Origin: an uncultured Bacteroidota bacterium
Lineage (GTDB): Bacteria; Bacteroidota; Rhodothermia; Balneolales; HLUCCA01
Length of the DNA stretch: 64,000 nt
Assembly: GCA_947085565.1 (NCBI GenBank)
Contig: CAMTWZ010000006.1
Coordinates: 66,207-130,206 of the forward strand
Reading direction: 5' to 3'
In this document: positions 1 to 64,000 of the stretch, piece by piece
How the letters are laid out: each line of letters begins with the position of its first letter
How positions within the stretch are numbered: position 1 is the stretch's first letter
Made by a program: the position numbers and the translations under genes
Notes under the pieces: model-generated
The model's input: the letters and a program-made list of their open reading frames with translations, nothing else
What the model was told of the DNA's origin: nothing
Database searches by the model: none

Positions 1-1
1 T

Positions 2-1036
2 GTCACGATACCGCTTCATTCAAACGGAAACCGATGGAATCTGCTCGGAAATCCGTACGCATCACCGATTTCGGTGAGTGCGATCAGTTCGAACGGAGGG
101 TTCGTGCCTACGGTCCAAGTCTGGCAACCTGCGGGTAGCGGGTCGCTTGGAAGCTGGGTGTTGAGTTCTGATCCATCGCTGAACGGAGTGATCGCACCTT
201 GGCAAGCCTTCATGTTGCAAACCACGGAGCAGAATCCCGGCACGACGCTGACCATCCCGCTTTCAGCGAAAGCCTCCGGTGCAAGCGGCTTCTTCAAGGA
301 TGGTGAAATGGAAACGTATGCGATTCCCATCGAGTTGGTGAAGTTGGAAGGGAACCGAACACTGCGTCACGACCGCGGACCGATGATTGAATTCCGCACC
401 GTTCCCTCTCCGCATATCTCCCGATTGATGCCGTTGGATTCAGGCACTTCTTATGGATGGTTTCGCGGGTCGGAGAACCGTGAGGCGGCATTGTCTTCCA
501 TCGATGTGAATTCGCAAGAGGATGTCATCATCCCATACGATCTCCATCTTTCTGAAAGCGGAATATGGCGGATTCGTTGGAGTGATGAAATCCGCATACC
601 GGATCATTGGAGTGTCCGATTTCACGATCTCGAGTTGGGTGTGGAACTGGACCTTCGGGAATCCGAAGGATATGGATTTTCGCATGATGGCGCACAGCAA
701 AACCTGAGAGGACGCTTCCAGTTCGTGGCGAAGCGCATCGAATCGGTAGGATTCGCCTCAAGCACACGGCCTATTTCGACACGCTTGATCGGTTCATGGC
801 CGAATCCGTTCAATCCGACAACGGTGATCGGATATCAGGTTTCCGAACCCGGAGACATCCGGCTCAGCGTATATGACATCCTCGGAAGGGAAGTCGCAGT
901 GCTTGCGCAAGGAATACAAACTCAGGGATCGCATCATGTGGTCTTCGAAGCGACGTCACTAAGCAGTGGAGTGTATGTCGTCAGGCTTCAGTCTTCCGGA
1001 TCCACGGCGCATCACCTCATCACGTTGATAAAATGA
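2..1036 (+). CDS. secreted protein with T9SS C-terminal sorting domain, 5' end outside window
   Basis: The frame is open from nt 2, with no stop before the first ATG at 74, so the N-terminus is cut by the window edge. The C-terminus WPNPFNPTT..SVYDILGREVAVL..SGVYVVRL..ITLIK matches the T9SS CTD pattern shared by five other proteins here. Confidence 0.75.
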   Translation, partial: VTIPLHSNGNRWNLLGNPYASPISVSAISSNGGFVPTVQVWQPAGSGSLGSWVLSSDPSLNGVIAPWQAFMLQTTEQNPGTTLTIPLSAKASGASGFFKDGEMETYAIPIELVKLEGNRTLRHDRGPMIEFRTVPSPHISRLMPLDSGTSYGWFRGSENREAALSSIDVNSQEDVIIPYDLHLSESGIWRIRWSDEIRIPDHWSVRFHDLELGVELDLRESEGYGFSHDGAQQNLRGRFQFVAKRIESVGFASSTRPISTRLIGSWPNPFNPTTVIGYQVSEPGDIRLSVYDILGREVAVLAQGIQTQGSHHVVFEATSLSSGVYVVRLQSSGSTAHHLITLIK

Positions 1037-1191
1037 CCATGATACTCTTAATCTATCTGCTGCTTCAATTGCCGCCTCCAAGCCTTCCGAACGCTCCAAA
1101 TCAGGCCCCGATCGATGGAGGGCTCACCGCCCTTGCCATCTCCGGCGGCGCATATGCCTGGAAACGATTAAGGAAGCGGGAAAAGCCGTAA
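1033..1191 (+). CDS. 52-aa mini-protein: hydrophobic N-terminus plus PEP-CTERM-like tail (PIDGG, TM helix, KRLRKREKP)
   Basis: Hand translation gives MTMILLIYLLLQLPPPSLPNAPNQAPIDGGLTALAISGGAYAWKRLRKREKP. Its ATG overlaps the upstream TGA (ATGA) and it ends 9 nt before acyP, so it fills an otherwise unexplained 164-bp gap. It is too short for the ORF track. Confidence 0.35.
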   Translation: MTMILLIYLLLQLPPPSLPNAPNQAPIDGGLTALAISGGAYAWKRLRKREKP

Positions 1192-1200
1192 ATTGACGGC

Positions 1201-1491
1201 ATGAGTGAACACCATCTGAAAAGCCGTGCGGAGCTGACGCTGCACGGTATCGTACAAGGCGTCGGAATGCGGGCGTACGTGCAACGGCATGCCGCCGACC
1301 AAGGAGTGAAAGGGTACATCAAGAATCTGCCAGATGGAGACGTCCTCGTCGTGCTTGAAGGGGAAGAATTCCGTATCCAGTTTGTCGTGGATCGATGTGT
1401 GAGCGGACCACCTGCCGCCACCGTCACCAAAGCGACACTAAACTGGGTGGCCGCCAAAAACGAATTCGAGACCTTCCAGATCCGTCACTGA
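1201..1491 (+). CDS. acyP: acylphosphatase
   Basis: 96 aa. The motifs HGIVQGVGMRAYV and VKGYIKNLPDGDV are characteristic of the acylphosphatase fold. Confidence 0.85.
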   Translation: MSEHHLKSRAELTLHGIVQGVGMRAYVQRHAADQGVKGYIKNLPDGDVLVVLEGEEFRIQFVVDRCVSGPPAATVTKATLNWVAAKNEFETFQIRH

Positions 1492-2342
1492 GGCTGATAC
1501 CGGCGTCGATACTCTCCCGGTGTCATTTGTTTGCGTAAGTGGAAGATGCGGTTGAAATTCGACAAGTTGTTGAATCCGCATCCATAAGCGATTTCAGCGA
1601 TGGTTTGCCGGGTATGTATGAGCTGCTCCACGGAGCGCTGGATCCGCAAGCCGGTCACATGGTCGATGAAACTGCGCCGGTTCACCTGCTTGAAATACCT
1701 GCTGAAGGAGGTGGGAGTCATTCCGACGAGGGATGCGGCTTCCTGCAGACGAAGCTTGCGGTGAAGATTCTTGTGGATGTGCTGATAGACCAACTCGAGC
1801 CGCCCTTCGCCTTTTTGATCGTTCAAGGGTCGATAGGCCGAAGTGGCCAGTGTTCGTGACGGTAATTCAGCCAACCGATCGAGAAAAGAGAGGAGCCGGA
1901 AAAGTTGATCGATGCCGCGCCTGGCACCGATTCCGTTCATGGTTTCTTCCAAATGCGGCGGTGTCTCCAAAAACAGAACTCCCAACGCCGATTGCTGAAT
2001 CAAACGACGCAAGGAGGAGCATTCCGGCAATCCCAACAGGATTTCGTTCACAACTTGGGGCGGAAATTGCAAGACCACAGCCCGTTCGCCCTGATTGGGC
2101 GATTTTCCGGCGTCCGAATACCAGCAATGCGGCAGGTTGCTACCTACCAGGATCAATTCCCCGCGCTGATATTCGCCGATATCGTTTCCGATCCACCGCG
2201 CACCCTTTCCCTTGGCGATGTAGGTGAGTTCAAATTCAGGATGATAATGCCAATGGAAAGGGAAATTCGGCTGATTGACCTCCACATGGGAGACCGAACC
2301 GAGCGCTCCGGGCAGGGAGATGTGTTCGTAGGTGGCTTTCAT
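1485..2342 (-). CDS. AraC family transcriptional regulator (cupin sensor plus HTH)
   Basis: The C-terminus (IAEIAYGCGFNNLSNFNRIFHLRKQMTPGEYRR) is an AraC-type HTH; the N-terminus (FPFHWHYHPEFELTYI) is cupin-like. I moved the start to the internal ATG (MKATYEH) because 2343-2425 looks like an AT-rich divergent promoter. The longer start at 2408 is not excluded. Confidence 0.8.
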   Translation of the reverse strand: MKATYEHISLPGALGSVSHVEVNQPNFPFHWHYHPEFELTYIAKGKGARWIGNDIGEYQRGELILVGSNLPHCWYSDAGKSPNQGERAVVLQFPPQVVNEILLGLPECSSLRRLIQQSALGVLFLETPPHLEETMNGIGARRGIDQLFRLLSFLDRLAELPSRTLATSAYRPLNDQKGEGRLELVYQHIHKNLHRKLRLQEAASLVGMTPTSFSRYFKQVNRRSFIDHVTGLRIQRSVEQLIHTRQTIAEIAYGCGFNNLSNFNRIFHLRKQMTPGEYRRRYQPQ

Positions 2343-2364
2343 GAATAAAGATAAAATATCATCA

Positions 2365-2372
2365 TAAATTTG
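2365..2372 (+). promoter_or_regulatory. candidate Bacteroidetes-type -7 promoter element TAAATTTG
   Basis: Exact match to the TAnnTTTG -7 consensus described for Bacteroides sigma-ABfr promoters, about 54 nt upstream of the 2426 ATG in an AT-rich gap. Confidence 0.3.
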
Positions 2373-2425
2373 CAAAAAAGTGGAAGTCATGAGCGATTTG
2401 AATACCATAGTTTTATGCGCAAGTC

Positions 2426-3007
2426 ATGCCCATTCACAACGAATTTTACGAAACCATCAGGGTCAGTCGTCCGGAAATCGATCGCTTTAACAAGGATGGA
2501 TTCATTCACATGAGATCGGTTCTCACGCCTCGGACTTTTGCCTATATCGAAACCACGATCACTGCGGAGGTGAGGTCGCGCATGGCGCCGGTGAGCTCAT
2601 CCCAAGAGCAGACGACCTACCAAAAGGCCTTCAAACAGAACATGAATCTTTTGACCCTGAACGAGGTTGTGAAGGAGTTCGCGGAAGGTCGCTCGCTTCC
2701 GATTTCCGACGACAGCGAAGCCAGGCTTCAGACCCTGCTTACCGGGCAAGGCTTCGATCTGATCGAAGAACCGTTCGCATTGGGTGATATGAGTTTCCAT
2801 TCGGGATGGACCTATCACAGAGCCGGTTCGAACTCCACAGACACCGCCCGGAAACTGATGACTGTGATCTGCATGGATGCGGAGATGCGGCTTAAACATC
2901 CCGAAAATGATTTTCAGAATGCCGATTGGCAGGCTTGGTGTCCCGGTGCGGTTCCGGGTGAACCTATTCGAACACCATTGAACCCTGTTTTACATACCAG
3001 ATCTTAA
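2426..3007 (+). CDS. phytanoyl-CoA dioxygenase (PhyH)-like protein, apparently missing the catalytic core
   Basis: The N-terminus (IDRFNKDGFIHMRSVL) and C-terminus (GDMSFHSGWTYHRAGSNSTDTAR) resemble the two ends of the PhyH family. No HxD iron motif is visible and the protein is only 193 aa. Confidence 0.45.
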   Translation: MPIHNEFYETIRVSRPEIDRFNKDGFIHMRSVLTPRTFAYIETTITAEVRSRMAPVSSSQEQTTYQKAFKQNMNLLTLNEVVKEFAEGRSLPISDDSEARLQTLLTGQGFDLIEEPFALGDMSFHSGWTYHRAGSNSTDTARKLMTVICMDAEMRLKHPENDFQNADWQAWCPGAVPGEPIRTPLNPVLHTRS

Positions 3008-3037
3008 CGACTCTCTCTTGATAAAGTAGGACTGGGG

Positions 3038-3076
3038 CCCGTGTTGGTGTGACAGCCACACGGGTTATTTTTTTTA
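3038..3076 (+). terminator. rho-independent terminator
   Basis: Stem cccgtgt / acacggg, followed by the run ttatttttttt. Confidence 0.7.
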
Positions 3077-3153
3077 TAGAATCTTACAATAGCGCAATGC
3101 ATTCAGTGGTAATTTGAATTCGTTATTGGAGAAAACACAGTTCCATAAGTCCT

Positions 3154-3657
3154 ATGTCCTACGCCGTCAGAATCCCGTTAATCATGCTGCTTTTGATGGT
3201 CGCTTGCGGCTCCGGTTCGGAGCAAGCACCTGTGGACGCGGGCCAAGCCCAGCAGATTTCGCTCAAAGACGCGCAAACCCTGGCCAAGCAGACCGGAAAA
3301 CTCATCATTCTGGATGTGTTCACCACTTGGTGCGGGTATTGCCGGCAAATGGATGCGAAGACATATCCCGATTCGGCGGTTCAGGCAGTGATCGGCGATT
3401 CGTTCATCAGGGTCAGACTTGATGCCGAATCGAAAAAGAAAGTCGAATACAACGGTAGGACTTACACCGAAGAGGCCTTGGCCAAATCCATGGGCATCAC
3501 TTCTTATCCGTCAACCGTGTTCATCAACCCGGAAGGGAAGGCCATCGGCCATCAACCTGGTTACATGGATGCTCCCTTGTTCGCAAAATTGCTTCGTTTC
3601 GTAGCCAGCGGCTCTTATCAAACCACATCCTTCGAGACTTTCGAAGACAAGTTTTAA
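3154..3657 (+). CDS. thioredoxin-fold lipoprotein (CxxC)
   Basis: Lipobox LLMVAC, active site WCGYC, and the thioredoxin-like stretch SYPSTVFINPEGK. The stop abuts the dsbD start (TAAATG). Confidence 0.8.
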   Translation: MSYAVRIPLIMLLLMVACGSGSEQAPVDAGQAQQISLKDAQTLAKQTGKLIILDVFTTWCGYCRQMDAKTYPDSAVQAVIGDSFIRVRLDAESKKKVEYNGRTYTEEALAKSMGITSYPSTVFINPEGKAIGHQPGYMDAPLFAKLLRFVASGSYQTTSFETFEDKF

Positions 3658-5433
3658 ATGAAAACGTTATTCCTCACGCCGCTTTTCCTGCTTGCGGCGA
3701 TCAGTCTGAACGCGCAATCGTTCAGCGCCGGACGCGTCTCCGTAACGGTGAAATCCGAGCAGGAAACGGTCGTTCCCGGATCACAAGCCCGGGTCGCTGT
3801 GGTGATGGACATCCAAGACGGATGGCACATCAACTCCCATAAGCCCACCTTGGATTGGTTGATCGGGACCGAGTTGACATTGACCTATCCAGAGGGATTG
3901 ACACAAAGCAGAATCGTCTATCCGCCATTCAAGATTTTCAAATTCGCCTTCGCGGATGATGAACTGGCCGTATATGAAGGGGAAGCGCCGATTTTTCTGA
4001 CGTTGGATATCTCCGCGGAGCTTCCTCCCGGCGCATATGCCGTCGAGGGACGCTTACGCGTTCAGGCCTGCGACGACCAGACCTGTCTTCCGCCCTCCAA
4101 CATCCCCGTGGCCTTCACGGTAACCGTAGGCGATGCGATGGTCGCCTCGAAGGATGGATCGTATTTCGATGGCGCGGCGAGCGGCACTGCCGATGGAGGG
4201 TTCATCACCTTCGACCAAGCCGGTGAACAGAACGCCATCGCGCAGCTCATCGACGAAAGCGGTTTGTTGTGGACATTCATCACCATCTTTTTCATCGGCT
4301 TGGCGCTGAATCTGACGCCCTGCGTGTATCCGATGCTCACGGTCACCGTGTCCATCTTCGGAAACCAGACGGATAGTAACATCCTCCGGGTCTTCTCCAA
4401 AGCCCTGATCTATGTGCTCGGCATCGCCACGATGTACAGCGTTCTGGGTGTGCTGGCGGCCTTGAGCGGTGGCTTGTTCGGTAGCGTCTTGCAATCACCC
4501 TGGGTCTTGTTCGCCATCGGTGTGATGCTTTTCGCGCTGGCACTGAGCTCCTTCGGTGTGTATGAAATCACGCTTCCGTATTGGCTCACCAGCAAACTGG
4601 GAGGAACGCAGTCCACCGGCTTCATCGGCGTGTATCTGTCGGGATTGGTGGTGGGCGTGTTCGCCGCGCCGTGCATCGGTCCGCCGGTGATCGCTTTGTT
4701 GGCCTTCGTAGGCGCCAAAGGGGATGTCTTTTTCGGATTCTGGAGCTTTTTCATCCTCTCGCTCGGACTCGGACTCCCGTATCTCATCCTCGGCACCTTC
4801 AGCGGCCTGCTGACCAAACTTCCCCGTTCCGGCGTGTGGATGATCTGGGTGAAAAAGCTCTTCGGTGTGGTGCTCGTGGGCGTGGCCTTGTTCTACATCG
4901 GTTTGGCGTTCTTCCCGAAACTCACGGTGTGGGTCATTCCTGCGACCTTGCTCATCGGCGGCGTCTATCTCGGATTCATCGAACGAAGCGGCTTTAACCA
5001 ACCACGGTTCCGAACCTTCAAATGGCTCTTGGGTATCGCGGCGATCGTCTTCGGGGTGCACATGTCGAACGTTCTGCTCAAGCCGAGCGTGCAATGGACA
5101 CCCTACACCACCGAAGCGTTCGATGCGGCCCGTGCTGATGGAAAGCCGATCGTGTTGGATTTCTACGCCGATTGGTGCATCCCGTGTCTGGAATTGGACC
5201 GGAGCACCTTCACCGATCCGACCGTGATCGAGACCTTGGAGCCTTATGCGCGGTTCAAAGTGGATCTGACGAATTTCGATTCTCCGGAATCAGAAGCGCT
5301 GCGTCAGCAGTTCGATGTGGCGGGAGTACCGACGATTCTGTTCATTGACGCGAATGGCTTGGAACGGCAAAACTCGAGGGTGATCGGATTCCTTCCTCCT
5401 AAGGAATTTCTGAGTAGGATGGTAGGATGGTAG
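3658..5433 (+). CDS. dsbD: thiol:disulfide interchange protein DsbD (N-terminal domain, membrane core, C-terminal thioredoxin)
   Basis: Signal peptide, a multi-pass core with LNLTPCVYPM and AAPCIGP Cys motifs, and a C-terminal DFYADWCIPC thioredoxin. The last 6 codons and the TAG stop lie inside the 8-nt array. Confidence 0.85.
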   Translation: MKTLFLTPLFLLAAISLNAQSFSAGRVSVTVKSEQETVVPGSQARVAVVMDIQDGWHINSHKPTLDWLIGTELTLTYPEGLTQSRIVYPPFKIFKFAFADDELAVYEGEAPIFLTLDISAELPPGAYAVEGRLRVQACDDQTCLPPSNIPVAFTVTVGDAMVASKDGSYFDGAASGTADGGFITFDQAGEQNAIAQLIDESGLLWTFITIFFIGLALNLTPCVYPMLTVTVSIFGNQTDSNILRVFSKALIYVLGIATMYSVLGVLAALSGGLFGSVLQSPWVLFAIGVMLFALALSSFGVYEITLPYWLTSKLGGTQSTGFIGVYLSGLVVGVFAAPCIGPPVIALLAFVGAKGDVFFGFWSFFILSLGLGLPYLILGTFSGLLTKLPRSGVWMIWVKKLFGVVLVGVALFYIGLAFFPKLTVWVIPATLLIGGVYLGFIERSGFNQPRFRTFKWLLGIAAIVFGVHMSNVLLKPSVQWTPYTTEAFDAARADGKPIVLDFYADWCIPCLELDRSTFTDPTVIETLEPYARFKVDLTNFDSPESEALRQQFDVAGVPTILFIDANGLERQNSRVIGFLPPKEFLSRMVGW

Positions 5434-5439
5434 GATGGT
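5414..5439 (+). repeat. tandem array (GTAGGATG) x3.25, left arm
   Basis: Read directly: units at 5414-5421, 5422-5429 and 5430-5437, plus gt. It encodes SRMVGW-stop of dsbD and abuts the stop codon (5439-5441) of the four-helix-bundle gene. Confidence 0.95.
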
Positions 5440-5789
5440 TACTTCAGAGAGCGACGTAGGAAAAACAGCTGCTTAAGTATGACAACGATGGATGCATTGA
5501 GCTCGTCGTAGGTCGATTTGTCGAGATAACCGAGATCGTGCGACAGGAGTAGTTGATATTCCAATTCCAGTCCGGATCCATGTGCGATTTCTATAAATCG
5601 TTGAAAGTCGCGATCACTGTCACGTGATGATCCTTCGGCGATGTTGCAGGGAATGGACATGCTCGCTCGTCTAACTTGACTCGTGAGCCCATAGAGTTCA
5701 TTCTTGGGAAAATTTGATGAGACCGAATAGATACGTACTGTCAGCGCATGGCTTTCAGACCACACTTTCAATTTCTTATAGTTATTCAT
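5439..5789 (-). CDS. four helix bundle protein (23S rRNA intervening sequence protein / Avd-like family)
   Basis: MNNYKKLKVWSESHALTVRIYSV..FPKNELYGLTSQVRRASMSIPCNIAEGSSR..FQRFIEIAHGSGLELEYQLLLS fits the family pattern. Start set at the internal ATG by parallel with the paralogue at 9395-9766. Confidence 0.85.
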   Translation of the reverse strand: MNNYKKLKVWSESHALTVRIYSVSSNFPKNELYGLTSQVRRASMSIPCNIAEGSSRDSDRDFQRFIEIAHGSGLELEYQLLLSHDLGYLDKSTYDELNASIVVILKQLFFLRRSLK

Positions 5790-5837
5790 TGTGCCCCTTA
5801 GGATGGTGATATCTCTATAGATGCGATAAAGCACGAA

Positions 5838-5865
5838 TTCTTACTCGATTTGCACAGATTTAGGA
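5838..5865 (-). promoter_or_regulatory. conserved leader/promoter motif of the four-helix-bundle cassette (plus-strand TTCTTAC-N7-GCACAGATTTAGGA)
   Basis: The same bipartite 21 conserved nt recur at 9814-9841, 48-49 nt from the ATG in both cases. On the coding strand the motif contains TAAATCTG, one mismatch from TAnnTTTG. Confidence 0.5.
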
Positions 5866-5912
5866 ACGTTCGATATTGAGGTACTAAATACCATCTACTA
5901 ATTACTAATATC

Positions 5913-5952
5913 CATCCTACCATCCTACCATCCTACCATCCTACCATCCTAC
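5913..5952 (+). repeat. tandem array (CATCCTAC) x5, right arm (reverse complement of left arm)
   Basis: Five perfect units at 5913-5952. The last unit contains the stop codon (5949-5951) of the RluA-family gene. Confidence 0.95.
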
Positions 5953-6584
5953 TTCCTCTCAAATTCCATCCACTTTTTCGTGATCGGGTGGAAGAATCCG
6001 AGGCGGATGGCGCGCAGGGCGAGGTCGGTTCCGTCTGATTTTCCGTATTTCCCGTCGCCTTTGAGCGGACATTTCACATGCGCGAATTGCGCGCGGATCT
6101 GATGCGGGCGACCCGTTTCCAGCTCGATTTCCACCGTGGTGGTTTCTTTGTCTTTTTTGACGACCGTGTAATGCAGAACGGCGAGTTTGGCGTCGGCGCC
6201 GGGTTTGTTGTACACCACGACCTTGTTCTTGGTGTCGTCTTTCCAGATGTAATGTTTGAGAGTGCCGGACATTTCAGGTGGAGATCCCATCAGCACCGCG
6301 CGATAGGTCTTCTTGAAGATGCGATCGCGAACTTGTTCGGATAGGCGAGAGGCGGCTTTGCTCGTCCGGGCGAAGACCATGACGCCTGAAACGGGCTGAT
6401 CAAGACGATGCACCAAGCCGAGATAGACATCCCCTGGTTTATCGTATTTGAGCTTGATGTAATCTTTAAGCTCGGTAAGGAGGTCGGTGGTGGCGTGTCC
6501 ATCGGCTTGGGAGGCCATGCCTGCGGGTTTGTCAACGACGAGGAGGTGGTTGTCTTCGTAGATGACGGGGATGTTCATGTGCAT
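5949..6584 (-). CDS. RluA family RNA pseudouridine synthase
   Basis: Motifs LVVDKPAGM, HRLDQPVSGVMVFARTSKAA and GRPHQIR. Confidence 0.85.
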   Translation of the reverse strand: MHMNIPVIYEDNHLLVVDKPAGMASQADGHATTDLLTELKDYIKLKYDKPGDVYLGLVHRLDQPVSGVMVFARTSKAASRLSEQVRDRIFKKTYRAVLMGSPPEMSGTLKHYIWKDDTKNKVVVYNKPGADAKLAVLHYTVVKKDKETTTVEIELETGRPHQIRAQFAHVKCPLKGDGKYGKSDGTDLALRAIRLGFFHPITKKWMEFERK

Positions 6585-6751
6585 GGGAGAAATTCTAAAT
6601 GTTCAATTTTAAAGGTACGGGTCTTGAACCGCGCAGCACTCCCAAACTTAAAATTGTTCATTAATAATTGTCCGCCTGCCACCTTGTCAGCGTATCGCGC
6701 ATGGCACAGGTTTCGCAGTGGGAGTTGCAGAAACACATCAAAAGGAATCCC

Positions 6752-9367
6752 ATGAATCTGAACAAATTCACTGTCAAAGCCCAGGAGGCCGTTCAGGCCG
6801 CGTTGGAATTGGCGGCGGCGCGTTCGCACCAGGCCCTCGACCCCCTGCATCTCTTGTCCGCCTTGGCCAACGACGAGACCGGCGTGGTCCGATCCATCCT
6901 TTCCAAGCTCGAAGTCCCGGTTTCTAGCCTCTCCCGTGCCGTCGATGCCGCGATCTCGCGCCTTCCCGTGGTGCAAGGCGCCGCCGTGTCGGGCTCGTAC
7001 CTGTCGAACGATCTGAAAGCCGTGCTCGACGCCGCGCTCAAGGAAGCCTCCAAGATGGACGATGAGTACGTCAGTTCCGAGCATCTTCTCTTGGCCTTGG
7101 CCGATTCCAAATCCGAAGCGGGGACCCTCCTCAAAGCCGAAAAACTGACCCGCGCCGCGTTGACCAAGGTCATCCTCGAGATCCGCGGTACCCGTAAATC
7201 CGACGATCCGAACGCCGAAACGCAGTACCAATCCCTGAAAAAATATGCGCGCGACCTGAACGAGCTCGCCGAGAAGAACAAGCTCGATCCGGTGATCGGC
7301 CGCGATGGCGAAATCCGACGCGTCATGCAGATCCTCACGCGCCGCACCAAGAACAACCCGGTTTTGGTCGGCGAGCCCGGCGTGGGCAAGACGGCCATCG
7401 CCGAGGGCTTGGCCCTGCGGATCGTGACGGGAGATGTTCCTGAAGGACTCAAAACCAAGCGCATCGTCGCCCTCGACATGGGTGCGCTCGTGGCCGGAAC
7501 CAAGTTCCGTGGCGAATTCGAAGACCGCCTGAAAGCCGTGATCCGCGAAGTGGAAGACTCGAACGGCGAAATCATCCTGTTCATCGACGAAATTCACACC
7601 TTAGTGGGTGCCGGTGCTGCGGAAGGCGCCATGGACGCGGCGAACATCCTCAAACCGAGCCTGGCTCGCGGAGAAATGCGTGCCATCGGGGCCACCACGC
7701 TCACCGAGTATCGCAAGTTCATCGAAAAAGACAAGGCGCTGGAGCGTCGTTTGCAAACCGTTCTCGTGGGCGAGCCGAGCGTCGAAGACACGGTCTCCAT
7801 CCTCCGCGGACTCAAAGAACGGTACGAGCTCCATCACGGCGTGCGCATTTCCGATGCGGCGGTGGTGGCGGCGGCCGAACTCTCGCATCGCTACATCAGC
7901 GACCGCTTCCTTCCAGACAAAGCCATCGATCTGATCGATGAGGCGGCCTCGCGCTTGCGTTTGCAGATCGATTCGATGCCGGAAGAGCTGGATCATGTGG
8001 GTCGTCAAATCCGTCAGTTGGAAATCGAGCGGGAGGCCTTGAAGCGGGAAAAAGACACGTCGCGTCAGGAGCCGATCGAGCGGGAACTGGCAAATCTTCA
8101 GGAATCGCACAATGCCTTGCGCGGACAGTGGGACCGTGAAAAAAGCCTTATCCAGCGCATCCGCGAGCTGAAACTGGCCATCGAAACGGCGCGCAACGAG
8201 GCCGACAAAGCCGAGCGAGCCGGCAATTTCGAGCGCGTGGCTGAACTGCGGTACGGAACCATCATCCAGCTTGAAAAAGAGCTGAATGAAGCGCAATCCA
8301 CCGACAACATCATGCTCAAGGAAGAGGTGTATGCCGAGGACATCGCCGACATCGTGTCGCGCTGGACGGGCGTTCCGGTCAAGAAAATGCTGCAGAGCGA
8401 ACGGAATAAGTTATTGGTGCTGGAGGAGGACCTTCACAAAAGAGTCGTGGGCCAACAGCCGGCGATTGAAGCCGTGGCGAATGCTGTGAGGAGGAGTCGC
8501 GCCGGGTTGCAGGACGAAAGCAAACCCATCGGCTCGTTCATCTTCCTGGGCTCCACTGGAGTCGGGAAAACCGAGCTGGCGCGGGCCTTGGCCGAATCGC
8601 TGTTCAACGACGAGCATGCCATGATCCGCATCGACATGAGCGAATACATGGAGAAACACAGCGTGTCGCGCTTGGTGGGCGCGCCTCCGGGCTATGTAGG
8701 GTATGATGAAGGCGGACAACTGACCGAAGCGGTGCGTCGGCGTCCGTATTCCGTGCTCTTGCTCGACGAAATCGAAAAAGCGCATCCGGATGTGTTCAAC
8801 ATCCTGCTTCAGGTGTTGGACGACGGTCGCCTCACCGACTCGAAAGGAGTGACGGTCAACTTCCGCAACACCATCATCATCATGACCTCGAATCTGGGCT
8901 CGCAGCTCATCCAGCGGAAGATCGATGAATCTGGCGGCAAGATGGATGCGATCGTGTACGACGAGCTTCAGGCGGCGCTGTTGGCGCAGTTGCGGCAGAC
9001 CATCCGTCCGGAGTTCCTGAACCGTATCGACGACGTGATCGTCTTCCATCCGTTGTCGAAAGAGCATCTGCGGTTCGTGGTCGACATCCAACTCACGAAC
9101 GTGCTGGCGCGCCTGGCCAAACAGGGGATTTCCCTGCATGTGCCGGAAAACGTCAAAGATTGGCTTGCGGTGAAGGGGTATGACGCCACGTACGGAGCGC
9201 GGCCGCTCAAACGGCTCATTCAGACGCAGGTGATCAACAAACTGGCCACGATGATGCTGCTGCGCGACGGCGAGTCGAAAGCCGAGTACGATGTACGCAT
9301 CGCGCGCGACGGAGAGCGGCTCGAATTCGCCGAAGTGTTCGATGATGTGAGCGCGTGGGCGGAATAG
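6752..9367 (+). CDS. clpB: ATP-dependent chaperone ClpB
   Basis: Two AAA+ modules ([16 protein letters not shown]), a long coiled-coil middle domain, and a Clp N-domain beginning MNLNKFT. Start set at ATG 6752 rather than the upstream alternative codon at 6668. Confidence 0.95.
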
Positions 9368-9369
9368 GA

Positions 9370-9397
9370 GATGCTAGATGCGGGATGCGAGATGCTA
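9370..9397 (+). repeat. tandem array (GATGCNN) x4, left arm
   Basis: Units gatgcta, gatgcgg, gatgcga, gatgcta, starting 3 nt after the clpB stop. It overlaps the stop codon of the four-helix-bundle gene at 9395. Confidence 0.9.
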
Positions 9398-9766
9398 TCG
9401 ACGTTTGGGAATATCTGACTCCACTTTTTTCATGAAGTTGATCAGCATGGACCGCAGATGATTCACTATTCCTGCTTCTCTATCCAAATCATCATTCGAA
9501 ATATAACCTAGGTCGCAGGCAATGATCAGATGACATTCGACTTCATTAGCGGAACCTAAAGCGATTTCAAGAAAACGATAAAAATCATTCGCTGATCTTC
9601 GCGACGCACCTTCCGCTATGTTCGCAGCGATAGTTGCCACTGCTCTGCATAATTGATTTGTCAGTCGGAAACGCTCCTTAGTAGGAAAATGGTCCGCTAA
9701 TAAGTAAATCTCCTTCGTCATGGTTCGAGACATTTGCCATATAGACAACTGTTTGAAATCTCTCAT
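9395..9766 (-). CDS. four helix bundle protein (23S rRNA intervening sequence protein / Avd-like family), second paralogue
   Basis: MRDFKQLSIWQMSRTMTKEIYLL..FPTKERFRLTNQLCRAVATIAANIAEGASRRS..FYRFLEIALGSANEVECHLII fits the family. The start at 9766 puts the conserved leader motif at the same distance as in cassette 1; 9787 is also possible. Confidence 0.85.
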   Translation of the reverse strand: MRDFKQLSIWQMSRTMTKEIYLLADHFPTKERFRLTNQLCRAVATIAANIAEGASRRSANDFYRFLEIALGSANEVECHLIIACDLGYISNDDLDREAGIVNHLRSMLINFMKKVESDIPKRR

Positions 9767-9813
9767 GTAATTCTCCTTATGGTTCATAATGTTAGGAGGC
9801 CATTTTTGAGGAT

Positions 9814-9841
9814 TTCTTACAAAATCAGCACAGATTTAGGA
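9814..9841 (-). promoter_or_regulatory. conserved leader/promoter motif, copy 2 (TTCTTAC-N7-GCACAGATTTAGGA)
   Basis: Identical 7-nt and 14-nt blocks with the same 7-nt spacer length as 5838-5865. Confidence 0.5.
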
Positions 9842-9857
9842 TAAATAGTCTTGCTTC

Positions 9858-9892
9858 TAGCATCCCGCATCAAGCATCCCGCATCCCGCATC
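9858..9892 (+). repeat. tandem array (NNGCATC) x5, right arm (reverse complement of left arm)
   Basis: Units tagcatc, ccgcatc, aagcatc, ccgcatc, ccgcatc. The last unit overlaps the stop codon (9891-9893) of the OMP gene. Confidence 0.9.
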
Positions 9893-10442
9893 AAAATCTT
9901 AAGGTCACCCCGATATGAAATCTACCTTTCGCTTCACGGAATTTTTGCGCGGCGGAATCGACATCCTGGAAGTTCGAGAAGCGGTATTCCATATACGGTT
10001 CCAAGATCGGAAGCGCGGAAATCGAGACCCCTAACAATCCATAGAAATATGCGGTGTTGTTCTGCTGGCTGGCGGCTCCATCCGGCCTGAAATCCCATTG
10101 TTCGGCACCGGCTCCAACACCTGCGTAGGGATTGAAGAGGCCGAATCGGAGTCCGGCGAGCACGGTTCCGCCGAAATCATAGGCTTCGATGGTGGACGGT
10201 TCCGGACTGAAGATCGGCAGGAATTGCGGTTCGTATTCCGTGTCTTTGAAGTAGCTGGCGTGGATGCGGGTCCGCAGGAAAATGACGGGAATGCGGAAGA
10301 CATCCCGCTCGAACTGAATGCCGTAGCCGTTGGCAGGGGCTTGGTCGCGGCGTTCAAAACTGGCGCCGACGCCCCACTGGGCAAGGGCGGTTTCGGGAAA
10401 GGTGGCAAGGCCGATCAGTGTAAGAAGAAGAAGTTTTTTCAT
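9891..10442 (-). CDS. small outer-membrane beta-barrel protein
   Basis: Signal peptide MKKLLLLTLIGLATFPETALAQ, alternating Gly/aromatic beta-strand pattern, and a terminal F (..GVTLRF). Start set at the ATG that gives the signal peptide. Confidence 0.7.
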   Translation of the reverse strand: MKKLLLLTLIGLATFPETALAQWGVGASFERRDQAPANGYGIQFERDVFRIPVIFLRTRIHASYFKDTEYEPQFLPIFSPEPSTIEAYDFGGTVLAGLRFGLFNPYAGVGAGAEQWDFRPDGAASQQNNTAYFYGLLGVSISALPILEPYMEYRFSNFQDVDSAAQKFREAKGRFHIGVTLRF

Positions 10443-10648
10443 GAGGTATATCATTCTGGTTACGCCCATGAAAACCGCGGAAATGAAAAAATGTTGCCGA
10501 TCAGGGGTCAATTTTTGATGAAGTGACGACGCGTAAGAACTCCATTTCGAGTTGTGGATCACCCCAAATCATGGGTGCGAGGTATTCCTGAATTTAAAAT
10601 TTATCATTTAAAATTCGTCTAGCCGTATCTTTACGCCTCGATTGGAAT

Positions 10649-10734
10649 GCCGCAGTGGTGAAATGGTAGACACGTTGGACTTAAAATCCAATGAGCCTCA
10701 AAAGCTCGTACCGGTTCGAGTCCGGTCTGCGGTA
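10649..10734 (+). tRNA. tRNA-Leu (anticodon UAA), class II with long variable arm
   Basis: Hand-folded: acceptor GCCGCAG/CTGCGGT, 3-bp D stem, anticodon stem ttgga/tccaa with loop cTTAAaa, an 18-nt variable arm, and T arm accgg-ttcgagt-ccggt. CCA is not encoded. Confidence 0.9.
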
Positions 10735-10736
10735 CA

Positions 10737-11492
10737 ATGACCTTTCACGACATCCAATCAAAAGTCGGCGCCGTTCCGTACATCACAAAAGAGAACGCCC
10801 GCTTTTTGTATGACCTGATTCTCCGAGAAAAGATCGGTTCCATCTTGGAACTGGGTGTGGCCCATGGCACCGCGACTTGCGTGATGGCCGCCGCGCTCGA
10901 CGAACTCGGTCAAGGCCGCATCACCGCGGTGGATCTGATCGAGGCTGAGAAGGAGTTCGATCCTTCGCCTGAAATTCAGCTATCGGCCTGCGGATTCTCG
11001 GATCGGGTCGACATCCGTCGCATGCAAAGCGGATACACGTGGTTTTTGCATGACGCCATTGTCGAAAACACGGTCAACGATGTCTGCACGCCGGTGTACG
11101 ATCTGATCGTGATCGACGGACCCAAGAACTGGACCATAGACGGTGCCGCGTTTTTCATGGCCGACAAGTTACTTAAGCCAGGCGGATGGATCATTTTCGA
11201 TGACGTGCATTGGACGTACGCCGAGGCCGACACCCGGCGCGATTCGACCGACGGAATCACACATTGCAGCTTATCCGTGGAAGAGCGCTGCACACCGCAC
11301 ATCCTGCATGTGGTCGATTACCTCGTGAAGCAGCATCCTTCCTACGGCGAAATCACAGTGCTCGAAGACCGGGACTGGGCGGTGGCTCGGAAAATCGAGT
11401 CCGCAAGCAAAACATACACGGTCGTGAATCAGGAATCGACGCGTAGTCTGTTTCGAAAGGTTTTAGCGGCTTTTTATCATCGGCTGAAATAG
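10737..11492 (+). CDS. class I SAM-dependent methyltransferase
   Basis: SAM-binding ILELGVAHGTATCVMAAAL, DLIVIDGPKNW and GGWIIFDDV. The only ATG upstream of the conserved N-terminal region lies 2 nt after the tRNA. Confidence 0.75.
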   Translation: MTFHDIQSKVGAVPYITKENARFLYDLILREKIGSILELGVAHGTATCVMAAALDELGQGRITAVDLIEAEKEFDPSPEIQLSACGFSDRVDIRRMQSGYTWFLHDAIVENTVNDVCTPVYDLIVIDGPKNWTIDGAAFFMADKLLKPGGWIIFDDVHWTYAEADTRRDSTDGITHCSLSVEERCTPHILHVVDYLVKQHPSYGEITVLEDRDWAVARKIESASKTYTVVNQESTRSLFRKVLAAFYHRLK

Positions 11493-11557
11493 ATTTGTTA
11501 TTTAGGCGGGGGGGGTATATTCGACATGAATCAACCTGCACACCTTACAGAACCAGC

Positions 11558-13861
11558 ATGAAATCCTCCACATTGTTTGCACTGTTCTTTGCAGCCTTTC
11601 TTTTCGTCTCGAACCAATCTCAGGCCCAAGTCACAACATTTCCGCTATCAGGGTTGGATGGAACCGTGACAGCCACCTTATGGTCGGGTGAGGATCTGAT
11701 CATCGGCGGCAGCTTCGTCTGGGTTGACGGATCCGTTCGTTTGAATCGAATCGGACGCTGGGATGGCACCACGTTTCATGCATACGGTGAAGGATTCAAT
11801 GGATCGGTCAATGCTCTTACGGTGCTGAAGAACGGGACCTTGGTCGCCGCAGGTACATTCACCCACAGTGGGGAGACGGTTCTGAATCGCATCGCCAGAT
11901 GGAATGGGCAGGAATGGCTTCCGTTCGGGACCGGTTTCGAATCCGGTGAAGTGTTCGCTTTAAGCGAGTTCCGTGGTGAATTGGTCGCCGCGGGTCTGTT
12001 ATCGAGTGGAAACAATGTCATGAAATGGAATGGGGAGACTTGGACGACGTTGGGATTGGGATTCAATGACGGCGCAATTAACTCCCTGATCGTCTTCCAA
12101 GATCAACTCATTGCCGGCGGTGAGTTTAGAGTCAGGTCCGGAGTGACGTTCAATCGCATCGCACGATGGAATGGCGACACATGGTCGCCGATGGGGCCGG
12201 GTTTCTTCAGTGGTCGGGTCAGGTCGCTGGTGATTTGGAACGATTCTCTCATCGCAAGTGGGTCTTTCTCATCACTCAGCACATTTGAAGAGGCTTATCG
12301 AGTGGTTCGTTGGAACGGGACAACCTGGGCAACTGTCGGCACACCGCCATCGGTGGATTTCCAAAGTCTTGCCGTTCACGACAATACCCTGTTTGGATCC
12401 AATGGAAACGGAATCTATCGCCTCAATGGGACGGCGTGGAACCTGACCTGGTTCAGGCCAATCGAATTGGGATTTGCAGGAAGTTTTGCATCGATGTCAT
12501 CCAACGGAGGTCGACTTGCCATTGGAGGTAGCTTCTTTGATTCATCCACCCGAATGAAGAATTTGGCCATATGGGATGGAAGCGGGTTTACGCGAAGTCC
12601 GATCGGCGAGAGAAAATCCGGAATCAACGCGACTGTACTGGCGCTTCAGAAAACCAACTCGGGAATGGCCATCGGTGGATTCTTCACTACGGTGGCAGAC
12701 CGACTCCAACCCATGATAACCGAATTCAGCGGATCGGGATTCGATACCTCGATTGTCGCCTTAAATGGTCCGGTTCGAGCCATGACCGCTTGGGGAGATA
12801 CCTTGGTGGCCGTTGGTTCCTTCATATCCGCTGGCACGATCCAAGCCAACATCCTATTCCACAACATCGCGCTGTTTGACGGGGAGTCGTGGTCGGGAAT
12901 CGGAGATGGTTTGAGGGCTACGGCGCATTCAGTGACCCGGCACCAAGGAGACATCATCGCCGGTGGGAGCAGTTTCAGAACAGCGGATGGCACTCTCATT
13001 GGGAATATCGTTCGATGGACTGGGACAGATTGGCAATTGATGGGGGATGGGTTCACAGGACAAGTCTTCTCCCTGTACTCCAATGGGACCACCTTGTATG
13101 CAGGGGGTTCATTTACCCGAAGCGGCGCTCGAACCATCAATCGCATCGCGCGTTGGGATGGTGCCGCATGGCAATCGTTGAGTGGTGGATTCAATGGAAA
13201 TGTTTTAACTCTTACCGAATTTGGCGGCTCTCTGATTGCTGCCGGTGAATTCACACAATCTGGAACCGTGGGTATGAACCGCATCGCCCAATGGACAGGA
13301 TCCGCATGGCAACCTTTAGGTACGGGATTGCCCGGAACAGTGAATGTGCTGCTTGCTGACGGCAATGTTCTGTATGCGGGAGGTGCATTTCCTGGAGGAG
13401 TTGCCAAATGGACTGGTACGACTTGGGAGATTGTGGGGAGCGGAATGGACGGACAAGTGTATGCCTTGGCACTAAAAGGTCGGGAGTTGCATATCGGAGG
13501 TTCCTTCAACACCATTGATGGCCAAGCCAGCTCCTCCTATGCGATTCGATTGCTTGATCCGACTTCTGTGGATTCATCGGTTGACGAACGTCCGTCACGT
13601 GCCATACTTCATCAAAACTACCCCAATCCGTTCAATCCGACCACGACGCTTCGGTTCGAGCTCCCATCCGCGACGAAGGTGAACCTTGAACTTTTCGACA
13701 TGCTAGGTCGCCGCGTGGCGACTGTGATTTCGGGTCAGCTCATGACCTCAGGCTCACACGACATCCCCCTTAACGCAGAAAGCCTGGCGACAGGAGTATA
13801 CCTGGCCAGGCTTTCGACATCCGATCACGTTTCCGCGATCAAACTCAGCGTTCTGAAATAA
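11558..13861 (+). CDS. beta-propeller repeat protein with T9SS C-terminal sorting domain
   Basis: Signal peptide MKSSTLFALFFAAFLFVSNQSQAQ, more than ten ~50-aa repeats of the pattern NRIARW[ND]G..W..LG.GF.G.V.AL, and a [17 protein letters not shown]...LSVLK. Confidence 0.75.
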   Translation: MKSSTLFALFFAAFLFVSNQSQAQVTTFPLSGLDGTVTATLWSGEDLIIGGSFVWVDGSVRLNRIGRWDGTTFHAYGEGFNGSVNALTVLKNGTLVAAGTFTHSGETVLNRIARWNGQEWLPFGTGFESGEVFALSEFRGELVAAGLLSSGNNVMKWNGETWTTLGLGFNDGAINSLIVFQDQLIAGGEFRVRSGVTFNRIARWNGDTWSPMGPGFFSGRVRSLVIWNDSLIASGSFSSLSTFEEAYRVVRWNGTTWATVGTPPSVDFQSLAVHDNTLFGSNGNGIYRLNGTAWNLTWFRPIELGFAGSFASMSSNGGRLAIGGSFFDSSTRMKNLAIWDGSGFTRSPIGERKSGINATVLALQKTNSGMAIGGFFTTVADRLQPMITEFSGSGFDTSIVALNGPVRAMTAWGDTLVAVGSFISAGTIQANILFHNIALFDGESWSGIGDGLRATAHSVTRHQGDIIAGGSSFRTADGTLIGNIVRWTGTDWQLMGDGFTGQVFSLYSNGTTLYAGGSFTRSGARTINRIARWDGAAWQSLSGGFNGNVLTLTEFGGSLIAAGEFTQSGTVGMNRIAQWTGSAWQPLGTGLPGTVNVLLADGNVLYAGGAFPGGVAKWTGTTWEIVGSGMDGQVYALALKGRELHIGGSFNTIDGQASSSYAIRLLDPTSVDSSVDERPSRAILHQNYPNPFNPTTTLRFELPSATKVNLELFDMLGRRVATVISGQLMTSGSHDIPLNAESLATGVYLARLSTSDHVSAIKLSVLK

Positions 13862-13864
13862 TCC

Positions 13865-16768
13865 TCAGCGCGCCTGGGTCAGCTGGTTCCGGAAGTTCCG
13901 GAAGTTGTAGCTGAAGCTGACCATCGCAAAGCGGGTGAGCACTTGCGAGCGCACATCCTCGATGTAGCCGTCGTTCACGGTGCGCTGAACGCTGTTGTTC
14001 TGTCCCAGGATGTCGTACACCATGAGTTTGACTTCAGCGGCGTTGTTGGCCAGGAATTTGTACCCGACCGCCGCATTCCAGTAGATGGTGTTCTGGTTGA
14101 ACTCGTCGCCTAAGCCGGAGTAGTGGGTCACGTTCAAGTCCGAATTCAGCAGGAATTTTCCTTTCGGAAGAAAGTTGAAGCGGCCGAATGCGCGACCCGT
14201 GTAGTAATTGTTGTTCACACCCAGTGCCGCACCGTTTTCAACGATGGAATAGGTTCCGAAATAAGAGATGCTGAAATCCAGATTCGGGCTGATGTTGCTG
14301 TTCAGCGAGCTTCCGCCGGTGAGTCCGACCGTTTTCGACTCGGAACGCACGCCGTTATCGAGCGATGGTTGCATGGTGTAACTCAGGCCGCCGTTCAGAC
14401 TCATGTTGCTCTTGATGAATTTGACCGGACGCGTGTAGTTGCTGAAACTGCGGATGTTCCACGAATCGCCGATGTTGTCGGGTGAGGTGAAACGCGAGCC
14501 CGCTCCCATGGTGATTCCCGGACGGATGAGCGTATCACCCGTGGCGATGAACGTGCGGTTTCCGATGTAATCGGTGGTGTAGTTCACACTCAGCACACCG
14601 AACAGAAATGTCGCTTTCTGGATGTTGGCCTGCTGGTAACGCACCGACGCGCTATTGGTGATTTGCGGATCCAAGCCTTGGTTACCACCGCGCAGTTGCA
14701 ACGGATTGGTGTTATCGACCACATCCTGCAATTGGTTCGCCGTAGGCATACGCGTGTTCAAGCGGTAATCCACGTTCACGTTGGTTCCTGGCTTCAGCGT
14801 GTAGCGGAAAAACGCGCTCGGTAGAAGATGGTTGTACGTTTTGCGGGTATCCGTCACGTATGGATAGGTCTGTTCTCCGTTCAAATCGGTGAACTGATAG
14901 CTCAGGTTCGCATTCCAGTTGATTTTCTGGTCATTGAAACGGTAACCTACTTGCGCTCGCTGGGTGTGCGTGTAATTCACATAGCGGCTGGTGAGGTTGT
15001 TGTCGAGCACGGTCGGCGTGAAGGCGTCGCGGTCGGAACGGTTGCGGCTCAGACTCGGATTGTAGCCGACTTGCACCTGCGCTTTGGTGCCGATGGGTTC
15101 GGTGTACTGGAAATCCGCGCTCAGCGTGTAATCGTCGGAACGGATTTCGGTCAGCTGGTCGGTGACGGATGTCCGCGCCAATGCTCCGAGCGGAGTGAAG
15201 AACTCGCTCACCAGATCCTGATTCTGTTCACCGGTCGTGTTGTTCACATCGGTGCGCAGATTCAATGACAGGGTGCGGCCGCGTGTTTCAAAGCGGCGGC
15301 GGACCAAAACCGTGTTCGAAATGTCGTAAGTGAAGCTGTTATTCGTGCTGATGCCGCCGTTGCGGTTGATCAGCGCATTGGAAAGGTTTACGGTCTGTGA
15401 ATTCTCCACTGCGTTACGGTCTGAGCTCGAAAACCGGATGCGCGGGGTGATGATCATCGAATACACCGGATTGAAAGTATGTTCGATGCGTCCGTTGATG
15501 CGGTGGTTCAAGGCATCGGCGGTGCTGTTGGTGCGCTCCGAATACAGCTGATCGGAGTTGAACTCGTTCAGGAACTGGCGCTCCAACGATTGCGTGTTGG
15601 TGTTGTCGGACGCGTTGAAGAAGTAACTGGCATTGATGCTGGTCTTGTTGTCATTTAGACGGTCGATGTAGTTCAATCCGAGCGAATGGACCGTATTGAT
15701 TCCACTTTGCTGACCTGTCATGAAGTTCGACGATGCTCCGCCGCCGCCGCCCCATCTGCCACCGCCACCTCCACCGCCCATGCGGATCATCTGCATACCT
15801 GGGAATCCTCCACCGGTATTTCCACTGGCTTGAGTCACTCCGGAAAGATCGTCGCTCGAGAAGTTTTGCTGGTTCAGGTTGTTCGACATTCCGAGAAGGC
15901 TGATTCTTCGCGGACCATTGAAATAATTCGCGTTTCCGCTTCCCATGTATTTGCTGTCGGTTCCGGCGCTGAGATTGCCGCGGCCGAAGCGACCTACGTT
16001 CATTCCCGGACGGGAAATGATGTTCAAGGCACGGCTGACGTTTCCATCCCGGAATCCTGTGAAACGGGCCTGGTCGCTTTGCTGGTCGAACATTTCGACC
16101 TGACCGACCATGTCGGCCGGCAAATTGCGCAGCGTGAGAGCGGCGTCATCACCGAAGAATTCCTGTCCATCGACCAACACTCGGCGCACTTGCTCGCCTT
16201 GGGCTTGGATCTGCCCGTTTTCGACCGTGATGCCGGGAAGACGCTTCACCAAGTCTTCCGCAGTGGCATCGGGATTCAGTTTGATGCCGTCCGCATTGTA
16301 CACCACAGTATCGCCTTTGACTTCCACTTCGGCACGGAGTCCGGATACGGTGACTTCGTCCAATTTGAGCGGATCCACTTTCAAGAAGACGATGTTCCTG
16401 TTGAGGTCTTCGCGGCCGACGGTGATTTCGCGATTGACGGGCTGGTATCCGACAAAACTGACTCTCATCACATATTGCCCGGCGTTCACTCGGGTAAGTT
16501 CGAAACGTCCGTCAGGACCGGCCGTGGTGGCGCGAACCGGAGTGATCGTATCGCCTTTCGCATAGAGAATGACGTTGGCACCGTTCAATGCTTTCGGGCG
16601 TTGAGATGGGTCGGCCATGAATCGTTGAGCGAGCTCTTCGGGCGAGCCATCCGGTTGTTCCATCACGATGCCTCGGACGAAGACACCCTGTGAAAAAGCG
16701 GTTTGGGAGATGGATGATAAAAAGAGGACGAGAGCGAGTAAGGATAGGTGGCGCATAGAATTATTCAT
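13865..16768 (-). CDS. TonB-dependent-receptor-like outer membrane beta-barrel protein (carboxypeptidase-regulatory-like N-domain)
   Basis: Signal peptide, a CarboxypepD_reg-like stretch (VRGIVME..NGANVILY..GRFELTRVNAGQYVMRVSFVGY), a plug-like segment, and a long beta-barrel ending ..SFSYNFRNF region. The start is uncertain (16768 or 16756). Confidence 0.75.
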   Translation of the reverse strand: MNNSMRHLSLLALVLFLSSISQTAFSQGVFVRGIVMEQPDGSPEELAQRFMADPSQRPKALNGANVILYAKGDTITPVRATTAGPDGRFELTRVNAGQYVMRVSFVGYQPVNREITVGREDLNRNIVFLKVDPLKLDEVTVSGLRAEVEVKGDTVVYNADGIKLNPDATAEDLVKRLPGITVENGQIQAQGEQVRRVLVDGQEFFGDDAALTLRNLPADMVGQVEMFDQQSDQARFTGFRDGNVSRALNIISRPGMNVGRFGRGNLSAGTDSKYMGSGNANYFNGPRRISLLGMSNNLNQQNFSSDDLSGVTQASGNTGGGFPGMQMIRMGGGGGGGRWGGGGGASSNFMTGQQSGINTVHSLGLNYIDRLNDNKTSINASYFFNASDNTNTQSLERQFLNEFNSDQLYSERTNSTADALNHRINGRIEHTFNPVYSMIITPRIRFSSSDRNAVENSQTVNLSNALINRNGGISTNNSFTYDISNTVLVRRRFETRGRTLSLNLRTDVNNTTGEQNQDLVSEFFTPLGALARTSVTDQLTEIRSDDYTLSADFQYTEPIGTKAQVQVGYNPSLSRNRSDRDAFTPTVLDNNLTSRYVNYTHTQRAQVGYRFNDQKINWNANLSYQFTDLNGEQTYPYVTDTRKTYNHLLPSAFFRYTLKPGTNVNVDYRLNTRMPTANQLQDVVDNTNPLQLRGGNQGLDPQITNSASVRYQQANIQKATFLFGVLSVNYTTDYIGNRTFIATGDTLIRPGITMGAGSRFTSPDNIGDSWNIRSFSNYTRPVKFIKSNMSLNGGLSYTMQPSLDNGVRSESKTVGLTGGSSLNSNISPNLDFSISYFGTYSIVENGAALGVNNNYYTGRAFGRFNFLPKGKFLLNSDLNVTHYSGLGDEFNQNTIYWNAAVGYKFLANNAAEVKLMVYDILGQNNSVQRTVNDGYIEDVRSQVLTRFAMVSFSYNFRNFRNQLTQAR

Positions 16769-16843
16769 GTGTCGTAAGCACGTAAGACGCATGAAGAAAC
16801 GAATTCGTTGTGTAATCGTTCGGCGCTTTACATCCTTTTATAT

Positions 16844-18577
16844 TTACGACACTCCGAGATCGCTCATGATCGCCCCGATTTTCTTGTCCAAATCCGCTGA
16901 AACACGTTCAAAATCGGCTCGGGATGCGAGATCGGCGCGTACGCTGCAATAGAACTTGATCTTGGGTTCGGTGCCCGACGGACGCGCGCTAATCACGCTT
17001 CCATCACTCAAAATGAACTGAAGCACGTCGGATGCGGGCAAATCAGTGCTCGAGATGGCGCCGGTGGGCATGTCGCGCGAAGTACGGGCCGTGTAATCTT
17101 TGAGGATGGACACGCTCACACCGCCCAACATCGTCGGTGTCGTTTCGCGGAAGCCCTCCATCATGGCAGCGATCTCTTCGGCGCCGGCTTTGCCTTTCTT
17201 GGTGATGGAAATCAGTTTCTCTTTGTAGAAGCCGTAATTCACATACAGGTCGAGCAAGCCGTCGAACAGCGTGCGGCCTTGGTCTTTGTACCAGGCGGCC
17301 ATTTCAGCGATCATGGCGCAGGCGATCACCGCGTCTTTGTCGCGCGCATGTTCGCCCACCAGGTAGCCGTAGCTTTCCTCGCCACCCACCACAAAGGTTT
17401 TGTGGCCTTGGTTGGCGGTCATCATCGCACCTATGAATTTGAATCCGGTGAGCACGTTCGGGCAGGGGACATTGAATGATGCCGCGATTTCGTCCATCAG
17501 ATTCGATGTGACGATGGTTTTCACCACATATTGGTTGCCGTTGAGTTTTCCGGCGTCTTTCCAGGCCTGAAGCACATAATGCATGAGCAGGCTGCCGGTC
17601 TGGTTGCCATTGAGCAAGATCCACTCACCGTGGTTGTCTTTGACGGCGATGCCCACGCGATCGGCATCGGGATCGGTAGCCATGACCAGGTCCGCATCCG
17701 TCTCTTTGGCTTTCTTCAACGCCAAGGTGAGCGCTTCGTGCTCTTCCGGATTGGGATAGACCACGGTCGGGAAGTTGCCGTCCATGGTGCATTGCTCATC
17801 GACCAGGATCACATTCGTGAAACCGTATGCTTTCAGCGCGGGCGGGACGGATGGAAACCCGGTGCCATGGATAGGGGAGAACACGATTTTCAGATCGTGC
17901 TGGCGCTTGATGGCGGCCCGGGAAATGGATTCCTTGGCGATGCGGGAAATGTACTTGGTGTCCATCTCCACGCCGACGGGATGGATCAGCGAGGCGTCGC
18001 GCGTCCATTTCACATCGCTTACGCTCGAAATCTTGGCCACTTCGGCGACCACGTTCTTGTCATGCGGGGAGATGAGCTGTCCGCCATCGTTCCAGTAGGC
18101 TTTGTAACCGGAATATTCCTTCGGGTTGTGGGATGCGGTAAGCATCACGCCGCTGTGGCAACCCAGTTCGCGGATGGCATAGGACAGTTGCGGAGTCGGG
18201 CGCAGCTCATCGAACAGATGCACTTGGATGCCGTTGGCGCTGAACACATCAGCCACGATATTGGCGAAAGTGTTCGCGTTGTTGCGCGAATCGTGGGCGA
18301 TGGCAACCTTGATCTGAACGCCGGGAAAGCTCTGTTTGAGGTAGTTGCTCAGCCCTTGAGTAGCCATACCCAGCGTGTAGCGGTTGATGCGGTTCGACCC
18401 GACGCCCATAATCCCACGCAGGCCACCGGTGCCGAATTCAAGGTCGCGGTAGAACGCGTCGGTGAGGTCGGTCCATGCCTCACGGGCGATCAGTGTGCGG
18501 ATTTCCTGCTTCGTGGCTTCGTCGTAAGCGCCGTTGAGCCATTGGTCGATCTTGGCTTGGGTGGTAGGGTCTAACAT
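16844..18577 (-). CDS. phosphoglucomutase/phosphomannomutase family phospho-sugar mutase
   Basis: Active-site TASHNPKEYSGYK, metal loop ATDPDADR, and sugar-binding GGEESYG. Confidence 0.9.
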   Translation of the reverse strand: MLDPTTQAKIDQWLNGAYDEATKQEIRTLIAREAWTDLTDAFYRDLEFGTGGLRGIMGVGSNRINRYTLGMATQGLSNYLKQSFPGVQIKVAIAHDSRNNANTFANIVADVFSANGIQVHLFDELRPTPQLSYAIRELGCHSGVMLTASHNPKEYSGYKAYWNDGGQLISPHDKNVVAEVAKISSVSDVKWTRDASLIHPVGVEMDTKYISRIAKESISRAAIKRQHDLKIVFSPIHGTGFPSVPPALKAYGFTNVILVDEQCTMDGNFPTVVYPNPEEHEALTLALKKAKETDADLVMATDPDADRVGIAVKDNHGEWILLNGNQTGSLLMHYVLQAWKDAGKLNGNQYVVKTIVTSNLMDEIAASFNVPCPNVLTGFKFIGAMMTANQGHKTFVVGGEESYGYLVGEHARDKDAVIACAMIAEMAAWYKDQGRTLFDGLLDLYVNYGFYKEKLISITKKGKAGAEEIAAMMEGFRETTPTMLGGVSVSILKDYTARTSRDMPTGAISSTDLPASDVLQFILSDGSVISARPSGTEPKIKFYCSVRADLASRADFERVSADLDKKIGAIMSDLGVS

Positions 18578-18709
18578 GATGGTAGTTAGTAGCTGGTAGT
18601 TGGTAATTAGTAGTTAGTAGTTGGTTGTTGGTTGTTGTTTGTTGTGGTTTCGAATTTCAGATTCCACCCATCTGTACCACAAACAACTAACCACAAACAA
18701 CTAACTACC
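18578..18709. repeat. low-complexity inverted array pair forming an imperfect long hairpin (no cargo gene)
   Basis: The left side is 7-8-nt units (ggtagtta, ggtagtt, ggttgtt ...) running to gttgtttgttgtggt. A 27-nt loop follows, then the right arm accacaaacaactaaccacaaacaactaactacc. The pair spans from the pgm start codon to the stop codon of the GH47-like gene. Confidence 0.8.
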
Positions 18710-19640
18710 TTTTAAACGGATGCGCCCCTGCGCTGAAGACCACATCCATCGGTGTGTAAGCGGGTTTGTCTGTGAACAGGAGGTAAAGATACTTCATGGT
18801 CTCGGCAAAGAAAACGTCTGTGGGTTCGATGGGGACGGATTTCCAGAACTCCACCCCAAGTTTTCGATAGGATTCATCGCCTGTGTACACGTGCAGATAC
18901 CACATCGACTTGATGTCCTTTTTATCAAACAGGCGTTCGCCCGCATCCACCTTTCCCGACAGAGCGAGTAGTCCGGCGTAGGCCGCATCCTGAATCAGGC
19001 GATCGCTCATCTGAACATCCCACTTGCGTTTGAGTTCGTCGTCACCGAAGAGCAGCCAGGCTTTGTAGAGAGATTCGGGGTCCATTCGTGGATCGGCGGT
19101 GGTAGCATCGAATGCGGCTTGATAGTATGCCGGATTTCCTGTGAAGCGGCTGAGCATGCCGAATTCGATCAGGGAGGAGCTGTTTCGAGTGCCACTTTCG
19201 GTGGACCCGCGAATTTCGCCGGTGGCCAGATTGATTTCCTTTGCCGGCAGACCGGATGCGGTAGCAAAAGCGGGAAGCAGGCGGTCGCCCAGATCACGCG
19301 CTTTTTCGAGAATCGCCGGGTTCTCGGTCGAGTCGTAGATGCTCAGCAATCCGCCAAGCACTTTGGTGATGGTCTCCCCGGTGCTCACGAAGCCATCGTG
19401 ATCGAACGAGGCGGATTCGGCGATGAAGGTTTCTATGGCGTCGGCTTCCGCATCGAAATTCATCATCCGCAATGTGGAATAAGCGCCGAGCATGATGGAA
19501 TAAGTGGAATCGGCATGGCTCTGGGCTTTCCAAGAACGGAGGGTTTCGGATCGGACCTCACGGGCCAGGTCGCGGTACTCGGAACGGTTGCACGATACGA
19601 CGGCAACGAGAAGAATGAGGGGCATGAGGAATGTGCGCAT
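18705..19640 (-). CDS. GH47 (class I alpha-mannosidase)-like lipoprotein, shortened and probably catalytically degenerate
   Basis: ETITKVLGGLLSIY, LGDRLLPAF and FFAETMKYLYLLF match hallmark GH47 blocks, and there is a lipobox VVSC. It is only 311 aa, and the C-terminal FNTEAHP block reads FSAGAHP. Confidence 0.55.
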   Translation of the reverse strand: MRTFLMPLILLVAVVSCNRSEYRDLAREVRSETLRSWKAQSHADSTYSIMLGAYSTLRMMNFDAEADAIETFIAESASFDHDGFVSTGETITKVLGGLLSIYDSTENPAILEKARDLGDRLLPAFATASGLPAKEINLATGEIRGSTESGTRNSSSLIEFGMLSRFTGNPAYYQAAFDATTADPRMDPESLYKAWLLFGDDELKRKWDVQMSDRLIQDAAYAGLLALSGKVDAGERLFDKKDIKSMWYLHVYTGDESYRKLGVEFWKSVPIEPTDVFFAETMKYLYLLFTDKPAYTPMDVVFSAGAHPFKR

Positions 19641-19774
19641 CTTTCAAGGTACGAAGGTCGGAATGCCGGCGCGACAGTAAATAATTCAGCGCATCAAGAT
19701 TAATAAAAACAAGTGATTAAATCATACGCATGGGTTGCGGAAAGTGATTTCATGAACTAAAAAAGCGCTTCCTA

Positions 19775-19804
19775 TTGACAAGTTCATGGCGAAAATGATA
19801 TAAT
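19775..19804 (+). promoter_or_regulatory. sigma70-like promoter TTGACA-18nt-TATAAT upstream of the TonB-dependent receptor
   Basis: Perfect hexamers at 19775-19780 and 19799-19804. The -35 is flanked by the 8-bp inverted repeat catgaact (19751-58) / agttcatg (19781-88). Confidence 0.45.
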
Positions 19805-19897
19805 GCCCGTGAATTAGTCAATCATTTTGATTTAATAAGAACGCCCCCCCCACGCCGGGTGGCCAACAGCCAAATCAGTCAGGACATGGTGCAAACG

Positions 19898-22825
19898 ATG
19901 AATATGAACAGAACCTCTTTGGAAGCGCTTCGAATCAGAATGGGCGCACTGGTCTTGATGATGTTCTTCGTTGCGGGATCGGTATTCGCCCAAGGCACGG
20001 CCCGGGTTATTGGAAAGGTGCTTGAAAAAGGTTCTAACGAGCCATTGATCGGCGCGAATCTCATTTTTGAGGGGACATCGATCGGAGCCGTTGCCGATCT
20101 GTCCGGATCGTACGCGATCAACGGAGTTCCAGCGGGCCGACGCACACTTGTGGTCTCTTACATCGGTTATAAGACTGTGGATGTTCAAGTGAATCTCACC
20201 GCCGGACAGGTTCTTGTCCTGAATGTGGAATTGGAATGGCAGGGTGTGGTGGGAAGCGATGTGATCGTGACCGCCCAAGCGCGTGGACAGCTCAGCGCCA
20301 TCAACCAGCAACGTACGTCGAACACCATATCGAACATTGTGTCGTCGGATAGGATTCAGGAGATTCCGGATGTGAACGCGGCGGAGTCTGTAGGACGCCT
20401 TCCTGGGATTTCCATCCAGCGTTCGGGTGGGGAAGCCAACCGGATCGCCATCCGCGGTCTTTCCCCGAAATACAATACCGTGACGGTGAACGGAGTCCGG
20501 GTTCCATCCACCGGAGATAACGACCGAAGCGTGGATCTGTCGCTGGTGTCGTCGAACATGCTTGATGGGATCGAGGTCACCAAAGCGCTCACGCCCGACA
20601 AAGACGCGGATGCGCTGGGTGGATCGGTTGATCTCCGTTTACGTAACGCGCCAAACAAGATGCTTGTCGATTTGCAGATGCAAGGAGGGTTCACCGCTCT
20701 CCAGAATTCGTACGACAACTATAAAATAGTCGGGACCCTGAGCAACCGCTTCCTGACCGGGAAGAAACTCGGAGCGATTCTCACCTTGAACGCTGACAGT
20801 TACAACCGTTCGGCCGACCAGTTCTCCGGCGGTTACGAATTATTCGCCAATCCTCAGAACAACAATGCTCTCGAGCCGACCGTGACGAGCTTGAACTTTC
20901 AGGAAAACGCGGTGCGCCGCAGTCGTTTCGGAGGCAGCATGCTCGTCGATTATCAGATTCCGAAAGGTCGCATCACGGGCAATGCCTTTCATAACGAGTT
21001 GGTCAACGACTGGACCCAACGCCGGAACGGCTTGGAATTGAGCAACATCCGTCACATGTATGCTTTCTCAGACAACTATACGACGACATCGATCACCACC
21101 TTGGGGTTGGGAGCTGAGCAGAAGTTCCGTTGGATCGAGTATGATCTGAGTGTGTCGAATGTGAATTCGAGCAACAAAGCCCCGGAAAATTTCACATGGG
21201 ATTTCATGGAGGAGAGCGCATCGCCATCTCCGACGGCCATGAGGTTCATCTCGCCGGACTCTGTGGTCACCCGCTTTTACAACAACATCGACAACACCTT
21301 CTTCAACAACCTCGAGGTGAATTCTTTCAAGACGAAAGAAGCGGAGATCACCTTCCAGGGGAATGTGAAAGTGCCTTTTCGATTCGGATTCCTGACCGGA
21401 TATGTGAAAGCGGGAGGGAAGCTTTATGAGAAGAATCGCGAGTACGACCGCGAATCGTACGGTATCGGACTCTACTACGGCGGAAGCATGGCGTTGAGGA
21501 ACATCATCGCAACGGAATTGCCGGAATTAGGTCTCACCACGAACATGAACCGCTTCGGTCTGGCCTACTTCCAAGACGATTACACCCGCCGCAATTTCCT
21601 GAACGGCCAGTATCCGCTTGGATACACGCTCGATGCGGCCAAGTTGAGGAAAGTCACCGATGTCGCACGTCCGTACATGAATTACTCGGGTCAGAATTCT
21701 CTGGGGAATGATTATGATGGTTTCGAGCGGATCACCGCGGGTTATGCGATGACTCAGATCAACTTGGGTAAGTATTTGACCTTCATGCCGGGTTTCAGAT
21801 ATGAAGAGGAGCATACACGGTATAATGCGAAATTTGTCTTGGGAGCGGAAGATCGGCCGGCGCAGTTTGCCGTCAACTACAAAGACACCTCCACCACCCG
21901 CCGAAATTCATTCCTCCTTCCGATGGTGCATCTGCAGATTAAGCCGACAGAATGGCTGAATCTGCGTTTGGCCTATACCGAGAGCATCACGCGTCCGGAT
22001 TACCGCCAATTCGCCCCGATCACCTATGTGTCGCAGTTCCGCGATTGGGCAACCGCACCCAACACAGGTCTTAAAACCGCGAACGCGCGTAACTATGACG
22101 CTTCGTTGTCGATCTACAACAATCATGTGGGCTTTTTCACGGTCTCCGCATTCTACAAGGAGATGGACAACATGATCTGGGGCGTGAGTTTCCCGCTGCT
22201 TCGGAATCAGACCATATTGCCAGAAATTAACATTCCCGGACTCACGGGCGTGCCTCGCATCAACACGTCTCTGAACAACAAGTATCTTGCCACGGTGAAG
22301 GGAATCGAGTTCGATTGGCAGACGAGTTTCTGGTACTTGCCTTCCGTTCTCAAAGGTTTGGTTCTGAACGTGAACTACACGCTGTTGGAGTCGGAAACGA
22401 AGTACCCGCAATTCTATACGGTATTGCAACCGATTGTACCGCGGCCGGCTCGTCCGCCGTTCACTCGAACCGTCATCGTCGATACTTTCCGAGTGGGACG
22501 GATGTTCGATCAACCGAGCAACATCGCCAACATGACGCTTGGCTATGATTTCAAAGGATTCTCCGCACGATTGAGCTACCTCTTCCAAGCCGATGTGCTT
22601 CGTGGGTTGGCCTCGGATCCGCAAGGAGACACCTTCACTGCCGATTACTTCCGTTGGGATCTGGCTTTGAAACAGAAGCTGCCGATGAACTTCCAGGTCT
22701 ATGCCAACTTCAACAATCTGAACAACCGTGCCGACCGGAATTTCCAGTCGTCGATAGGCGCCTACCCGACTTTCGTAGAATACTATGGATTCACGATGGA
22801 CCTTGGCGTGAGATACACCTTTTAG
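19898..22825 (+). CDS. TonB-dependent receptor (carbohydrate-type, not SusC-like)
   Basis: CarboxypepD_reg N-domain, a plug (AAESVGRLPGISIQRSGGEANRIAIRGLSPKYN), and a barrel ending GVRYTF. The start is uncertain (19898/19904/19859). Confidence 0.9.
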   Translation: MNMNRTSLEALRIRMGALVLMMFFVAGSVFAQGTARVIGKVLEKGSNEPLIGANLIFEGTSIGAVADLSGSYAINGVPAGRRTLVVSYIGYKTVDVQVNLTAGQVLVLNVELEWQGVVGSDVIVTAQARGQLSAINQQRTSNTISNIVSSDRIQEIPDVNAAESVGRLPGISIQRSGGEANRIAIRGLSPKYNTVTVNGVRVPSTGDNDRSVDLSLVSSNMLDGIEVTKALTPDKDADALGGSVDLRLRNAPNKMLVDLQMQGGFTALQNSYDNYKIVGTLSNRFLTGKKLGAILTLNADSYNRSADQFSGGYELFANPQNNNALEPTVTSLNFQENAVRRSRFGGSMLVDYQIPKGRITGNAFHNELVNDWTQRRNGLELSNIRHMYAFSDNYTTTSITTLGLGAEQKFRWIEYDLSVSNVNSSNKAPENFTWDFMEESASPSPTAMRFISPDSVVTRFYNNIDNTFFNNLEVNSFKTKEAEITFQGNVKVPFRFGFLTGYVKAGGKLYEKNREYDRESYGIGLYYGGSMALRNIIATELPELGLTTNMNRFGLAYFQDDYTRRNFLNGQYPLGYTLDAAKLRKVTDVARPYMNYSGQNSLGNDYDGFERITAGYAMTQINLGKYLTFMPGFRYEEEHTRYNAKFVLGAEDRPAQFAVNYKDTSTTRRNSFLLPMVHLQIKPTEWLNLRLAYTESITRPDYRQFAPITYVSQFRDWATAPNTGLKTANARNYDASLSIYNNHVGFFTVSAFYKEMDNMIWGVSFPLLRNQTILPEINIPGLTGVPRINTSLNNKYLATVKGIEFDWQTSFWYLPSVLKGLVLNVNYTLLESETKYPQFYTVLQPIVPRPARPPFTRTVIVDTFRVGRMFDQPSNIANMTLGYDFKGFSARLSYLFQADVLRGLASDPQGDTFTADYFRWDLALKQKLPMNFQVYANFNNLNNRADRNFQSSIGAYPTFVEYYGFTMDLGVRYTF

Positions 22826-22843
22826 CTACCCTAACAACCACCA

Positions 22844-25372
22844 ATGGAGTCAAAAACCATGAAGAACACCTACAAAGCAGTGCTAGTGGCACTGATAACC
22901 CTCGTGATGGCTTGGCCGGCCACCACGCAGGCGCAAGGGGATACCCTTGTTGTCGAATGGCTAAGGAACGACAATCTCGTCCCGAACGCGCTGTATCAGG
23001 CCATCGTGTCTGACACCGTAGTAGGCGGAGGTCGCAAAAACCTGAACCGTGTGTACAAACTGCGTCAAGGCGGTTTCTACTACGTAAGCGAGCGCATCGA
23101 GAACAATGGCTGGCACCTGCGCATAGTGGGTGAGGCTGGCGATCCTACCGATGCGTTCAAGAACCCACCTATGCTTCAATTGGAACATCGTTCGGATGCA
23201 TCCCGCACAGACAAGATTTTCTTGGCGGGTGGTGACGTGACCTTGAAAAACCTCATCATCAACGGAAAAACCACAAACGGCGATTTGCCCTACGAAATCG
23301 TGCGTTTTGATGCTCCGAATGCGAGAATCGTGATCGACAATGTGATTTGGGAATATGCCGGATGGGGTATCTTCTCCGTCTATGGCCGTAACTCGGATCT
23401 GTTTGTTACCAACTCAACCTTCCGGAATCTGATTTCGCATGATCAACCCTGGGGAGGACGCGGATTCTCCATTTGGACGGATGTGGATACCGTATTTGTG
23501 GAAAACAACAACTTTCTGAATATCGGTGGCTTCGGACTTCAGATCGAAGGTGGAACGGCCAATTTCTTCTGGTTCAACCACAACACATCGGTCAACAATG
23601 GCCGCCAAGTGGTTTTGTATTCATGGCACCGCAATTCCTACATCGCCAACAACCTGATCATGAACGGGTATTGGCATGGCGACGACAAGACCAATTTCGA
23701 CGCGATCCGCACGAACACTCCCGACCTTCAATTCACCGGGATGTTCAACATCGAGCCGATTCCATCGCGTTACGGATTGGATTTGGCCCGCAAAATCGTG
23801 TTCACGAACAATGCTTCGTTCCGTGAGCAGATTTTCGAGACCTATTACACGACGAACAACCCCGCGAACGCGGCTTTCCAATTCGAAACCGGCACACCAC
23901 TTCGTGCGCAACCGGTGTTCAACCTGCGTACCACCAACTTCATCAACCAATATGGTGGAATGGTGAACGAGAATCTGATTGAAGGCATCAATCCAGGATT
24001 CACCTTGATTCCGAACAATCAACAGCAGATGATTAATTTCATCAACTCGGTTCGTCGCGGTTCCGCGCCTCATCCGCTGTGGTACTGGGATCCGGGTCGT
24101 GACAACGACAACCTGTCGATCCAATGGCCGCTACCGGAAAAACTCACCTACAGCAATGCGACTCTGCGTACTGCGGCAATGGGTGGATTTCCGTTGGGGA
24201 ACTTGAACAACTACCCGGTGCAAAAAGCCGCTTGGATGAGTCAGCGTCAGGCGATTGCCGCTCAGATCGTCGCCAAAGGCGGCGGTGAAGTGGTCACGAC
24301 GTTGGTCGGAATGGCCGAAGCAGAAAAAGGCACGAAAGCCGGTGCTGCCGCTGAAGTGATCATGCCGAACCTCTACGCAGTACGTGTTGCAGGTTCTGGA
24401 GCTCCATCATGGACGTTCGACATGGAGGCAGGCGGAGTTTATGACGTCGTTGTGAAACACCGTACCTGGTATGGCGACAACAACCCGAACCGCCAAACCG
24501 ACCTGGTCGTCAACGGAGGCCCATCCCGCGCGTTCACCCTTGGCATGGCTATCGACGGTGCGACCCTTCCTTGGGCTGAGCCTACCATTGCAGATGTGAC
24601 TCTGAACGCAGGTTCTAACACCCTTACACTCGCACGCAGCTGGGGTTTCATGGAGTATCAGACGGTTACCATCAAAACGAAAGCGGGAGTAGTGGTCAGA
24701 ACCTTGTACGCATCGCGCACGACTTCAGCCGTCGGTACCGAATTGGTCTGCCCGACCACCGGCGTGGGTCCTTGCGCCAGTGAAGATGCCTACCTGAACG
24801 TTACCAACGGTGGTGTGACCGTGGGAATCAACGCCCCACGCAATGGCAACTACATCCTCAAGCTCAACTACATCCTCACTGCCGGTACAGCGTCTGCTGA
24901 TGTGTTTGTGAACGGTGTGTTGAACTCGAACGTCTCCTTCACAGGCGACGCAGGCACTTTCCGCGAAGTGTTTGTCTCGGGTTTGAACCTTTCATCCGGT
25001 AACAACACCTTCGAACTGCGCAATGTGGTGGGTACGTTGGGTGTGGATCGTTTCGACCTGTTCGAAGTGACCATGGCAACCTCCATCGGCGATCGCAATG
25101 AACTGCCTGAAGGTTTCGCACTGTCGCAAAACTATCCGAATCCGTTCAACCCATCCACCTCGATCAACTTCACGCTTCCGATGAACGCCGACGTACGCCT
25201 CATCGTGTACAACGTTCTGGGTCAGCGTGTGGCTGTCTTGGCTGATGGAATGTTTGCCGCCGGTACGCATGTGGTACGCTTCGATGCCACCGCATTGTCG
25301 TCTGGCACCTATCTTTTCCGTCTGGAAACCGGCAAACACTCCGCCACCCGGAAAATGACTTTGCTCAAGTGA
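22844..25372 (+). CDS. T9SS-secreted parallel beta-helix-like protein with C-terminal carbohydrate-binding-like module
   Basis: Signal peptide, repeated N-rich turns (NLIINGKT, FRNLISHD, ENNNFLNIGG, NHNTSVNNG), and a [17 protein letters not shown]...MTLLK. It starts 19 nt downstream of the receptor. Confidence 0.65.
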   Translation: MESKTMKNTYKAVLVALITLVMAWPATTQAQGDTLVVEWLRNDNLVPNALYQAIVSDTVVGGGRKNLNRVYKLRQGGFYYVSERIENNGWHLRIVGEAGDPTDAFKNPPMLQLEHRSDASRTDKIFLAGGDVTLKNLIINGKTTNGDLPYEIVRFDAPNARIVIDNVIWEYAGWGIFSVYGRNSDLFVTNSTFRNLISHDQPWGGRGFSIWTDVDTVFVENNNFLNIGGFGLQIEGGTANFFWFNHNTSVNNGRQVVLYSWHRNSYIANNLIMNGYWHGDDKTNFDAIRTNTPDLQFTGMFNIEPIPSRYGLDLARKIVFTNNASFREQIFETYYTTNNPANAAFQFETGTPLRAQPVFNLRTTNFINQYGGMVNENLIEGINPGFTLIPNNQQQMINFINSVRRGSAPHPLWYWDPGRDNDNLSIQWPLPEKLTYSNATLRTAAMGGFPLGNLNNYPVQKAAWMSQRQAIAAQIVAKGGGEVVTTLVGMAEAEKGTKAGAAAEVIMPNLYAVRVAGSGAPSWTFDMEAGGVYDVVVKHRTWYGDNNPNRQTDLVVNGGPSRAFTLGMAIDGATLPWAEPTIADVTLNAGSNTLTLARSWGFMEYQTVTIKTKAGVVVRTLYASRTTSAVGTELVCPTTGVGPCASEDAYLNVTNGGVTVGINAPRNGNYILKLNYILTAGTASADVFVNGVLNSNVSFTGDAGTFREVFVSGLNLSSGNNTFELRNVVGTLGVDRFDLFEVTMATSIGDRNELPEGFALSQNYPNPFNPSTSINFTLPMNADVRLIVYNVLGQRVAVLADGMFAAGTHVVRFDATALSSGTYLFRLETGKHSATRKMTLLK

Positions 25373-25396
25373 CGAGTCGACGTTAGGTACGTCAAC

Positions 25397-25434
25397 GCGG
25401 GGAGGGGACGAACTCACCCTTCCCGCTTTTTTTT
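25397..25434 (+). terminator. rho-independent terminator
   Basis: Stem gcggggaggg / cccttcccgc, followed by T8. Confidence 0.7.
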
Positions 25435-25457
25435 CATCGATTATTCTGTAAGACCGT

Positions 25458-27302
25458 ATGAAGCTGCACTTGGTCGATATCCTGATCATCATCGTATATC
25501 TCGTTTCGATCACCGTGATCGGACTGGTCCTTAAAAAAAGGGCCCACAGCAGCAAAAACGCCTATATGCTCGGGGGCAACAAGCTTCCTTGGTACATGTT
25601 GGGCCTTTCTAACGCCTCAGGCATGTTCGATATCTCCGGAACGATGTGGCTGGTGACATTGGCCTTCGTGTATGGACTCAAAAGCATCTGGATCCCTTGG
25701 CTCTGGCCCATTTTCAACCAGGTGTTTCTCATGGTTTTCCTTTCGGCCTGGTTGCGCCGATCCAATGTCTCGACTGGCGCGGAATGGATTCAAACCCGTT
25801 TCGGTACAGATCGTGGCAGCAAACTTTCCCACTCCGTGATGGTGGTCTTCGCCCTGATCGTATGCCTCGGGTTTCTCGCATACGGGTTCATCGGCTTAGG
25901 CAAATTCATGCAGATCTTCATCCCTTGGGAAGCCGTCTCGGCGTATGTCCCCTTTGAAGTGTCGGAAGCCTACGTGCCGCATATCTACGGCATTGTTTTC
26001 ACTCTCTTCGCCGTCTTCTACTCGATTATGGGCGGAATGTCGAGCATCGTTTGGGCGGATGTGTTGCAATACATCATCATGACCGTCTCTTCGCTGGTCA
26101 TCGCCTATATCGCCATGATGGCGCTTACCACGCAAACCTTGGTGGTGCCGGATGGTTGGATGAACCCCGGTTTCGGTTGGACCCTGAACATGGACTGGTC
26201 CAACATCATCCCTGAAGTGAACGACAAGATCTCCAGCGACGGCTACGAGCTGTTCACCATCTTTTTCATGATGATGCTATTCAAAGGGTTGCTGGTGAGC
26301 ATGGCGGGTCCGGCGCCAAACTACGACATGCAGAAGATTTTGTCGACGAAAAGTCCATCAGAAGCGGCCAAAATGAGCGGTTTCGTCTCCGTCGTGCTGA
26401 TGCCGGTCCGTTATCTGATGATCGCCGGGTTCACGGTTCTCGGATTGCTTTATTACGACCAACTCAATCTTCTGGTGGCCGGCCGCATCGATTTCGAGCA
26501 AGTGCTTCCATCCGCCATCAACGAATTCGTTCCGGTCGGATTGCTCGGATTATTGCTCGCCGGACTCCTCGCCGCGTTCATCTCCACCTTCGCGGGTACT
26601 CTGAACGCCGCCCAAGCCTATCTGGTGAACGACATCTACCTGAAGTATGTGAAGCCGGAAGCGACCAACAAAGAGATCAGCACCATGAATTACGGTTCCG
26701 GTATTCTTGTAGTAATCACCAGCATCATCTTCGGCATTTTCGCGATGGATGTGAACAGCATCCTGCAATGGATCGTCTCCGCGCTCTACGGCAGCTACGT
26801 GGTGTCGAACATCCTCAAGTGGTATTGGTGGCGGCTCAACGGTTCCGGATTCTTCTGGGGCATGGTGGGTGGCATCGTGCCCGCGCTGATCCTTCCTTCG
26901 TTCTTCGTGGGCACTTTGGATTTGTACTACTTCCCGATCATCCTGCTTCTTTCGCTGGCGGGTGGAATCATCGGAACCTACATGGCTCCACCTACGGACA
27001 TCCAAACGCTGAAGAAATTCTACAAAACCGTGCGTCCTTGGGGGTTCTGGGGTCCGGTCAGGGAATTGGTTCTTACTGAAGATTCTGGTTTCAAAGACAA
27101 ATCCACCTTCAAAAAAGACATGTGGAATGTGGCCATCGGTGTGATCGTTCAGACCGGACTGGTCGCCTTTCCAATATATCTGGTTCTGATGGAGCCTGTA
27201 GGCATCGCCGTCACTGGCACGGTAATCGCCTTCTTCGGTTATCTGCTGAAACGCTCCTGGTGGGACCGACTCCACGAATTGGATGAACCCCAAAACGCCT
27301 AA
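25458..27302 (+). CDS. sodium:solute symporter family transporter (probable mannobiose/manno-oligosaccharide importer)
   Basis: About 14 predicted TM segments with an SSS-like N-terminus ([10 protein letters not shown]). The substrate is inferred only from operon context. Confidence 0.8.
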
Positions 27303-27322
27303 CCTTATCTACCTCATCTGCT

Positions 27323-28504
27323 ATGTCTACGTTTTCTGAGAGATTGACCTTGCTCGAAGCCCAATACAAGGCGATTGTCTCACGCAAGAACTTGCCTGTC
27401 GCCGAATGCAACGGCATTTATCAACGTTATGAGCATCCGGTCTTGACCGCCGCGCATGTGCCCGTGTTCTGGAGATACGATCTGAACCCGGCTACCAATC
27501 CCTTGATGTTGGAGCGCCTCGGGATTAACGCGGTGTTCAATCCCGGTGCCATGAAATGGAAAGGGAAGTATCTGTTGATGACCCGAACCGAAGGACTCGA
27601 CCGCAAGAGTTTCTTCGCGATTGCCGAGAGCCCGAATGGGATCGACAACTTCACCTTTTGGGATTATCCCGTCCAGCTTCCGGAAACCGACGAGCCCGAC
27701 ACCAACGTCTATGACATGCGGCTGACCCATCACGAAGACGGGTGGATTTACGGCGTGTTTTGCACCGAGCGCAAAGATCCCAATGCGCCGAAGGGCGATT
27801 TGTCGAGCGCGGTGGCTCAGGCCGGCATCGTTCGAACGAAAGATCTTCTGAACTGGGAACGGCTCCCCGACCTGAAAACCCCATCCGCACAACAGCGGAA
27901 TGTGGTGCTGCATCCGGAGTTCGTTAACGGCAAGTATGCGTTTTACACGCGTCCGCAAGACGGATTCATTGATACCGGTTCCGGTGGCGGCATCGGATGG
28001 GGCCTGTGCGATGACATCACGAATGCCGTCATCCCTTCCGAAACCATCATCGACACCCGTGTTTATCACACCATCAAGGAAGTGAAGAACGGACAGGGTC
28101 CGCATCCGATCAAAACACCTGAAGGATGGCTGCACCTGGCTCACGGAGTGCGGAACACCGCCGCTGGACTGCGTTATGTCATTTACATGTTCATGACCTC
28201 GGTGGAAGATCCATCCAAACTCATTCACGCTCCGGCGGGACATCTCATCGCCCCGGATGGGGAGGAAAGAGTGGGCGATGTGTCGAACGTGACCTTCACC
28301 AATGGATGGATCAAAGACGACGACGGCACCGTGTTCATGTATTACGCCTCGTCGGATACCCGCTGCCATGTGGCGGTCTCGAGTGTGGATCGATTGATTG
28401 ATTATTGCAAGAACACCCCACCCGACACGCTCCGCTCGGCAGGGTCTGTGGCTCAAAGAACTGAATTGATCCGCCGAAATCTTGAACTCATGAAGAAAGG
28501 ATAA
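27323..28504 (+). CDS. GH130 4-O-beta-D-mannosyl-D-glucose phosphorylase
   Basis: Collinear along its full length with my recollection of the Bacteroides fragilis enzyme ([18 protein letters not shown], [15 protein letters not shown], [17 protein letters not shown], [26 protein letters not shown]). Confidence 0.9.
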
Positions 28505-28508
28505 CGAC

Positions 28509-29714
28509 ATGAGCATGGAAATGGAACTTCGTTCCGAGTTGGAAGATCGAATTCTGCCTTATTGGTCGTCGAAAACCTTGGATGAAACCCATGGCGGATT
28601 CATCGGCCGGATCGATGGCGAAAACCGGGTGATTCCGAACGCGCAGAAATCTGTCATCCTCAACACTCGGATCCTATGGACCTATTCCGCCGCATATCGG
28701 GTGTTGAACCAACCTGAGCTCAAAGACCTGGCCGATCGCGCCCAAAAATTCATCATCGACCATTTTTGGGATGTCCGCCATGGCGGTGTTTATTGGATGT
28801 TGGATCATCGAAGCGGTGTGTTTTCCTCGAAAAAACACGCTTATGCGCAAGCATTCGCCATTTACGGGTTCAGCGAGCACTATCGCGCCTCCGGAAATGC
28901 CGATTCTCTGACCAAGGCCATCGAACTGTTCCACCTGATGGAAACCCACAGTTTTTCGCAGAAAACCCAAGGCTATTACGAAGCTTTCGATGTGGAATGG
29001 AATCCTTTGGATGATGTCCGACTCGGTAGCAGCGACGCCTACGAGAAACGCAGCACCAACACCCACCTGCATATTCTCGAAGCCTACACGAATCTGTATC
29101 GGATTTGGCCTGATGAAACCCTTCGCAAGCAGCTCACCCTGTTGCTTGAATTATTCTTAGGACCGATCTACGATGCGAAAAACCATCATTTCATCGCCTT
29201 TTTTGGTGAAGACTGGTCGCCGAAATCCGAAGTGTACTCCTACGGTCACGATATAGAGACCACTTGGCTGATGCACGATGCCGCCGAAGTCCTCGCCGAC
29301 CCCGAACTGGTGTATCGCACCCGCCAAGTGATTCGCGATGTGTCCGCTTTCGTTCTGCGTGAGGGCATGGATTCAGAATTGGGCGGCTTGTGCAATTTCG
29401 GGAAAAATGGACGGGTTTTCGATTCAGACAAGCATTGGTGGGCCCAAGCCGAAGCCATGATCGGATTTTTGAACATGTATCAGATTTCGAATGAAGAGGC
29501 GTATCTGACCGCCGCCAACGACATCTGGGCGTTCACCAAAGAGAACATTCTGGATCATGAGCATGGGGAATGGTTTTTCCGTGTGACCCGCAACGGCCAG
29601 CCTTACGCCCATGAAGACAAGATCGGCCCGTGGAAGTGCCCATATCATACCGTCAGAGCCTGTTTGGAAGTGATCGAGCGCACCCAATTGGTATCCGATA
29701 CCCAATCAAAATAA
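28509..29714 (+). CDS. cellobiose/mannobiose 2-epimerase (N-acylglucosamine 2-epimerase superfamily)
   Basis: AGE-fold blocks (ILPYWS, HGGF, NTHLHILEAY, YGHDIETTWL, WWAQAEA, GPWKCPYH), positioned directly after GH130. Confidence 0.85.
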   Translation: MSMEMELRSELEDRILPYWSSKTLDETHGGFIGRIDGENRVIPNAQKSVILNTRILWTYSAAYRVLNQPELKDLADRAQKFIIDHFWDVRHGGVYWMLDHRSGVFSSKKHAYAQAFAIYGFSEHYRASGNADSLTKAIELFHLMETHSFSQKTQGYYEAFDVEWNPLDDVRLGSSDAYEKRSTNTHLHILEAYTNLYRIWPDETLRKQLTLLLELFLGPIYDAKNHHFIAFFGEDWSPKSEVYSYGHDIETTWLMHDAAEVLADPELVYRTRQVIRDVSAFVLREGMDSELGGLCNFGKNGRVFDSDKHWWAQAEAMIGFLNMYQISNEEAYLTAANDIWAFTKENILDHEHGEWFFRVTRNGQPYAHEDKIGPWKCPYHTVRACLEVIERTQLVSDTQSK

Positions 29715-29727
29715 TCCCTTTCAGCCC

Positions 29728-30897
29728 ATGAAATCCGCACTCACTCTCGCTTTTCTGTCCTTTGCATTGCTGTCCTGCTCTGCGCCAACATCCGAAATCC
29801 GGCTTGCGGACGAGAACGCAACCGAGTTCACCAAAGTGTTCTACTCGAATCTGCTGCAACTCCAGGGAAAAGGCCTAATGTTCGGTCACCAAGCCACATT
29901 GGAATATGGATATCGGTGGACCCAAGCCGATCTGGCGCCCGGTGAGCTCCGATCCGATGTGAAAGACGTGACCGGATCCTTCCCTTCGGTTTATGGATTC
30001 GCCGTGAATGCGGTCGTGAACCCGAATTGGAACGATTCGATGCGCTACGCCGCTCAACAGCGTCAGTTGGCGTGGGATAAGGGAATCCATCGGCGCGGAG
30101 GAGTGATTACTTACGAATGGCATATGCCGCATCCGGCAGGTGGAGGGTCGTTCTATGATACCACCGCTGTGGTGCACCGCATCATTCCCGGCGGAGATTT
30201 GCATCATGTGTTGAAGCGGAATCTGGATCATGCCGCCGAATACTTCAAAATGCTGGAAGCCGAGCGGATTCCCATACTCTTCCGTCCTTGGCATGAGCAT
30301 AACGGAGATTGGTTCTGGTGGTGCAAAGGCTCGACATCCGAACAGGATTTCATCGCACTTTGGCGCTTCACGGTCGATTATCTGAAGAATGAAAAAGGCG
30401 TTAACAACCTGATTTACGCCTATTCGCCCGATCGTAGCCGCATCGACATCGACGATTTCAAGACGGGTTATTTCTGGGGATATCCCGGTGATGATTATGT
30501 GGACCTGATCGGGATCGACAATTATTGGGATCTGGGTCACCCGGCCAATACCACGCCTGCGGATGAGCAATTCGTGAATCTGAAACGCACCTTGGAATAC
30601 ACGGTAGCTATCGGCGATTCGCTGGGCAAGGTCTCCGCATTGACCGAAACCGGTTTGGAAGCCATTCCCAACCCACGTTGGTGGACCGACATCATGCTCT
30701 CAGCCATCTTGAGCAGCGACACCACCAAGCGCATTTCCTACTTCTTGGTCTGGCGAAACGCCAACTTCGAACGTGAGAAACGCGACCATTTCTATGCTCC
30801 TTATCCGGGTCAGTTGAGCGCAGATAATTTCGTGGAATTCAAAAATCATCCATTCGTCCTGTTCGAAGACGAGTTGCCAACCTTGTATGATCGTTAA
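29728..30897 (+). CDS. GH26 beta-mannanase (lipoprotein)
   Basis: Lipobox LLSC, FRPWHEHNGDWFWW, and the nucleophile region SALTETG. Confidence 0.9.
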   Translation: MKSALTLAFLSFALLSCSAPTSEIRLADENATEFTKVFYSNLLQLQGKGLMFGHQATLEYGYRWTQADLAPGELRSDVKDVTGSFPSVYGFAVNAVVNPNWNDSMRYAAQQRQLAWDKGIHRRGGVITYEWHMPHPAGGGSFYDTTAVVHRIIPGGDLHHVLKRNLDHAAEYFKMLEAERIPILFRPWHEHNGDWFWWCKGSTSEQDFIALWRFTVDYLKNEKGVNNLIYAYSPDRSRIDIDDFKTGYFWGYPGDDYVDLIGIDNYWDLGHPANTTPADEQFVNLKRTLEYTVAIGDSLGKVSALTETGLEAIPNPRWWTDIMLSAILSSDTTKRISYFLVWRNANFEREKRDHFYAPYPGQLSADNFVEFKNHPFVLFEDELPTLYDR

Positions 30898-31921
30898 CCT
30901 GCTTCTGGTCGCCTTGACTCTGTTTCCGCCCACCGATAGCCGGATCCGGATCATGGGTCGGCACGAAGTGGTAACGGCCGATTCCGTTCGTTTCGCCGCA
31001 TCCGGCGTGGTGATATCGGTTCAATTCCGAGGAACATCCATCGCGGTCGACCTCCACGACGAATTCAGGGGAGGAAGCTCCTACAACTGGTTCTCGGTGG
31101 TGATTGATGGAAAAGAGCATTCCCGCTTCCGGACCGTTCCGGGACAGACCCGCTACCTGTTGGCTGAATCACTTCCGGCGGGTTCGCATCGCCTCGACCT
31201 GATCAAAGACACGGAAGGGCAGAACGGATGGAATGCCTTGACAGGGATTCATGCCGATGCTTTGGCCGAGCTGCCACCAGCCCCGGAACGAAAGATCGAA
31301 TTCATCGGCGATTCCATCACCTGCGGATTCGGGGTGGATGACAGCCTGATCGGATGCAAAGACGGCACCTGGTTCGATCAGCATCGCGCCTCGCAAGCGT
31401 TCGGTCCGCTTACCGCGCGCCGGTTCAACGCGCAATATATGCTCACCGGGTTTTCAGGAATGGGGATGTACAGGAATTGGAACACCCTCGCGCCGGTCGT
31501 ACCCCAACGCTACGATGGCATTTTCGCCGATTATGAAGAGAGCGCCAATTGGAACCACGCTTCGTATTCGCCTCATCTGATCATGGTGGCCGTGGGCACC
31601 AACGATTTTTCCGATGGCGACGGCGTTACGCCGCGAGCGGCGTTCGATCCCGAAGCGTACCTCTTGGCCTACTCAGGGTTTGTTGCCCGGCTTCGATCCA
31701 TCCACCCCCAAGCCAAAATCCTGCTCACCGCCTCTCCGACCATGAATCCGGAACGTCTCGCCCTGCAACTCTCCTTGCTGCGGCAGATTCCGGACGTCAC
31801 TGTGTACTCGTTCAAGAACCGCTACAACCAAGGGTGCAGCGGACATCCCAACGCCGCCGAGCAGCGCCAGATGTCCGATGAACTCATTCCCGTCATTTCC
31901 TCATTGATGTCCTGGCCATGA
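30887..31921 (+). CDS. SGNH/GDSL esterase, CE2-like (acetyl-mannan/xylan esterase)
   Basis: N-terminal jelly-roll-like half, then IEFIGDSITCGFG, GTNDF and SGHP blocks. It overlaps both neighbours (11 nt and ATGA). Confidence 0.75.
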   Translation: MIVNLLLVALTLFPPTDSRIRIMGRHEVVTADSVRFAASGVVISVQFRGTSIAVDLHDEFRGGSSYNWFSVVIDGKEHSRFRTVPGQTRYLLAESLPAGSHRLDLIKDTEGQNGWNALTGIHADALAELPPAPERKIEFIGDSITCGFGVDDSLIGCKDGTWFDQHRASQAFGPLTARRFNAQYMLTGFSGMGMYRNWNTLAPVVPQRYDGIFADYEESANWNHASYSPHLIMVAVGTNDFSDGDGVTPRAAFDPEAYLLAYSGFVARLRSIHPQAKILLTASPTMNPERLALQLSLLRQIPDVTVYSFKNRYNQGCSGHPNAAEQRQMSDELIPVISSLMSWP

Positions 31922-33198
31922 AACAACTCATTCTCCTCGCGCTGGTCGCGATTATCGCCTCGTGCGCATCACCCGCTAAAAAACATTTCGTGAAAGTGGA
32001 AGGCGCCCAGTTCACCCTTGCCGGAAAACCCTACTACTTCGTAGGGACCAACTTCTGGTACGGCGCCAATCTCGGCATGCCGGGCGAAGCGGGCGACCGT
32101 GACCGGCTGATCCGCGAACTCGATTTGCTCAAAGAGCTCGGTCTGACTAATCTCCGCGTCATGGCCGCTTCCGAAGGACCGTTTCATGCGAATGCGGTGA
32201 GTCCCACGTTCAAGCCCGCCAAAGATTCCGTTAATACAGACATGCTCGTGGGCTTGGATTTCCTCTTGGCCGAAATGGGTAAGCGCGACATGAAAGCCGT
32301 CATTTTCCTGAACAATTTCTGGGAATGGAGCGGTGGAATGAACCAATGGGGTGAGTGGTACGGCAACGGTCCTGGCACCAATCCGCAGGTGACTGGCGAT
32401 TGGGACACCTTCATCCGTCAATCCGCCAAATTCTATCCGAACGAAGCGGCGCAAGTCGCATGGCGCGAGTATCTGACCTTGGTGATCGGTCGCACGAACA
32501 GCATCACCGGCGAAAAATACATCGACGATCCGACGATCATGTCGTGGCAGCTGGCCAACGAGCCGCGCCCGGATTACGACGACACTGAGCCGTTCGTGCG
32601 GTGGATCCATGAGTCGGCCGGATTCATCAAAGCGTTGGCGCCGAAACAATTGGTTTCCACAGGAAACGAAGGTTCGCGTGGTTCCAACGACAATATGGAC
32701 CTGTTCGTGAAGGCGCATTCCTCGCCGAATGTCGATTACCTCACCTTCCACATGTGGGCTAAGAACTGGAGTTGGTATGATGCCTCCAATCCCGATTCGA
32801 CGATCGTCACGTCCATGGCCAATGCCGAGAAATACATCCGCGACCATGTCGAAATCGCCCGCCAGTTGAACAAACCCATCACCATGGAGGAATTCGGATT
32901 GGGACGTGATTTCGAGAACCACGATCCGGGCAACACCACCTCATACCGAGATCGCTACTTGAGTCATGTGTTCTCCCTTGTCGAGGAAAGCATGGGGTCG
33001 GGTTCGCCATTGGCGGGTACCAATTTCTGGGCTTGGGGCGGTTACGGCGTTGCCGCGCAGCCTGATTTCACATGGAAGCCGGGCGATCCGTTCATGGGCG
33101 ATCCGCCTCAGGAGCCTCAAGGTCTGAATTCCGTGTTCGCGAGCGACACATCCACCTTGGCCATCCTCAAAGCGCATGCGGCATTCCTTCGTCGTTAG
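31918..33198 (+). CDS. GH5 beta-mannanase (lipoprotein)
   Basis: Lipobox IASC, FVGTNFWYG, acid/base WQLANEPR, and nucleophile MEEFG. Confidence 0.8.
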   Translation: MKQLILLALVAIIASCASPAKKHFVKVEGAQFTLAGKPYYFVGTNFWYGANLGMPGEAGDRDRLIRELDLLKELGLTNLRVMAASEGPFHANAVSPTFKPAKDSVNTDMLVGLDFLLAEMGKRDMKAVIFLNNFWEWSGGMNQWGEWYGNGPGTNPQVTGDWDTFIRQSAKFYPNEAAQVAWREYLTLVIGRTNSITGEKYIDDPTIMSWQLANEPRPDYDDTEPFVRWIHESAGFIKALAPKQLVSTGNEGSRGSNDNMDLFVKAHSSPNVDYLTFHMWAKNWSWYDASNPDSTIVTSMANAEKYIRDHVEIARQLNKPITMEEFGLGRDFENHDPGNTTSYRDRYLSHVFSLVEESMGSGSPLAGTNFWAWGGYGVAAQPDFTWKPGDPFMGDPPQEPQGLNSVFASDTSTLAILKAHAAFLRR

Positions 33199-34597
33199 TC
33201 ACCTTCTCTTGGCCCTGGTCTTCATCGGCTGCTCGGCGTCAAACGCTCCGCTTCGCCTTCACGCGCTGTTTTCCGACCACATGGTGCTTCAGCGCAACAC
33301 CTCGGTTCCAATATGGGGCTGGGCTGAAGCGGGTATGAAAGTGACGGTGAGTCCGGCCTGGGGCGATGCGGTTCAAACACGGGCGGACGATCGCGGGCGC
33401 TGGACCGTATCCATCCAAACCCCGGATGCCGGCGGACCCTCCACCATGACCGTTGCCACATCCGACACCACCATCACTATCGGGGATATCGTGTTCGGGG
33501 AAGTGTGGCTCGGCTCGGGACAGTCGAACATGGAAATGCCGCTCAAAGGCTGGCCACCGAATGACCCGATCGAGGGATCCGAAACGGAAATCGCCACGGC
33601 AGATTTCCCGATGATCCGCATGTTCACGGTGGAACGAACCGTCTCACTTACCCCTAAAGACGATGTTAAAGGATCCTGGATCGTTGCCTCGCCCGAAACC
33701 GTGGCCGGATTCTCCGCCACCGCCTATTTCTTCGCCAAAGACCTGCATGCCGGCTTGGATGTGCCCGTGGGCATCATCCATTCGAGCTGGGGCGGAACAC
33801 CCGCCGAGGCCTGGGTTCCATCCGCCGATCTGGCCAACGTTCCCGGATTCGAAACCATGAGCGAGTCGTTCGCCACCGCGGAGGCCGGTCTCGCGCTCAG
33901 TCCGAATTCCCCATCCTTGCTCTTCAATGGAATGATCGCACCGATTCTTCCTTATGCGATGAAGGGAGTGATCTGGTACCAGGGAGAATCGAACGTGGGC
34001 CGTGGCAAGCAATATGAAACGCTCTTCCCGACGCTCATCCGCAGTTGGCGCGCACGTTGGGAATCGGGCGAGTTTCCCTTCTATTTCGTACAGATAGCGC
34101 CGTTCATTTACGGAGAAAGCGAGCCGAGTCCGGCCGCTGAACTTCGCGAAGCCCAGCGGCTCACGCTTTCGCTTCCTAACACGGGCATGGTGGTGACCAG
34201 CGACATCGGAAATCCGACCAACATCCATCCCGCCAATAAAAAAGATGTGGGCGAACGCTTATCGCTATGGGCCTTGGCCGAAACCTACGGCAAAGACATC
34301 GTGCACTCGGGTCCGTTGGCGGATCGCGCCGAGTTCAACGCCTTGAACGTGGTGGTCCGATTCAAACATGTCGGAAGCGGGCTCGTCGCCAAAGGCGGCC
34401 CCTTGACCGACTTCGAATTGGCGGGCGCGGATGGGGTCTTCCATCCGGCAAATGCCGTCATCTCCGGCGAAACCGTGGTCGTGAGTTCGGCAAAGGTGAG
34501 CAAGCCTGTCACGGTCCGCTTCGGCTGGCGCGAAGCGTCCCAACCCAACTTATTCAACAAAGAGGGCTTACCGGCCTCCAGCTTCATACTTCGCTGA
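33176..34597 (+). CDS. sialate O-acetylesterase family (SASA/DUF303) carbohydrate acetylesterase
   Basis: Lipobox FIGC, GEVWLGSGQSNME, and GVIWYQGESN. Confidence 0.85.
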   Translation: MRHSFVVSHLLLALVFIGCSASNAPLRLHALFSDHMVLQRNTSVPIWGWAEAGMKVTVSPAWGDAVQTRADDRGRWTVSIQTPDAGGPSTMTVATSDTTITIGDIVFGEVWLGSGQSNMEMPLKGWPPNDPIEGSETEIATADFPMIRMFTVERTVSLTPKDDVKGSWIVASPETVAGFSATAYFFAKDLHAGLDVPVGIIHSSWGGTPAEAWVPSADLANVPGFETMSESFATAEAGLALSPNSPSLLFNGMIAPILPYAMKGVIWYQGESNVGRGKQYETLFPTLIRSWRARWESGEFPFYFVQIAPFIYGESEPSPAAELREAQRLTLSLPNTGMVVTSDIGNPTNIHPANKKDVGERLSLWALAETYGKDIVHSGPLADRAEFNALNVVVRFKHVGSGLVAKGGPLTDFELAGADGVFHPANAVISGETVVVSSAKVSKPVTVRFGWREASQPNLFNKEGLPASSFILR

Positions 34598-34599
34598 CC

Positions 34600-35115
34600 T
34601 CATCGCCCGAAATCGTCCTGAACGCGCACGATGTCGTCTTCATCGGACGGATGCGCCGCATCCGTATGCTGCCAGATTTCCGCCACGATGCCCCATTCGT
34701 CCACACCCACCAAGCGGTGGCGTTCGCCTTGCTTGAGGCTCACCTGAGAGCCCAGCGGTAGCGGCTGATGCGGCGTCTGCTCATCGGTGTCGCTGATTAC
34801 GATCGCCGCATTGCCACCGATCACCGTCCAGATTTCGGAACGGCGATGATGGTATTGCCACGAGAGGCGCGCATTGGGCGCCACGAGCAGGATCTTCGGA
34901 CTGAGTTTCGAAAAACCCGCGAAATCCTCCACATTCAGATGCGGAAAGTATGTGCGGATGAACTGCGGCGCCTGAGCCTCATCCACATAATAGAACCCGC
35001 CCCAAGGGCGCGAATCATCCATGAATGTGGTGCGGAAACCCAGCTCTGTGAGATAGGTTTTCACATCGGCGAACACCGATGATTTGGGTGTGTCGGAAGG
35101 AAATTGGAGTGTCAT
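34600..35115 (-). CDS. type II phosphomannose isomerase-like cupin protein
   Basis: RPWGGFYY, LSWQYHHRRSEIWTV and GERHRL cupin blocks. Start set at ATG 35115 (MTLQF). Confidence 0.7.
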   Translation of the reverse strand: MTLQFPSDTPKSSVFADVKTYLTELGFRTTFMDDSRPWGGFYYVDEAQAPQFIRTYFPHLNVEDFAGFSKLSPKILLVAPNARLSWQYHHRRSEIWTVIGGNAAIVISDTDEQTPHQPLPLGSQVSLKQGERHRLVGVDEWGIVAEIWQHTDAAHPSDEDDIVRVQDDFGR

Positions 35116-35284
35116 GGTTTTGAAATTACGAACGATTCGCTCCAATCTTCCGATTTCCCCCAAACGGGTCGTAGCCACAAGATCGAGGGTTTCGTGTTTT
35201 CAGGACGATCATGATCGTCCATGGGTTCTATAAATGTAGGAAAGCGGGATGGAGACACGCGTGTCGTACCGACCTGATGATTCA

Positions 35285-35731
35285 TCATAGGTCGATGTCG
35301 CCGTGACTCGAACACTTCGGTCGTTCGTCTCCAACAACGGTCGGTTTGCGCGGACTCCCGTGCCGTTCGCGCCACACCGCATCGAGTTGCGGATTGCTGA
35401 TGTCGTGATTTCCAGGCACATAGATGAAGCGCATCTGCAGGCGGTTCACAATGGCGTCGAACTCATCCCATTGCGCGTTCCAGACGGCGGGGTCGGTGGT
35501 GTAGCCGTCCACCAGATTACCCACGCTGAGCACGAACTCGGGCTGCATCAGGTTCACTTTCTCCGCGCCTTTTTCGAACACGCCGGGAAGCATGCCTCCG
35601 GTGCGGTCGCCCATGATGGCGAAGCGGAAAGTGCCTTCCGCGTTGTTCAGAGGCTTATTCGATTGGGAAGCGGGTTGCGCGGCGAGAGGAGCCGCGAGCA
35701 ATACTCCGGCGAGGAAAAGAAAGCGGAACAT
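35285..35731 (-). pseudogene. metallophosphoesterase remnant (N-terminal portion only)
   Basis: Signal peptide, then FAIMGDRTGG, PEFVLSVGNLVDG (expected GD reads GN) and VPGNHD. The frame then runs into unrelated sequence and stops, and the later His motifs are absent in all three frames. Confidence 0.45.
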
Positions 35732-35739
35732 GGTGAAAC

Positions 35740-36735
35740 TCAGGCTAGGATGGAGTCGATGAGTGCCAATTCGTCGTTGGTGAAGGCGGTGTTCTTCGTG
35801 CCGCCGATGCAATCGTCGATCTGGGCTGTGGAACTGGCGCCGATCAGGACGGAGGTGACGCGTGGGAGGCGGAGCAGCCAAGCGACAGCCATCTGGGCCA
35901 GAGTTTGGCCACGGTCGGCCGCAACCTCGTTGAGCCTGACGAGTTTGGCCACGAGCTCGGGCGTGATACGGTCTTTGGGCAGGCTTCCGTAGGATTTCGT
36001 GGCGCGCGAGGAATCGGGGATGCCTCGGAGGTATTTGTCGCTAAGCAGGCCTTGTGCCAAGGGAGAGAAGACAATGAAGCCCATGTCGTCACGGTCGAGT
36101 TGGGCGAGCAATCCGTCTTCGACCCACCGGTTCAACATCGAATAGCTGGCCTGATGGATGATGCACGGGGTTCCCAAGTCTTTGAGAATGGCGGCGGCAC
36201 GGGCGGTCATGTCCGCCGGATAATTCGAAATGCCCGCGTACAGCGCTTTGCCGCTGCGCACGGACTGATCCAAGGCCATCATCGTCTCTTCGAGAGGCGT
36301 GTCAGGGTCGGGGCGATGCGAGTAGAAGATATCCACGTAATCGAGTCCCATCCGCTTCAGGCTCTGATCGAGGCTGGCCAACAGATACTTTCGCGATCCC
36401 CATTCGCCGTACGGACCCGGCCACATCTCATAACCCGCTTTCGTGCTGATGATCAGCTCATCGCGGTAGGGAAGGAAGTCTTGCTTGAGCAGAATCCCGA
36501 AGTTGGATTCGGCCGAGCCCGGAGGTGGACCATAGTTGTTCGCCAGATCGAAATGCGTGATTCCCGCATCGAACGCGCGGCGTAGCATCGCTCTTGCCTC
36601 ATCGAACGAATCGTACTCCGAGCCGAAGTTCTGCCACAAGCCAAGAGAGATTTCGGGAAGTTTGAGGCCGCTTCGGCCGGTGCGGCGGTAAGCCAGGTGT
36701 TCGTATCGGTCGGCGGAAGCGGTGTAAGTACTCAT
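35740..36735 (-). CDS. aldo/keto reductase (YghZ / L-glyceraldehyde-3-phosphate reductase-like)
   Basis: YRRTGRSGLKLPEISLGLWQNFG, GITHFDLANNYGPPPGSAE, and the C-terminal LIGASSTAQIDD. Confidence 0.88.
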   Translation of the reverse strand: MSTYTASADRYEHLAYRRTGRSGLKLPEISLGLWQNFGSEYDSFDEARAMLRRAFDAGITHFDLANNYGPPPGSAESNFGILLKQDFLPYRDELIISTKAGYEMWPGPYGEWGSRKYLLASLDQSLKRMGLDYVDIFYSHRPDPDTPLEETMMALDQSVRSGKALYAGISNYPADMTARAAAILKDLGTPCIIHQASYSMLNRWVEDGLLAQLDRDDMGFIVFSPLAQGLLSDKYLRGIPDSSRATKSYGSLPKDRITPELVAKLVRLNEVAADRGQTLAQMAVAWLLRLPRVTSVLIGASSTAQIDDCIGGTKNTAFTNDELALIDSILA

Positions 36736-36743
36736 TCAAGTCA

Positions 36744-37874
36744 TCATTTGTAGAGGTTTGGCAACCCGTCGGCGAACAGGATCAACGGATCGTTTTTGAA
36801 GGTAACAAAATCCGCGGCGGCCGGGTGTCCCGGATACGGCGCGTAATAATGATCTTTCCGGTCCACCGTGGCGTTCGAATTGCGCCAGACCAGGGCATAG
36901 GCGATACGGCTGGCCGTAGGGTCGTCTTTGATGGATTTGAGAAGTTTCTGCGTGAACCAGGTGGAATCGCGCACCGCTTCGAGACCGGTTTCGGTGAGGG
37001 CTGGTATTTTGCCCCGTGCTTCAGCGGTTTCCACAAGGAATTTGAGGTGGGCTGTCATCACGGCGACGCCGTTTTCGCGTTGGTCCAGGCTCCAGTAGTC
37101 GTCGAAACCCATCACATCCACGTACTCATCGCCGGGGTAGGTGAGTAGGAAGTTTTCGTAGCCGTAATCGCTCGGTGAGTTTGGCGACCATGCGTAAAGC
37201 AGGTTGCGCAGGCCTTTGGTGTCGCGCAGATACTTCACGGTGAAGCGGTACAGGGCGATGTAGTCTTCGGGCGTGGTCGATTCGCTTCCCCACCAGAACC
37301 ATCCGCCGGTCTGCTCATGCCATGGGCGGAAGATCACGGGAATGGCTCGTCCGTCGGCGGTTTTCAAATCACCGAGAAATGCGGCGAGGCGGTCCATGTA
37401 GGTCAGAAACACATCATGGTGGGAACCACCTGGAAGGATGTGCGGCACGGTCACGGTTTTATCCCATGAAGAGGCCCCGTTCACCGGATTGTTCAAGTGC
37501 CAGCTGATGGTGTTCACACCTCCGGCCTCATACCCTTCGCGTATCCAGCGTTTCATGTTCTGGAAGTTCACATTATCGAGATTCTTTGCCGAATCGAGCT
37601 CGATGTGACCGATCTCCCAGCCGAACACAGCCGGATAGGCGCCGGTGACCTCCTTCACGTCGGAACGGCCGGCTTCGGCGACCCACGTCACCCCGTAGGC
37701 CAGATCATCCTGGTGACCGAACAACACATGCGTTTTTCGGATCTCGTCGAGGTTGCGGAACAAGGCTTTGGTTTCAGCGGTGGCATTGCTGTCCACGATC
37801 TTCACGTTCGCGTTCGGATCGGTGGCGCAAGAGACAATCAGCGCCGTCAATGAGAGGGTGAGGATGGATTTCAT
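36744..37874 (-). CDS. GH26 beta-mannanase (lipoprotein), second copy
   Basis: Lipobox IVSC, FRPWHEQTGGWFWWG, and PALTETG. Confidence 0.9.
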   Translation of the reverse strand: MKSILTLSLTALIVSCATDPNANVKIVDSNATAETKALFRNLDEIRKTHVLFGHQDDLAYGVTWVAEAGRSDVKEVTGAYPAVFGWEIGHIELDSAKNLDNVNFQNMKRWIREGYEAGGVNTISWHLNNPVNGASSWDKTVTVPHILPGGSHHDVFLTYMDRLAAFLGDLKTADGRAIPVIFRPWHEQTGGWFWWGSESTTPEDYIALYRFTVKYLRDTKGLRNLLYAWSPNSPSDYGYENFLLTYPGDEYVDVMGFDDYWSLDQRENGVAVMTAHLKFLVETAEARGKIPALTETGLEAVRDSTWFTQKLLKSIKDDPTASRIAYALVWRNSNATVDRKDHYYAPYPGHPAAADFVTFKNDPLILFADGLPNLYK

Positions 37875-37878
37875 AGGC

Positions 37879-40515
37879 TTATTTGATAAGAATCATTCGA
37901 CGGGTGATGGATTGCGCACCACTTTGTAGGCGGTACATATAGATGCCGCTGGCCAAGCCGCTGGCATCGAAGTTGACCTGATGGGAGCCGGCCGGCATCA
38001 ACCCATCCACAAGAACAGCGACTTCGCGACCGAGGATGTCGAAAACACGCAATTGGACGGGTAGGGACGCAAGATCTTGCGTCCCTAAGGTGAATTGAAT
38101 CTGCGTGCTCGGGTTGAACGGATTCGGATAATTCTGCTCAAGCTTGAAATCCGACGCGATCTCGGCTTCCTTCTCGATGTCGGTGGTTTGGCCGTTGCCG
38201 CGGATTTCGATGTAATCGAACCACATGTAGCCCCAGAAATGCAGGATTTCGATGGTGTTCACACCTGCGACGAGGTCGACGGTTCTCTCCAGCCATTGCC
38301 ACGTTGCTGTGGGTCCGCCAAAGACGATGGTATCGGTGATCACACCATTCACACGCAAATACTGGGTTTTTTCGCTGAAGGGGAGATTATAGCCGATGCG
38401 GATGGTGTAGGGTTTGGGTTCGACCACCGTCACGTTCGACCAGTTGATGGATCCGTCGCCCGCCATGTTCAGATATGCGCCGCCACTGGCCGATCCATCG
38501 CTGCCGTTGGCCACGGTGCCAGTTCTCTGCGCGGTTTCAGCTTCATACCGACGCTTCTCCTGAGTGGGTAGAATTGTCACAAATACGGGTCGCGATTGGA
38601 AGTTCGGAAAGTGTGCAGGACTCACCATCGCATGCAGTTTGTATTCACCAGCCACGGTCGGTATCCAATTGAACGTGTATGGCGCGAATCTGTCGGTGTT
38701 GATCAGCACGTCGTTGGCAAAGAACCGTACCCCCGTGGTTCCGAATCCGCTCGAACCAATCACCGCGTTCGCCACGATGGGAATGATGGTGTCTTGCTCG
38801 AGGATCTGTGTGGCCGTCGGATTGGTGATGTCGATTTTAGGTGGCTGAAGAGCGGATTTGTGCCCGAAGGCTTTGAACTCCGTCACTTGGATAGGTGAAT
38901 TCGCAAGTATCCGTAAAAAACGGGAATGAACCGGATTCTCGAAATGAACCACCTGTGAGACCGAAGTGGTGCCGGTGTTCGAAACGGTATGAATTGTAGA
39001 CCAGGTGTGCCCGTCGAAGGAAGATTGTAGAACGAAGCCACCAGATGGCATTGATTCCAACGACATTTCAGCTCGAATCACACCATAGGAGGCATCCATG
39101 TCTCCATAGACCCAGGTTTGGTTGCTGGCGATGGTTTGCGGACCCGCAGCCAATCGATTTACTTCCAACTGCGGTGTCACTGAAACCACGATACTGTCTG
39201 TGACCGTGCCGCCATTGGCGCCTTCCAGAACCAAGCGATAGGTCGTGGTGACAGTAGGTGCGATGGTCAACCGATCCATCAGAAACACGTCCGAACCGTT
39301 CAATGTGGCGCGAACCGCATCCCTACTTTTCCAGACCAACTCCGTGGAAAATCCCTCTTCAATCGTGGTTTGCGAAGCTTGGAATGAATAACTCACTGGT
39401 TTGTTCGTGAATCTGAGGTTCACATCGGCGTTATGCCGGCCGTACATGTATTGTGTGTTGAGCAAGGTGTTCGGCCACGTTGCGGTGTTGTTGTCGCGGT
39501 TCTGGGCCCAATCCACCCACTGCCAACTCAACGCGCCGGCATATCCGTTGTCGTAGAGTTTCTTGAACTGCATGTCGGCCGGCACACCATCGGCAACACC
39601 TTTGATGAAGAATTCGCCGATGAACACGGGCTTGTCGAGTTGGAAATAAGAGGCCGGTCGAATAAACGGTGAATCTCCGTGCCCGTAATAATGGAACGTG
39701 TAAAAATCGAGTGTGCCGATGGGGTCTCCACCCGCTTGGAACAGCCGGTCGTCGCGGTAATAGTTCTTTTGAATAGGATTGTTGGCCGTGTAAATGTCTG
39801 ACATCGCCGTCGCACTCACGATCCCGGTTGTCACTTTCGCGTTCGGATCTGTGCGCTTTATGGCACCGGCGGTCTGGTTCACGAATTTCTGAATGTCCGA
39901 CATCGGCACATGCCGGTTAAAATCCCATCCGAATTCCGTTGACATGCCTTCCGCCTCGTTGAAAATCTCCCAAGCCAGAATGGCTTTATGGCCTTTCACC
40001 GCATTCACCATCGGAATCAGAGCATTTTGGATGTAACTCTGACGGTTCGCGTCTTGTGTGAGGATGGCAAAGGCGCGATCGGTATTGGTGGTGCCGTTTG
40101 CGATGCGGAGCATGTCGAACGACCAGATGCTCAGCAACATGGTGATATCGTACGATTCAGCCATATCCAGTAACGTGGTCAGGTTTTGGATGGTCGATGA
40201 TCCCGGACCCGTCACCATGTTCCCGGACCATTGCGGAGTCCTTCCGCCGGTGGTATGCATCCAGAATCGAACGGTGTTTCCTCCATTGGCGCGAAGCTCT
40301 CTGAACATGCGGTCGAACTCGCTGAAACGGACCGCTCCGGGACCCAGATCACTCGCAAAATCGACCCATGCCACATTGGTACCGCTCACCCACATCGGAT
40401 TACCGTTGATTTCAATTCGGTTGGAAGGTGAAGCCGGCTGAGCTTGGGTTTGGGAAACGAATAGAGAAGCGCTTCCAAAACAAGCGATGAAGAGAGCTGA
40501 TTTGAAGTGGATCAT
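37879..40515 (-). CDS. multidomain GH5 glycanase (probable mannanase) with CBM-like modules and T9SS C-terminal domain
   Basis: GH5 blocks (GTNVAWVDF, WEIFNEAEG, FIGEFF), a discoidin/CBM32-like and a CBM6/35-like segment (YEAETA..GGAYLNM), and a [17 protein letters not shown]...MILIK. Start set at the ATG giving the signal peptide MIHFKSALFIACFG. Confidence 0.8.
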   Translation of the reverse strand: MIHFKSALFIACFGSASLFVSQTQAQPASPSNRIEINGNPMWVSGTNVAWVDFASDLGPGAVRFSEFDRMFRELRANGGNTVRFWMHTTGGRTPQWSGNMVTGPGSSTIQNLTTLLDMAESYDITMLLSIWSFDMLRIANGTTNTDRAFAILTQDANRQSYIQNALIPMVNAVKGHKAILAWEIFNEAEGMSTEFGWDFNRHVPMSDIQKFVNQTAGAIKRTDPNAKVTTGIVSATAMSDIYTANNPIQKNYYRDDRLFQAGGDPIGTLDFYTFHYYGHGDSPFIRPASYFQLDKPVFIGEFFIKGVADGVPADMQFKKLYDNGYAGALSWQWVDWAQNRDNNTATWPNTLLNTQYMYGRHNADVNLRFTNKPVSYSFQASQTTIEEGFSTELVWKSRDAVRATLNGSDVFLMDRLTIAPTVTTTYRLVLEGANGGTVTDSIVVSVTPQLEVNRLAAGPQTIASNQTWVYGDMDASYGVIRAEMSLESMPSGGFVLQSSFDGHTWSTIHTVSNTGTTSVSQVVHFENPVHSRFLRILANSPIQVTEFKAFGHKSALQPPKIDITNPTATQILEQDTIIPIVANAVIGSSGFGTTGVRFFANDVLINTDRFAPYTFNWIPTVAGEYKLHAMVSPAHFPNFQSRPVFVTILPTQEKRRYEAETAQRTGTVANGSDGSASGGAYLNMAGDGSINWSNVTVVEPKPYTIRIGYNLPFSEKTQYLRVNGVITDTIVFGGPTATWQWLERTVDLVAGVNTIEILHFWGYMWFDYIEIRGNGQTTDIEKEAEIASDFKLEQNYPNPFNPSTQIQFTLGTQDLASLPVQLRVFDILGREVAVLVDGLMPAGSHQVNFDASGLASGIYMYRLQSGAQSITRRMILIK

Positions 40516-40545
40516 GGCGAAAATGTAGAGATTCGGGTTCGTTCC

Positions 40546-40616
40546 GCAATTAATCAATTTAATTGAATAAATGCAACCCCCATGTCATTTTGTATCTTGA
40601 TTGAATTATTAATTGC
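40546..40616. promoter_or_regulatory. divergent control region with AT-rich palindromes (candidate ROK-regulator operators)
   Basis: caattaa-tcaat-ttaattg (40547-40565, perfect 7-bp arms); aatta-t-taatt (40604-40614); gcaattaat (40546-54) is the exact inverse of attaattgc (40608-16). Confidence 0.4.
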
Positions 40617-40620
40617 ACCC

Positions 40621-41865
40621 ATGCTTACCGGAACCAATCTTCAGCACGCGAAATTGTACAATGTCAGAATCGTTCTTGAGACAATCCGATTGTATGGTCC
40701 ATTGTCGAGAGTGGAGATCGCGAGGAGGACGAATCTCACTGCGCAGACGGTCACCAATATCACGCGGCAATTGCTCAAATCGAACCTGATCGTGGTCCGT
40801 GATCATATCCAGAACGGGAGGGGAGCGCCTTCGGTATTGCTTGGAATCAAACCCACAGGGGCGTATTCGATCGGGTTGGATTTGGACGAGACCCATCTGA
40901 CCGGAGTGTTGATGGATCTGATGGGTACCATCCGTCAGCGTAAAAGCGTGGAGTTGTCGCTGCCTTCTCCGGAAGAGGCGATTCAATTGCTGGAGTCGTG
41001 CACCCGTGAGTTGATTGCCCTGGAGCAGATCGCCTTGGAGAAAGTTTGGGGAGTGGGAGTGGGGTTGCCGGGTCCGTTGGGAGTTTCCGAAGGAGGAGTG
41101 GTCACGAATGTGTTCAATCCGAAGGCTCTGCCAGGTTGGAACAATGTGCCTGTGGTGAGTCTGCTCAGTCAGCGTCTCGGTATTCCGGTGTTTCTGGAGA
41201 ACAACGCTTCGGCCGCAGCGATCGGGGAGAGATGGTTCGGCGCCGGGCGTCATATCGGCACGTTTTTCTATGTCTTTTTAGGTGCGGGTTTGGGCGGAGG
41301 CTTGATCATCAACGGACAGATGTATCCCGGTTTCACGGGTAATGCCGGCGAGTTGGGGTATTTTCCGGTGGTTCGCACCGATGCCACGATGAGAGGCATT
41401 GATCGCCCTCACTTGGGCGCTTATTTCAATCTGCCGACGCTCTATGCCAAATTGGGTGATTCAGGCGTCAAAATCTCCCATCCGAACGAGTTGGAGCAGC
41501 TTTACAATGAGAACAATCCGGTGTTGATGAATTGGATTGAAACCGGAACCGAGCAATTGGCGCCGTTCATTCTGGGAATCGAGTATCTGATCGATCCGCA
41601 AGCCATCTTTTTCGGGGGAAGATTACCGGATGTGATCATCCGGTCGATGGTGAACCGTTTGCAACGGATCTTGCCGGCGCTGCGCATCGATGCGCGGGTG
41701 GCCAGTCCGGAGTTGCTGTGCGCCACGGCAGGAACCGATGCCGCATCGTTGGGCGTGGCCACCTTGCCGCTGTACACGTCGTTCGCTCCGGTACCCAAGG
41801 CCATGGAGAAGAAGACGAGAAATTCGAAGGCCACATCCAAGACCCATCCACTCAAAGCGTTCTGA
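40621..41865 (+). CDS. ROK family transcriptional regulator
   Basis: N-terminal wHTH (LSRVEIARRTNLTAQTVTNITRQL), ROK sugar-kinase-like core (GVGVGLPGP, ENNASAAAIGE), and a Gly-rich GAGLGGG. Confidence 0.85.
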   Translation: MLTGTNLQHAKLYNVRIVLETIRLYGPLSRVEIARRTNLTAQTVTNITRQLLKSNLIVVRDHIQNGRGAPSVLLGIKPTGAYSIGLDLDETHLTGVLMDLMGTIRQRKSVELSLPSPEEAIQLLESCTRELIALEQIALEKVWGVGVGLPGPLGVSEGGVVTNVFNPKALPGWNNVPVVSLLSQRLGIPVFLENNASAAAIGERWFGAGRHIGTFFYVFLGAGLGGGLIINGQMYPGFTGNAGELGYFPVVRTDATMRGIDRPHLGAYFNLPTLYAKLGDSGVKISHPNELEQLYNENNPVLMNWIETGTEQLAPFILGIEYLIDPQAIFFGGRLPDVIIRSMVNRLQRILPALRIDARVASPELLCATAGTDAASLGVATLPLYTSFAPVPKAMEKKTRNSKATSKTHPLKAF

Positions 41866-41868
41866 ATC

Positions 41869-43194
41869 ATGAGAATATTCGGATTCATCCTCTGGATGTT
41901 GGTGCTCGCGGCCCCGACACACGCCCAAGACATTCCATCCATCCTTTCTGAAATCCGGGCCGATTCCATCGACGCATCCATCCGCACCTTGGCCAACTTC
42001 CATACCCGCCACACATTGTCGGATACCGTGAGTGATACGCGGGGCATCGGCGCGGCCAGAAGGTGGATCTACAGCACTCTGAAGCGGTATTCGGCGCAGA
42101 GCGGCGGGCGGCTCGAGGTCTCCTACCATCGCTTCGTGCAACCCCAAAGCCGCCGTGTTCCCCAAGCCACGGAAATCGTGAATGTCGTGGCCACCTTGCG
42201 AGGTTCCGCGCCCGCCTCAGCGAACCGTATCATCGTGGTTTCGGGTCACTATGACAGCATTTGCGGAAACCAGTCTGATACTGAATGCTCCGCCCCCGGC
42301 GCCAACGACGACGCCTCCGGCACTGCCGCAGTGATGGAGCTGGCACGGGTGATGTCCCAATATCAGTTCGACGCCACCATCGTCTTCATGGCCGTGGCCG
42401 GCGAAGAGCAGGGCCTGTACGGAGCCTACGCTTGGGCGGAAAAAGCCGTACGCGACAGCCTCGACATCCAAGCCATGTTCACGAACGACATTATCGGCAG
42501 TCCGACTGCGGAAGACGGACACCAGGAGCCCTTCCGGGTCCGCCTCTTCGCCGATGGCATACCGGCACTGAAGGAGAATTCGGTGATGGTGCAAGCCTAT
42601 CTAAGAACCGGCGGCGAGAACGACCTCCCATCACGCCAGCTCGCAAGGCACATTGTGGAAGTGAACAAGATCTTCTTTCCGAACATGCATGTGGACATGA
42701 TCTACCGCCGCGACCGATATCTTCGCGGTGGCGATCATATCGCTTTTCTGGACAAAGGGTATGCGGCGGTCCGTTTCAGCGAACCCAATGAGAATTATGC
42801 GCATCAGCATCAGAACGTGAGAACCGAAGACGGGAAGGTGTATGGCGATCTGCCCGAGTTCGTGGACGCTGATTATGTGGCCCGCGTCGCGAAAGTGAAT
42901 GCTGTGGCCTTGGCCGCGACCGCGAATGCTCCCGCCTCACCAACCAATGTCCGCATGGATCTGCGCGCACTTTCAAATTCGACCACCATCCGTTGGGCGG
43001 CCAACGCCGAGCCCGATCTTGCCGGGTATCGGATCACCTGGCGCGAAACCACCTCTCCGATCTGGCAGCATCGCACCGATGTGGGGATGGTGAACGAAGC
43101 GACATTACCCTATTCCAAAGACAATTTCATCTTCGGAGTTCAGGCGGTGAACACCCGAGGATTCGTTTCGCCTGCCGTTTATCCTCTTCCATAA
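41869..43194 (+). CDS. M28 family metallopeptidase with C-terminal FN3-like domain
   Basis: GANDDASGTAAVMELARV, AGEEQGLYG and GGDHIAF. Confidence 0.85.
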   Translation: MRIFGFILWMLVLAAPTHAQDIPSILSEIRADSIDASIRTLANFHTRHTLSDTVSDTRGIGAARRWIYSTLKRYSAQSGGRLEVSYHRFVQPQSRRVPQATEIVNVVATLRGSAPASANRIIVVSGHYDSICGNQSDTECSAPGANDDASGTAAVMELARVMSQYQFDATIVFMAVAGEEQGLYGAYAWAEKAVRDSLDIQAMFTNDIIGSPTAEDGHQEPFRVRLFADGIPALKENSVMVQAYLRTGGENDLPSRQLARHIVEVNKIFFPNMHVDMIYRRDRYLRGGDHIAFLDKGYAAVRFSEPNENYAHQHQNVRTEDGKVYGDLPEFVDADYVARVAKVNAVALAATANAPASPTNVRMDLRALSNSTTIRWAANAEPDLAGYRITWRETTSPIWQHRTDVGMVNEATLPYSKDNFIFGVQAVNTRGFVSPAVYPLP

Positions 43195-43208
43195 TCCGTA
43201 CATTTTTC

Positions 43209-44312
43209 ATGCGAACAACCATCCGGCTTACAGGCCTCCTCCTATTCGTCCTTTTCTGGATTCCTGCGCTCAGCGCTCAAACTTCCATCGGCGGAAGTCT
43301 TGCAGACGCGAATTTGCGGTCTTTTCTGAAGGAGAATTATTACATCGTGACCAACTTGGGTTACACTACCGCCCGTGATCGCATGTATGGTCAGATTGAT
43401 AATGAGAACGGACGGGTGGTCTGCGTGTATAGCGGATACTCCAAAACCGGATCCACCCGGAGCGATATGAATGGAACCAGTGGTACTGGAGTGGTTCAGA
43501 TCAACACGGAACACACTTGGCCGCAATCCCTTTTCAGCGAGGCCAATCCCATGGTCGCCGATTTGCATCATCTTTACCCTACGTGGGAACGACCGAACGC
43601 AGTGCGTGCCAATTATCCGTTCGCAGAATTGGATGACAACATGACCTCGAGTTGGTTTGGTGGGTCATTTCTTAATCCGATACAGACGCCAAACAAACCG
43701 GGACCGTCGGTAATTCTGGAATATTCCCAATATGCCGCAAACAAATTCGAGCCCCGCGCCGATCACAAAGGCAATGTGGCGCGAACCATGTTCTATTTCT
43801 GGACGATGTATTCGACGAATTCATTCATCACCGCGCAAAGTTCAGCGAACACCAACTTCTTCAACGGCATGAAAGACGTGCTGTACAAATGGCACCGCGA
43901 AGATCCGGTCGATGCGAAAGAACTCGCCCGCACCCAGGCCATCGCTTCGTACCAAGGAAAGCCGAATCCGTTCGTACTCGATTCGACATTGGTCAGAAGG
44001 TCGTATTTCTTCGTTCCGACTTCCATCGAGCCGGAACAGGAGCTTCCCAAAGAGTTCGAGGTGTCTGCGGCATACCCGAATCCGTTCAATCCGATGACAT
44101 CGGTGGAACTCACCATGAATGTGACATCGAATGTGTCGGCAATTCTTTTTGACAGCATGGGTCGGCAGGCGAGAGTGGTTTCGGCGGGAATGCGTCCGGC
44201 CGGAATGCATACGCTGATCGTGGACGGAGCCGGACTTTCCTCAGGTGTCTATTTCTTGCGAGTGCTCACCTCCACGCACATGGATGTGGTTCCTCTGCTT
44301 CTTGTGAAGTGA
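43209..44312 (+). CDS. endonuclease I family extracellular nuclease with T9SS C-terminal domain
   Basis: NTEHTWPQS, DLHHLYPT, VRANYPF and EPRADHKGNVAR, with a CTD AYPNPFNPMTSVEL...LLLVK. Start set at ATG 43209 (signal peptide). Confidence 0.8.
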   Translation: MRTTIRLTGLLLFVLFWIPALSAQTSIGGSLADANLRSFLKENYYIVTNLGYTTARDRMYGQIDNENGRVVCVYSGYSKTGSTRSDMNGTSGTGVVQINTEHTWPQSLFSEANPMVADLHHLYPTWERPNAVRANYPFAELDDNMTSSWFGGSFLNPIQTPNKPGPSVILEYSQYAANKFEPRADHKGNVARTMFYFWTMYSTNSFITAQSSANTNFFNGMKDVLYKWHREDPVDAKELARTQAIASYQGKPNPFVLDSTLVRRSYFFVPTSIEPEQELPKEFEVSAAYPNPFNPMTSVELTMNVTSNVSAILFDSMGRQARVVSAGMRPAGMHTLIVDGAGLSSGVYFLRVLTSTHMDVVPLLLVK

Positions 44313-44321
44313 TGTTAACCG

Positions 44322-45935
44322 ATGCGTCGTAATCTGACATATCAATGGACCTTGTTAGCGGTGGGAATCGTGACCTTGGTCATTCTCATCGGTATGAACG
44401 TGTACAACTTGGTGAGCCTTGAGCGCACCACAGTGGAAGCCAACCGTGACGGACAGCGTACCAAGGTTTTGGCGTTCTCTTCGGCAGTGTTCAACCGGTT
44501 CTCCCCGGCGGTTCGGGTGTTCTGGCCGCTCAATATCGAGGCATTGCATGAGGAATGGTCGACCAACCGACGCATGCCCGATGATTTCATGGCGGCCTTG
44601 TCTTCGATGGCCTCCGATTCGATCTATTCAGCCATTTATTTCGCACCGGCTTCGTTCACGTCATGCGCCGAAAACGGAGAAATCTACGTTTTCGATGCCA
44701 AAAACAATGCGTTGGCCAGAACTTCGGAAGCCCCGAAATACGTGTGTGACGGTGTAGGGCTCATTCGCACCCGAGTGAGTCTGCTTATCGATGAATATCG
44801 GTTCAACACCAAGCGGTTGTTCGATGCGAACCGTACCATGAACGTGGCACTGATCAACCATCGAGGGCACGGCATTGTCGGGTATGTGAGTTATGTGCTG
44901 AATCAGGAATACATCAAATCGACGTATCTGCCCCAGGAAATCAGCATCCATTTCGGTACGAAAGAGCAGTCCGGAATGTCGGTTTGGGTTTATGACTGGC
45001 TCAAAGGCGAGGTGGTCGCCACCAATTCTCCCGATGTGGAATATGATCGGCGAAATGTCACTATCGCCCAGCGTTTTCAAGATATCCTCGACACGTGGTC
45101 GGTAGCTGCCACCTTCGACGAAACCATTGTCATGGCGGCTTCAAAATCATCCCTCATCCGAAATCTCAGCGCGATGGGTGTGGTTGCGATATTGCTGATC
45201 CTCTCATTGGTGTTCATTTTCATATTGGCGCACAAGGAAAGGGATTTGGCGCTGCGTCAAGCCGGATTCTTGGCTAACGTGACCCATGAATTGAAAACTC
45301 CCATCGCTGTGATGCAAGCAGCCGGCGAGAATCTGGCCGACGGGCGGGTGAAAGATCCCGAGCGCCTGAAAGCATACGGGCAACACATCCATACCGAAGC
45401 GGTGAGGTTGCGCCGAATGGTGGATAAGCTGTTGGATGTGGCCAAGACCGAGGCGGGTCAGATGACCTATAAACCCGCTTTGGTGGATGTCGGCGCGTTG
45501 CTGACGGCGCATATGGAATCCCAACAGGCCGTATTGAGCGAAGCGGGTGTCAAGCCGGTAGTGCAGATTGCCGAACAGCTTCCATCCATCATGGCGGATT
45601 CCGACACCCTGGACACGATCATCGGAAATCTCATCGAAAACGCCATCAAATACCGTGGAAAAGAATCGTTTCTTGCTCTAAGGGCTTTCAGCCGAGGCAA
45701 AAGTCTGATCATCGAAGTCGAAGACCATGGAATCGGAATTCCGCTGGCTCAACAAAAGCTGGTGTTCGAGAAATTCTACCGTGTGGAAGACAGTATGACC
45801 GCCAGAACCAAAGGCCACGGTTTGGGACTCTCCATCGTCAAGACGCTCACCGAGCTGAACAAAGGGACCATTTCGCTGGTCTCCGCACCTGGGAAGGGTT
45901 CCACCTTCCAACTGTCGTTTCCATTGTCACAATAA
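44322..45935 (+). CDS. membrane sensor histidine kinase
   Basis: Two TM segments flank a ~250-aa periplasmic region. H-box FLANVTHELKTPI; HATPase N/G boxes (NLIENAIKY, DHGIGI, GHGLGLS). Confidence 0.85.
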   Translation: MRRNLTYQWTLLAVGIVTLVILIGMNVYNLVSLERTTVEANRDGQRTKVLAFSSAVFNRFSPAVRVFWPLNIEALHEEWSTNRRMPDDFMAALSSMASDSIYSAIYFAPASFTSCAENGEIYVFDAKNNALARTSEAPKYVCDGVGLIRTRVSLLIDEYRFNTKRLFDANRTMNVALINHRGHGIVGYVSYVLNQEYIKSTYLPQEISIHFGTKEQSGMSVWVYDWLKGEVVATNSPDVEYDRRNVTIAQRFQDILDTWSVAATFDETIVMAASKSSLIRNLSAMGVVAILLILSLVFIFILAHKERDLALRQAGFLANVTHELKTPIAVMQAAGENLADGRVKDPERLKAYGQHIHTEAVRLRRMVDKLLDVAKTEAGQMTYKPALVDVGALLTAHMESQQAVLSEAGVKPVVQIAEQLPSIMADSDTLDTIIGNLIENAIKYRGKESFLALRAFSRGKSLIIEVEDHGIGIPLAQQKLVFEKFYRVEDSMTARTKGHGLGLSIVKTLTELNKGTISLVSAPGKGSTFQLSFPLSQ

Positions 45936-45947
45936 TCTCTTACGTCC

Positions 45948-46649
45948 ATGCCTAGCAAATCCAAAAAGATCCTGATCGCCGAAGATGAGCCCAGCATAGT
46001 TTTCACTCTCAAAGACACTCTCGAATCGGAGGGGTATGATGTGCACGTGGTGGAAGACGGTGAATTGGTGGTTCCGCAGGTTTTGGAAGAGAGGCCTGAC
46101 CTGATTCTTTTGGATCTCATGATGCCAGGACGAAGCGGATTCGACATCTGCAAAGACCTTCGTGAGCGCAAACTCACCACGCCGATCATCATGCTCACTG
46201 CCAAAGATCAGGAAGTGGATAAAGTGCTCGGTCTCACTCTCGGCGCCGACGATTACATGACCAAACCCTTCGGTGTGAAAGAATTGCTTGCCCGAATCCA
46301 AGCCAGTCTCCGACGGGCGAACAGTTACTCGGTAAGCGGTCCATTGGATATGATTTCACTCGGAGATATCAGAATTGACCTTACCGAATCGATCGTGTTT
46401 CGTCCGGAAGGGGAATTGGACCTGACCACGAGGGAAGTCGAGCTTATCCGCTATCTGATGACCCGTGCCAACGAGCCCATCACCCGAGACGACCTGCTGG
46501 AGCATGTCTGGCGTTACGAATACAGCACCAACACACGTACAGTGGATGTCCACATCTCCAAACTGCGCTCCAAAATCGAAATGATTCCCGACGAACCGCG
46601 CTATCTCGTGACCCTTCACGGCGTGGGTTACATGATGAAATTGGGATAA
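45948..46649 (+). CDS. OmpR/PhoB-type response regulator
   Basis: Receiver domain (ILIAEDE, LILLDLMMP, LTAK) plus a winged-helix output (TREVELIRYL, VDVHISKLR, GVGY). Confidence 0.9.
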   Translation: MPSKSKKILIAEDEPSIVFTLKDTLESEGYDVHVVEDGELVVPQVLEERPDLILLDLMMPGRSGFDICKDLRERKLTTPIIMLTAKDQEVDKVLGLTLGADDYMTKPFGVKELLARIQASLRRANSYSVSGPLDMISLGDIRIDLTESIVFRPEGELDLTTREVELIRYLMTRANEPITRDDLLEHVWRYEYSTNTRTVDVHISKLRSKIEMIPDEPRYLVTLHGVGYMMKLG

Positions 46650-46827
46650 TCGAGGCCGTTTTCAAAACTTATTTAAAGTATTTTCCTTAATGAAAGCGCT
46701 TTTCCTAATATTTATCCTCATTTAATTAATAATTTAAATCATTTGGCTTAAAAAAGTATTGACATAGAGTGGATTTAGCTTAATCTTAGCACAACAAAAA
46801 TCCACAAACTCCAACCTCGGAGATTCT

Positions 46828-48240
46828 ATGTTCAAATACGTCAAAGCTATTCTCATCATCATCCTTCTGGTGTTAGGTGCCCAGCTCGTCAGTGGTCAAT
46901 CGCCGACTGATTCCCTTCTTGTCGATACCACAGCGGTGGAAGCCGTCGTGGAGGTTCCGGTTGAAGCGGAGGGCTTCGCCTCATACGAGGATTTTCAAGC
47001 CTCTCCCGGTTTTGTGAAATTCATGATTGACAACCTCTGGGTACTGCTATCCGCATTCCTCGTGTTCATCATGCACCTCGGGTTCGCTTCGGTCGAGAGT
47101 GGAATGAACGCCGCGAAGAACACCGTGAACGTGATTTACAAGAACATCTTCACGTTGTGCGCGGGGATTATCACCTACGCCATCGTCGGTTTCGCGCTGA
47201 TGTATCCGGGTGATTTCAACATCATACCTGGATTCCTCGGTTTCGGAGGTTTCGGCATCGGTTACGACGCGTCTACGCCTGCCGATTTCCTCACAACTAA
47301 TTATTACGAGAGCTACACCATCTGGACCGATTTCCTCTTCCAAGCGATGTTTGCAGCCACAGCTGCCACCATCATCTCGGGTGCGGTCGCCGGTCGGATC
47401 AAGATGCCCGCTTACATGCTCTATTCCGCCTTGATCGTGACGTTCGCATATCCGATCACTGGTAGCTGGAAATGGGGCGGCGGATGGTTGGACGACCTCG
47501 GCTTCTATGATTTCGCAGGTTCCACGCTGGTTCATGCCGTGGGTGGCGCCGCAGCGCTGGTCGCCGCTTGGGTTCTCGGACCGCGGATCGGCAAATACAC
47601 TGCCGGTAAGATCAACGAATTACCGGGACACAGCTTCCCGCTGGCCACCATCGGGGTGTTCCTTCTTTGGTTCGGATGGTTCGGCTTCAACGGCGGATCC
47701 GTTCTCAGCGCCGATCCCGCCGCGATCTCCCTGGTTCTTGTGAATACCGCGCTCGCCGCAGCCGCCGGCTCTCTGGCCGCCATGGCCACCGCCACGTTCA
47801 CGGTGCATAAGCTCGACGCGCCTCAAGCTCTGAACGGCATTCTTGCCGGACTCGTAGGAATTACCGCTGGTGCGGATGTGGTCATGCCCGGTCAATCCAT
47901 CGTGATCGGAGCCATCGCCGGTATTCTGGTCGTGCTCGCGGTGATCGGAATCGACAAACTGAAAATCGATGATCCGGTGAGCGCCATCGCGGTCCACTTG
48001 GTCTGCGGCATCTGGGGAACCCTGGCCGTAGGAATCTGGGGTGCCGACAAAGCCTTCATGCCCCAGCTCATCGGTGTGATCTCGATCGTGGCCTTCACGA
48101 TGGTCTTCTCCCTGCTTGCGGTGCACCTGGTGAAAGCCACCTTGGGTCTGCGCAGTGATGAAAGTGTGGAATTGGGCGGTGCGGATGAATCCTACCACGG
48201 AAACAACGCCTATCCCGACTTCGCTCCAGCCAAGAAATAA
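46828..48240 (+). CDS. amt: ammonium transporter
   Basis: Amt signatures FAGSTLVHAVGG and LWFGWFGFNGGS, with 11-12 TM segments. It is preceded by a 178-bp strongly AT-rich leader. Confidence 0.9.
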   Translation: MFKYVKAILIIILLVLGAQLVSGQSPTDSLLVDTTAVEAVVEVPVEAEGFASYEDFQASPGFVKFMIDNLWVLLSAFLVFIMHLGFASVESGMNAAKNTVNVIYKNIFTLCAGIITYAIVGFALMYPGDFNIIPGFLGFGGFGIGYDASTPADFLTTNYYESYTIWTDFLFQAMFAATAATIISGAVAGRIKMPAYMLYSALIVTFAYPITGSWKWGGGWLDDLGFYDFAGSTLVHAVGGAAALVAAWVLGPRIGKYTAGKINELPGHSFPLATIGVFLLWFGWFGFNGGSVLSADPAAISLVLVNTALAAAAGSLAAMATATFTVHKLDAPQALNGILAGLVGITAGADVVMPGQSIVIGAIAGILVVLAVIGIDKLKIDDPVSAIAVHLVCGIWGTLAVGIWGADKAFMPQLIGVISIVAFTMVFSLLAVHLVKATLGLRSDESVELGGADESYHGNNAYPDFAPAKK

Positions 48241-48342
48241 GCGCAAAAAAAAGAAGCCGGACAGTTGCAGCTGCCGGCTTCCGATGTGCGGATTCGATCA
48301 AATAGAAGCTTCAACAAAACCCAACACACCGGAAGGTACATC

Positions 48343-48999
48343 ATGAAACCCAATTTCAAAAGACTCCTCGTCTCCTCGATCTTTTCCATCCTTGTTCCTG
48401 TACTCGCTCAGGCTCAAATCGACATCACTACGGCGGTGGTCAGCAAATACAACTGGAGAGGTACCGATTTCGGAAGCTCTCCGAGCATCCAACCGAGTCT
48501 TTCCTACACCAAAGGCGGACTGAGCATCGGAGCCTGGGGCGCATACGCCACCAACGGCAATGGCGCCGGTACGGAAATCGATCTCTACGCGAGCTATGCG
48601 CTGGGCGATTTCACTCTGTTGGTGACAGATTACACCTTTCCGGACGCGGGTCCCGGCGCATTTCTCGATGCCAAACAGCAGTACGTGGAAATCGGCCTTT
48701 CCTACTCCAGTGAGAACATTCCGGTCAACGCTTTTGTCGGTATGTTCGTTCTCAACGACGATAAGAAATCCATCTACGCCGAACTCGGATACAGTTTGGG
48801 AGATGTGGGTTTGTTTCTGGGATTGACGCCTCATGGCACGGCGATGTACGGTACCACGAAAGCCGGAATCGTGAATACCGGATTGAGCTACAGCAAGCCT
48901 TTGGTAATCAGCGATAGTTTTACGATCTCGCTCGACAGCAAATTCGTGGTGAATCCTTACGCTAAAAACGGATTCCTTCTGTTCGGATTCAGTCTCTGA
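48343..48999 (+). CDS. TorF/Gcw_chp-like putative outer-membrane porin
   Basis: Signal peptide ..PVLAQAQ, then VVSKYNWRGTDFGSSPSIQPSLSY and a beta-strand pattern. Such porins are commonly found next to amt genes. Confidence 0.55.
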   Translation: MKPNFKRLLVSSIFSILVPVLAQAQIDITTAVVSKYNWRGTDFGSSPSIQPSLSYTKGGLSIGAWGAYATNGNGAGTEIDLYASYALGDFTLLVTDYTFPDAGPGAFLDAKQQYVEIGLSYSSENIPVNAFVGMFVLNDDKKSIYAELGYSLGDVGLFLGLTPHGTAMYGTTKAGIVNTGLSYSKPLVISDSFTISLDSKFVVNPYAKNGFLLFGFSL

Positions 49000-49054
49000 C
49001 CTTTATTGAACTCTGGCGAAGACCTGGGGCGCTGTCGCAAGCCCCTAGACACAC

Positions 49055-49089
49055 AAATGCCCCGTTGATCACGGGGCATTTGCTTTTTT
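49055..49089. terminator. bidirectional hairpin terminator between convergent genes
   Basis: aaatgccccg-ttgatca-cggggcattt followed by gctttttt. It overlaps the last codons of rarA. Confidence 0.6.
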
Positions 49090-50370
49090 AATAGCCTCGA
49101 GCCGATCCCAAAAGGCTTTCTCCCTGCCTTGATCCCCGGCCTGATACCACCGCTCTTTCACGGAATCGGGTAAATAGGCCTGCTTCACCCAGTGATAGGG
49201 ATACTCATGCGGATATTTGTACTCTTTCGCCGCGTTCTGGCGGTTGAGATAAGAGGATTCCAGTTTCGAGGCGGTCTTATCGCGTAACGCCGGGGGCACC
49301 TTCCCCACGCCGCGTGTCTTCACATGATCGATGATCCCAAACACAGCGCCGGCACTGTTGCTTTTCGGAGCCAGCGCCAAATACAGGCACACGTGCGACA
49401 GAAAGTACCAGCCCTCGGGCATACCCACGCGTTCGAACGCATCCTGTGAGGAAACCACCAGGCTCAGTGCGAAACTGTCGGCCAAGCCGATGTCCTCCGA
49501 GGCGAAAATGAGCATCCGGCGGAACAGGAACATCGGATCTTCGCCACCTTCCAACATGGCCGTCATCCAGTACAAGGCCGCATCCGGATCCGATCCGCGC
49601 AGCGACTTGATGAAGGCTGAGGCGTAGTGATAATGCTCGTCGCCGGTACCGTCGTACCGCACCGCGCGTTTCTGGATGGATTCCTGCGCCGTTTCAAGCG
49701 TGAAATGCCGCAAACCATCGCTACCGATGGGCAAGGTGCGCGCCGCAAGTTCAAGGGCGTTGAGAGCGTTGCGGATATCGCCTCCGGCATACTCCGCCAA
49801 ATGATCCAACGCATCGGCATCGGTGATGAGATTCATGGCGCCGAGTCCGCGTTCTTTATCGGCGATGGCCGCTTCCAATAAGGAAATGATGTCTTCTTTG
49901 GAGAAGGGGTTCAACTCGAACATCTGGCAGCGCGACAGGAGCGGACCCACCAGCGAGTAAAACGGGTTTTCAGTCGTGGCGCCGATCAGCGTCAATAATC
50001 CTGATTCCACGTGCGGAAGCAGCGCGTCTTGCTGGGCTTTGTTCCAACGGTGGATTTCGTCGACGAACAGGAGGGTGGCTTTAGCGTCAAGGCGGCCTCG
50101 GTTGTCTTTGGCATCGCTCACGACCTGTCGCAATTCCTTCACGCCGTCGAGCACCGCGTTCAGAGTCACGAACCGAGCGTTCATTTCGGAAGCGATCACC
50201 AGCGCGAGTGTGGTCTTTCCCGAGCTCGGCGGACCGTAGAAGATCATCGATCCCATCACTTTGCTTTCGATGGCTCGACGCAGAAGTTTTCCGGGTCCGA
50301 GAACGTGTTCCTGACCAACGTATTCCGCCAAAGAGCGCGGACGCATCCGGGTGGCCAGGGGAGAGCTCAA
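49069..50370 (-). CDS. rarA: replication-associated recombination protein A (AAA+ ATPase)
   Basis: [17 protein letters not shown], Walker [17 protein letters not shown], and the MgsA C-terminal domain. Confidence 0.9.
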
Positions 50371-51917
50371 AGCGGCAGGTTGTCGTGCTTTTTGCGGGGA
50401 ACGCTGTCCACCTTGGTCTGGATCATTTCAAAGGTGCGGATCAGTTTCGTGCGGGTTTCCGATGGCAGAATCACATCATCGATGTATCCGCGTTCCGCGG
50501 CTCTGTAGGGATTCTCGAATTTTTCTTTATAGCTGTTTTCCAGCGCGGCTTGTTTTGCGACCGGATCCGCCGCCTTGGAAATCTCCTTCTTGAAGATGAT
50601 CTCCACGGCGCCTTTGGTCCCCATCACGGCGATTTCGCCTGTGGGCCAACTCACATTGTAATCGGCGCGGATATGTTTCGAGTTCATCACATCGTAGGCT
50701 CCGCCATAGGCTTTGCGGGTGATCACGGTCACTTTCGGAACCGTCGCCTCGCAGAACGCATACAACAGTTTCGCTCCATGCTTGATGATTCCACCCCATT
50801 CCTGGTCTGTGCCCGGCAAGAATCCGGGAACGTCTTCAAAAACCACGAGCGGGATGTTGAACGCATCGCAGAACCTCACGAATCGCGCACCCTTCAGAGA
50901 TGCGTTGATGTCGAGACATCCCGCGAGAGTCATCGGCTGGTTGGCCACGATGCCGACGGCACGACCGGCGAGCCGAGCGAAGCCGACCACGATGTTTTCG
51001 GCGTAATCCTTGTGTACTTCAAAGAAGGAATCGGCATCCATCACTCCTCCGATCACCTCTTTGATATCGTAAGGCTTGTTCGGATGATCCGGAATGATGG
51101 AGTCCAATTTCGAGGCGAGAATGGCATCGGCTTCTTTGGCCGGCTGCATCGGCACTTTCTCTTCGCAGTTCTGAGGGATGTAGGTGAGCAGGCTGCGCAA
51201 CTGCGTCAGGCAATCCGCATCGTTGGCGGATGTGAAATGCGCAACACCCGATTTCGTGCTGTGCGCAGATGCGCCGCCAAGGGCTTCGGATGTCACTTCT
51301 TCGTGGGTCACGGTTTTGACCACGTTCGGACCCGTCACGAACATGAAACTGGTGTTCTCCACCATGAGGATGAAATCGGTGATGGCCGGTGAATACACCG
51401 CGCCGCCCGCGCATGGACCCATGATCGCAGACAACTGCGGAATCACGCCGCTGGCCATCGAATTGCGCCAGAACACTTCGGCATACGCTCCAAGCGAAAC
51501 TACGCCTTCCTGGATACGCGCACCACCCGAATCGTTCAAACCGATCACAGGGACACCGTTTTTAAGGGCCAGATCCATGATCTTGCAGATTTTCTCGGCA
51601 TGCGCTTCAGCCAGAGATCCGCCAAGTACGGTGAAATCCTGCGAAAAGACATACACGGGTCGACCATGGATTTTTCCGAAACCAGTGACCACTCCATCTC
51701 CGGGGTACTTCTGCTTGTCCAGGCCGAACTCCACACTCCGGTGAGCCACGAGCTGCCCGATCTCCTCAAAAGAACCGGCATCCATCAACAAATGGATGCG
51801 CTCCCTTGCGGTCAGTTTCCCGGATTCATGTTGCTTGGCGATACGATCGGCGCCTCCACCGACCAAAGCGGCTTGCCTTAGATCGAACAGAGACTTGAGT
51901 TTATCTTCTCGTGACAT
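50367..51917 (-). CDS. acyl-CoA carboxylase carboxyltransferase (beta) subunit (propionyl-/methylmalonyl-CoA type)
   Basis: [31 protein letters not shown] and [12 protein letters not shown]. Its stop and the rarA start overlap by 4 nt. Confidence 0.9.
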
Positions 51918-51929
51918 GGCTTGAGCAGT

Positions 51930-53186
51930 TTAGGTGTTTTCCAAAAAATAGGTCTGAACACGGTCTAAGAACAAAGCGGCATCATCGCTGTACATATCAA
52001 TCCGATTCCGATCGAAAATCTCCTTGCGGATGTATCGGACCGCCTCGGCATAGGTGTCGTAACGAGCAATATCCGCAATCGCCGAGGCATAGGCGCTTTC
52101 CTCATCCCCGAAAAGAGAGACGATGAACTCATGTTCCATATCCGACATCAATTCGAGGATGAGGGATGCCCTCGGGTCTTCGCTCGGATCCTTATTGTAA
52201 AAGTTCAGAATCGAGGGGGTTTCCTTTTCAACAGGTTCCTCTTTTTCGGCTTCTTCCTCACCAGGCATGAATCTCTGCCAGATCGGAATCACGATCGGCT
52301 CGGGGTCGATTTCAATCGGAGTCACGATTTCAGGTTCAGGTTCAGGTTCAGGTTCGGGCGCAATCTCAGGCTCTTCATCGATCACCGGTTCAGCGGCAAC
52401 TTCCTCCGCCACGACATCCGGCTCCGGAGCGAGAACAGCGATTTCTTGGATGACGTCATCTTCCAAGTCCTCAAAAGGTTGCGACAACAACTCGATCAGT
52501 TTCGATTTATCGACAGGTCGATCGAAATCCAAGAATTCGCGGGCTTCCACTTTCATGCCACGTTCGGCGAAATACGCGGCAAGTAGGTCGGGATCCACGC
52601 CATCGGGCATCAGTTCGAACATGGGGGAGAGCACTTGTCCCCAGTTCAGCGCAGTGTGATGCTCGGTGAGTTTGGAATCCACCGCTCTGAGGATGCGCGC
52701 GGCCTCATCCTTGCTGAGAACATCGATTTTTTTACGGTCCATGTAGCGAACCAGCGAATGAATGAGTTGCGGGTACACACCGGTTTTCGACACGCGCGAA
52801 GCCAGATGATCGCGGGTGAGGGAGGGAAGCGTTCCGTAAAGATAATCGGGCAGCGCGGTAAGCGGCTGAGACAGTTGATCGAGGATGTCTTCGATGCTGG
52901 TTTCCAAGACCGGCCGCGCATAAGAGATAGGTAGACGCGTTTCGGCCCGGATCGCTTCGAGGAATTGCACCCAAGCTTCTTGTACCGCATGGGCGTGCAT
53001 ATCGGCCCAATCGTTCTCTGGAAGAGTCACGGAATCGGCCAGATTCCGCTCTAGCTCCACTTTCACGCGGGCCACCACGAAATCGGGCCATCCGGCGTTC
53101 AATAGTTCGTTCAGGGTGAAATGGGAAAGGTTGTCGGGCAGTTGACCGACAAGCCTGTCGACGATGGATTGCAGTGGGTTTGACAT
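51930..53186 (-). CDS. hypothetical protein with central acidic Pro/Glu-repeat linker
   Basis: A 418-aa uninterrupted ORF, first in a co-directional run with the carboxyltransferase and rarA. I recognise no motif; the centre reads EPEIAPEPEPEPEPEIVTPIEIDPEP. Confidence 0.55.
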   Translation of the reverse strand: MSNPLQSIVDRLVGQLPDNLSHFTLNELLNAGWPDFVVARVKVELERNLADSVTLPENDWADMHAHAVQEAWVQFLEAIRAETRLPISYARPVLETSIEDILDQLSQPLTALPDYLYGTLPSLTRDHLASRVSKTGVYPQLIHSLVRYMDRKKIDVLSKDEAARILRAVDSKLTEHHTALNWGQVLSPMFELMPDGVDPDLLAAYFAERGMKVEAREFLDFDRPVDKSKLIELLSQPFEDLEDDVIQEIAVLAPEPDVVAEEVAAEPVIDEEPEIAPEPEPEPEPEIVTPIEIDPEPIVIPIWQRFMPGEEEAEKEEPVEKETPSILNFYNKDPSEDPRASLILELMSDMEHEFIVSLFGDEESAYASAIADIARYDTYAEAVRYIRKEIFDRNRIDMYSDDAALFLDRVQTYFLENT

Positions 53187-53225
53187 GATAGAATATACAA
53201 CCTTGGTGTGTACCTTTGGAACGTC

Positions 53226-53828
53226 ATGTGGCGTTTAACCATCTCAAAACTCACGCATTCTTTTGGCTCGAAACCGGTTTTCGAACCGTTGGAATTCGAT
53301 GCGGACATCCGCCGACTCGGCATTTCAGGAGCGAACGGCGCCGGAAAATCAACCTTGATGCGAATTCTCGCCGGATTGATGGAGCCCTCATCCGGCACCT
53401 TCGCATGGACCAAAGACGAAGTCTCGGTCGTGCCGGCCGACATCCGCCACAACCTCGGTTTTTCCGCTCCTTATCTGGGCATCTATCCGGAACTCACCGT
53501 TCGCGAGAATCTTGACTTCGTAGCTTCCTTGCGCGGATTGGGAGCACCGGAAGTGGCCACCGCCGCCGAACGTCTCGGGATGTCCGATTTCATGGAACAG
53601 CGTGCAGGGTCGTGTTCCTCGGGTCAGCAGCAGCGCTTGCGATTGGCCACATCCATCGTCCATTCACCTGGGTTACTTTTCTTGGACGAACCCGGCACCA
53701 ATCTCGATATCTCAGGGTTCGACACAGTGGCCGCACTCGTTAGAGATTGGCCCGGATCCGTGGTCTTGGCCAGCAATCAATCCGACGAACTGAGTTGGTG
53801 TTTGGAACGGTTGACGGTTGACGGTTGA
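53226..53828 (+). CDS. ABC transporter ATP-binding protein (short, CcmA-like size; no permease adjacent)
   Basis: Walker A GANGAGKST, signature CSSGQQQRL, and Walker B LLFLDEP. The last codons and the TGA lie inside the (CGGTTGA)n array. Confidence 0.8.
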   Translation: MWRLTISKLTHSFGSKPVFEPLEFDADIRRLGISGANGAGKSTLMRILAGLMEPSSGTFAWTKDEVSVVPADIRHNLGFSAPYLGIYPELTVRENLDFVASLRGLGAPEVATAAERLGMSDFMEQRAGSCSSGQQQRLRLATSIVHSPGLLFLDEPGTNLDISGFDTVAALVRDWPGSVVLASNQSDELSWCLERLTVDG

Positions 53829-53832
53829 CGGT
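53808..53832 (+). repeat. tandem array (CGGTTGA) x3.5
   Basis: Read directly. It encodes LTVDG-stop of the ABC ATPase. Confidence 0.9.
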
Positions 53833-53835
53833 TTT

Positions 53836-53934
53836 CACGCTTCCACGCTTTCACGCTTTCACGCTTTCACGCTTTCACGCTTCCACGCTTCCACGCTTTC
53901 ACGCTTTCACGCTTCCACGCTTTCACGCTTCCAC
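53836..53934 (+). repeat. tandem array (CACGCTTY) x12.4
   Basis: Twelve contiguous 8-nt units (Y pattern C T T T T C C T T C T C) plus cac, ending exactly at the ATG of the M29 aminopeptidase gene. Confidence 0.95.
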
Positions 53935-55035
53935 ATGGACCATCTTCTCGCTCAAAAACTTCTCCGCTTCAGTGTGAATCTTCAACCGGGAGAGAACATT
54001 CTCATCCAATTGTCGGGATTGAACGGCATCGGGTTGGTCCGTGCCTTGGCCGAATATGCGAGGGCGATCGGGGCGCATCCTTTCTTCAACATCCAGGATA
54101 CCGAAACGCAGCGCATCTTGCTCGAATCTGGTGACGCGGCGTATTGGGAGCGCCAGGCCCAGGTTGACGGACTCCCGCTCATGAAGCAGATGGATGCCTT
54201 CATCGGAATCCGGGCTTCGCTCAATATTTATGAATCGGCGGATGTGAACAAAGCGGCGAACAAGGCCTATGCGGAGCAGTATCTGCATCCCGTCCATTTC
54301 GAAGAGCGGGTGAAGCGCACGAAATGGTGCATCCTCCGCTATCCGAGCGAGGCGTTCGCGATGAACGCGAAAATGCCGACCTCCCGCTTCACCGACTATT
54401 TCTACAAGGCCTGCCTTTTGGATTACAGCCGCTTGCAGGAAGCCATGAAGCCCTTGGAAGAGCTTCTCCGCGCCGGAAAAGAGATTCATCTCAAGGGGGA
54501 AGGGACCGATATCCGCTTCTCCATCGAAGGTCAGAACTGGGTGCCTTGCTACGGAACGCATAACATCCCTGATGGGGAATTGTTCAGTGCTCCGCTACTT
54601 TATTCAGTGAACGGACACATCCGTTACGCGCCGACGGTGTATCAAGGGAAACCCTTCGAATTCGTCGAACTTCATGTGAAAGACGGAGTCGTGGTGGATT
54701 TCGATTCGTCAAACAATTCAGCATTGCGTGACATCCTCGACACCGATGAAGGCGCGCGCCGTTTCGGTGAATTCAGCTTCGGAACCAACCCGGTCATCGA
54801 ATTCCCGATGTATGACGTTCTCTTCGATGAGAAGATCTACGGGTCGAACCATCTCACTTTGGGACAGGATTATGACGAGGCTGCCAACGGTAATAAGAGC
54901 GCCATCCACTGGGATCTGGTCTGCATCGGTGCCGATGTGGTTTTGGATGGGATGTTGATCCGAAAAGGGCGCGAATTCGTGCACAAAAGCCTGTTAGGCC
55001 TTAATCCTAAGGCTTTGTTGGTATCAGGTGGATAA
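53935..55035 (+). CDS. M29 family aminopeptidase (AmpS/PepS-like)
   Basis: The N-terminus MDHLLAQKLLRFSVNLQPGENILIQ and overall collinearity fit the thermophilic metalloprotease (M29) family. The upstream 39 codons are pure repeat. Confidence 0.8.
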   Translation: MDHLLAQKLLRFSVNLQPGENILIQLSGLNGIGLVRALAEYARAIGAHPFFNIQDTETQRILLESGDAAYWERQAQVDGLPLMKQMDAFIGIRASLNIYESADVNKAANKAYAEQYLHPVHFEERVKRTKWCILRYPSEAFAMNAKMPTSRFTDYFYKACLLDYSRLQEAMKPLEELLRAGKEIHLKGEGTDIRFSIEGQNWVPCYGTHNIPDGELFSAPLLYSVNGHIRYAPTVYQGKPFEFVELHVKDGVVVDFDSSNNSALRDILDTDEGARRFGEFSFGTNPVIEFPMYDVLFDEKIYGSNHLTLGQDYDEAANGNKSAIHWDLVCIGADVVLDGMLIRKGREFVHKSLLGLNPKALLVSGG

Positions 55036-55112
55036 CTCGCAGTATGCGGCTTGATCTAAAATGACTACTTTGGAGGTTCGAGTCTATCAAATCTAACCAA
55101 CTGTAGATCATC

Positions 55113-58100
55113 ATGAACCTACTGCTACACAATCTCAAACGCATCCTTGCGATATCGCTGCTGACGGCGATGTCTTCGATGCCGGCAATCGCTCAGACCG
55201 GTGTCCTCTTCACCGAATATTTCAATTACACCACTGGTAGCCTTCTGACCGCCAACGGTTGGACAGCCCAAGCCACAGGCGCGGGAGTCAACGCCTTAAC
55301 GGTCGGCGAGTTTCCTCTCACCTATCCCGGTTATACCGGTTCCGGACTCGGAAAATCCGTGACTTTTGCCTTGAGCGGTGAGGATGTGTTCCGCACCACA
55401 GGTACGGTCAATTCCGGCAGCGTCTATGCGGCTCTTATCGTGAAGGTGAGCTCTGCGACCATCGCCGGAGATTACTTCTTCCATCAAGGACCTGAAGTCA
55501 TCGGTACCGCTTTTTACAACCGTCTTTTTGTGAAACGGAATGCGGATAACAAACTCGCTTTCGGGATCCAGAAAATCAGCGGTACGGGCACGGGTCAGAC
55601 GTACACCGATTTCCTTTACGATTTGGGCGGCACGTTCCTGATCGTTGTCAAATATGAGTTCAAGACCGGATCCGCAACCAATGATGAAGTTTCCATCGTG
55701 ATCAATCCCGTGGGATCTGCTGAACCGACCGTTTGGTCTGCGGTGAACATTCCCGGTAATGATGCGGCGAATATCGGAACGGTCGCTCTTCGACAAGGTG
55801 GCGCCACCACATCTGCCGGTGTGGAAGTCGGAGGAATACGCGTCGGTACCAATTATTCCGAGGTTGTGGGAAGTCCTCTGCCACCGCCTTTGAATGGAGT
55901 GTACACCATCCCTGCGGCTCCAAACGCACGTGGATTCGCTCTGCTTTCGCAAGCCGTTACCGCTTTGAACCTCAGTGGGGCTTCTGGTCCTGTTACCTTC
56001 CAAATCACAGCCGATTTGCTCGACACCAACGCGGTGATCACCATCAACCGTCAGGATCTGACAAGTGAAACCCCGCTTTACATCGTCGGTGATCCTGTCA
56101 CGATACCTAAAGTGCGTATTCGTCAGCTCCATAACCTCGGCACAGACCATGTTTACATCTTAGGCGCAGGATTATACGATGCATCCCCGCTCGACAAAGG
56201 CCCGGCTAACTCTTTGCGTAAATCCGTGCCTTCCGACAAGGAAGGTTGGAGCTCGAGAGGCAGCAAAACCACTCAAGAAGAGGATGATTATCCGATCGGA
56301 CTGACTTTCATCGCCTCAAACGCATTGGCGACCACTCCGTTCTTCCTGTGGGAAGGTGCCGTAGTAGGCAATCAGATCTCAGGGATTCGACTCACCATGA
56401 ATGGAACAGTGGGCACGGGCGCAACCGGCATACGGATCAACCGTCGTGATGCGGAGGGGGCCGGCCAAGGTGGAGCGAATCATGTGGGTATTTTTGGAGT
56501 GCAGATCGGATCACCTGAAGATGCTGGCAAATTCATGACAGGTATCAACGTTTGGGGTTCGTCGACCGGCGCATTTCCAGCGAACAACGTCACGATTTAT
56601 GGCAATGAGATTCACACCTCCCACCGTGGGATTTCAACCCAAGTGTTCAGAGACGGTTACTTCGCAAAAAACAGGATTTTCATCTACGGTAACGCCGCTC
56701 AAGCCACTCATGCCGGTATCGAAGTGAATACGCCGCTGGGTCAGCTGGTGATCGAAGGAAACGAGATTTTGAAGCTTCAGTCTGTGCGCTCCACAGTCAC
56801 TACGATGATCGGTATCCAGCTCACAAACAGCTTGAATGACGAAGGCATCTTTGTGTATAACAACATGATCGCCCCGAATTTTTCAAATACCACAGGTGCC
56901 ACAAACCACAACGTGTATGGCATAGCGCATACCGGTGCGAATACGGTGGCTGAAATTAATTTGTATCACAACACTGTGGAAGTGAACGCAACGGGTCAGA
57001 CCGGTGTCGTGGCCGCGCTGATTCAAACCACTGGCTCCTCGTCCAGTCCGTTCTATGTGACGAACAACCTCTTTGTGAACCGCACCACGGGTGGTTTCGG
57101 TGCCAGCTGGTCAGGCGCGAACCTGTTGTCTGATTACAACAACTACTTCGCAACGACGCTCAAACGCGTAGGTACCACCAACTACACCAACATCGCCGCC
57201 CTGAACGCTTCCGGTCGCGATGAAAACTCCGTTTCCGTGGATGTGGCATTCATCTCCACAACAGACCTTCGTCTGACGGGCTCTTCGTTGGGTGATTCTC
57301 GCTTGGCTGGCGACAATGAGGTGTATCTGGATTATGACATCGATTACAATTACCGCAGCCCGCTCGCTCCGTACATGGGAGCGTTCGAAGGTCCGGCGCT
57401 TTCTGTGATTGCAACCCGCTTCTCACTCGATGAACCCGTCTCCGGAGCGTCGATCTCGTTGATCGCCGGCACAAGCAGAACCATCGGTTCTTGGGATCGC
57501 AGCTATTCCACGGAAGCTTGGGGTACCATAGGGTTCGGCATGTTCAACGATGAGTTCGCTCATGGTGGAAACGGTGCCAACGCCCTGGGTAAATATGTCG
57601 GTTCCGACATGAATTCCACTGCTGTGCTCACATCACCCGTGCTTCAAAATGTCGGTGACCTCAGCTTTTATGCGGCCACTTACAATAACAATACCTCGCT
57701 TAAAATGGTTGTTGAACAAACCACGGACGGTGAGAATTGGTTAGAAATCGTGACGCTTAGAGCGGTCGTTGGTGGAACCGGTGATATCAATGTGGATTGG
57801 AAGAAATTCACTCTGGAATTGAATTCCGAAATCACCATGGTCCGCTTCCGAGTGATAGACTCGCCCGCTGGAGCCGTCTATTTCGATGATTTCACCATGA
57901 CTAATTACGACACTACCGAAGTGTCGAGCGTGGTTGAGAATTTCGAAAGCTGGACCGAGTTCAAGACGTTGCGTTACACCTGGCACCTCGACGCAAGCAA
58001 CGGAAATTTCAGCGCACCATTGGTGAGCCTTCTTTCCGATGACAACGGTCAGTCGCCAACGCTCACCATCGCGGATGCGGACATTGACGCCGCCTTGCAA

Positions 58101-58511
58101 GGTCTCGGCATCGCACCCGGCGCCACGTTCAACGGTCGTTGGACGGTAACCGCAAGTGTCGGGTCATATACGCGTTTTGCGAACGAGTCGAACACCATAT
58201 CCATCACACGCATCGTGAGCACATCCGTAGATCAACGCGAAGCCCCGCTCACGTTCGCTTTGAGACAAAACTACCCTAACCCGTTCAACCCATCCACAGG
58301 CATCCAATACAGCTTGGCTGAATCCGCGAATGTGACCTTGAGCGTGTACACGATCACGGGTCAGTTGGTGGCGACCTTGGTCAATGAAGTGAAACCGGCA
58401 GGGGTGTACAATGTGTCGTTCGACGCATCGCGCCTGGCTTCCGGAGTATACGTGTATCGGATCAACGCAGGAGCGTTCACCGAAACGCGCAAAATGACGC
58501 TGATCAAATAA
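55113..58511 (+). CDS. large (1132 aa) T9SS-secreted protein with beta-helix-like central region
   Basis: Signal peptide ..[11 protein letters not shown]-rich repetitive turns ([43 protein letters not shown]), and a [17 protein letters not shown]...MTLIK. Confidence 0.7.
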
Positions 58512-58530
58512 AATTGGTTGGATCGAGCGA

Positions 58531-58558
58531 AAAAAGGGGACTTCGGTCCCCTTTTTTG
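58531..58558 (+). terminator. rho-independent terminator
   Basis: aaaaaggggac-ttcg-gtcccctttttt. Confidence 0.8.
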
Positions 58559-58589
58559 TTTCCATATATTGGCGGATTAGAATAGGGAT

Positions 58590-60815
58590 ATGCAGTTACC
58601 GGACCTCGACAAACCCAACGTACTCTCGGAAGTCCAAGAAAATGAGTTGCGCCTTCTTTTGGAAGTGTGCCACACATACATGAACTCCATCGATGACGAC
58701 CTCGTTTCACGTGCGTTCAGGCTGTCGTATGTCTCCCATTTAGGTACCATGCGGGCTTCCGGCGAACCATATTACCTGCATCCGCTTGAGGTCGCCATCA
58801 TCGTAGCCAAAGAAATCGGGATGGATGATGTGAGCGTGGCCGCAGCCCTCCTCCACGACACCGTCGAAGATACCGACATCAGTCTCGACGATATCCGAGA
58901 GCAATTCGGTGATACCGTGGCCAACCTCATCGACGGATTGACCAAGATTTCGGGTGTGTTCAAATCAAAGGGCGCCAAGCAGGCCGAAGCCTTCATGAAA
59001 CTGATGCTTTCCACCGCAGATGATCTGCGAGTGATCCTCATCAAATTCGCCGATCGTTTGCACAACATGCGCACGCTGCATCATCTGCCTCGACACAAAC
59101 AGACCGGCATTGCCACAGAGACCATCGAATTGTACGCTCCACTGGCGCATCGTTTCGGTTTGTTCAAGATCAAAAGCGAACTCGAAGACCTCAGTTTCAA
59201 GACTCTCGATCCGAACGGATACAAATTCATCGCACGAAAACTCCGCGAACGAAAAGAAGGAAGAGAGGAATTCATTGATGAATTCATGGCCCCGATTCGC
59301 GAACAACTGCACAGATCGGGATTCAATTTCGAAATCAAAGGCCGCCCGAAGCATATCTATTCCATCTACCGCAAGATGGTGGTGCAGCAGAAGCCGTTCG
59401 AAGAGATCTACGACCTGTTCGCCATCCGCATCATTTTGGATCCGCCTCATAAGAAAGAAGACTGCTGGCGGGTGTACAGCTTCATCACGGATTCCTACAC
59501 ACCGATACCGGAACGATTCCGGGATTTCATGTCGGTGCCGAAAGGAAACGGGTATCAATCTCTTCATACCACCGTGATTTCCAAGAAAGGAGTGAAGGTG
59601 GAAGTGCAGATCCGGACTCGGCAGATGGATGAGATCGCTGAAAAAGGTCTCGCCGCCCATTGGAAATACAAGGAAGGAGCGGACGGAAGCAGTTCTATTG
59701 ACAAATTCGTGCATTGGGTGCGCGATGCCATGGCCAACCCGCGCGCCGAGGCGGCCACCGACTTCGTCGAAGATTTCAAACTCGAGCTATTCGCCGACGA
59801 AATCTACATCTTCACACCCAAAGGGGAGCTCAAAACCCTGCCCAAGGGCGCCACACCGATCGATTTCGCCTTCGACATCCACAGCGAGGTAGGGGAGAAA
59901 GCATTGGCCGCCAAGGTGAACGGCAAGATCGTACCGCTTCGCACGAAATTGAACAGTGGCGACCAAGTGGAGATCATCACCGGCAAGCACGTGAATCTGA
60001 ATCCGGATTGGATCAACGATGTGGTGACCCACAAAGCCAAATCGCGGATCCGTCAATTGGTCAATCTCAAAGAACGCAAGCAGATTGAAGACGGACGTGA
60101 TTTGTGGCTGAAGCGCGCTGAACGCGACCATTTGGAGCTCTCTGATCAAGACTTGGTGAAGGTGGCCAGCAAGCTCAAATACTCTTCCATCAACCGGATG
60201 TATGTGGATATCGCCACAGGCCACTTCGAGGTGGCGCAATTGGCGAAAGCCGTGAAGGCGTTCATCAGCAAAGGTCGCCTGGAAGAGGAGAAGGCGGCGG
60301 TGAAGACCTTGGATGAAGCTGAGTTTCAAGACCAATTCCTGCGTGAAACCAGAAGCAACAGCGAAACTCGAGGCCTGCTGATCAACGGCCAGCTCACCGA
60401 CATCAAATACAGCTACGCGCGTTGTTGCAACCCGATTCCGGGAGATGATGTGATCGGATTCATCAGTCGGAACGGCGATGTGAAGATCCATCGCGCCTCT
60501 TGCAACAACACCCGTTACTTGGTTCAGAACGACGCCGATCGGATCGTGGAAATAGCGTGGCCAAAAATGCAGACCGCCGCTTACATGGGCGCGGTCCGAA
60601 TCATCGGAGAAGACAGAGTTGGTTTGGTGAACGACATCACAAACGTGATTTCCAACTCCCTGAGAACCAATATGAAAAGCATCAATGTGAGCAGCGATGG
60701 CGGCATGTTCGAAGGTACGCTCATGGTCATGGTAGAGGATATCTCACACCTCGAAAAAGTGATCCAAAAAATACAACGGATTCCCGGAGTCAAGCAGGCC
60801 TATCGGTTTGAATAG
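58590..60815 (+). CDS. rel: bifunctional (p)ppGpp synthetase/hydrolase RelA/SpoT family
   Basis: HD hydrolase domain (HPLEVA, LLHDTVEDT), synthetase domain (RPKHIYSIYRKM, YQSLHT), and TGS and ACT regions. Confidence 0.92.
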   Translation: MQLPDLDKPNVLSEVQENELRLLLEVCHTYMNSIDDDLVSRAFRLSYVSHLGTMRASGEPYYLHPLEVAIIVAKEIGMDDVSVAAALLHDTVEDTDISLDDIREQFGDTVANLIDGLTKISGVFKSKGAKQAEAFMKLMLSTADDLRVILIKFADRLHNMRTLHHLPRHKQTGIATETIELYAPLAHRFGLFKIKSELEDLSFKTLDPNGYKFIARKLRERKEGREEFIDEFMAPIREQLHRSGFNFEIKGRPKHIYSIYRKMVVQQKPFEEIYDLFAIRIILDPPHKKEDCWRVYSFITDSYTPIPERFRDFMSVPKGNGYQSLHTTVISKKGVKVEVQIRTRQMDEIAEKGLAAHWKYKEGADGSSSIDKFVHWVRDAMANPRAEAATDFVEDFKLELFADEIYIFTPKGELKTLPKGATPIDFAFDIHSEVGEKALAAKVNGKIVPLRTKLNSGDQVEIITGKHVNLNPDWINDVVTHKAKSRIRQLVNLKERKQIEDGRDLWLKRAERDHLELSDQDLVKVASKLKYSSINRMYVDIATGHFEVAQLAKAVKAFISKGRLEEEKAAVKTLDEAEFQDQFLRETRSNSETRGLLINGQLTDIKYSYARCCNPIPGDDVIGFISRNGDVKIHRASCNNTRYLVQNDADRIVEIAWPKMQTAAYMGAVRIIGEDRVGLVNDITNVISNSLRTNMKSINVSSDGGMFEGTLMVMVEDISHLEKVIQKIQRIPGVKQAYRFE

Positions 60816-60874
60816 GATTCGAAAAGTCGTATTTTCAGTCCAATAAAAACAACGGATTATCTACCAGTAAAGCA

Positions 60875-61195
60875 ATGACGTACACCAAACGCGATCTCGT
60901 TCGCCGTATTTCCGAGAGAATGGACATTCCCATGGTTCAAGCCGAACCCTGGGTCGACGCTGTGATCGAATCCTTGCGCGAAACCCTCATGGAAGCGAGC
61001 CCGACCTGCCGCATCGAGATCCGCGACTTCGGCGTTTTCGAAGTGAAAATGACCAAAGCCAAACCCAAAGCCCGCAATCCGAAAACCAACGAAGTCATCT
61101 ACGTTCCGGAGCATCGCAAAACGCATTTCAAACCAAGCAAGCTGCTGAAGGAATTTCTGCGTCAACCGATCAGCGATACCGTCCAATCCAAATAA
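60875..61195 (+). CDS. HU/IHF family DNA-binding protein
   Basis: 106 aa, with IRDFGVFEVK and ARNPKTNE arm motifs. Confidence 0.85.
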   Translation: MTYTKRDLVRRISERMDIPMVQAEPWVDAVIESLRETLMEASPTCRIEIRDFGVFEVKMTKAKPKARNPKTNEVIYVPEHRKTHFKPSKLLKEFLRQPISDTVQSK

Positions 61196-61201
61196 TCGGA
61201 T

Positions 61202-61615
61202 TTGGCACGCCTTCTGGCTGTTGATGTCGGTGAAGTCCGCTACGGACTCGCCCAAACCGACCCGATGGGCATCTTCGCCTCTCCGGTCGGTACATTCGGA
61301 GAAGCCGATCTGCTCAATCGCATCGGCCAGATCACCTCGCAATCGCCGGTTGAAGCCGTCATCGTGGGTTGGCCGATCACCATGAAAGGCCTCGAAGGCG
61401 AAGCCACCCGCCGCGTGGAGCGCTTTCTGGCGAAACTGGCCGTACGGTTTCCCACACTTAAGGCCGTACCTTTCGACGAGCGTCTCACCTCGGTGATGGC
61501 TCAACGTACCATCCTCGATTCGGGTGTTTCCAAGAAACGCCGCCAGGAAAAAGGCTTGGTTGACGCCATCGCCGCCACTCATTTACTGCAACTCTTCCTG
61601 GATCAACGCCACTGA
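61202..61615 (+). CDS. ruvX: Holliday junction resolvase-like nuclease RuvX (YqgF)
   Basis: LLAVDVGEVRYGLA N-terminus, VVGWP, DERLTS and DAIAA blocks. It has a TTG start codon. Confidence 0.85.
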   Translation: MARLLAVDVGEVRYGLAQTDPMGIFASPVGTFGEADLLNRIGQITSQSPVEAVIVGWPITMKGLEGEATRRVERFLAKLAVRFPTLKAVPFDERLTSVMAQRTILDSGVSKKRRQEKGLVDAIAATHLLQLFLDQRH

Positions 61616-61617
61616 CC

Positions 61618-62184
61618 ATGTCTGTCTTACCGATCGTTCTGTATAACGACCCCGTTCTGCGTGAAAAAGCATCCACTGTCGATGCCCTCACTCCGGAACT
61701 CACCCGACTCGTGTCCGACATGTTCGAAACCATGTATGAAGCCCATGGTGTTGGTCTCGCCGCTCCTCAGATCGGCAAATCCATCCGTCTGTTTGTGGTG
61801 GATGCAGATGTGATGGTCGAAGACGAGCCGGATGCCACCCGTTACGGCCGAATCGCTTATTTCAATCCTGAAATCATCAGCCTCGAACCCAAGCTCATTG
61901 AGTTCGAGGAAGGATGCCTGAGCATTCCCGACCTACGAGAAACCGTGAAACGCCCCGATGTGATCACGGTTCGATACCAGGATGCGTCGTTCACGACACG
62001 TACGGAGACCTATTCCGGATGGATGTCGCGCGTGTTCCAACATGAATTGGATCATCTGGATGGAAAATTGTTCATCGATCGAGTGGGCTCTTTCCGTCGC
62101 CGATTGCTTACCCGAAAATTGGATCTGATCGATAAGGGCTTGGTCGAACCCACCTATCCTTTTGTGCCAAGACCTCATGAGTGA
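61618..62184 (+). CDS. def: peptide deformylase
   Basis: GVGLAAPQIG, EGCLSIP and HELDHLDG. Confidence 0.93.
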   Translation: MSVLPIVLYNDPVLREKASTVDALTPELTRLVSDMFETMYEAHGVGLAAPQIGKSIRLFVVDADVMVEDEPDATRYGRIAYFNPEIISLEPKLIEFEEGCLSIPDLRETVKRPDVITVRYQDASFTTRTETYSGWMSRVFQHELDHLDGKLFIDRVGSFRRRLLTRKLDLIDKGLVEPTYPFVPRPHE

Positions 62185-63103
62185 TCCGCTTCGCATCGTG
62201 TTCATGGGAAGTCCGGATTTTGCCGTGTCTTCACTCGATGCGTTGGTCGGAAACGGATTCAAGCCGGTGGCGGTGGTCACAGGTCCCGATAAACGCAGAG
62301 GCAGGGGAGGTGTGCTCTCACCCACGCCAGTGAAAGCCTGCGCCATCTCACATCACCTTCACGTCATCGAGACCGATTCCCTCAAAGATCCTGCCACCCA
62401 ATCGGCCTTGGCGGCCCTGCGGCCCGATCTGTTCGTGGTGGTCGCTTTCAAGATCCTTCCCAAAGCGTTGCTATCGGTCCCTAAGATCGGATCGATCAAT
62501 GTTCACGCATCCTTGCTTCCCAAGTACCGGGGCGCGGCTCCGATCCACTGGGCCATCGCCAACGGGGAGACCGAAACAGGAGTGACCATCTTTTTCCTGA
62601 ATGAAGGCATAGATACCGGCGGCATTCTGCTTTCAAGGCGCACGCCGATCGGACCCGATGAGACCACAGGTGATGTGTACGAACGTCTTGCCATGCTCGG
62701 CTCGGAAGCCCTCATCGAAGCGATTCATCAAATACGCTTAGGCGAATATACTCTGTTAGAGCAAAATGAGGCCGGTTCTTGCGGTGCTCCCAAGATCTTT
62801 CCTGACGACACGTTCCTGAACCTGGATGCCGAACCGGAAACCATCCGAAACCACGTACGTGCGTTCAATCCCTTTCCCGGAGCATGGGTTCTGCTAGACG
62901 GAAAGAAACTGATGATTCATCGGACTGAAGTGAGCCATGCGGATTCCGGCGATGTCAGCGATCCTCTTCGGATCCGAGCGGGATCGGGGCACATCCGCTT
63001 CACAGAAGTCCAACTGGAGGGGAAATCCCGATTGGCGGCAACGGATTTCATCAGAGGGTATAACGGAAAATGGGTTATTCAGGGTAAAAAAGAGTATATT
63101 TGA
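62177..63103 (+). CDS. fmt: methionyl-tRNA formyltransferase
   Basis: IVFMGSPDFAV and NVHASLLPKYRGAAPI. The ATG at 62177 overlaps the end of def by 8 nt. Confidence 0.93.
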   Translation: MSDPLRIVFMGSPDFAVSSLDALVGNGFKPVAVVTGPDKRRGRGGVLSPTPVKACAISHHLHVIETDSLKDPATQSALAALRPDLFVVVAFKILPKALLSVPKIGSINVHASLLPKYRGAAPIHWAIANGETETGVTIFFLNEGIDTGGILLSRRTPIGPDETTGDVYERLAMLGSEALIEAIHQIRLGEYTLLEQNEAGSCGAPKIFPDDTFLNLDAEPETIRNHVRAFNPFPGAWVLLDGKKLMIHRTEVSHADSGDVSDPLRIRAGSGHIRFTEVQLEGKSRLAATDFIRGYNGKWVIQGKKEYI

Positions 63104-63127
63104 CCCCCGAAAACCAAGGAAATCCAC

Positions 63128-63832
63128 ATGGAAAACAGCGCATATATCACTGCCGCCTTCGAGGGCGATCTCGAGTTGGTCACCCAACTTCTCGACAAGG
63201 GTAACGACATCAATGAAGTCGATAAAAAAGGCTCCACAGCGTTGTTCTATGCGGTTCAATCGAACCAGATCGAGATTGCGCGCTTTCTGATCGAGCGTGG
63301 CGCCGACGTGAACATCAAGAACAAGATCGGTGGTACCGCTCTGAACCGTGCCGCTGAGAACGGAAATGTGGAGATGATGAATCTGCTGCTTTCGCACGGC
63401 GCGGAAGTGGGCCCGTTGGCGTTGATCATCGCCGCGCGCGAGGGCAAACTTGGCGCTGTGAAACTGTTGGTCGAGCGTGGTGCCGACATCAACGGAACCT
63501 CTCATTGGGGACATACTCCGCTGATGCAAGCCTCCAAAGAAGGCCATGTCGATATCATCCGTTTTCTGCTGCACAAAGGAGCGGAAGTGAAAATGCGTGA
63601 TCGCAATAACGAAACCGCATTGGCCATGGCCAATGAGAACGATCACTTGGAAGCCGCCATGCTCCTGAAACGGGCTGGCGCCACCGAAGACAAATCCAAG
63701 AAGAAACCCATCGCTCCAGCTCCCGAATCGGATGAGGATGATGCCGGATCCGAACCGGACGAGGAACCGATACTGGCCTCCGACGATGTCGCCGACGATG
63801 ACAGTGACGATGAAGGATCGGACAACGAGTAA
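63128..63832 (+). CDS. ankyrin-repeat protein with polyacidic C-terminal tail
   Basis: About five ANK repeats (G.TAL..A...G....V..LL..GA) and no signal peptide. The last ~50 aa are rich in D/E (SDEDDAGSEPDEEP..DDVADDDSDDEGSDNE). Confidence 0.85.
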   Translation: MENSAYITAAFEGDLELVTQLLDKGNDINEVDKKGSTALFYAVQSNQIEIARFLIERGADVNIKNKIGGTALNRAAENGNVEMMNLLLSHGAEVGPLALIIAAREGKLGAVKLLVERGADINGTSHWGHTPLMQASKEGHVDIIRFLLHKGAEVKMRDRNNETALAMANENDHLEAAMLLKRAGATEDKSKKKPIAPAPESDEDDAGSEPDEEPILASDDVADDDSDDEGSDNE

Positions 63833-63835
63833 ATC

Positions 63836-64000
63836 TTACGACTTCGTGTAACGGAACCCCGGCAAAACCGGGGTTTCCGATACCGGACGCTCGGTGATGG
63901 ATTTGGCCTGCAAAAAGCACAGCAGATAATCGGCTCCACCGGCTTTGGAGTCGGTGCCGCTCAGATTGAAGCCGCCGAAGGGCTGGGCACCAACCAAGGC
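63836..64000 (-). CDS. pruA: L-glutamate gamma-semialdehyde (1-pyrroline-5-carboxylate) dehydrogenase, C-terminal 54 codons only
   Basis: Hand translation of the minus strand gives [54 protein letters not shown]-stop. The block QPFGGF.LSGT.SKAGG.DYL is typical of the aldehyde dehydrogenase / P5CDH C-terminus. The rest of the gene is outside the window. Confidence 0.65.

What the first reader, a model, noticed from the sequence alone, without database searches (positions are those of the whole stretch)
5414..5952. Four-helix-bundle (IVS-protein/Avd-like) gene enclosed by inverted (GTAGGATG)n arrays, wedged between convergent dsbD and rluA-like genes
Seen in sequence:
- Three and a quarter GTAGGATG units lie at 5414-5439, and five units of the exact reverse complement lie at 5913-5952.
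- The ~470 bp between them contains only a 116-aa four-helix-bundle ORF (minus strand) and its leader.
- The left array encodes the last six codons and the TAG of dsbD (..SRMVGW-stop) and abuts the stop of the cargo gene. The right array contains the stop codon of the RluA-family gene.
- The interior looks more AT-rich than the flanks by eye (not computed).

Established knowledge: this protein family was first found as the ORF inside 23S rRNA intervening sequences, where the ORF sits in the loop of a long stem that RNase III excises. The DGR accessory protein Avd belongs to the same fold family.

Inference: this is an IVS-like stem-plus-ORF module sitting in a protein-gene junction instead of in rRNA. 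Any transcript reading through from dsbD would fold the two arms into a >=24-bp duplex. The module may be an insertion element that rebuilds the termini of its neighbours, an RNase III-processed transcription insulator, or both. I know of no described system with this architecture.
Basis: partly seen in the sequence, partly recalled or inferred. Interest (0 to 1): 0.75.

Follow-up and report, generated by a model that had tools for sequence, protein, structure and literature searches.

The report
Invertible four-helix-bundle gene cassette with repeat arms
A small, conserved gene of unknown function sits between two mirror-image runs of an 8-base repeat, and this turns out to be one copy of a widespread, apparently undescribed bacterial gene cassette that resembles the intervening sequences of ribosomal RNA genes, inserts at gene ends, and can flip or be swapped.

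Summary
(GTAGGATG)3.25 lies at 5414-5439 and its exact reverse complement x5.1 at 5912-5952. Between them are only a 116-aa TIGR02436/PF05635 gene and its leader. The arrays supply the last six codons and the stop of dsbD, and the stop of the rluA-like gene.

It is not a one-off:
- A second cassette with 7-nt arms lies at 9368-9892.
- 68% of 76 homologous genes from unrelated metagenomes have matching inverted arms, mostly heptamers (p=1.7e-27).
- Fibrobacter isolates and an Anaerolineales genome also have inverted-repeat arms.

More distant relatives have dsbD and rluA end to end with no cassette, so it is an insertion. Close relatives keep it, with varying repeat numbers and a protein dN/dS of 0.03-0.11. 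One relative carries a 58%-identical paralogue whose arms carry a different unit, the same on both sides. The second cassette is flipped in place in a relative, and its type also occurs at another junction, fur|ftsX, again in both orientations.

Best reading: an IVS-type selfish cassette whose arms pair on read-through RNA and are probably cut by RNase III, as in 23S rRNA IVSs. That step is untested. A strong rival is that the arrays (5-nt core plus 2 variable nt, about 5 units) bind the pentameric protein.

The parts
5414..5439 (.). Left arm of cassette 1: (GTAGGATG)x3.25. It encodes the last six codons and the TAG of dsbD, and its last base (5439) overlaps the cargo TAA.
   Evidence: TRF; inverted repeats; sequence
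5439..5789 (-). Cargo gene of cassette 1: 116-aa four-helix-bundle protein (TIGR02436/PF05635) under purifying selection.
   Evidence: dN/dS 0.08-0.11 against the orthologues in L005 and L006
5790..5911 (-). Leader of cassette 1. It holds a motif (5835-5865) shared with cassette 2 and with the leaders of L007, L176 and L181. The motif may be a promoter or operator; this is untested.
   Evidence: direct repeat D8, 31 nt at 81%; leader alignment A2; sequences
5912..5952 (.). Right arm of cassette 1: (CCATCCTA)x5.1, the exact reverse complement of the left unit. It contains the stop codon of the rluA-like gene.
3658..5433 (+). dsbD, the left neighbour. Its ancestral C-terminus (..EFLRR[IV][DE]xxx in relatives without the cassette) is replaced by the array-encoded RMVGW.
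5949..6584 (-). RluA-family pseudouridine synthase, the right neighbour, co-directional with the cargo gene. It is about 12 residues shorter at the C-terminus than in the empty-site relative L008.
9368..9395 (.). Left arm of cassette 2: four 7-nt units (GAGATGC, TAGATGC, GGGATGC, GAGATGC) directly after the clpB stop.
9395..9766 (-). Cargo gene of cassette 2: 123-aa four-helix-bundle protein, 42% identical to the first. An upstream in-frame ATG at 9787 would give 130 aa.
9767..9852 (-). Leader of cassette 2, with the shared motif at 9811-9841.
9853..9892 (.). Right arm of cassette 2: about five units of GCATCCC/GCATCAA. It contains the TGA of the outer-membrane beta-barrel gene 9891..10442 (-).
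   Evidence: sense-strand fold z=-5.0
18580..18709 (.). Hairpin of 7-nt arrays with no cargo. The G/T-rich arm is 18580-18650, the loop is about 25 nt, and the A/C-rich arm is 18676-18709. It fills the spacer between two minus-strand genes and contains the upstream gene's TAG.
   Evidence: fold z=-3.0; relative L187 has only the G/T-rich array

Best explanation
WHAT IT IS. The region is one copy of a compact gene cassette. The cassette consists of a TIGR02436/PF05635 four-helix-bundle gene plus its leader, bracketed by two inverted arrays of one short unit. The unit is 8 nt here and 7 nt in most copies. This is the anatomy of the ORF-bearing intervening sequences (IVS) of 23S rRNA, placed at a protein-gene junction instead.

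SHOWN HERE.
- It is an insertion into an ancestrally tight convergent dsbD/rluA junction.
- The two arms always carry the same unit, although the unit differs between cassettes.
- Repeat numbers drift between relatives.
- The arrays fill the spacer up to the neighbours' reading frames and supply their stop codons.
- The protein is under strong purifying selection.
- Over evolutionary time a cassette can be flipped in place, with breakpoints inside its arms. It can be replaced by a paralogue carrying its own arms. The same cassette type is found at different junctions.
- Inside operons it is almost always co-oriented with host transcription.

INFERRED.
- On any transcript that reads through the cassette, the arms pair into a helix of about 20-35 bp. 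Because they are periodic, they can pair in any register.
- RNase III cuts this helix, as has been shown for the Coxiella, Leptospira and Salmonella rRNA IVSs. This cuts the cassette RNA out of the host transcript, so the insertion is tolerated in operons, at gene ends and in rRNA helices.
- The element persists as a selfish or domesticated passenger and spreads or turns over by recombination through its repeat arms.

UNKNOWN. What the protein itself does.
For: Anatomy:
- Arms, ORF and flanking genes.
- The arms pair in the minimum-free-energy fold of both strands (z about -4) and in cassette 2 (z -5.0).

Recurrence:
- A second cassette with a different unit lies 4 kb away.
- Among 76 homologous genes, the median pairing score is 30 against a control 99th percentile of 22. 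68% exceed that percentile (Mann-Whitney p=1.7e-27).
- Period 7 dominates: 39 of 76 upstream flanks against 5 of 300 control windows.
- 106 of 168 period-7 arrays lie within 260 nt of such a gene.
- Fibrobacter isolates and Anaerolineales genome CP129481 also carry inverted-repeat arms. In Fibrobacter the flanking repeats differ in copy number between strains.

Insertion:
- L008, L011, L012 and L016 have dsbD and rluA converging, with no more than about 110 bp between the aligned ends and no arrays.
- The cassettes show a GC dip.

Arms change together:
- L007 (DsbD 88% identical) has a protein only 58% identical. Its arms are GTACGCTG/CAGCGTAC on both sides, nested inside the old GTAGGATG array.
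- The long-leader family uses the units GGATGGTA, CGCTGGTA, GGATGCG and GGTAGAC.

Stability and selection:
- L002, L005 and L006 keep the same junction and the same unit. Left/right copy numbers are about 2.5/3, 4/at least 4, and 4/2.
- dN/dS is 0.03-0.11 at dS of 0.5 or more.

Inversion:
- L183 has collinear flanks and a reversed arm-to-arm interior, at 86% identity against 80-85% for the flanks.
- L176 versus L184 shows the same at fur|ftsX.

Same type at another junction.

Operon orientation: both neighbours are co-directional with the gene in 34 loci and both opposite in 3.

Host stop codons: inside or within 10 nt of the array in 43 of 49 loci, and TAG in 23 of 43.

Precedent (PMC4990558): the Coxiella 23S IVS has an S23p ORF in the loop of a 28-bp stem and 2-3 strain-variable tandem heptamers upstream of the ORF. 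RNase III cuts within the stem, at the start of the first repeat.
Against: - No RNA-specific signal was found. Within the arms there are 55 G:U against 41 A:C mismatches (p=0.18) and 98 transversion mismatches. Sense and antisense duplex energies do not differ (p=0.18).
- The order of unit variants in one arm is not mirrored in the other (17 informative loci, mean z -0.45). Selection is therefore not for a fixed-register perfect stem.
- Units are a conserved 5-nt core plus 2 adjacent hypervariable nt (12 of 13 arrays). Arrays average about 4.6 units. This fits a periodic protein-binding site at least as well as a stem.
- By TRF, only 32 of 76 loci have clearly inverted arrays. 25 have an array on one side only, 4 have direct orientation, and 13 have none.
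- Arrays with no inverted partner exist, for example 53807-53934.
- No transposase, no target-site duplication and no close empty site were found, so the insertion mechanism is unknown.
- RNase III cleavage was not and could not be tested here.
Confidence: 0.55

Rival explanations
1. The arrays are first of all periodic binding sites for the cassette's own protein. The four-helix-bundle protein forms a pentameric ring (PDB 2GSC holds five chains). Each subunit would read one unit, a 5-nt core plus a 2-nt spacer, on single-stranded RNA/DNA or on duplex DNA. This would be like TRAP or HutP on RNA, or the omega repressor on heptad DNA repeats. Binding would regulate the cassette or mediate its recombination or mobility. 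Arm pairing would then be secondary. This reading is not exclusive of the main explanation.
For: - The unit is a conserved core plus two adjacent hypervariable positions (AGC-nn-TC). The two variable positions are adjacent in 12 arrays and non-adjacent in 1, against a chance expectation of one third.
- Copy number has a mode at 4-5 (median 4.6 upstream, 4.7 downstream), and the homologue crystallised with five chains. PMC4990558 describes a homopentameric toroid.
- There is no positional covariation between the arms and no wobble asymmetry.
- Heptamer arrays more than 300 nt from the gene are 6.5 times denser in loci that carry such a gene: 19.5 against 3.0 per 100 kb, p=2e-21.
- Arrays also occur alone or in direct orientation.
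- The homologue Avd binds RNA and a reverse transcriptase (own knowledge; homology noted in PMC10053308).
Against: - No binding data exist.
- The window protein is not notably basic, judged by eye from the sequence.
- A single-strand RNA binder would recognise only one of the two complementary arms.
- Core type and protein relatedness are inherited together, so their correlation proves nothing.
- Unit cores differ widely between cassettes (GGATG, TCAGC, GGTAGAC, GGATACC), which would require repeated re-tuning of specificity.
- Perfect 26-27-bp complementarity, as in cassette 1, is not needed for this model.
Confidence: 0.3
2. It is a DNA-level switch or foldback-type mobile element. The inverted arrays are recombination sites, and flipping of the interior is a programmed (phase-variable) event, as with the invertible promoters of Bacteroidota. 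Alternatively the arms are terminal inverted repeats used for transposition.
For: - In-place inversion has occurred at two independent junctions.
- The segment is about 470 bp with 26-40-bp inverted repeats, a size typical of invertons (own knowledge).
- The same cassette type sits at different junctions.
- A cassette was replaced inside old arms.
- A conserved leader motif could be a promoter.
- Drosophila FB elements have arms built of tandem short repeats (own knowledge).
Against: - No invertase or transposase is called within about 4 kb on either side.
- Arm sequences differ between cassettes in one genome, so there is no common recognition site.
- The inversions seen separate genomes that are 14-25% diverged. 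They are not variants within a population.
- Homologous recombination between 26-40-bp repeats would give the same result without any programme.
- In operons one orientation is nearly fixed (34 against 3).
- No target-site duplication was seen.
Confidence: 0.1
3. Nothing special: an ordinary bidirectional terminator or mRNA-stabilising hairpin between convergent genes that happens to contain a small gene, or a leftover Avd gene of a diversity-generating retroelement.
For: - The site lies between convergent genes, where hairpins are common.
- The protein is distantly related to Avd: the L007 protein hits NF033474 at E=1e-4, below the cut-off.
Against: - No terminator-like site (stem plus T run) was found at either arm.
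- Most cassettes sit inside co-directional operons, for example leuC|leuD and dprA|topA.
- The arms are periodic, change together and recur with this one gene family.
- The NF033474 score is below its cut-off, there is no template/variable repeat pair in the window, and there is no PADLOC hit.
Confidence: 0.03

Closest known systems
ORF-bearing intervening sequences (IVS) of 23S rRNA (Coxiella burnetii, Leptospira, Xanthomonas, Brucella)
   Same: - The protein family is the same (S23p = PF05635/TIGR02436).
- The ORF sits in the loop of a stem of about 28 bp formed by terminal inverted repeats.
- Coxiella has 2-3 tandem heptamers (GACAGAT) with strain-variable copy number upstream of the ORF (PMC4990558).
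- The ORF is sense to the host transcript.
   Different: - This cassette is not in rRNA. Rfam finds only a tRNA in the window, and the cassette lies between protein genes whose termini it rebuilds.
- The protein is under purifying selection, whereas the Coxiella ORF is decaying.
- Whole arms are periodic arrays.
- Inversion, exchange and occupation of several junctions are shown here.
- RNase III cleavage is shown for the rRNA IVS but is only inferred here.
Cyanobacterial STRR (short tandemly repeated repetitive) heptamer arrays
   Same: - They are tandem 7-bp units in intergenic spacers that can form hairpins, for example between hupS and hupL. Their function is unknown (PMC2670836).
- They resemble the cargo-less hairpin at 18580-18709 and the solo arrays in other loci.
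   Different: - They are described for filamentous cyanobacteria, not for this FCB-group genome, Fibrobacter or Chloroflexota.
- They are not reported to enclose a four-helix-bundle gene.
- No link to S23p or IVS was found in the papers searched.
Avd, the accessory protein of diversity-generating retroelements
   Same: It is a homologous pentameric four-helix-bundle fold (PMC10053308; weak PF22296 hits).
   Different: - The score against NF033474 is below the cut-off.
- There is no reverse transcriptase gene next to the cassette and no template/variable repeat pair in the window.
Invertible promoters (invertons) of Bacteroidota
   Same: A segment of a few hundred bp, flanked by inverted repeats, is found in both orientations.
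   Different: - No invertase is nearby.
- The arms have no shared recognition sequence.
- The cargo is a complete gene.
- Both orientations are seen only between diverged genomes.
Foldback (FB) transposons and MITE-like hairpin repeats
   Same: - The inverted termini are built from tandem short repeats, with unequal numbers in the two arms.
- Cargo-less hairpin derivatives exist in the same genomes.
   Different: - There is no transposase and no target-site duplication.
- FB elements are eukaryotic (own knowledge).
- Transposition is not demonstrated here.
TRAP, HutP and omega repressor: ring or cooperative binders of short periodic repeats
   Same: The target layout matches: a conserved 3-5-nt core plus a short variable spacer, repeated about 5 times at a 5-7-nt period (comparison from own knowledge).
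   Different: There is no evidence that the four-helix-bundle protein binds the arrays. This is an analogy of layout only.

Membership tests
TIGR02436 / PF05635 four-helix-bundle (23S rRNA IVS protein) family | Profile score above the curated cut-off | tested here: met
   PF05635 scores 126.1 bits (cut-off 33.8). TIGR02436 scores 117.8 bits (cut-off 24). The cassette-2 protein scores 112.2 and 111 bits.
TIGR02436 / PF05635 four-helix-bundle (23S rRNA IVS protein) family | Four-helix-bundle fold forming a pentamer | tested here: inconclusive
   There is a sequence match to solved structure 2GSC (XCC0516, five chains) at E=3.9e-20 over residues 4-111. No structure was predicted, and the oligomeric state cannot be tested with these tools.
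ORF-bearing 23S rRNA intervening sequence | Inserted in a helix of the 23S rRNA gene | tested here: not met
   Rfam at gathering threshold finds only a tRNA in the 64-kb window and nothing at E<=5 in 5300-10000. The flanks are dsbD and rluA.
ORF-bearing 23S rRNA intervening sequence | Terminal inverted repeats form a stem of 20 bp or more that encloses an S23p ORF | tested here: met
   The arms are 26-28 nt at 96-100% complementarity. They pair in the minimum-free-energy and centroid folds of both strands.
ORF-bearing 23S rRNA intervening sequence | Excised from the host transcript by RNase III | not testable with these tools
   This needs RNA end mapping or an in vitro cleavage assay. It is shown for Coxiella in PMC4990558.
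DGR accessory protein Avd | NF033474 score above cut-off, with an adjacent reverse transcriptase and a template/variable repeat pair | tested here: not met
   The window proteins give no NF033474 hit at E<=0.01. The L007 protein scores 22.4 bits against a cut-off of 80. The window holds no long near-identical direct repeats. The neighbouring genes are dsbD, rluA, clpB and an outer-membrane protein.
STRR-type heptamer arrays | Tandem 7-nt units in intergenic spacers, able to form hairpins | tested here: met
   This is met by the cassette-2 arms and the hairpin at 18580-18709. Cassette 1 uses 8-nt units. The taxon is not cyanobacterial: the closest DsbD loci are Bacteroidota, Balneolales and Ignavibacteria MAGs.
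Inverton (phase-variable invertible segment) | The same segment is found in both orientations between fixed inverted repeats | tested here: met
   Cassette 2 in the window is inverted relative to L183, and L176 relative to L184. This was seen only between diverged genomes, and not for cassette 1.
Inverton (phase-variable invertible segment) | A dedicated invertase and a shared recognition sequence in the repeats | tested here: not met
   No recombinase gene was seen among the called neighbours. The arm units differ between cassettes of one genome.
Insertion sequence, MITE or foldback transposon | A transposase (or a trans-acting one), target-site duplication, and identical copies at many sites | tested here: inconclusive
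   The cassette holds no transposase, and no duplication is visible at the arm boundaries. The same cassette type (76-90% protein identity, same arm unit, shared leader) sits at clpB|OMP and at fur|ftsX. No near-identical copies at different sites were found in this sample.
Intrinsic (bidirectional) terminator | A G+C-rich stem followed by a T run | tested here: not met
   The terminator scan of 5300-10100 finds no site at either cassette's arms. It found 5 sites, all inside clpB, against 5.5 expected from shuffles.

The most novel reading that the evidence does not exclude
Four-helix-bundle proteins and heptad arrays form a two-part system. The pentameric protein reads its own periodic arrays, one 5+2-nt unit per subunit. 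Through them it creates, maintains, flips or moves array-bounded cassettes and cargo-less array hairpins. This would be a class of mobile element without a canonical transposase. It would also explain the origin of ORF-bearing rRNA IVSs and of STRR-type heptamer repeats, and give this very large family of small proteins of unknown function a first role outside DGRs.
Probability: 0.2. Interest if true: 0.9.

Novelty: new variant of a known kind. Interest (0 to 1): 0.78.

Why it matters
TIGR02436/PF05635 is a very large family of small bacterial proteins. Outside DGR Avd, none has a known function. The origin of ORF-bearing rRNA intervening sequences and the meaning of heptamer (STRR-type) repeats have been open since the early 1990s.

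The data here tie these three puzzles together:
- Most genes of the sampled subfamily, in unrelated bacteria, are bracketed by inverted heptad or octad arrays.
- The arrays reach into the neighbouring genes and supply their stop codons and, in some loci, their start codons.
- The cassettes sit inside essential operons.
- They can be flipped, exchanged and found at different junctions.

This yields concrete, testable hypotheses: RNase III excision from mRNA, protein-array recognition, and arm-mediated recombination. It also points to cultivable organisms in which to test them, namely the Fibrobacter isolates.

There are practical consequences too. Many contigs carrying these genes end at or near the arrays. 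The arrays also alter the annotated ends of housekeeping genes.

Tried and rejected
- Rfam: nothing matched at either cassette in the window, and 20 related loci gave no match at all. No described RNA family covers the arms.
- DGR or defence system: there is no Avd-level score, no template/variable repeats and no PADLOC hit.
- Terminator or promoter scans: none at the arms. The single sigma-70-like hit (5754-5782, + strand) is fewer than the shuffles give.
- Strand-specific RNA signal: the G:U versus A:C count and the sense versus antisense duplex energies were both not significant.
- Positional covariation of unit variants between arms: the unit-order permutation test was negative.
- A precise empty site: the closest relative without the cassette (L008) has only 64% DsbD identity, too distant to define boundaries or a target duplication.
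- The clpB|OMP junction in L008 holds two ordinary genes and no arrays, so it is not informative.
- Loop motif of cargo-less hairpins: none is conserved across genomes. It is conserved only within a genome.
- Array-mediated rearrangement at the hairpin 18580-18709: synteny with L187 breaks there, but no partner array lies at the other breakpoint near 34.6 kb.
- Organism name: the exact-sequence look-ups carried no names. Only FCB-group affinity could be inferred.
- Literature: six searches found no paper on four-helix-bundle genes with flanking heptad arrays outside rRNA. Vioque 1997, on STRR in RNase P RNA, is not held.
- Structure prediction: not run, because the 2GSC sequence match made it unnecessary.

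Full report

Tandem Repeats Finder reports (GTAGGATG)x3.2 at 5414-5439 and (CCATCCTA)x5.1 at 5912-5952, both perfect. The inverted-repeat search gives 26-28-nt arms that are 96-100% complementary in several registers.

The interior holds one ORF, 5439..5789 on the minus strand. It is 116 aa from the ATG that aligns with homologues. It matches PF05635 at 126 bits (cut-off 33.8), TIGR02436 at 117.8 bits (cut-off 24), and the solved pentameric structure 2GSC at E=3.9e-20.

dsbD (3658..5433, +) ends ..SRMVGW-TAG inside the left array. The stop of the RluA-family gene (5949..6584, -) lies in the right array. The cargo TAA overlaps the last base of the left array.

The interior is 43-47% GC against 53-63% in the flanks. 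The arms pair in the minimum-free-energy and centroid folds of both strands, with z = -4.0 and -3.75 and 0 of 100 shuffles folding as well.

2. IT IS NOT UNIQUE IN THE WINDOW

A second PF05635 gene, 9395..9766 on the minus strand and 42% identical to the first, lies 4 kb away between clpB and an outer-membrane beta-barrel gene. It too is bracketed by inverted arrays, but of a 7-nt unit: GAGATGC-like x4 at 9368-9395 and GCATCCC-like x5 at 9853-9892. In the sense-strand fold its arms pair, with z = -5.0.

The two leaders share a 31-nt motif at 81% identity, at 5835-5865 and 9811-9841.

A third structure, at 18580-18709, is a hairpin of 7-nt arrays with no cargo. It fills a spacer between two co-directional genes.

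3. RELATIVES OF CASSETTE 1

Metagenome contigs with an 84-90% identical protein (L002-L006) keep the gene at the same dsbD/rluA junction with the same unit. Copy numbers differ. Left/right counts are 3.25/5.1 in the window, about 2.5/3 in L002, 4/at least 4 in L005, and 4/2 in L006.

The protein evolves under purifying selection, with dN/dS of 0.03-0.11 at dS of 0.5 or more. The arm unit is unchanged over that distance. So the gene is functional, and the arms are either constrained or continuously homogenised.

L007 has a DsbD 88% identical to the window's, which is closer than L002's 85%. Yet it carries a protein only 58% identical. Its arms are GTACGCTG on the dsbD side and (CCAGCGTA)n on the other, nested inside a retained GTAGGATG array. 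That is a cassette exchange, with the unit changed on both sides.

More distant genomes show the ancestral state. L008 (DsbD 64%) and three Balneolales MAGs (about 57%) have dsbD and rluA converging. No more than about 110 bp separates the aligned ends, and there are no arrays and no gene. DsbD there ends ..EFLRR[IV][DE]xxx, and in L008 RluA runs about 12 residues longer. The insertion therefore replaced both C-termini with array-encoded sequence. The other 79 dsbD loci (about 1.2 Mb) hold no four-helix-bundle gene.

4. GENERALITY

Eighty metagenome loci with proteins 43-53% identical to the window's were fetched. Together with the window and L007, 76 genes had both flanks available.

- Pairing between the 220 nt upstream and the 170 nt downstream gives a median score of 30. 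Six hundred random pseudo-genes give a mean of 16.4 and a 99th percentile of 22. 68% of the genes exceed that percentile (Mann-Whitney p=1.7e-27).
- The arms are periodic. Period 7 occurs in 39 of 76 upstream and 31 of 76 downstream flanks, and period 8 in only 4 and 3. Period 7 occurs in 5 of 300 control windows.
- Of 168 period-7 arrays in 1.64 Mb, 106 lie within 260 nt of such a gene.
- By TRF alone, 32 loci are inverted, 4 are direct, 25 have an array on one side, 2 are ambiguous and 13 have none.
- Named genomes show related architecture. Fibrobacter isolates have it between lysS and lolE, with inverted-repeat arms and flanking repeats that differ in copy number between strains. Anaerolineales CP129481 has it too.

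One caveat applies. The sample is the subfamily closest to the window protein, so the two-thirds figure applies to that subfamily.

5. FINE STRUCTURE

- The commonest unit is T[C/T/A]AGC plus two variable bases. In arrays with exactly two variable positions, those positions are adjacent in 12 of 13, against one third by chance. Arrays hold a median of 4.6 units upstream and 4.7 downstream.
- The downstream arm usually starts at the cargo stop codon. The upstream arm often ends 18-25 nt before the ATG.
- The upstream host gene's stop lies inside or within 10 nt of the array in 43 of 49 loci. It is TAG in 23 of 43, against about 26% background. The rebuilt termini seen in the window are therefore the rule.
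- In L149 and L173 the arrays even supply start codons of downstream host genes.
- The same junctions recur in different organisms: dprA|topA, leuC|leuD, and a fumarylacetoacetase/homogentisate dioxygenase pair. There the cargo protein is far more diverged than the flanks, for example 67% against 94%.
- Inside co-directional gene pairs the cargo is co-oriented with both neighbours in 34 loci and opposed to both in 3.

6. DNA DYNAMICS

Cassette 2 gave the clearest results.

- L183 has a 90% identical protein and collinear clpB and outer-membrane-protein flanks at 85% and 80% nucleotide identity. Its arm-to-arm interior is reversed, at 86% identity. The interior was therefore flipped in place, with breakpoints in the arms.
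- The same cassette type, defined by its arm unit GGATGCN, its leader motif and 80-82% protein identity, occurs at a different junction, fur|ftsX. There it is again found in both orientations in two related genomes: L176 against L184-L186.
- L181 and L182 have related leaders but GGTAGAC arms, with 6 and 3 copies.

Arms therefore travel with the gene, diverge in concert, and act as recombination substrates.

Heptamer arrays more than 300 nt from the gene are 6.5 times denser in these loci than in gene-free dsbD loci: 19.5 against 3.0 per 100 kb (p=2e-21). Cargo-less array hairpins occur in several genomes.

At the window's own cargo-less hairpin, a relative (L187) keeps only the G/T-rich array, and synteny breaks there.

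7. MECHANISM

What is shown is the anatomy, the insertion, the concerted change of the arms, the inversion and exchange, the purifying selection, and the orientation bias. What follows is inference.

On read-through transcripts the arms pair, in any register because they are periodic. RNase III then cuts the helix, as has been demonstrated for S23p-bearing 23S rRNA IVSs. The Coxiella IVS has a 28-bp stem and 2-3 strain-variable tandem heptamers upstream of the ORF, and RNase III cuts within the stem, at the start of the first repeat (PMC4990558). Such RNA-level excision would explain why the cassette is tolerated between leuC and leuD, at gene ends and in rRNA helices, and why it must be sense to host transcription.

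Four results count against a simple stem:
- Wobble pairs show no strand asymmetry: 55 G:U against 41 A:C (p=0.18), plus 98 transversion mismatches.
- Sense and antisense duplex energies do not differ (p=0.18).
- The order of unit variants is not mirrored between the arms.
- The 5+2 unit with about five copies looks like a periodic binding site for a pentameric protein.

I therefore keep protein-array recognition as a strong rival that does not exclude the main model. A programmed DNA switch is a weaker rival. An ordinary terminator or a DGR remnant is essentially excluded.

8. COMPARISON WITH WHAT IS KNOWN, AND NOVELTY

- Membership in TIGR02436/PF05635 is met.
- Membership in '23S rRNA IVS' fails on location but is met on stem-plus-ORF anatomy. 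The RNase III step cannot be tested here.
- Avd membership is not met.
- Cyanobacterial STRR heptamers that form intergenic hairpins of unknown function (PMC2670836) are the closest known relatives of the arms themselves.
- Six literature searches found no description of four-helix-bundle genes bracketed by heptad arrays outside rRNA, nor of their inversion or exchange. Subscription-journal papers are largely not searchable here.

I rate the finding a new variant of a known kind: IVS-type elements living in mRNA contexts, with a general repeat-arm rule. Interest is high because it links three old puzzles and is directly testable.

Noticed in passing
window 53807-53934: Two abutting arrays, (ACGGTTG)x4 and (TTTCACGC)x12.8, fill the whole spacer between an ABC-transporter ATPase gene and an aminopeptidase gene on the same strand. 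The first array appears to supply the upstream TGA stop, and the downstream ATG follows directly. The window holds no inverted partner and no four-helix-bundle gene nearby.
   Followed up: partly
window 52329-52355: A perfect (TTCAGG)x4.5 hexamer array. Its context was not examined.
   Followed up: no
window 800, 13622, 25136, 38741, 44076, 58275: A dispersed 30-44-nt repeat encoding ..NYPNPFNP... This looks like the C-terminal sorting domain of type IX secretion substrates and fits an FCB-group (Bacteroidota-like) organism.
   Followed up: no
window 10649-10734; L187 1079-1841: A tRNA gene lies just beyond the outer-membrane gene next to cassette 2. In relative L187 a YhaV/PrlF toxin-antitoxin pair sits between this tRNA and the methyltransferase gene. 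The window lacks it.
   Followed up: partly
L002 3185-3730 (also L003, L004): In this relative the cargo gene has lost its stop codon. It reads on for 65 more codons through the stop-free strand of the array and antisense into dsbD, giving a called product of 181 aa.
   Followed up: no
L149 1360-1400 and 2790-2830; L173 10355-10375: Heptamer arrays supply the start codon and the first residues of host genes. In L149 two unrelated sugar-pathway genes both begin MNH[K/Q]PSTIN. In L173 a GMC oxidoreductase starts inside the downstream arm.
   Followed up: partly
L149 3318-4110; L096 728-941: Clusters of cargo-less array hairpins with loops repeated within a genome: ..ATCGAATTCC.. three times in L149, and a 34-nt loop twice in tandem in L096. 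They resemble miniature non-autonomous copies.
   Followed up: partly
window 18580-18709 versus L187 6930-6970: Gene order between the window and a close relative breaks exactly at the cargo-less hairpin. The relative's neighbour there corresponds to window 34598-35090. No array lies at the other breakpoint.
   Followed up: yes
L001, L005, L007, L177-L180 (contig ends): Many contigs that carry these genes end at or near the repeat arms. These arrays therefore probably fragment short-read assemblies systematically and may hide such cassettes.
   Followed up: no
window 5805-5830 and the aligned leaders in L006 and L007: The long leaders contain a conserved near-palindrome, CTCTATAGAG..GATATC, between the shared motif and the ribosome-binding site. 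It could be an operator or an RNA hairpin.
   Followed up: no

Follow-up and report, generated by a model that had tools for sequence, protein, structure and literature searches.

A four-helix-bundle gene between inverted heptanucleotide arrays as a probable intergenic counterpart of S23p-type 23S rRNA intervening sequences

Genes of the PF05635/TIGR02436 family are among the commonest small 'hypothetical' gene families in Bacteroidota, Cyanobacteria, Acidobacteriota, Xanthomonas and other bacteria. To our knowledge, only two contexts have been described for them, the intervening sequences (IVS) of 23S rRNA genes and diversity-generating retroelements (DGRs). REPIN-RAYT systems and MITEs are intergenic elements at gene ends that consist of many gene-less inverted-repeat hairpins and a few gene-bearing copies with the same repeats. 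S23p-type IVS have been found in 23S rRNA genes of Coxiella burnetii and Leptospira and are regarded as selfish (PMC4990558). The IVS of C. burnetii comprises 428 nt within helix 45 of the 23S rRNA and carries an S23p (PF05635) ORF; RNase III cleaves the 28-bp terminal stem of this element at its middle, and the 5' region of the element contains two to three tandem GACAGAT heptamers plus one degenerate copy, the count varying by strain (PMC4990558). As these heptamers lie within helix 45, the arms there do not represent a pre-existing host array. PF05635 also includes Avd-like proteins (PMC10053308), and a solved structure, 2GSC (XCC0516), is a homopentamer of four-helix bundles according to PMC4990558, which cites Lin et al. 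2006. Heptanucleotide arrays have been reported separately: Xanthomonas carries about 186 GGGAATC arrays, including 70–75 convergent pairs (Rehm et al., PMC4692102), and the TAACTGA arrays of Beggiatoaceae, cyanobacteria and Bacteroidetes are over-represented intergenic heptanucleotide repeats (PMC4679880). Neither paper ties its arrays to a gene family, and the terms 'four helix', 'S23' and 'intervening sequence' are absent from both.

Here we describe a PF05635 gene between two inverted heptamer arrays, termed cassette 2, which we consider with a probability of roughly 60% to be the intergenic counterpart of the S23p-type IVS, in a widespread class of repeat-armed cassettes. A general association of PF05635 genes with heptamer arrays is mentioned in no paper of the literature searched, although it may have been reported elsewhere.

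An armed gene between clpB and an outer-membrane protein gene

The window, that is, the whole 64-kb stretch of DNA analysed here, comes from an uncultured Bacteroidota bacterium. Cassette 2 (523 bp) lies between two protein-coding genes and not in helix 25 or 45 of a 23S rRNA gene. Its parts and flanks are as follows.

6668–9367, plus strand: clpB, convergent with the OMP gene
9370–9397, no strand: left arm, (GATGCNN)x4, on the cargo-stop side, with the units GATGCTA, GATGCGG, GATGCGA and GATGCTA
9395–9766, minus strand: cargo gene of cassette 2, a 123-aa four-helix-bundle protein of PF05635/TIGR02436
9773–9778, minus strand: AAGGAG, resembling a Shine-Dalgarno sequence, 6 nt ahead of the ATG at 9766
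9812–9839, minus strand: leader motif CTAAATCTGTGC-N6-TGTAAGAAAT, just within the promoter-side arm
9858–9892, no strand: right arm, (NNGCATC)x5, on the promoter side, with the units TAGCATC, CCGCATC, AAGCATC, CCGCATC and CCGCATC
9891–10469, minus strand: OMP gene (outer-membrane beta-barrel; 192-aa form, P0241), running in the same direction as the cargo in this genome

The left arm begins 3 nt past the clpB stop (which ends at 9367) and includes the stop codon of the cargo gene (9395–9397), and the OMP stop codon (9891–9893) shares 2 nt with the right arm, whose degenerate units extend back to 9849. Tandem repeat analysis by TRF detected period-7 arrays at 9368–9395 (4.0 copies) and 9859–9892 (4.9 copies). 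In a repeat search the two arms paired in inverted orientation over 28 nt at 82% and over up to 37 nt at 81%, the best register reaching 95% over 20 nt. The three-unit pattern GATGCNNGATGCNNGATGC, allowing at most one mismatch, matched six times in the 64-kb window, every time in the arms of cassette 2, compared with a chance expectation of 0.04 ± 0.20 in shuffles (0 of 100 shuffles reached six). No direct repeat that would indicate a target-site duplication was evident in the sequence outside the arms. The original prediction had described these two arrays around a minus-strand four-helix-bundle ORF, with the same boundaries relative to the stop codons of clpB, cargo and OMP gene, and TRF, inverted pairing and the PF05635/TIGR02436 matches bear it out. 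It had also named assembly artefacts as one possible refutation. As the region 8800–10700, including the arms, is 100% identical in two independent assemblies (ERR3478703 and ERR3478710), the arrays are not an artefact of assembly.

At the RNA level, the arms are predicted to form a duplex of about -53 kcal/mol in the sense and about -48 kcal/mol in the antisense transcript; the fold of the whole cassette has a z-score of -4.15, and the arms pair in its MFE structure. A promoter and terminator scan of 9200–10100 called none, including no sigma-70-type promoter. Searching Rfam at gathering thresholds over the window and the related loci L002 and L003 gave one tRNA and nothing else. RNAalifold on six orthologous cassette interiors returned no covariation support (term +2.17), the predicted pairing being the invariant AUCUG/CAGAU only.

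The cassette 2 ORF matched PF05635 with 112 bits (E = 1.8e-32; curated cut-off 33.8) and TIGR02436 with 111 bits (E = 3.2e-32; curated cut-off 24), and XCC0516 (PDB 2GSC) was found as a structural relative of its product (E = 7e-20). An in-frame upstream ATG at 9787 permits a longer reading of 130 aa (ORF 9395–9787, minus strand). In an exact protein look-up this 130-aa form had no match, and the 123-aa form is present in the searched collection. As every close homologue is 123 aa long, the real start is probably the ATG at 9766. The AGGAG upstream of it is unchanged across six orthologues, in which the leader-motif parts AAATCTGTGC and TGTAAG (TGTAAGA) are likewise invariant, and a variant of the motif is present in cassette 1 (about 5846–5870) and in the P0010 lineage. 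At the nucleotide level, this 5' motif (AAATCTGTGC...TGTAAGA) and the last ~45 nt of the ORF are invariant, though synonymous sites elsewhere are saturated. Comparison of the cargo gene with its orthologues gave dN/dS values of 0.05–0.11, indicating that the protein is held by purifying selection and thus functional. As a relative of DGR Avd that forms pentamers, it may bind nucleic acids.

A second cassette and further arrays lie in the same window:

5414–5952, minus strand: cassette 1 (539 bp), with the architecture of cassette 2 and a PF05635 gene
5414–5439: first arm of cassette 1, (GTAGGATG)x3.2
5439–5789, minus strand: PF05635 gene of cassette 1, between dsbD (plus strand) and an RluA-family gene (minus strand)
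5912–5952: second arm of cassette 1, (CCATCCTA)x5.1
18578–18705: gene-less, 'empty' inverted heptamer pair, TGGTAGT/TGGTTGT against ACCACAAACAACTA, the two sides ~30 nt apart
53807–53934, plus strand: solitary direct arrays, (ACGGTTG)x4 and (TTTCACGC)x13, between genes for an ABC ATPase and an M29 peptidase

The dsbD stop codon (5431–5433) falls within an arm of cassette 1. Two minus-strand genes, one of GH47 and one for phosphoglucomutase, border the empty pair, which takes up all the DNA between them. The arrays at 53807–53934 have no inverted partner in the window, and their ACGGTTG unit corresponds to that of the arms in the P0010-lineage cassette (GACGGTT/GACGGTA). Cassettes 1 and 2 have dsbD, rluA, clpB, the OMP gene and a methyltransferase gene as neighbours, and no reverse transcriptase, template/variable repeat pair or recombinase gene lies beside either. 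One neighbour gene encodes a Por_Secre_tail (T9SS) domain, which points to a host of the FCB group. Neither cargo matched PADLOC or PHROGs. The sizes first given for the two cassettes, 523 and 539 bp, were correct, and their cargo proteins, judged by eye to be identical at roughly a third of positions, share 37% identity. The arm sequences, which had been thought unrelated, do resemble each other. When rotated, the octamer of cassette 1 reads GATGGTAG, which is GATGGTA plus one base (GATGGTA+G), and GATGGTA/TACCATC units are interspersed with GATGCNN/GAAGCNN units in the arms of cassette 2 orthologues. On these motifs, the arm units of both cassettes are related and of the GATG(G/C)NN type.

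Repeat arms around family members in many phyla

We scanned an alignment of 34 family members against one genome per species and obtained 80 loci, from Bacteroidota, Acidobacteriota, Planctomycetota, Chloroflexota, Cyanobacteria, Verrucomicrobiota, Proteobacteria and other groups. The seeds were relatives 35–52% identical to the cassette 2 cargo, and the survey covers the TIGR02436-like part of PF05635. A short-period array (period 5–14, mostly 7) was present at most 500 bp away from 81 of 93 family genes. Measured against position-shifted controls, inverted complementarity between the sequences upstream and downstream of the gene lay above the 95th percentile in 85% of cases and above the 99th in 68%. 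Arrays numbered 1.45 per kb within 300 bp of the genes and 0.157 per kb in the remainder of these loci, a ~9-fold difference in density. Most gene-adjacent arrays had a period of 7 (95 arrays) or 8 (21), and few one of 6 or 9 (four each). The two arms of a cassette were inverse copies of each other (at least 6 of 7 positions matching) in 66% of cassettes, as opposed to 4.7% when arms were taken from different cassettes and 8.5% in direct orientation, and the paired arms had a median length of 33.5 nt and 83% identity. Members of this cassette class consist of a PF05635 gene, preceded by a ribosome-binding site and a short leader, and are bounded by inverted arrays of 7-nt, sometimes 8-nt, units. 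Its recurrence around most relatives in many phyla agrees with the original view that the arrangement is no coincidence of one locus.

Two other traits of the window's cassettes did not generalise. Their convergent setting had been counted as part of the architecture, but among 71 loci that could be scored the gene was co-directional with both neighbours in 60, antisense to both in six, at a convergent junction in four and at a divergent one in a single case. Likewise, the promoter-side arm, thought to be the longer, was so in only 26 of 51 cassettes. The start codon lay a median of 31.5 nt from the upstream array. Stop or start codons within the units showed no clear excess over shuffled units. 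Mismatches between arms gave no strand-specific RNA signal, with 82 that would be G·U in the sense transcript vs 84 of the A·C type.

The units vary by lineage (AGCTATC, AGCATTC, GGTTTTC, CAGGGAA and others), and their similarity correlates with cargo identity (Mantel r 0.24, p ≤ 0.0005). Even within one unit family, the two arms of a cassette agreed more closely than arms paired across cassettes in 21 of 31 cases (p = 0.001). Among finished cyanobacterial plasmids, one of Calothrix PCC 7716 carries a family gene with inverted flanking arrays, and one of Nostoc PCC 7120 a family gene with arrays on both sides whose units differ. In Xanthomonas campestris, the XCC0516-like gene lies between accB and accC, with four GGGAATC units upstream and NATTCCC units downstream. 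As GGGAATC arrays flank this gene, the solved structure and the published repeat class represent parts of one cassette, which resides within an essential operon. This suggests that some unexplained heptanucleotide arrays, in Xanthomonas and similar ones on cyanobacterial plasmids, are cassette arms.

Arrays were also scored in the absence of the gene. In a metagenome scan for (GATGCNN)x4, none of 80 loci had a family gene within 900 nt; 51 were solitary arrays, 14 short hairpins, one a short hairpin of reverse polarity and 12 were cut by the contig end, hairpin partners being scored by an alignment test. Inverted pairs without a gene also occur in related loci (L002 at 1–145, L018, L042 and L076), and in L072 a gene for a GxxExxY protein (TIGR04256) lies between inverted octamer arrays. 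Gene-less arrays shared the unit of nearby cassette arms in 15% of cases, compared with 1.6% in the null. The association is therefore one-sided: nearly all family genes are armed, and most arrays have no gene. Arrays as common without gene and partner as with them had been named at the outset as evidence against a functional arrangement; GATGCNN arrays are indeed common without either, but arrays remain ~9-fold denser beside family genes. As GATGCNN arrays abound without a family gene, they are not specific to cassettes and might pre-exist at the sites. A one-sided association is compatible both with a relation of autonomous to non-autonomous elements and with homing into pre-existing hairpins.

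Unit number, inversion and exchange among close relatives

We placed the closest cargos (76–90% identical) on their contigs and compared the junctions. The arms comprise 4 + 5 units in the window, ~7 + 9 in L001, ~19 + 14 in L002 and ~8 + 14 in L003, and two samples with an identical cargo protein differ in having five vs two GACGGTA units. The original prediction had proposed comparing copy numbers among relatives to see whether the arms expand and contract in a compensatory way. They do expand and contract, from 4 to ~19 units and even beside an identical protein, and their correspondence persists in that own arms match better than cross-cassette arms of the same unit family. These comparisons show that arms gain and lose units while the two arms of a cassette retain better complementarity with one another than with same-family arms elsewhere.

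The GATGCNN unit family accompanies the cassette 2 cargo lineage at the clpB–OMP and the FtsX–FUR junction, the latter absent from the window, and the related GACGGTA unit is found at an EpsH junction; GACGGTA also forms the arms of the P0010 cargo, which is 67% identical to that of cassette 2. As the same unit family stays with the cargo lineage at two or three junctions, the arms are carried and not made locally. The comparison across junctions thus shows the arms to be part of the cassette, inherited with the cargo lineage, and does not support the earlier proposal that they are generated or selected at each locus.

Orientation differs among the relatives. In an alignment with L001, the clpB side (8600–9396) and the OMP side (9849–10499) run forward and the cassette (9369–9892) is reversed; L091 and L092, also at clpB–OMP, are oriented as L001. 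At the FtsX–FUR junction, L002 and L087–L090 have one orientation and L003 and L005 the opposite. The breakpoints of the inversions fall in the arms, and the genomes that they separate are only about 85% identical. Moreover, L091 and the window are 82–91% identical in the flanks and 68.6% in the cassette interior, and the L091 interior is 81.6% identical to that of L087 at the other junction. As the L091 interior is closer to that of L087, cassette phylogeny is uncoupled from location, and sequence must have moved between array-bounded sites. Comparison of these loci shows that recombination within the arms inverted cassettes in place and swapped interiors between sites. Together with the changes in unit number, this suggests that the arms are active.

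A search for an empty site through OMP orthologues yielded none, as the 100% matches were the same genome and the relatives at 83% and 49% were not syntenic at clpB–OMP. With neither a clean empty site nor a target-site duplication recovered, insertion at clpB–OMP is putative.

Possible mechanism, alternatives and known systems

Since the cassettes lie mostly in sense within co-directional gene strings, and ~30 nt between array and start codon leave little room for a promoter, most are probably transcribed from host promoters. In a read-through transcript, pairing of the arms would give a duplex of ~30–40 bp with the cargo looped out. RNase III would then cut this duplex, by analogy with the Coxiella IVS, which would set the cargo message free and leave the flanking host messages usable. 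At the convergent clpB/OMP junction the cassette reads in sense with one of its neighbours whichever way it faces, which would explain why both orientations are found there. Given that arm mismatches show no G·U bias, complementarity could be maintained by copying at the DNA level rather than by selection for an RNA stem.

A possible but unlikely account is that inverted heptamer hairpins made by slippage are widespread between the genes of array-rich hosts, acting as terminators or processing signals, and that four-helix-bundle and other small selfish genes home into their loops. The arms would in that case belong to the host and not to a mobile unit. Most (GATGCNN)n arrays have no family gene, the window contains the empty hairpin at 18578–18705 and the solitary arrays at 53807–53934, gene-less pairs occur in L002 (1–145), L018, L042 and L076, and L072 has another cargo (GxxExxY, TIGR04256) between its octamers. 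The replaced interior of the OMP-junction cassette at a retained site and the about 70 convergent GGGAATC pairs of Xanthomonas unlinked to a gene (PMC4692102) also point this way. Against it, the Coxiella arms lie inside helix 45 of the 23S rRNA, where there was no prior host array (PMC4990558), the unit family tracks the cargo lineage across junctions with unit similarity following cargo identity, and arrays are 9 times denser at family genes than elsewhere in the same loci. Slippage could also have made or selected the arms at each locus, with compensatory changes in both and no transmitted terminal repeat. We hold this to be improbable: the GATG(C/G)NN family accompanies the cargo lineage at clpB–OMP and FtsX–FUR, with the related GACGGTA at EpsH, the unit of cassette 1 differs from this family by a single base, units correlate with cargo (Mantel r 0.24) and the Coxiella arms reside in a 23S rRNA (PMC4990558). 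A local origin would nonetheless accommodate the wide differences in copy number among orthologues, even beside an identical protein, the degenerate positions that are unlike between the two arms, and the better match of own than of cross-cassette arms.

The presence of both orientations among relatives at each of two junctions could reflect a programmed, inverton-like switch, in which regulated flipping turns the cargo or read-through on and off. Such a switch is very unlikely, as neither cassette has an adjacent recombinase gene, two independent samples share the window's orientation, the inversions separate genomes only about 85% identical, and 60 sense vs 6 antisense cassettes over 71 loci would be unexpected if they flipped freely. 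That the cargo is the Avd accessory protein of a DGR has hardly any plausibility: PF05635 does cover Avd-like proteins (PMC10053308), but the neighbours are clpB, the OMP gene, dsbD and rluA, there is no adjacent reverse transcriptase or TR/VR pair, and PADLOC and PHROGs gave no match.

An extension of the cassette model would be that the heptamer unit of the arms is recognised by the four-helix-bundle pentamer encoded between them and that cassettes are the autonomous partners of gene-less arrays and hairpins, as RAYTs are for REPINs. We regard this as doubtful. If true, the PF05635-type family would be the missing cause of the excess of intergenic heptanucleotide repeats such as Xanthomonas GGGAATC, cyanobacterial STRR and Beggiatoa TAACTGA. 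The covariation of cargo and unit, the 15% vs 1.6% unit sharing and the Xanthomonas arrays at the XCC0516-like gene are compatible with such recognition and no proof of it.

The view of cassette 2 as an intergenic counterpart of the rRNA IVS ties together three separate observations of the literature, the protein family, the rRNA IVS and the heptamer arrays, with XCC0516 as a testable handle in a culturable organism. The cargo belongs to the same protein superfamily as DGR Avd and XCC0516; unlike Avd, it stands alone between housekeeping genes, with no reverse transcriptase or template repeat nearby. With REPIN-RAYT systems and MITEs the cassettes share the coexistence of gene-less hairpins and gene-bearing copies and the intergenic position at gene ends. 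They differ in that the arms are tandem arrays of short units instead of a fixed palindrome, with no target-site duplication seen, and, compared with REPIN-RAYT, in that the cargo is a four-helix bundle without known catalytic motif and not a Y1 transposase; any action of the protein on the arms would be hypothetical. Like the GGGAATC arrays of Xanthomonas, the TAACTGA arrays and the cyanobacterial STRR arrays, the arms are intergenic period-7 tandems of variable length near gene ends, whereas most GGGAATC and TAACTGA arrays enclose no gene.

The closest likeness is to the S23p-type IVS. Both are elements of ~430–520 bp around a PF05635 ORF, with terminal inverted repeats that form a stem of ~28 bp or more. 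As in the Coxiella IVS, the stem contains tandem heptamers in variable number, reaching 4 to ~19 units in cassette 2 orthologues. RNase III cleavage is experimental for the Coxiella IVS and for cassette 2 would follow by analogy. Cassette 2 sits between protein-coding genes rather than in helix 25 or 45, its arms are longer and far more variable arrays, and its relatives have undergone in-place inversion and cargo exchange. Finally, the ORF of the Coxiella IVS decays, whereas the substitution pattern of cassette 2 points to strong purifying selection on its protein. Overall, these comparisons suggest that the rRNA IVS is a special case of a general repeat-armed cassette, which is also found between and inside operons such as accB-accC.

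Nucleotide conservation and array periodicity

The cargo gene of the cassette at 9370-9892 encodes a four-helix-bundle protein (PF05635/TIGR02436), and six orthologues were aligned at the nucleotide level (alignment A3). Two stretches, both on the minus strand, were invariant across all six: the final ∼45 nt of the cargo ORF (9398-9445) and a leader motif, AAATCTGTGC...TGTAAGA (9812-9839). Elsewhere, synonymous sites of the same orthologues were saturated. A candidate AUCUG/CAGAU pairing was without covariation support in this alignment.

Across the 80 surveyed loci with four-helix-bundle genes, arrays within 300 bp of these genes had mostly periods not divisible by three (period 7, n=95; 8, n=21; 6, n=4; 9, n=4). 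Stop or start codons were not clearly commoner within these units than within shuffled ones. In the 80 metagenome loci retrieved by a (GATGCNN)x4 scan, which lack a family gene within 900 nt, short GATGCNN hairpins had 5'-GATGC...GCATC-3' polarity in 14 cases and the reverse in only 1. At one of these loci (L107), GATGCTC-type arrays lie in both spacers flanking a RadC-like gene.

Other arrays in the window

Tandem arrays, and one neighbouring gene, were found at further sites in the window:

10591-10615: (AATTTAA)x3.6 array upstream of the OMP gene
10649-10734, plus strand: tRNA gene adjoining this array
18578-18705: gene-less inverted heptamer arrays, TGGTAGT/TGGTTGT-type versus ACCACAAACAACTA, spacer ∼30 nt
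53807-53934: two direct arrays with unlike units, (ACGGTTG)x4 immediately followed by (TTTCACGC)x13

The inverted pair at 18578-18705, with a predicted fold of -39 to -46 kcal/mol, is an 'empty' counterpart of the cassette arms. It takes up the entire gap between the GH47 and phosphoglucomutase genes, which lie on the same strand. For the direct arrays at 53807-53934, no inverted partner was present within the 64-kb window; their ACGGTTG unit corresponds to that of the cassette arms in the more distant P0010 lineage (L094/L095). On one side these arrays extend into an ABC ATPase gene at its 3' end, and on the other they stop 1 nt short of the M29 peptidase start. Both the (AATTTAA)x3.6 array and the tRNA gene (10591-10734) are kept in L001, a relative with the cassette at the clpB-OMP junction.

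In another such relative (L091/L092, 599-1841), the OMP gene is internally deleted, with 108 aa remaining, and is separated from the methyltransferase gene by a YhaV/PrlF toxin-antitoxin pair. Upstream of the cargo gene, these contigs extend for 178 nt, beginning at most ∼40 nt from the outer edge of the upstream arm array.

Arrays and cargo in other genomes

Arrays were also seen at these loci:

L002 1-145 and L003 7540-7820, in relatives: cassette-1 octamer arrays (AGGATGGT / ATCCTACC) adjoining an M17 peptidase gene
L072 1108-1583: GxxExxY protein gene (TIGR04256, E 6.7e-46) between inverted octamer arrays CGCAGAGA / TCTCTGCG
L096 1921-2375, Xanthomonas campestris GCA_035012225.1: relative of XCC0516, whose structure is solved, between accB and accC, with GGGAATC arrays on its flanks

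At L002 the octamers form an inverted pair enclosing ∼90 non-coding nt, and at L003 a single array, CCATCCTA, was seen; neither region matched Rfam. The GxxExxY gene, a small and different cargo 1.4 kb from a four-helix-bundle cassette, lies between inverted octamers, and repeat-armed packaging therefore extends beyond one cargo family. In X. campestris, the 5' end of the XCC0516-like ORF and the array upstream of it seem to overlap, and the repeats flanking this gene are the same GGGAATC heptamers described as G-quadruplex-forming (PMC4692102).

Follow-up and report, generated by a model that had tools for sequence, protein, structure and literature searches.

The interval between an ABC transporter ATPase gene and an M29 aminopeptidase gene in an uncultured member of the Balneolales is filled by two short tandem repeat arrays, and our analysis indicates that these are probably non-coding microsatellites, amplified in place from local sequence by slippage and tolerated there. 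The junction is a clear example of a type of array that is common in Balneolales, and it is neither a new switch nor a broken cassette. Positions given below are those of the window, the whole stretch of 64,000 nucleotides that was analysed.

The upstream gene (53226..53828, plus strand) encodes a CcmA-like ABC transporter ATP-binding protein (Pfam ABC_tran, E 3e-23; the NCBIfam match fell below the equivalog cut-off). It probably starts at the ATG at 53226, in a reading frame that is open from a GTG at 53208, and it ends in ...WCLERLTVDG-TGA, with the stop codon (53826-53828) inside the first array and the C-terminal tail of the protein encoded by that array. The downstream gene (53935..55035, plus strand) encodes an M29 family aminopeptidase (Pfam Peptidase_M29, E 1e-47), in which no secretion domain was detected by Pfam. 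The order of the two genes is kept across Balneolales, and they are presumably co-transcribed.

TRF and direct reading of the sequence both bore out the original prediction that two adjacent arrays fill the intergenic space, and they occupy the whole gap from the stop codon ending at 53828 to the ATG at 53935. The first, (ACGGTTG)x3.9, lies on the plus strand at 53807..53833 (period 7, 100% matches) and overlaps the last codons of the ATPase (...RLTVDG). The second, (TTYCACGC)x12.8, lies at 53833..53934 on the same strand (period 8, 92% matches, unit TTTCACGC) and is 102 nt long. Read directly, it consists of 12 full units of CACGCTT plus an eighth base, which runs C,T,T,T,T,C,C,T,T,C,T,C along the array in an aperiodic pattern, followed by CAC|ATG. 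Both arrays are therefore made of head-to-tail units of high identity, and both adjoin a stop or a start codon. A CRISPR array was ruled out, as the units are 7-8 nt long and contiguous, without spacers, whereas CRISPR repeats are 23-50 nt long and separated by unique spacers.

The heptamer array carries TGA at 53812-14, 53819-21 and 53826-28, one per reading frame, and the last of these is the stop codon of the ATPase. Because every unit carries TGA, three 7-mer units close all three frames, and the ATPase therefore always terminates before the octamer array, the sense strand of which has no stop codon. For the same reason, a change in the number of units cannot move the ATPase into a long alternative frame. 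The octamer array is non-coding and G-poor, and it terminates precisely at the aminopeptidase ATG.

The original prediction had also noted a frame that is open from a TTG at 53818 through the octamer array into the aminopeptidase gene, and ORF translation confirmed that it would read (FHASTLSR)n. If this frame were used, the octamer would be translated as an N-terminal extension and, since changes in unit number would shift the frame, the array would be a phase-variable coding repeat. We give this almost no credence. In the best 80 of 208 genomic relatives the alignment begins at residue 1, 2 or 5 of the protein translated from the ATG, almost all of the best 120 protein homologues are 360-379 aa long, and the closest among the matches listed all begin MDHLLAQ or MSDHLLAQ, which is why we take the extension to be non-coding. 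Moreover, in-frame stops precede the ATG by 4-7 codons in two relatives (L002 and L005), array lengths among the relatives are not multiples of three units, and the Pfam domain match starts only at residue 5. Judged from these sequence comparisons, the extension is not conserved and the ATG at 53935 is the true start; a 405-aa repeat-extended aminopeptidase should not be called in annotation.

The same junction in related genomes

We compared the junction among eight closely related allele types (L001, L002, L005 and L161-L174). Relatives with M29 proteins 82-93% identical to that of the window share the same two-part array design, with octamer units that have drifted. There is a single octamer unit in L172-174, in which the gap from stop to ATG is only 11 nt and the sequence is ATTTCCAC|ATG. 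Three units (TTTCACGY) are present in L165-168, four in L161/162 and L169-171, five in L001 and in L164 (unit TTTCACAY), about nine in L002, and 12.8 in the window. Except for L002 (82%), all members of this series have M29 proteins that are 91-93% identical. The junction of L163 carries (AACCCTC)x3 and then TTTCCAC|ATG. The array is conserved in position and variable in length (1 to 12.8 units) and sequence. The idea of a slippage-prone microsatellite, put forward originally, is supported by these differences in copy number and unit sequence among close relatives at one junction.

A TTCCAC-like unit always immediately precedes the ATG, and the TTCCAC|ATG leader is conserved throughout; a leader of this kind also occurs in single or double copy in the more distant Gracilimonas genomes L028 and L030. 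In more distant Balneolales the two genes are likewise paired, but 15-40 nt without any repeat separate them. The units of the orthologous arrays vary (TTYCACGC, AYTTYCAC, AACCCTC, ATTTAAM). The heptamer position holds three alternative units, namely ACGGTTG (also found in L164), GTAGACC, and a GGGACGA type (GGGACGA/GGACGTA), each of which contains a stop codon and overlaps the codons for the conserved C-terminal T-L-x-V-(D/G). The octamer array is best read as an amplification of the conserved TTYCAC|ATG leader, and both arrays can, on this comparison, be derived by amplification from a single-copy ancestor of the kind retained in L172-174.

We propose that slipped-strand amplification (replication slippage) of short local sequences at the present site would have generated both arrays. 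The last codons of the ATPase together with its stop codon would have been the source of the heptamer, and the native leader ATTTCCAC, directly upstream of the aminopeptidase ATG, that of the octamer. A gap of ~11-40 nt within a likely operon would in this way have been stretched to 106 nt. The arrays would be nearly neutral and would persist because they do little harm: the 7-mer supplies stops, the octamer is G-poor and unstructured, and the TTCCAC|ATG context is left untouched. At most, translational coupling or the efficiency of aminopeptidase initiation may be altered. On this account, the locus would be a well-resolved case of intergenic microsatellite birth and growth, in which, within one species complex, a lone 8-nt leader and the region of a stop codon have expanded into arrays of 1 to 13 units.

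Where contigs from 2-4 independent samples encoded an identical M29 protein, their arrays were identical as well, all of them short and imperfect, with 1-4 units; on a short time scale the stability of the 12.8-unit array could differ in either direction from what we have assumed. Searches for exact-protein matches to the window M29 (with both candidate starts) or to the ABC ATPase found none, the best relative being 93% identical. A metagenome scan with the M29 protein recovered relatives at ≤75% identity only and no strain-level variants, and the DNA retrieved was added to the census described below.

Could the array or its copy number be an assembly artefact, produced by repeat collapse or expansion? 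The short-read contigs of L163 and L168 end inside arrays, ~50 nt upstream of the ATG, which shows that assemblers struggle at such sites and offers an explanation for contig breaks there. An artefact is nonetheless highly improbable for the window, since the 102-nt array is shorter than typical reads, the T/C variants within it anchor reads, and homologous arrays are present in many independent assemblies (NCBI, JGI, ENA, Logan).

Arrays across Balneolales and possible effects on expression

The census covered 161 sequences comprising 1.16 Mb of Balneolales DNA, in loci that are all centred on one gene, partly orthologous and not independent; genes were called as simple ORFs, which make up ~89% of the DNA. 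We found 67 arrays of period 7, 8, 14 or 16 (45 of period 7/8 and 22 of period 14/16), or approximately one per 17 kb. Fifty-two were intergenic, 8 overlapped a gene end and 7 were inside an ORF. Arrays with periods that are multiples of three were placed differently, those of period 6, 9, 12, 18 and 24 lying wholly inside ORFs and those of period 15, 21 and 30 mostly so. Twenty shuffles of the window (1.28 Mb) yielded no arrays of period 7 or 8; within these loci, all centred on one gene, such periods are over-represented. A long array is present, for instance, in the cultured Gracilimonas mengyeensis DSM 21985 (L048), where (TGAGTTC)x14 immediately follows the M29 stop. The original prediction had raised the question of enrichment at gene ends, and in the census most arrays, 42, lay against a stop codon and 14 against a start codon. 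A stop codon was present inside 60% of the stop-adjacent units, compared with 36-40% of random units. The remark that four arrays in 64 kb are unusual holds for bacteria in general but, given the density in related DNA, not for Balneolales.

The unit was different at every array in the window and in the census loci, with no unit shared genome-wide. Locus-specific units argue against a shared binding protein and for a mutational cause linked to polymerase or repair. The same slippage process would be at work throughout Balneolales, whose intergenic DNA is rich in period 7-8 arrays with locus-specific units.

An ON/OFF phase switch of the aminopeptidase, one of the roles first suggested for the array, was unsupported. 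The octamer lies outside the coding sequence of a protein whose homologues (360-370 aa) have MDHLLAQ or MSDHLLAQ starts, and samples sharing an M29 protein have identical arrays. No sigma-70 promoter-like hexamers were present in or around the array, in a scan whose scope does not extend to Bacteroidota-type promoters; within that scope, the repeat is neither in coding sequence nor between promoter elements. The gene affected would be an M29 aminopeptidase, not a surface, host-interaction or restriction-modification target.

We also looked for other signals at the junction. RNA from the array region folds no better than shuffled sequences (z +0.8 to +1.9, that is, less structured), a scan between the ABC ATPase and M29 genes found no intrinsic terminator-like site, and an Rfam search of the whole window at gathering thresholds returned one tRNA only, with no known RNA family over the arrays. 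A 17-nt match with 76% complementarity between the end of the heptamer array and M29 codons 13-18 was judged to be due to chance, because those codons belong to conserved coding sequence and no such pairing would be possible in relatives with other 7-mers. A Rho-utilisation site, considered for the C-rich, G-poor octamer, was set aside, as the array directly adjoins a start codon and the majority of other arrays are rich in G.

Tuning of the level of the aminopeptidase by the array is possible. The octamer RNA, (UUYCACGC)n, could serve as a pyrimidine-rich, unstructured translational enhancer or as a platform for an RNA-binding protein, with copy number tuning aminopeptidase output; candidates include ribosomal protein S1, a cold-shock protein or a similar single-strand RNA-binding protein. 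Bacteria of the FCB group largely lack Shine-Dalgarno-led initiation, which counts in favour of such a leader, as do the termination of the array exactly at the ATG, its unstructured RNA, the G-poor composition of pre-start census arrays (16% G) and the range of 1 to 12.8 copies among relatives. A like proposal exists for the TAACTGA arrays of Beggiatoaceae/Flexibacter that end a few nt before start codons (PMC4679880). We nevertheless regard this role as rather unlikely. Units differ at every locus, even among the orthologous arrays, making a sequence-specific binder unlikely; one unit suffices in L172-174; a cytoplasmic housekeeping peptidase is not a typical contingency target; and independent samples with the same protein carry identical arrays. 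The two-part design has been kept since the 82% identity level, however, and its all-frame stops and G-poor leader could reflect selection for function instead of tolerance.

Relation to PF05635 cassettes

Other arrays in the window, reported earlier at 5.4, 9.4 and 18.6 kb, are present as described. Two PF05635 cassettes lie in the window, each with inverted arms of tandem 7-8-mers that adjoin stop codons, and an arm-only hairpin is present at 18.6 kb. The cassettes at loci L037 and L040 are likewise flanked by tandem 7-8-mers against stop codons, with locus-specific units derived from local sequence, and the arms of L040 are unequal, with 11.4 units on the left and ~3 degenerate units on the right. 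Cassette arm units, too, are built from local sequence: at the dsbD/rluA site, the empty form in relatives is GTAGG-AATC-CCTAC, and in the window the arms read (GTAGGATG)n and (CATCCTAC)n. A transposon target-site duplication was rejected as the source of the arm unit, the arms being inverted and not direct. For cassette 2, an occupied-versus-empty comparison was attempted via an outer-membrane protein gene, and the sole relative retrieved, L184 (83%), was not syntenic. Literature searches found no published account of PF05635/TIGR02436 with tandem-repeat flanks.

The original prediction had related our arrays to these arms. The relationship stands insofar as both belong to the same class (period 7-8, locus-specific units, stop-adjacent, derived from local sequence); the suggestion that the junction is a one-armed cassette does not. 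If it were, the arrays would be the surviving arms of one or two PF05635 ('23S rRNA IVS protein') cassettes whose gene and partner arms had decayed or been deleted, an idea to which the two window cassettes with their stop-adjacent inverted arms, the arm-only hairpin and the very unequal arms of L040 lend some substance. It is very unlikely, because the two arrays are not complementary to one another and, as had been stated from the outset, there is no inverted partner in the window. The 16-mer CACGCTTYCACGCTTY occurs 11 times in the window, on the plus strand and in the octamer array only (chance expectation ~0.14), with no reverse-strand copy, and matches within ~0.5 kb are weak and at chance level. 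There is no PF05635/TIGR02436 ORF within 53208-55035 and hence no such gene between arms, tblastn with the two window PF05635 proteins found no PF05635 gene at this junction in 160 loci, and neither the gene nor an inverted partner is present at the orthologous junction in the eight close allele types or in ~150 more distant loci; no relative examined has the partner (GCGTGAAA)n between the ABC ATPase and M29 genes. Furthermore, the arrays, and the octamer in particular, can be traced to the single-copy ancestral sequence ATTTCCAC|ATG, and 43 of the 67 census arrays are solo, without an inverted partner, against 24 that are paired.

It is also conceivable, if quite unlikely, that solo arrays and cassette arms are products of one dedicated repeat-building process, linked to the Avd-like cassettes, that copies local sequence at Balneolales gene termini. 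Cassettes could then insert precisely between stop codons with arms written in the target's own sequence, GTAGG-AATC-CCTAC becoming (GTAGGATG)n-gene-(CATCCTAC)n, and the solo arrays at 53807-53934 would mark activity of the process without a cassette, being neither passive slippage nor regulatory. In the reading that we prefer, slippage in place, the same process may also supply the repeat arms of the PF05635 four-helix-bundle cassettes elsewhere in the window. The link between this class of 7-8-mer repeats and four-helix-bundle cassettes may merit separate study.

Comparison with known repeat systems

The arrays resemble the SSR contingency loci of Haemophilus, Neisseria and Helicobacter in having units that are not a multiple of three and a copy number that changes between lineages. 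In those loci, however, the repeat lies within coding sequence or between promoter hexamers and a one-unit change switches the gene, whereas here it lies between a stop and a start codon, the 7-mer closes all frames, and a housekeeping peptidase is the gene product. With the PF05635/TIGR02436 ('23S rRNA intervening sequence protein', Avd-like) cassettes, the junction shares the class of tandem 7-8-mer repeat, but it has no four-helix-bundle gene or inverted partner and no sign of having had either.

Heptamers of the GGGAATC / GGGGAYT type in Xanthomonas and Nostoc, and the cyanobacterial STRR heptamers, offer a nearer parallel (Rehm et al. 2015, PMC4692102). For these heptamers, slippage tied to the polymerase footprint was proposed (PMC4692102). 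As in our case, they are strongly over-represented in intergenic DNA, whether as solo arrays or as convergent inverted pairs, and the arrays keep their position between related species while length and sequence vary. Unlike ours, they are G-rich, quadruplex-forming and of one family per genome; the arrays described here are not G4-prone and have units that differ from locus to locus.

TAACTGA and other intergenic heptamer direct-repeat arrays have been described in Beggiatoaceae, Cyanobacteria and some Bacteroidetes (MacGregor 2015, PMC4679880). In Gramella, Aequorivita and Elizabethkingia, a single intergenic region contains several arrays of different heptamers, and in close relatives the corresponding two genes are separated by a short gap that lacks repeats (PMC4679880). 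The recurrence of one unit, TAACTGA, throughout a genome and in different phyla pointed to a shared binding protein or to horizontal transfer (PMC4679880). Like the arrays at our junction, these consist of head-to-tail intergenic 7-nt units with no predicted RNA structure, many of them finish a few nt short of a start codon or lie directly behind a stop codon, and stop codons within the unit mean that overlap with gene ends is only brief. Our arrays are distinguished by locus-specific units, by a mixture of periods 7 and 8, and by the visible origin of the units in local stop- and start-proximal sequence. Balneolales can be added to the lineages in which intergenic 7-8-mers abound, alongside Cyanobacteria, Beggiatoaceae, Xanthomonas and some Bacteroidetes.

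Two arrays between the ABC ATPase and aminopeptidase genes

Between an ABC ATPase gene (ABC_tran, E 3e-23) and an M29 aminopeptidase gene (Peptidase_M29, E 1e-47, domain from residue 5), both on the + strand, Tandem Repeats Finder (TRF) identified a heptamer array at 53807-53833 (+; unit ACGGTTG, period 7, 3.9 copies, 100%) and an octamer array at 53833-53934 (+; unit TTTCACGC, period 8, 12.8 copies, 92%). Positions 53800-53940 read ...GAACGGTTGACGGTTGACGGTTGACGG TTTTCACGCTTCCACGC...CACGCTTCCAC followed by ATG. The ATPase ORF ends ...WCLERLTVDG with its TGA (53826-53828) inside the heptamer array, and the aminopeptidase ORF runs from ATG 53935. The octamer has a single variable position, T or C, which in its 12 units reads C,T,T,T,T,C,C,T,T,C,T,C before a final CAC and the ATG. 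A 16-nt two-unit octamer probe gave 11 matches (0.14 expected), all on the + strand and all within the array, and the octamer therefore has no inverted partner in the window. The original prediction, made from the sequence alone, had described the arrays, the missing partner and an M29 frame open from TTG 53818 that would read (FHASTLSR)n; by sequence, TRF and ORF translation it proved exact in all these details. A hexamer repeat nearby, (TTCAGG)x4.5 at 52329-52355, lies inside a 418-aa ORF (51930-53186, - strand) with no Pfam match and encodes an in-frame (PE)n run that forms part of an acidic, proline-rich linker; it is an ordinary coding repeat.

We scanned a genome collection with the M29 protein and found 208 relatives. 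The best 80 of these, as listed, were all Balneolales (Balneolaceae, Gracilimonas, Rhodohalobacter and metagenome-assembled genomes), with identities of up to 91% (locus L001; 82% for L002 and L005), and in all 80 the alignment begins at residue 1, 2 or 5 of the protein as read from the ATG. When the extended 405-aa version was queried against 5.8 billion proteins, the best 120 homologues listed had, with few exceptions, lengths of 360-379 aa, and the repeat part had no match in any of those listed. The closest cluster (91-93% identical) has N-termini MDHLLAQKLL or MSDHLLAQKLL, and L002 and L005 carry an in-frame stop 4-7 codons upstream of the M29 ATG. Together these data show that the aminopeptidase starts at ATG 53935 and that the octapeptide extension put forward in the original prediction is non-coding.

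The heptamer places TGA at 53812, 53819 and 53826, one per frame, and the ATPase thus terminates inside the array at any count of at least three units. The octamer has no sense-strand stop in any frame, so it is the heptamer that halts read-through towards M29. RNA folding of the region was no better than that of shuffles (z +1.89 for 53780-53990, +0.82 for 53829-53950), Rfam placed no family on the arrays (its only match in the window being a tRNA gene at 10649-10734), and a scan for sigma-70-type promoters and intrinsic terminators detected neither between the genes. With stops in all frames, a position in the leader, no structure and no promoter-like site or terminator, a one-unit change cannot switch either gene on or off; by their position and by the kind of gene downstream the arrays do not pass the defining tests of a phase-variation locus, and the proposed ON/OFF switch was not borne out. 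The effect of a change in unit number would be limited to the length of an unstructured, G-poor leader, with the TTCCAC-ATG context left intact. The 106-nt gap, compared with 11 nt in L172-174, should loosen any termination-reinitiation coupling. The end of the heptamer array (53822-53838) shows 76% complementarity, across 17 nt, to M29 codons 13-18 (53972-53988), and pairing there would place the octamer and start codon in a loop; since no such pairing is open to relatives that have other 7-mers, we attributed the match to chance.

The same junction in relatives

The ABC ATPase-M29 gene pair is conserved across Balneolales. Distant members have a gap of 15-40 nt without a repeat (e.g. L003, L009, L011, L017, L018, L020), and in close relatives the gap is built in the same two parts with differing contents. 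L172-174 carry a degenerate GGACGAG/GGACCTA at the 7-mer site and one ATTTCCAC unit before the ATG, with a stop-to-ATG gap of 11 nt. L165-168 have (GTAGACC)x3 followed by (TTTCACGY)x3, while L161/162 and L169-171 have a GGGACGA-type 7-mer followed by (AYTTYCAC)x4, and L001 has the 7-mer type of L161 with 5 octamer units. The 7-mer unit of the window recurs in L164, as (ACGGTTG)x3.5 before (TTTCACAY)x5; L163 has (TAGACCG)n before (AACCCTC)x3 plus TTTCCAC, L002 has (CCGTAGA)x3 before (TTTCACGY)x~9, and the window itself has (ACGGTTG)x3.9 before (TTYCACGC)x12.8.

The six bases 5' of the M29 ATG are TTCCAC-like in every close relative, and in the more distant Gracilimonas loci L028 and L030 one or two copies of TTTCCAC precede the ATG. 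It follows that the octamer array is the native leader in amplified form. Transitions account for the drift of its units (TTYCAC is followed by GC, GT, AT or AC), and changes in its length come as whole units. At the heptamer position we found three alternative units; all of them contain a stop codon and overlap the conserved C-terminal T-L-x-V-(D/G) codons. Contigs of 2-4 independent samples with an identical M29 protein had identical arrays, so turnover of these short, imperfect arrays is seen between lineages, not among samples of one lineage. The slippage reading of the original prediction thus held for turnover between lineages and fell away as regards a switch. Short-read contigs of two relatives have their first bases within the 7-mer array that closely precedes M29 (L163 1-49, L168 1-53); the arrays are therefore assembly break points, and draft copy numbers need care.

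We consider it likely that the arrays are microsatellites of a type common in this lineage, that they arose where they now lie, and that the all-frame stops and the unstructured leader make them tolerable. The heptamer would have arisen from stop-proximal and the octamer from start-proximal sequence.

Cassettes and their arms

Two four-helix-bundle ORFs (PF05635 / TIGR02436) lie in the window at 5439-5834 (-; E 1e-36) and 9395-9787 (-; E 2e-32), each in a cassette whose flanking inverted tandem arrays touch the stop codons of convergent neighbours. The two proteins are only 42% identical. A 14-nt motif upstream of the gene, GCACAGATTTAGGA (5852-5865, 9828-9841), is identical in the two cassettes and occurs in none of the 184 fetched loci; in the sense orientation of the gene it is TCCTAAATCTGTGC, which resembles the Bacteroidetes -7 promoter box, TAnnTTTG. 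An outer-membrane beta-barrel protein at 9891-10562 matches database entry P0255 (NCBI, Logan) at 100% identity.

Comparison with the closest relatives (cf. L175 1290-1315, L179 2830-2865) shows that the cassette between dsbD and rluA (5414-5952) is inserted DNA: in L175-177 (RluA 95% identical) and L179-183 (74%) the gap is 6-20 nt, without cassette or array. The empty site reads ...GTTG TAG GAATCC CTA CTTC..., its small palindrome GTAGG-AATC-CCTAC being made of the two stop codons, and the window has (GTAGGATG)x3.2, a 472-nt cassette and (CCATCCTA)x5.1. Since the arm unit GTAGGATG/CATCCTAC contains halves of this palindrome, the arms reproduce the sequence of their own target. The left arm takes the place of the final ~25 nt of dsbD, and the length of dsbD stays the same (RMNGL-stop to RMVGW-stop). 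A more interesting lead than the ABC/M29 arrays, lying outside them, is the insertion of the cassettes between stop codons, their arms being copies of target sequence.

Arms and solo arrays (those lacking an inverted partner) are both made from local sequence, which makes them relatives in kind, as had been proposed. The more specific idea of a one-armed cassette did not survive: no partner was found in the window, the heptamer and octamer arrays are not complementary to each other, and the junction has no four-helix-bundle gene in the close allele types or, by tblastn, in the 160 loci. By its defining tests the arrays are not such a cassette, and nothing in these comparisons suggests that one was ever there.

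The Balneolaceae relatives L037 and L040 carry similar cassettes, with very unequal arms in L040 (11.4 vs ~3 degenerate units). In both, four-helix-bundle gene remnants (L040 5532-6149, L037 5534-6118) come just 3' of a LuxR-type gene that is near M29. Inverted (TGATTCGG/TGATTGGG)n arms lie on either side of them, and the first TGA of the arm is the LuxR gene stop. At 18578-18705 (-) in the window, two arrays fill the whole stop-to-start gap between co-directional genes, a 311-aa ORF and a phosphoglucosamine-mutase-like gene, with G/T-rich (TAGTTGTTTGTGGT)x2 next to the stop and, ahead of the start, a longer array of C/A-rich 7-mers. The layout is like that at ABC/M29, except that these two arrays pair: their partial complementarity gives a long hairpin on folding (-36.7 kcal/mol, z -2.56).

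Arrays across Balneolales and known repeat systems

A TRF census of the window and 160 Balneolales loci (1.16 Mb; loci all centred on one gene and partly orthologous, genes as simple ORF calls) returned 177 non-redundant arrays, 67 with period 7, 8, 14 or 16. Although ~89% of the DNA is ORF, 52 of these 67 were intergenic, 8 overlapped a gene end and 7 lay within an ORF; arrays with a period that is a multiple of 3 were wholly (6, 9, 12, 18, 24) or mostly (15, 21, 30) in ORFs. No array of period 7 or 8 arose in 1.28 Mb of Markov-shuffled window sequence (20 shuffles). A stop codon lay no more than 30 nt away from 42 census arrays, and for 14 a start codon was that close. On the sense strand, stop-adjacent arrays were G-rich and C-poor (32% G, 13% C), with a stop codon in 60% of units compared with 36-40% of random units; start-adjacent arrays were G-poor (16% G). 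Arrays occupied 6.4% of co-directional, 6.0% of convergent and 2.5% of divergent gaps; 43 were solo and 24 had an inverted partner. The window octamer was third longest among 45 period-7/8 arrays. Others included (ATTCGTT)x12 upstream of M29 after the preceding gene's stop (L036 3833-3916), (TGAGTTC)x14.4 and (GAGGTTG)x17.4 immediately 3' of the M29 stop (L048 5084-5184, Gracilimonas mengyeensis, and L092 3056-3177), (AGTAGTG)x8.9 filling an entire stop-to-start gap (L132 1670-1731) and four different arrays in a single gap (L105 2664-2975). In the window, an A/T-rich period-7 repeat, (AATTTAA)x3.6 at 10591-10615, adjoins the tRNA gene.

The arrays belong to an already known kind of intergenic heptamer-type repeats. 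TAACTGA arrays occur in Beggiatoaceae, Cyanobacteria and five Bacteroidetes, many just after stop codons or a few nucleotides from start codons; the unit contains stop codons and has no predicted RNA structure, and Gramella, Aequorivita and Elizabethkingia have several heptamer arrays in gaps that are short and free of repeats in close relatives (MacGregor 2015, PMC4679880). GGGAATC arrays of Xanthomonas are solo or in inverted pairs, with positions conserved between species and lengths variable, and a proposal cited there attributes the heptamer excess to a polymerase footprint (Rehm et al. 2015, PMC4692102). S1, Csp or CsrA have been suggested as possible binders of TAACTGA arrays (PMC4679880). 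A real tuning or binding function for the window arrays seems to us improbable, and their locus-specific units, mixed periods and local origin argue against a common sequence-specific binder. The window arrays fit the kind described by MacGregor and Rehm et al., and differ from it in a unit specific to the locus, in mixing 7-nt and 8-nt periods and in a traceable local origin.
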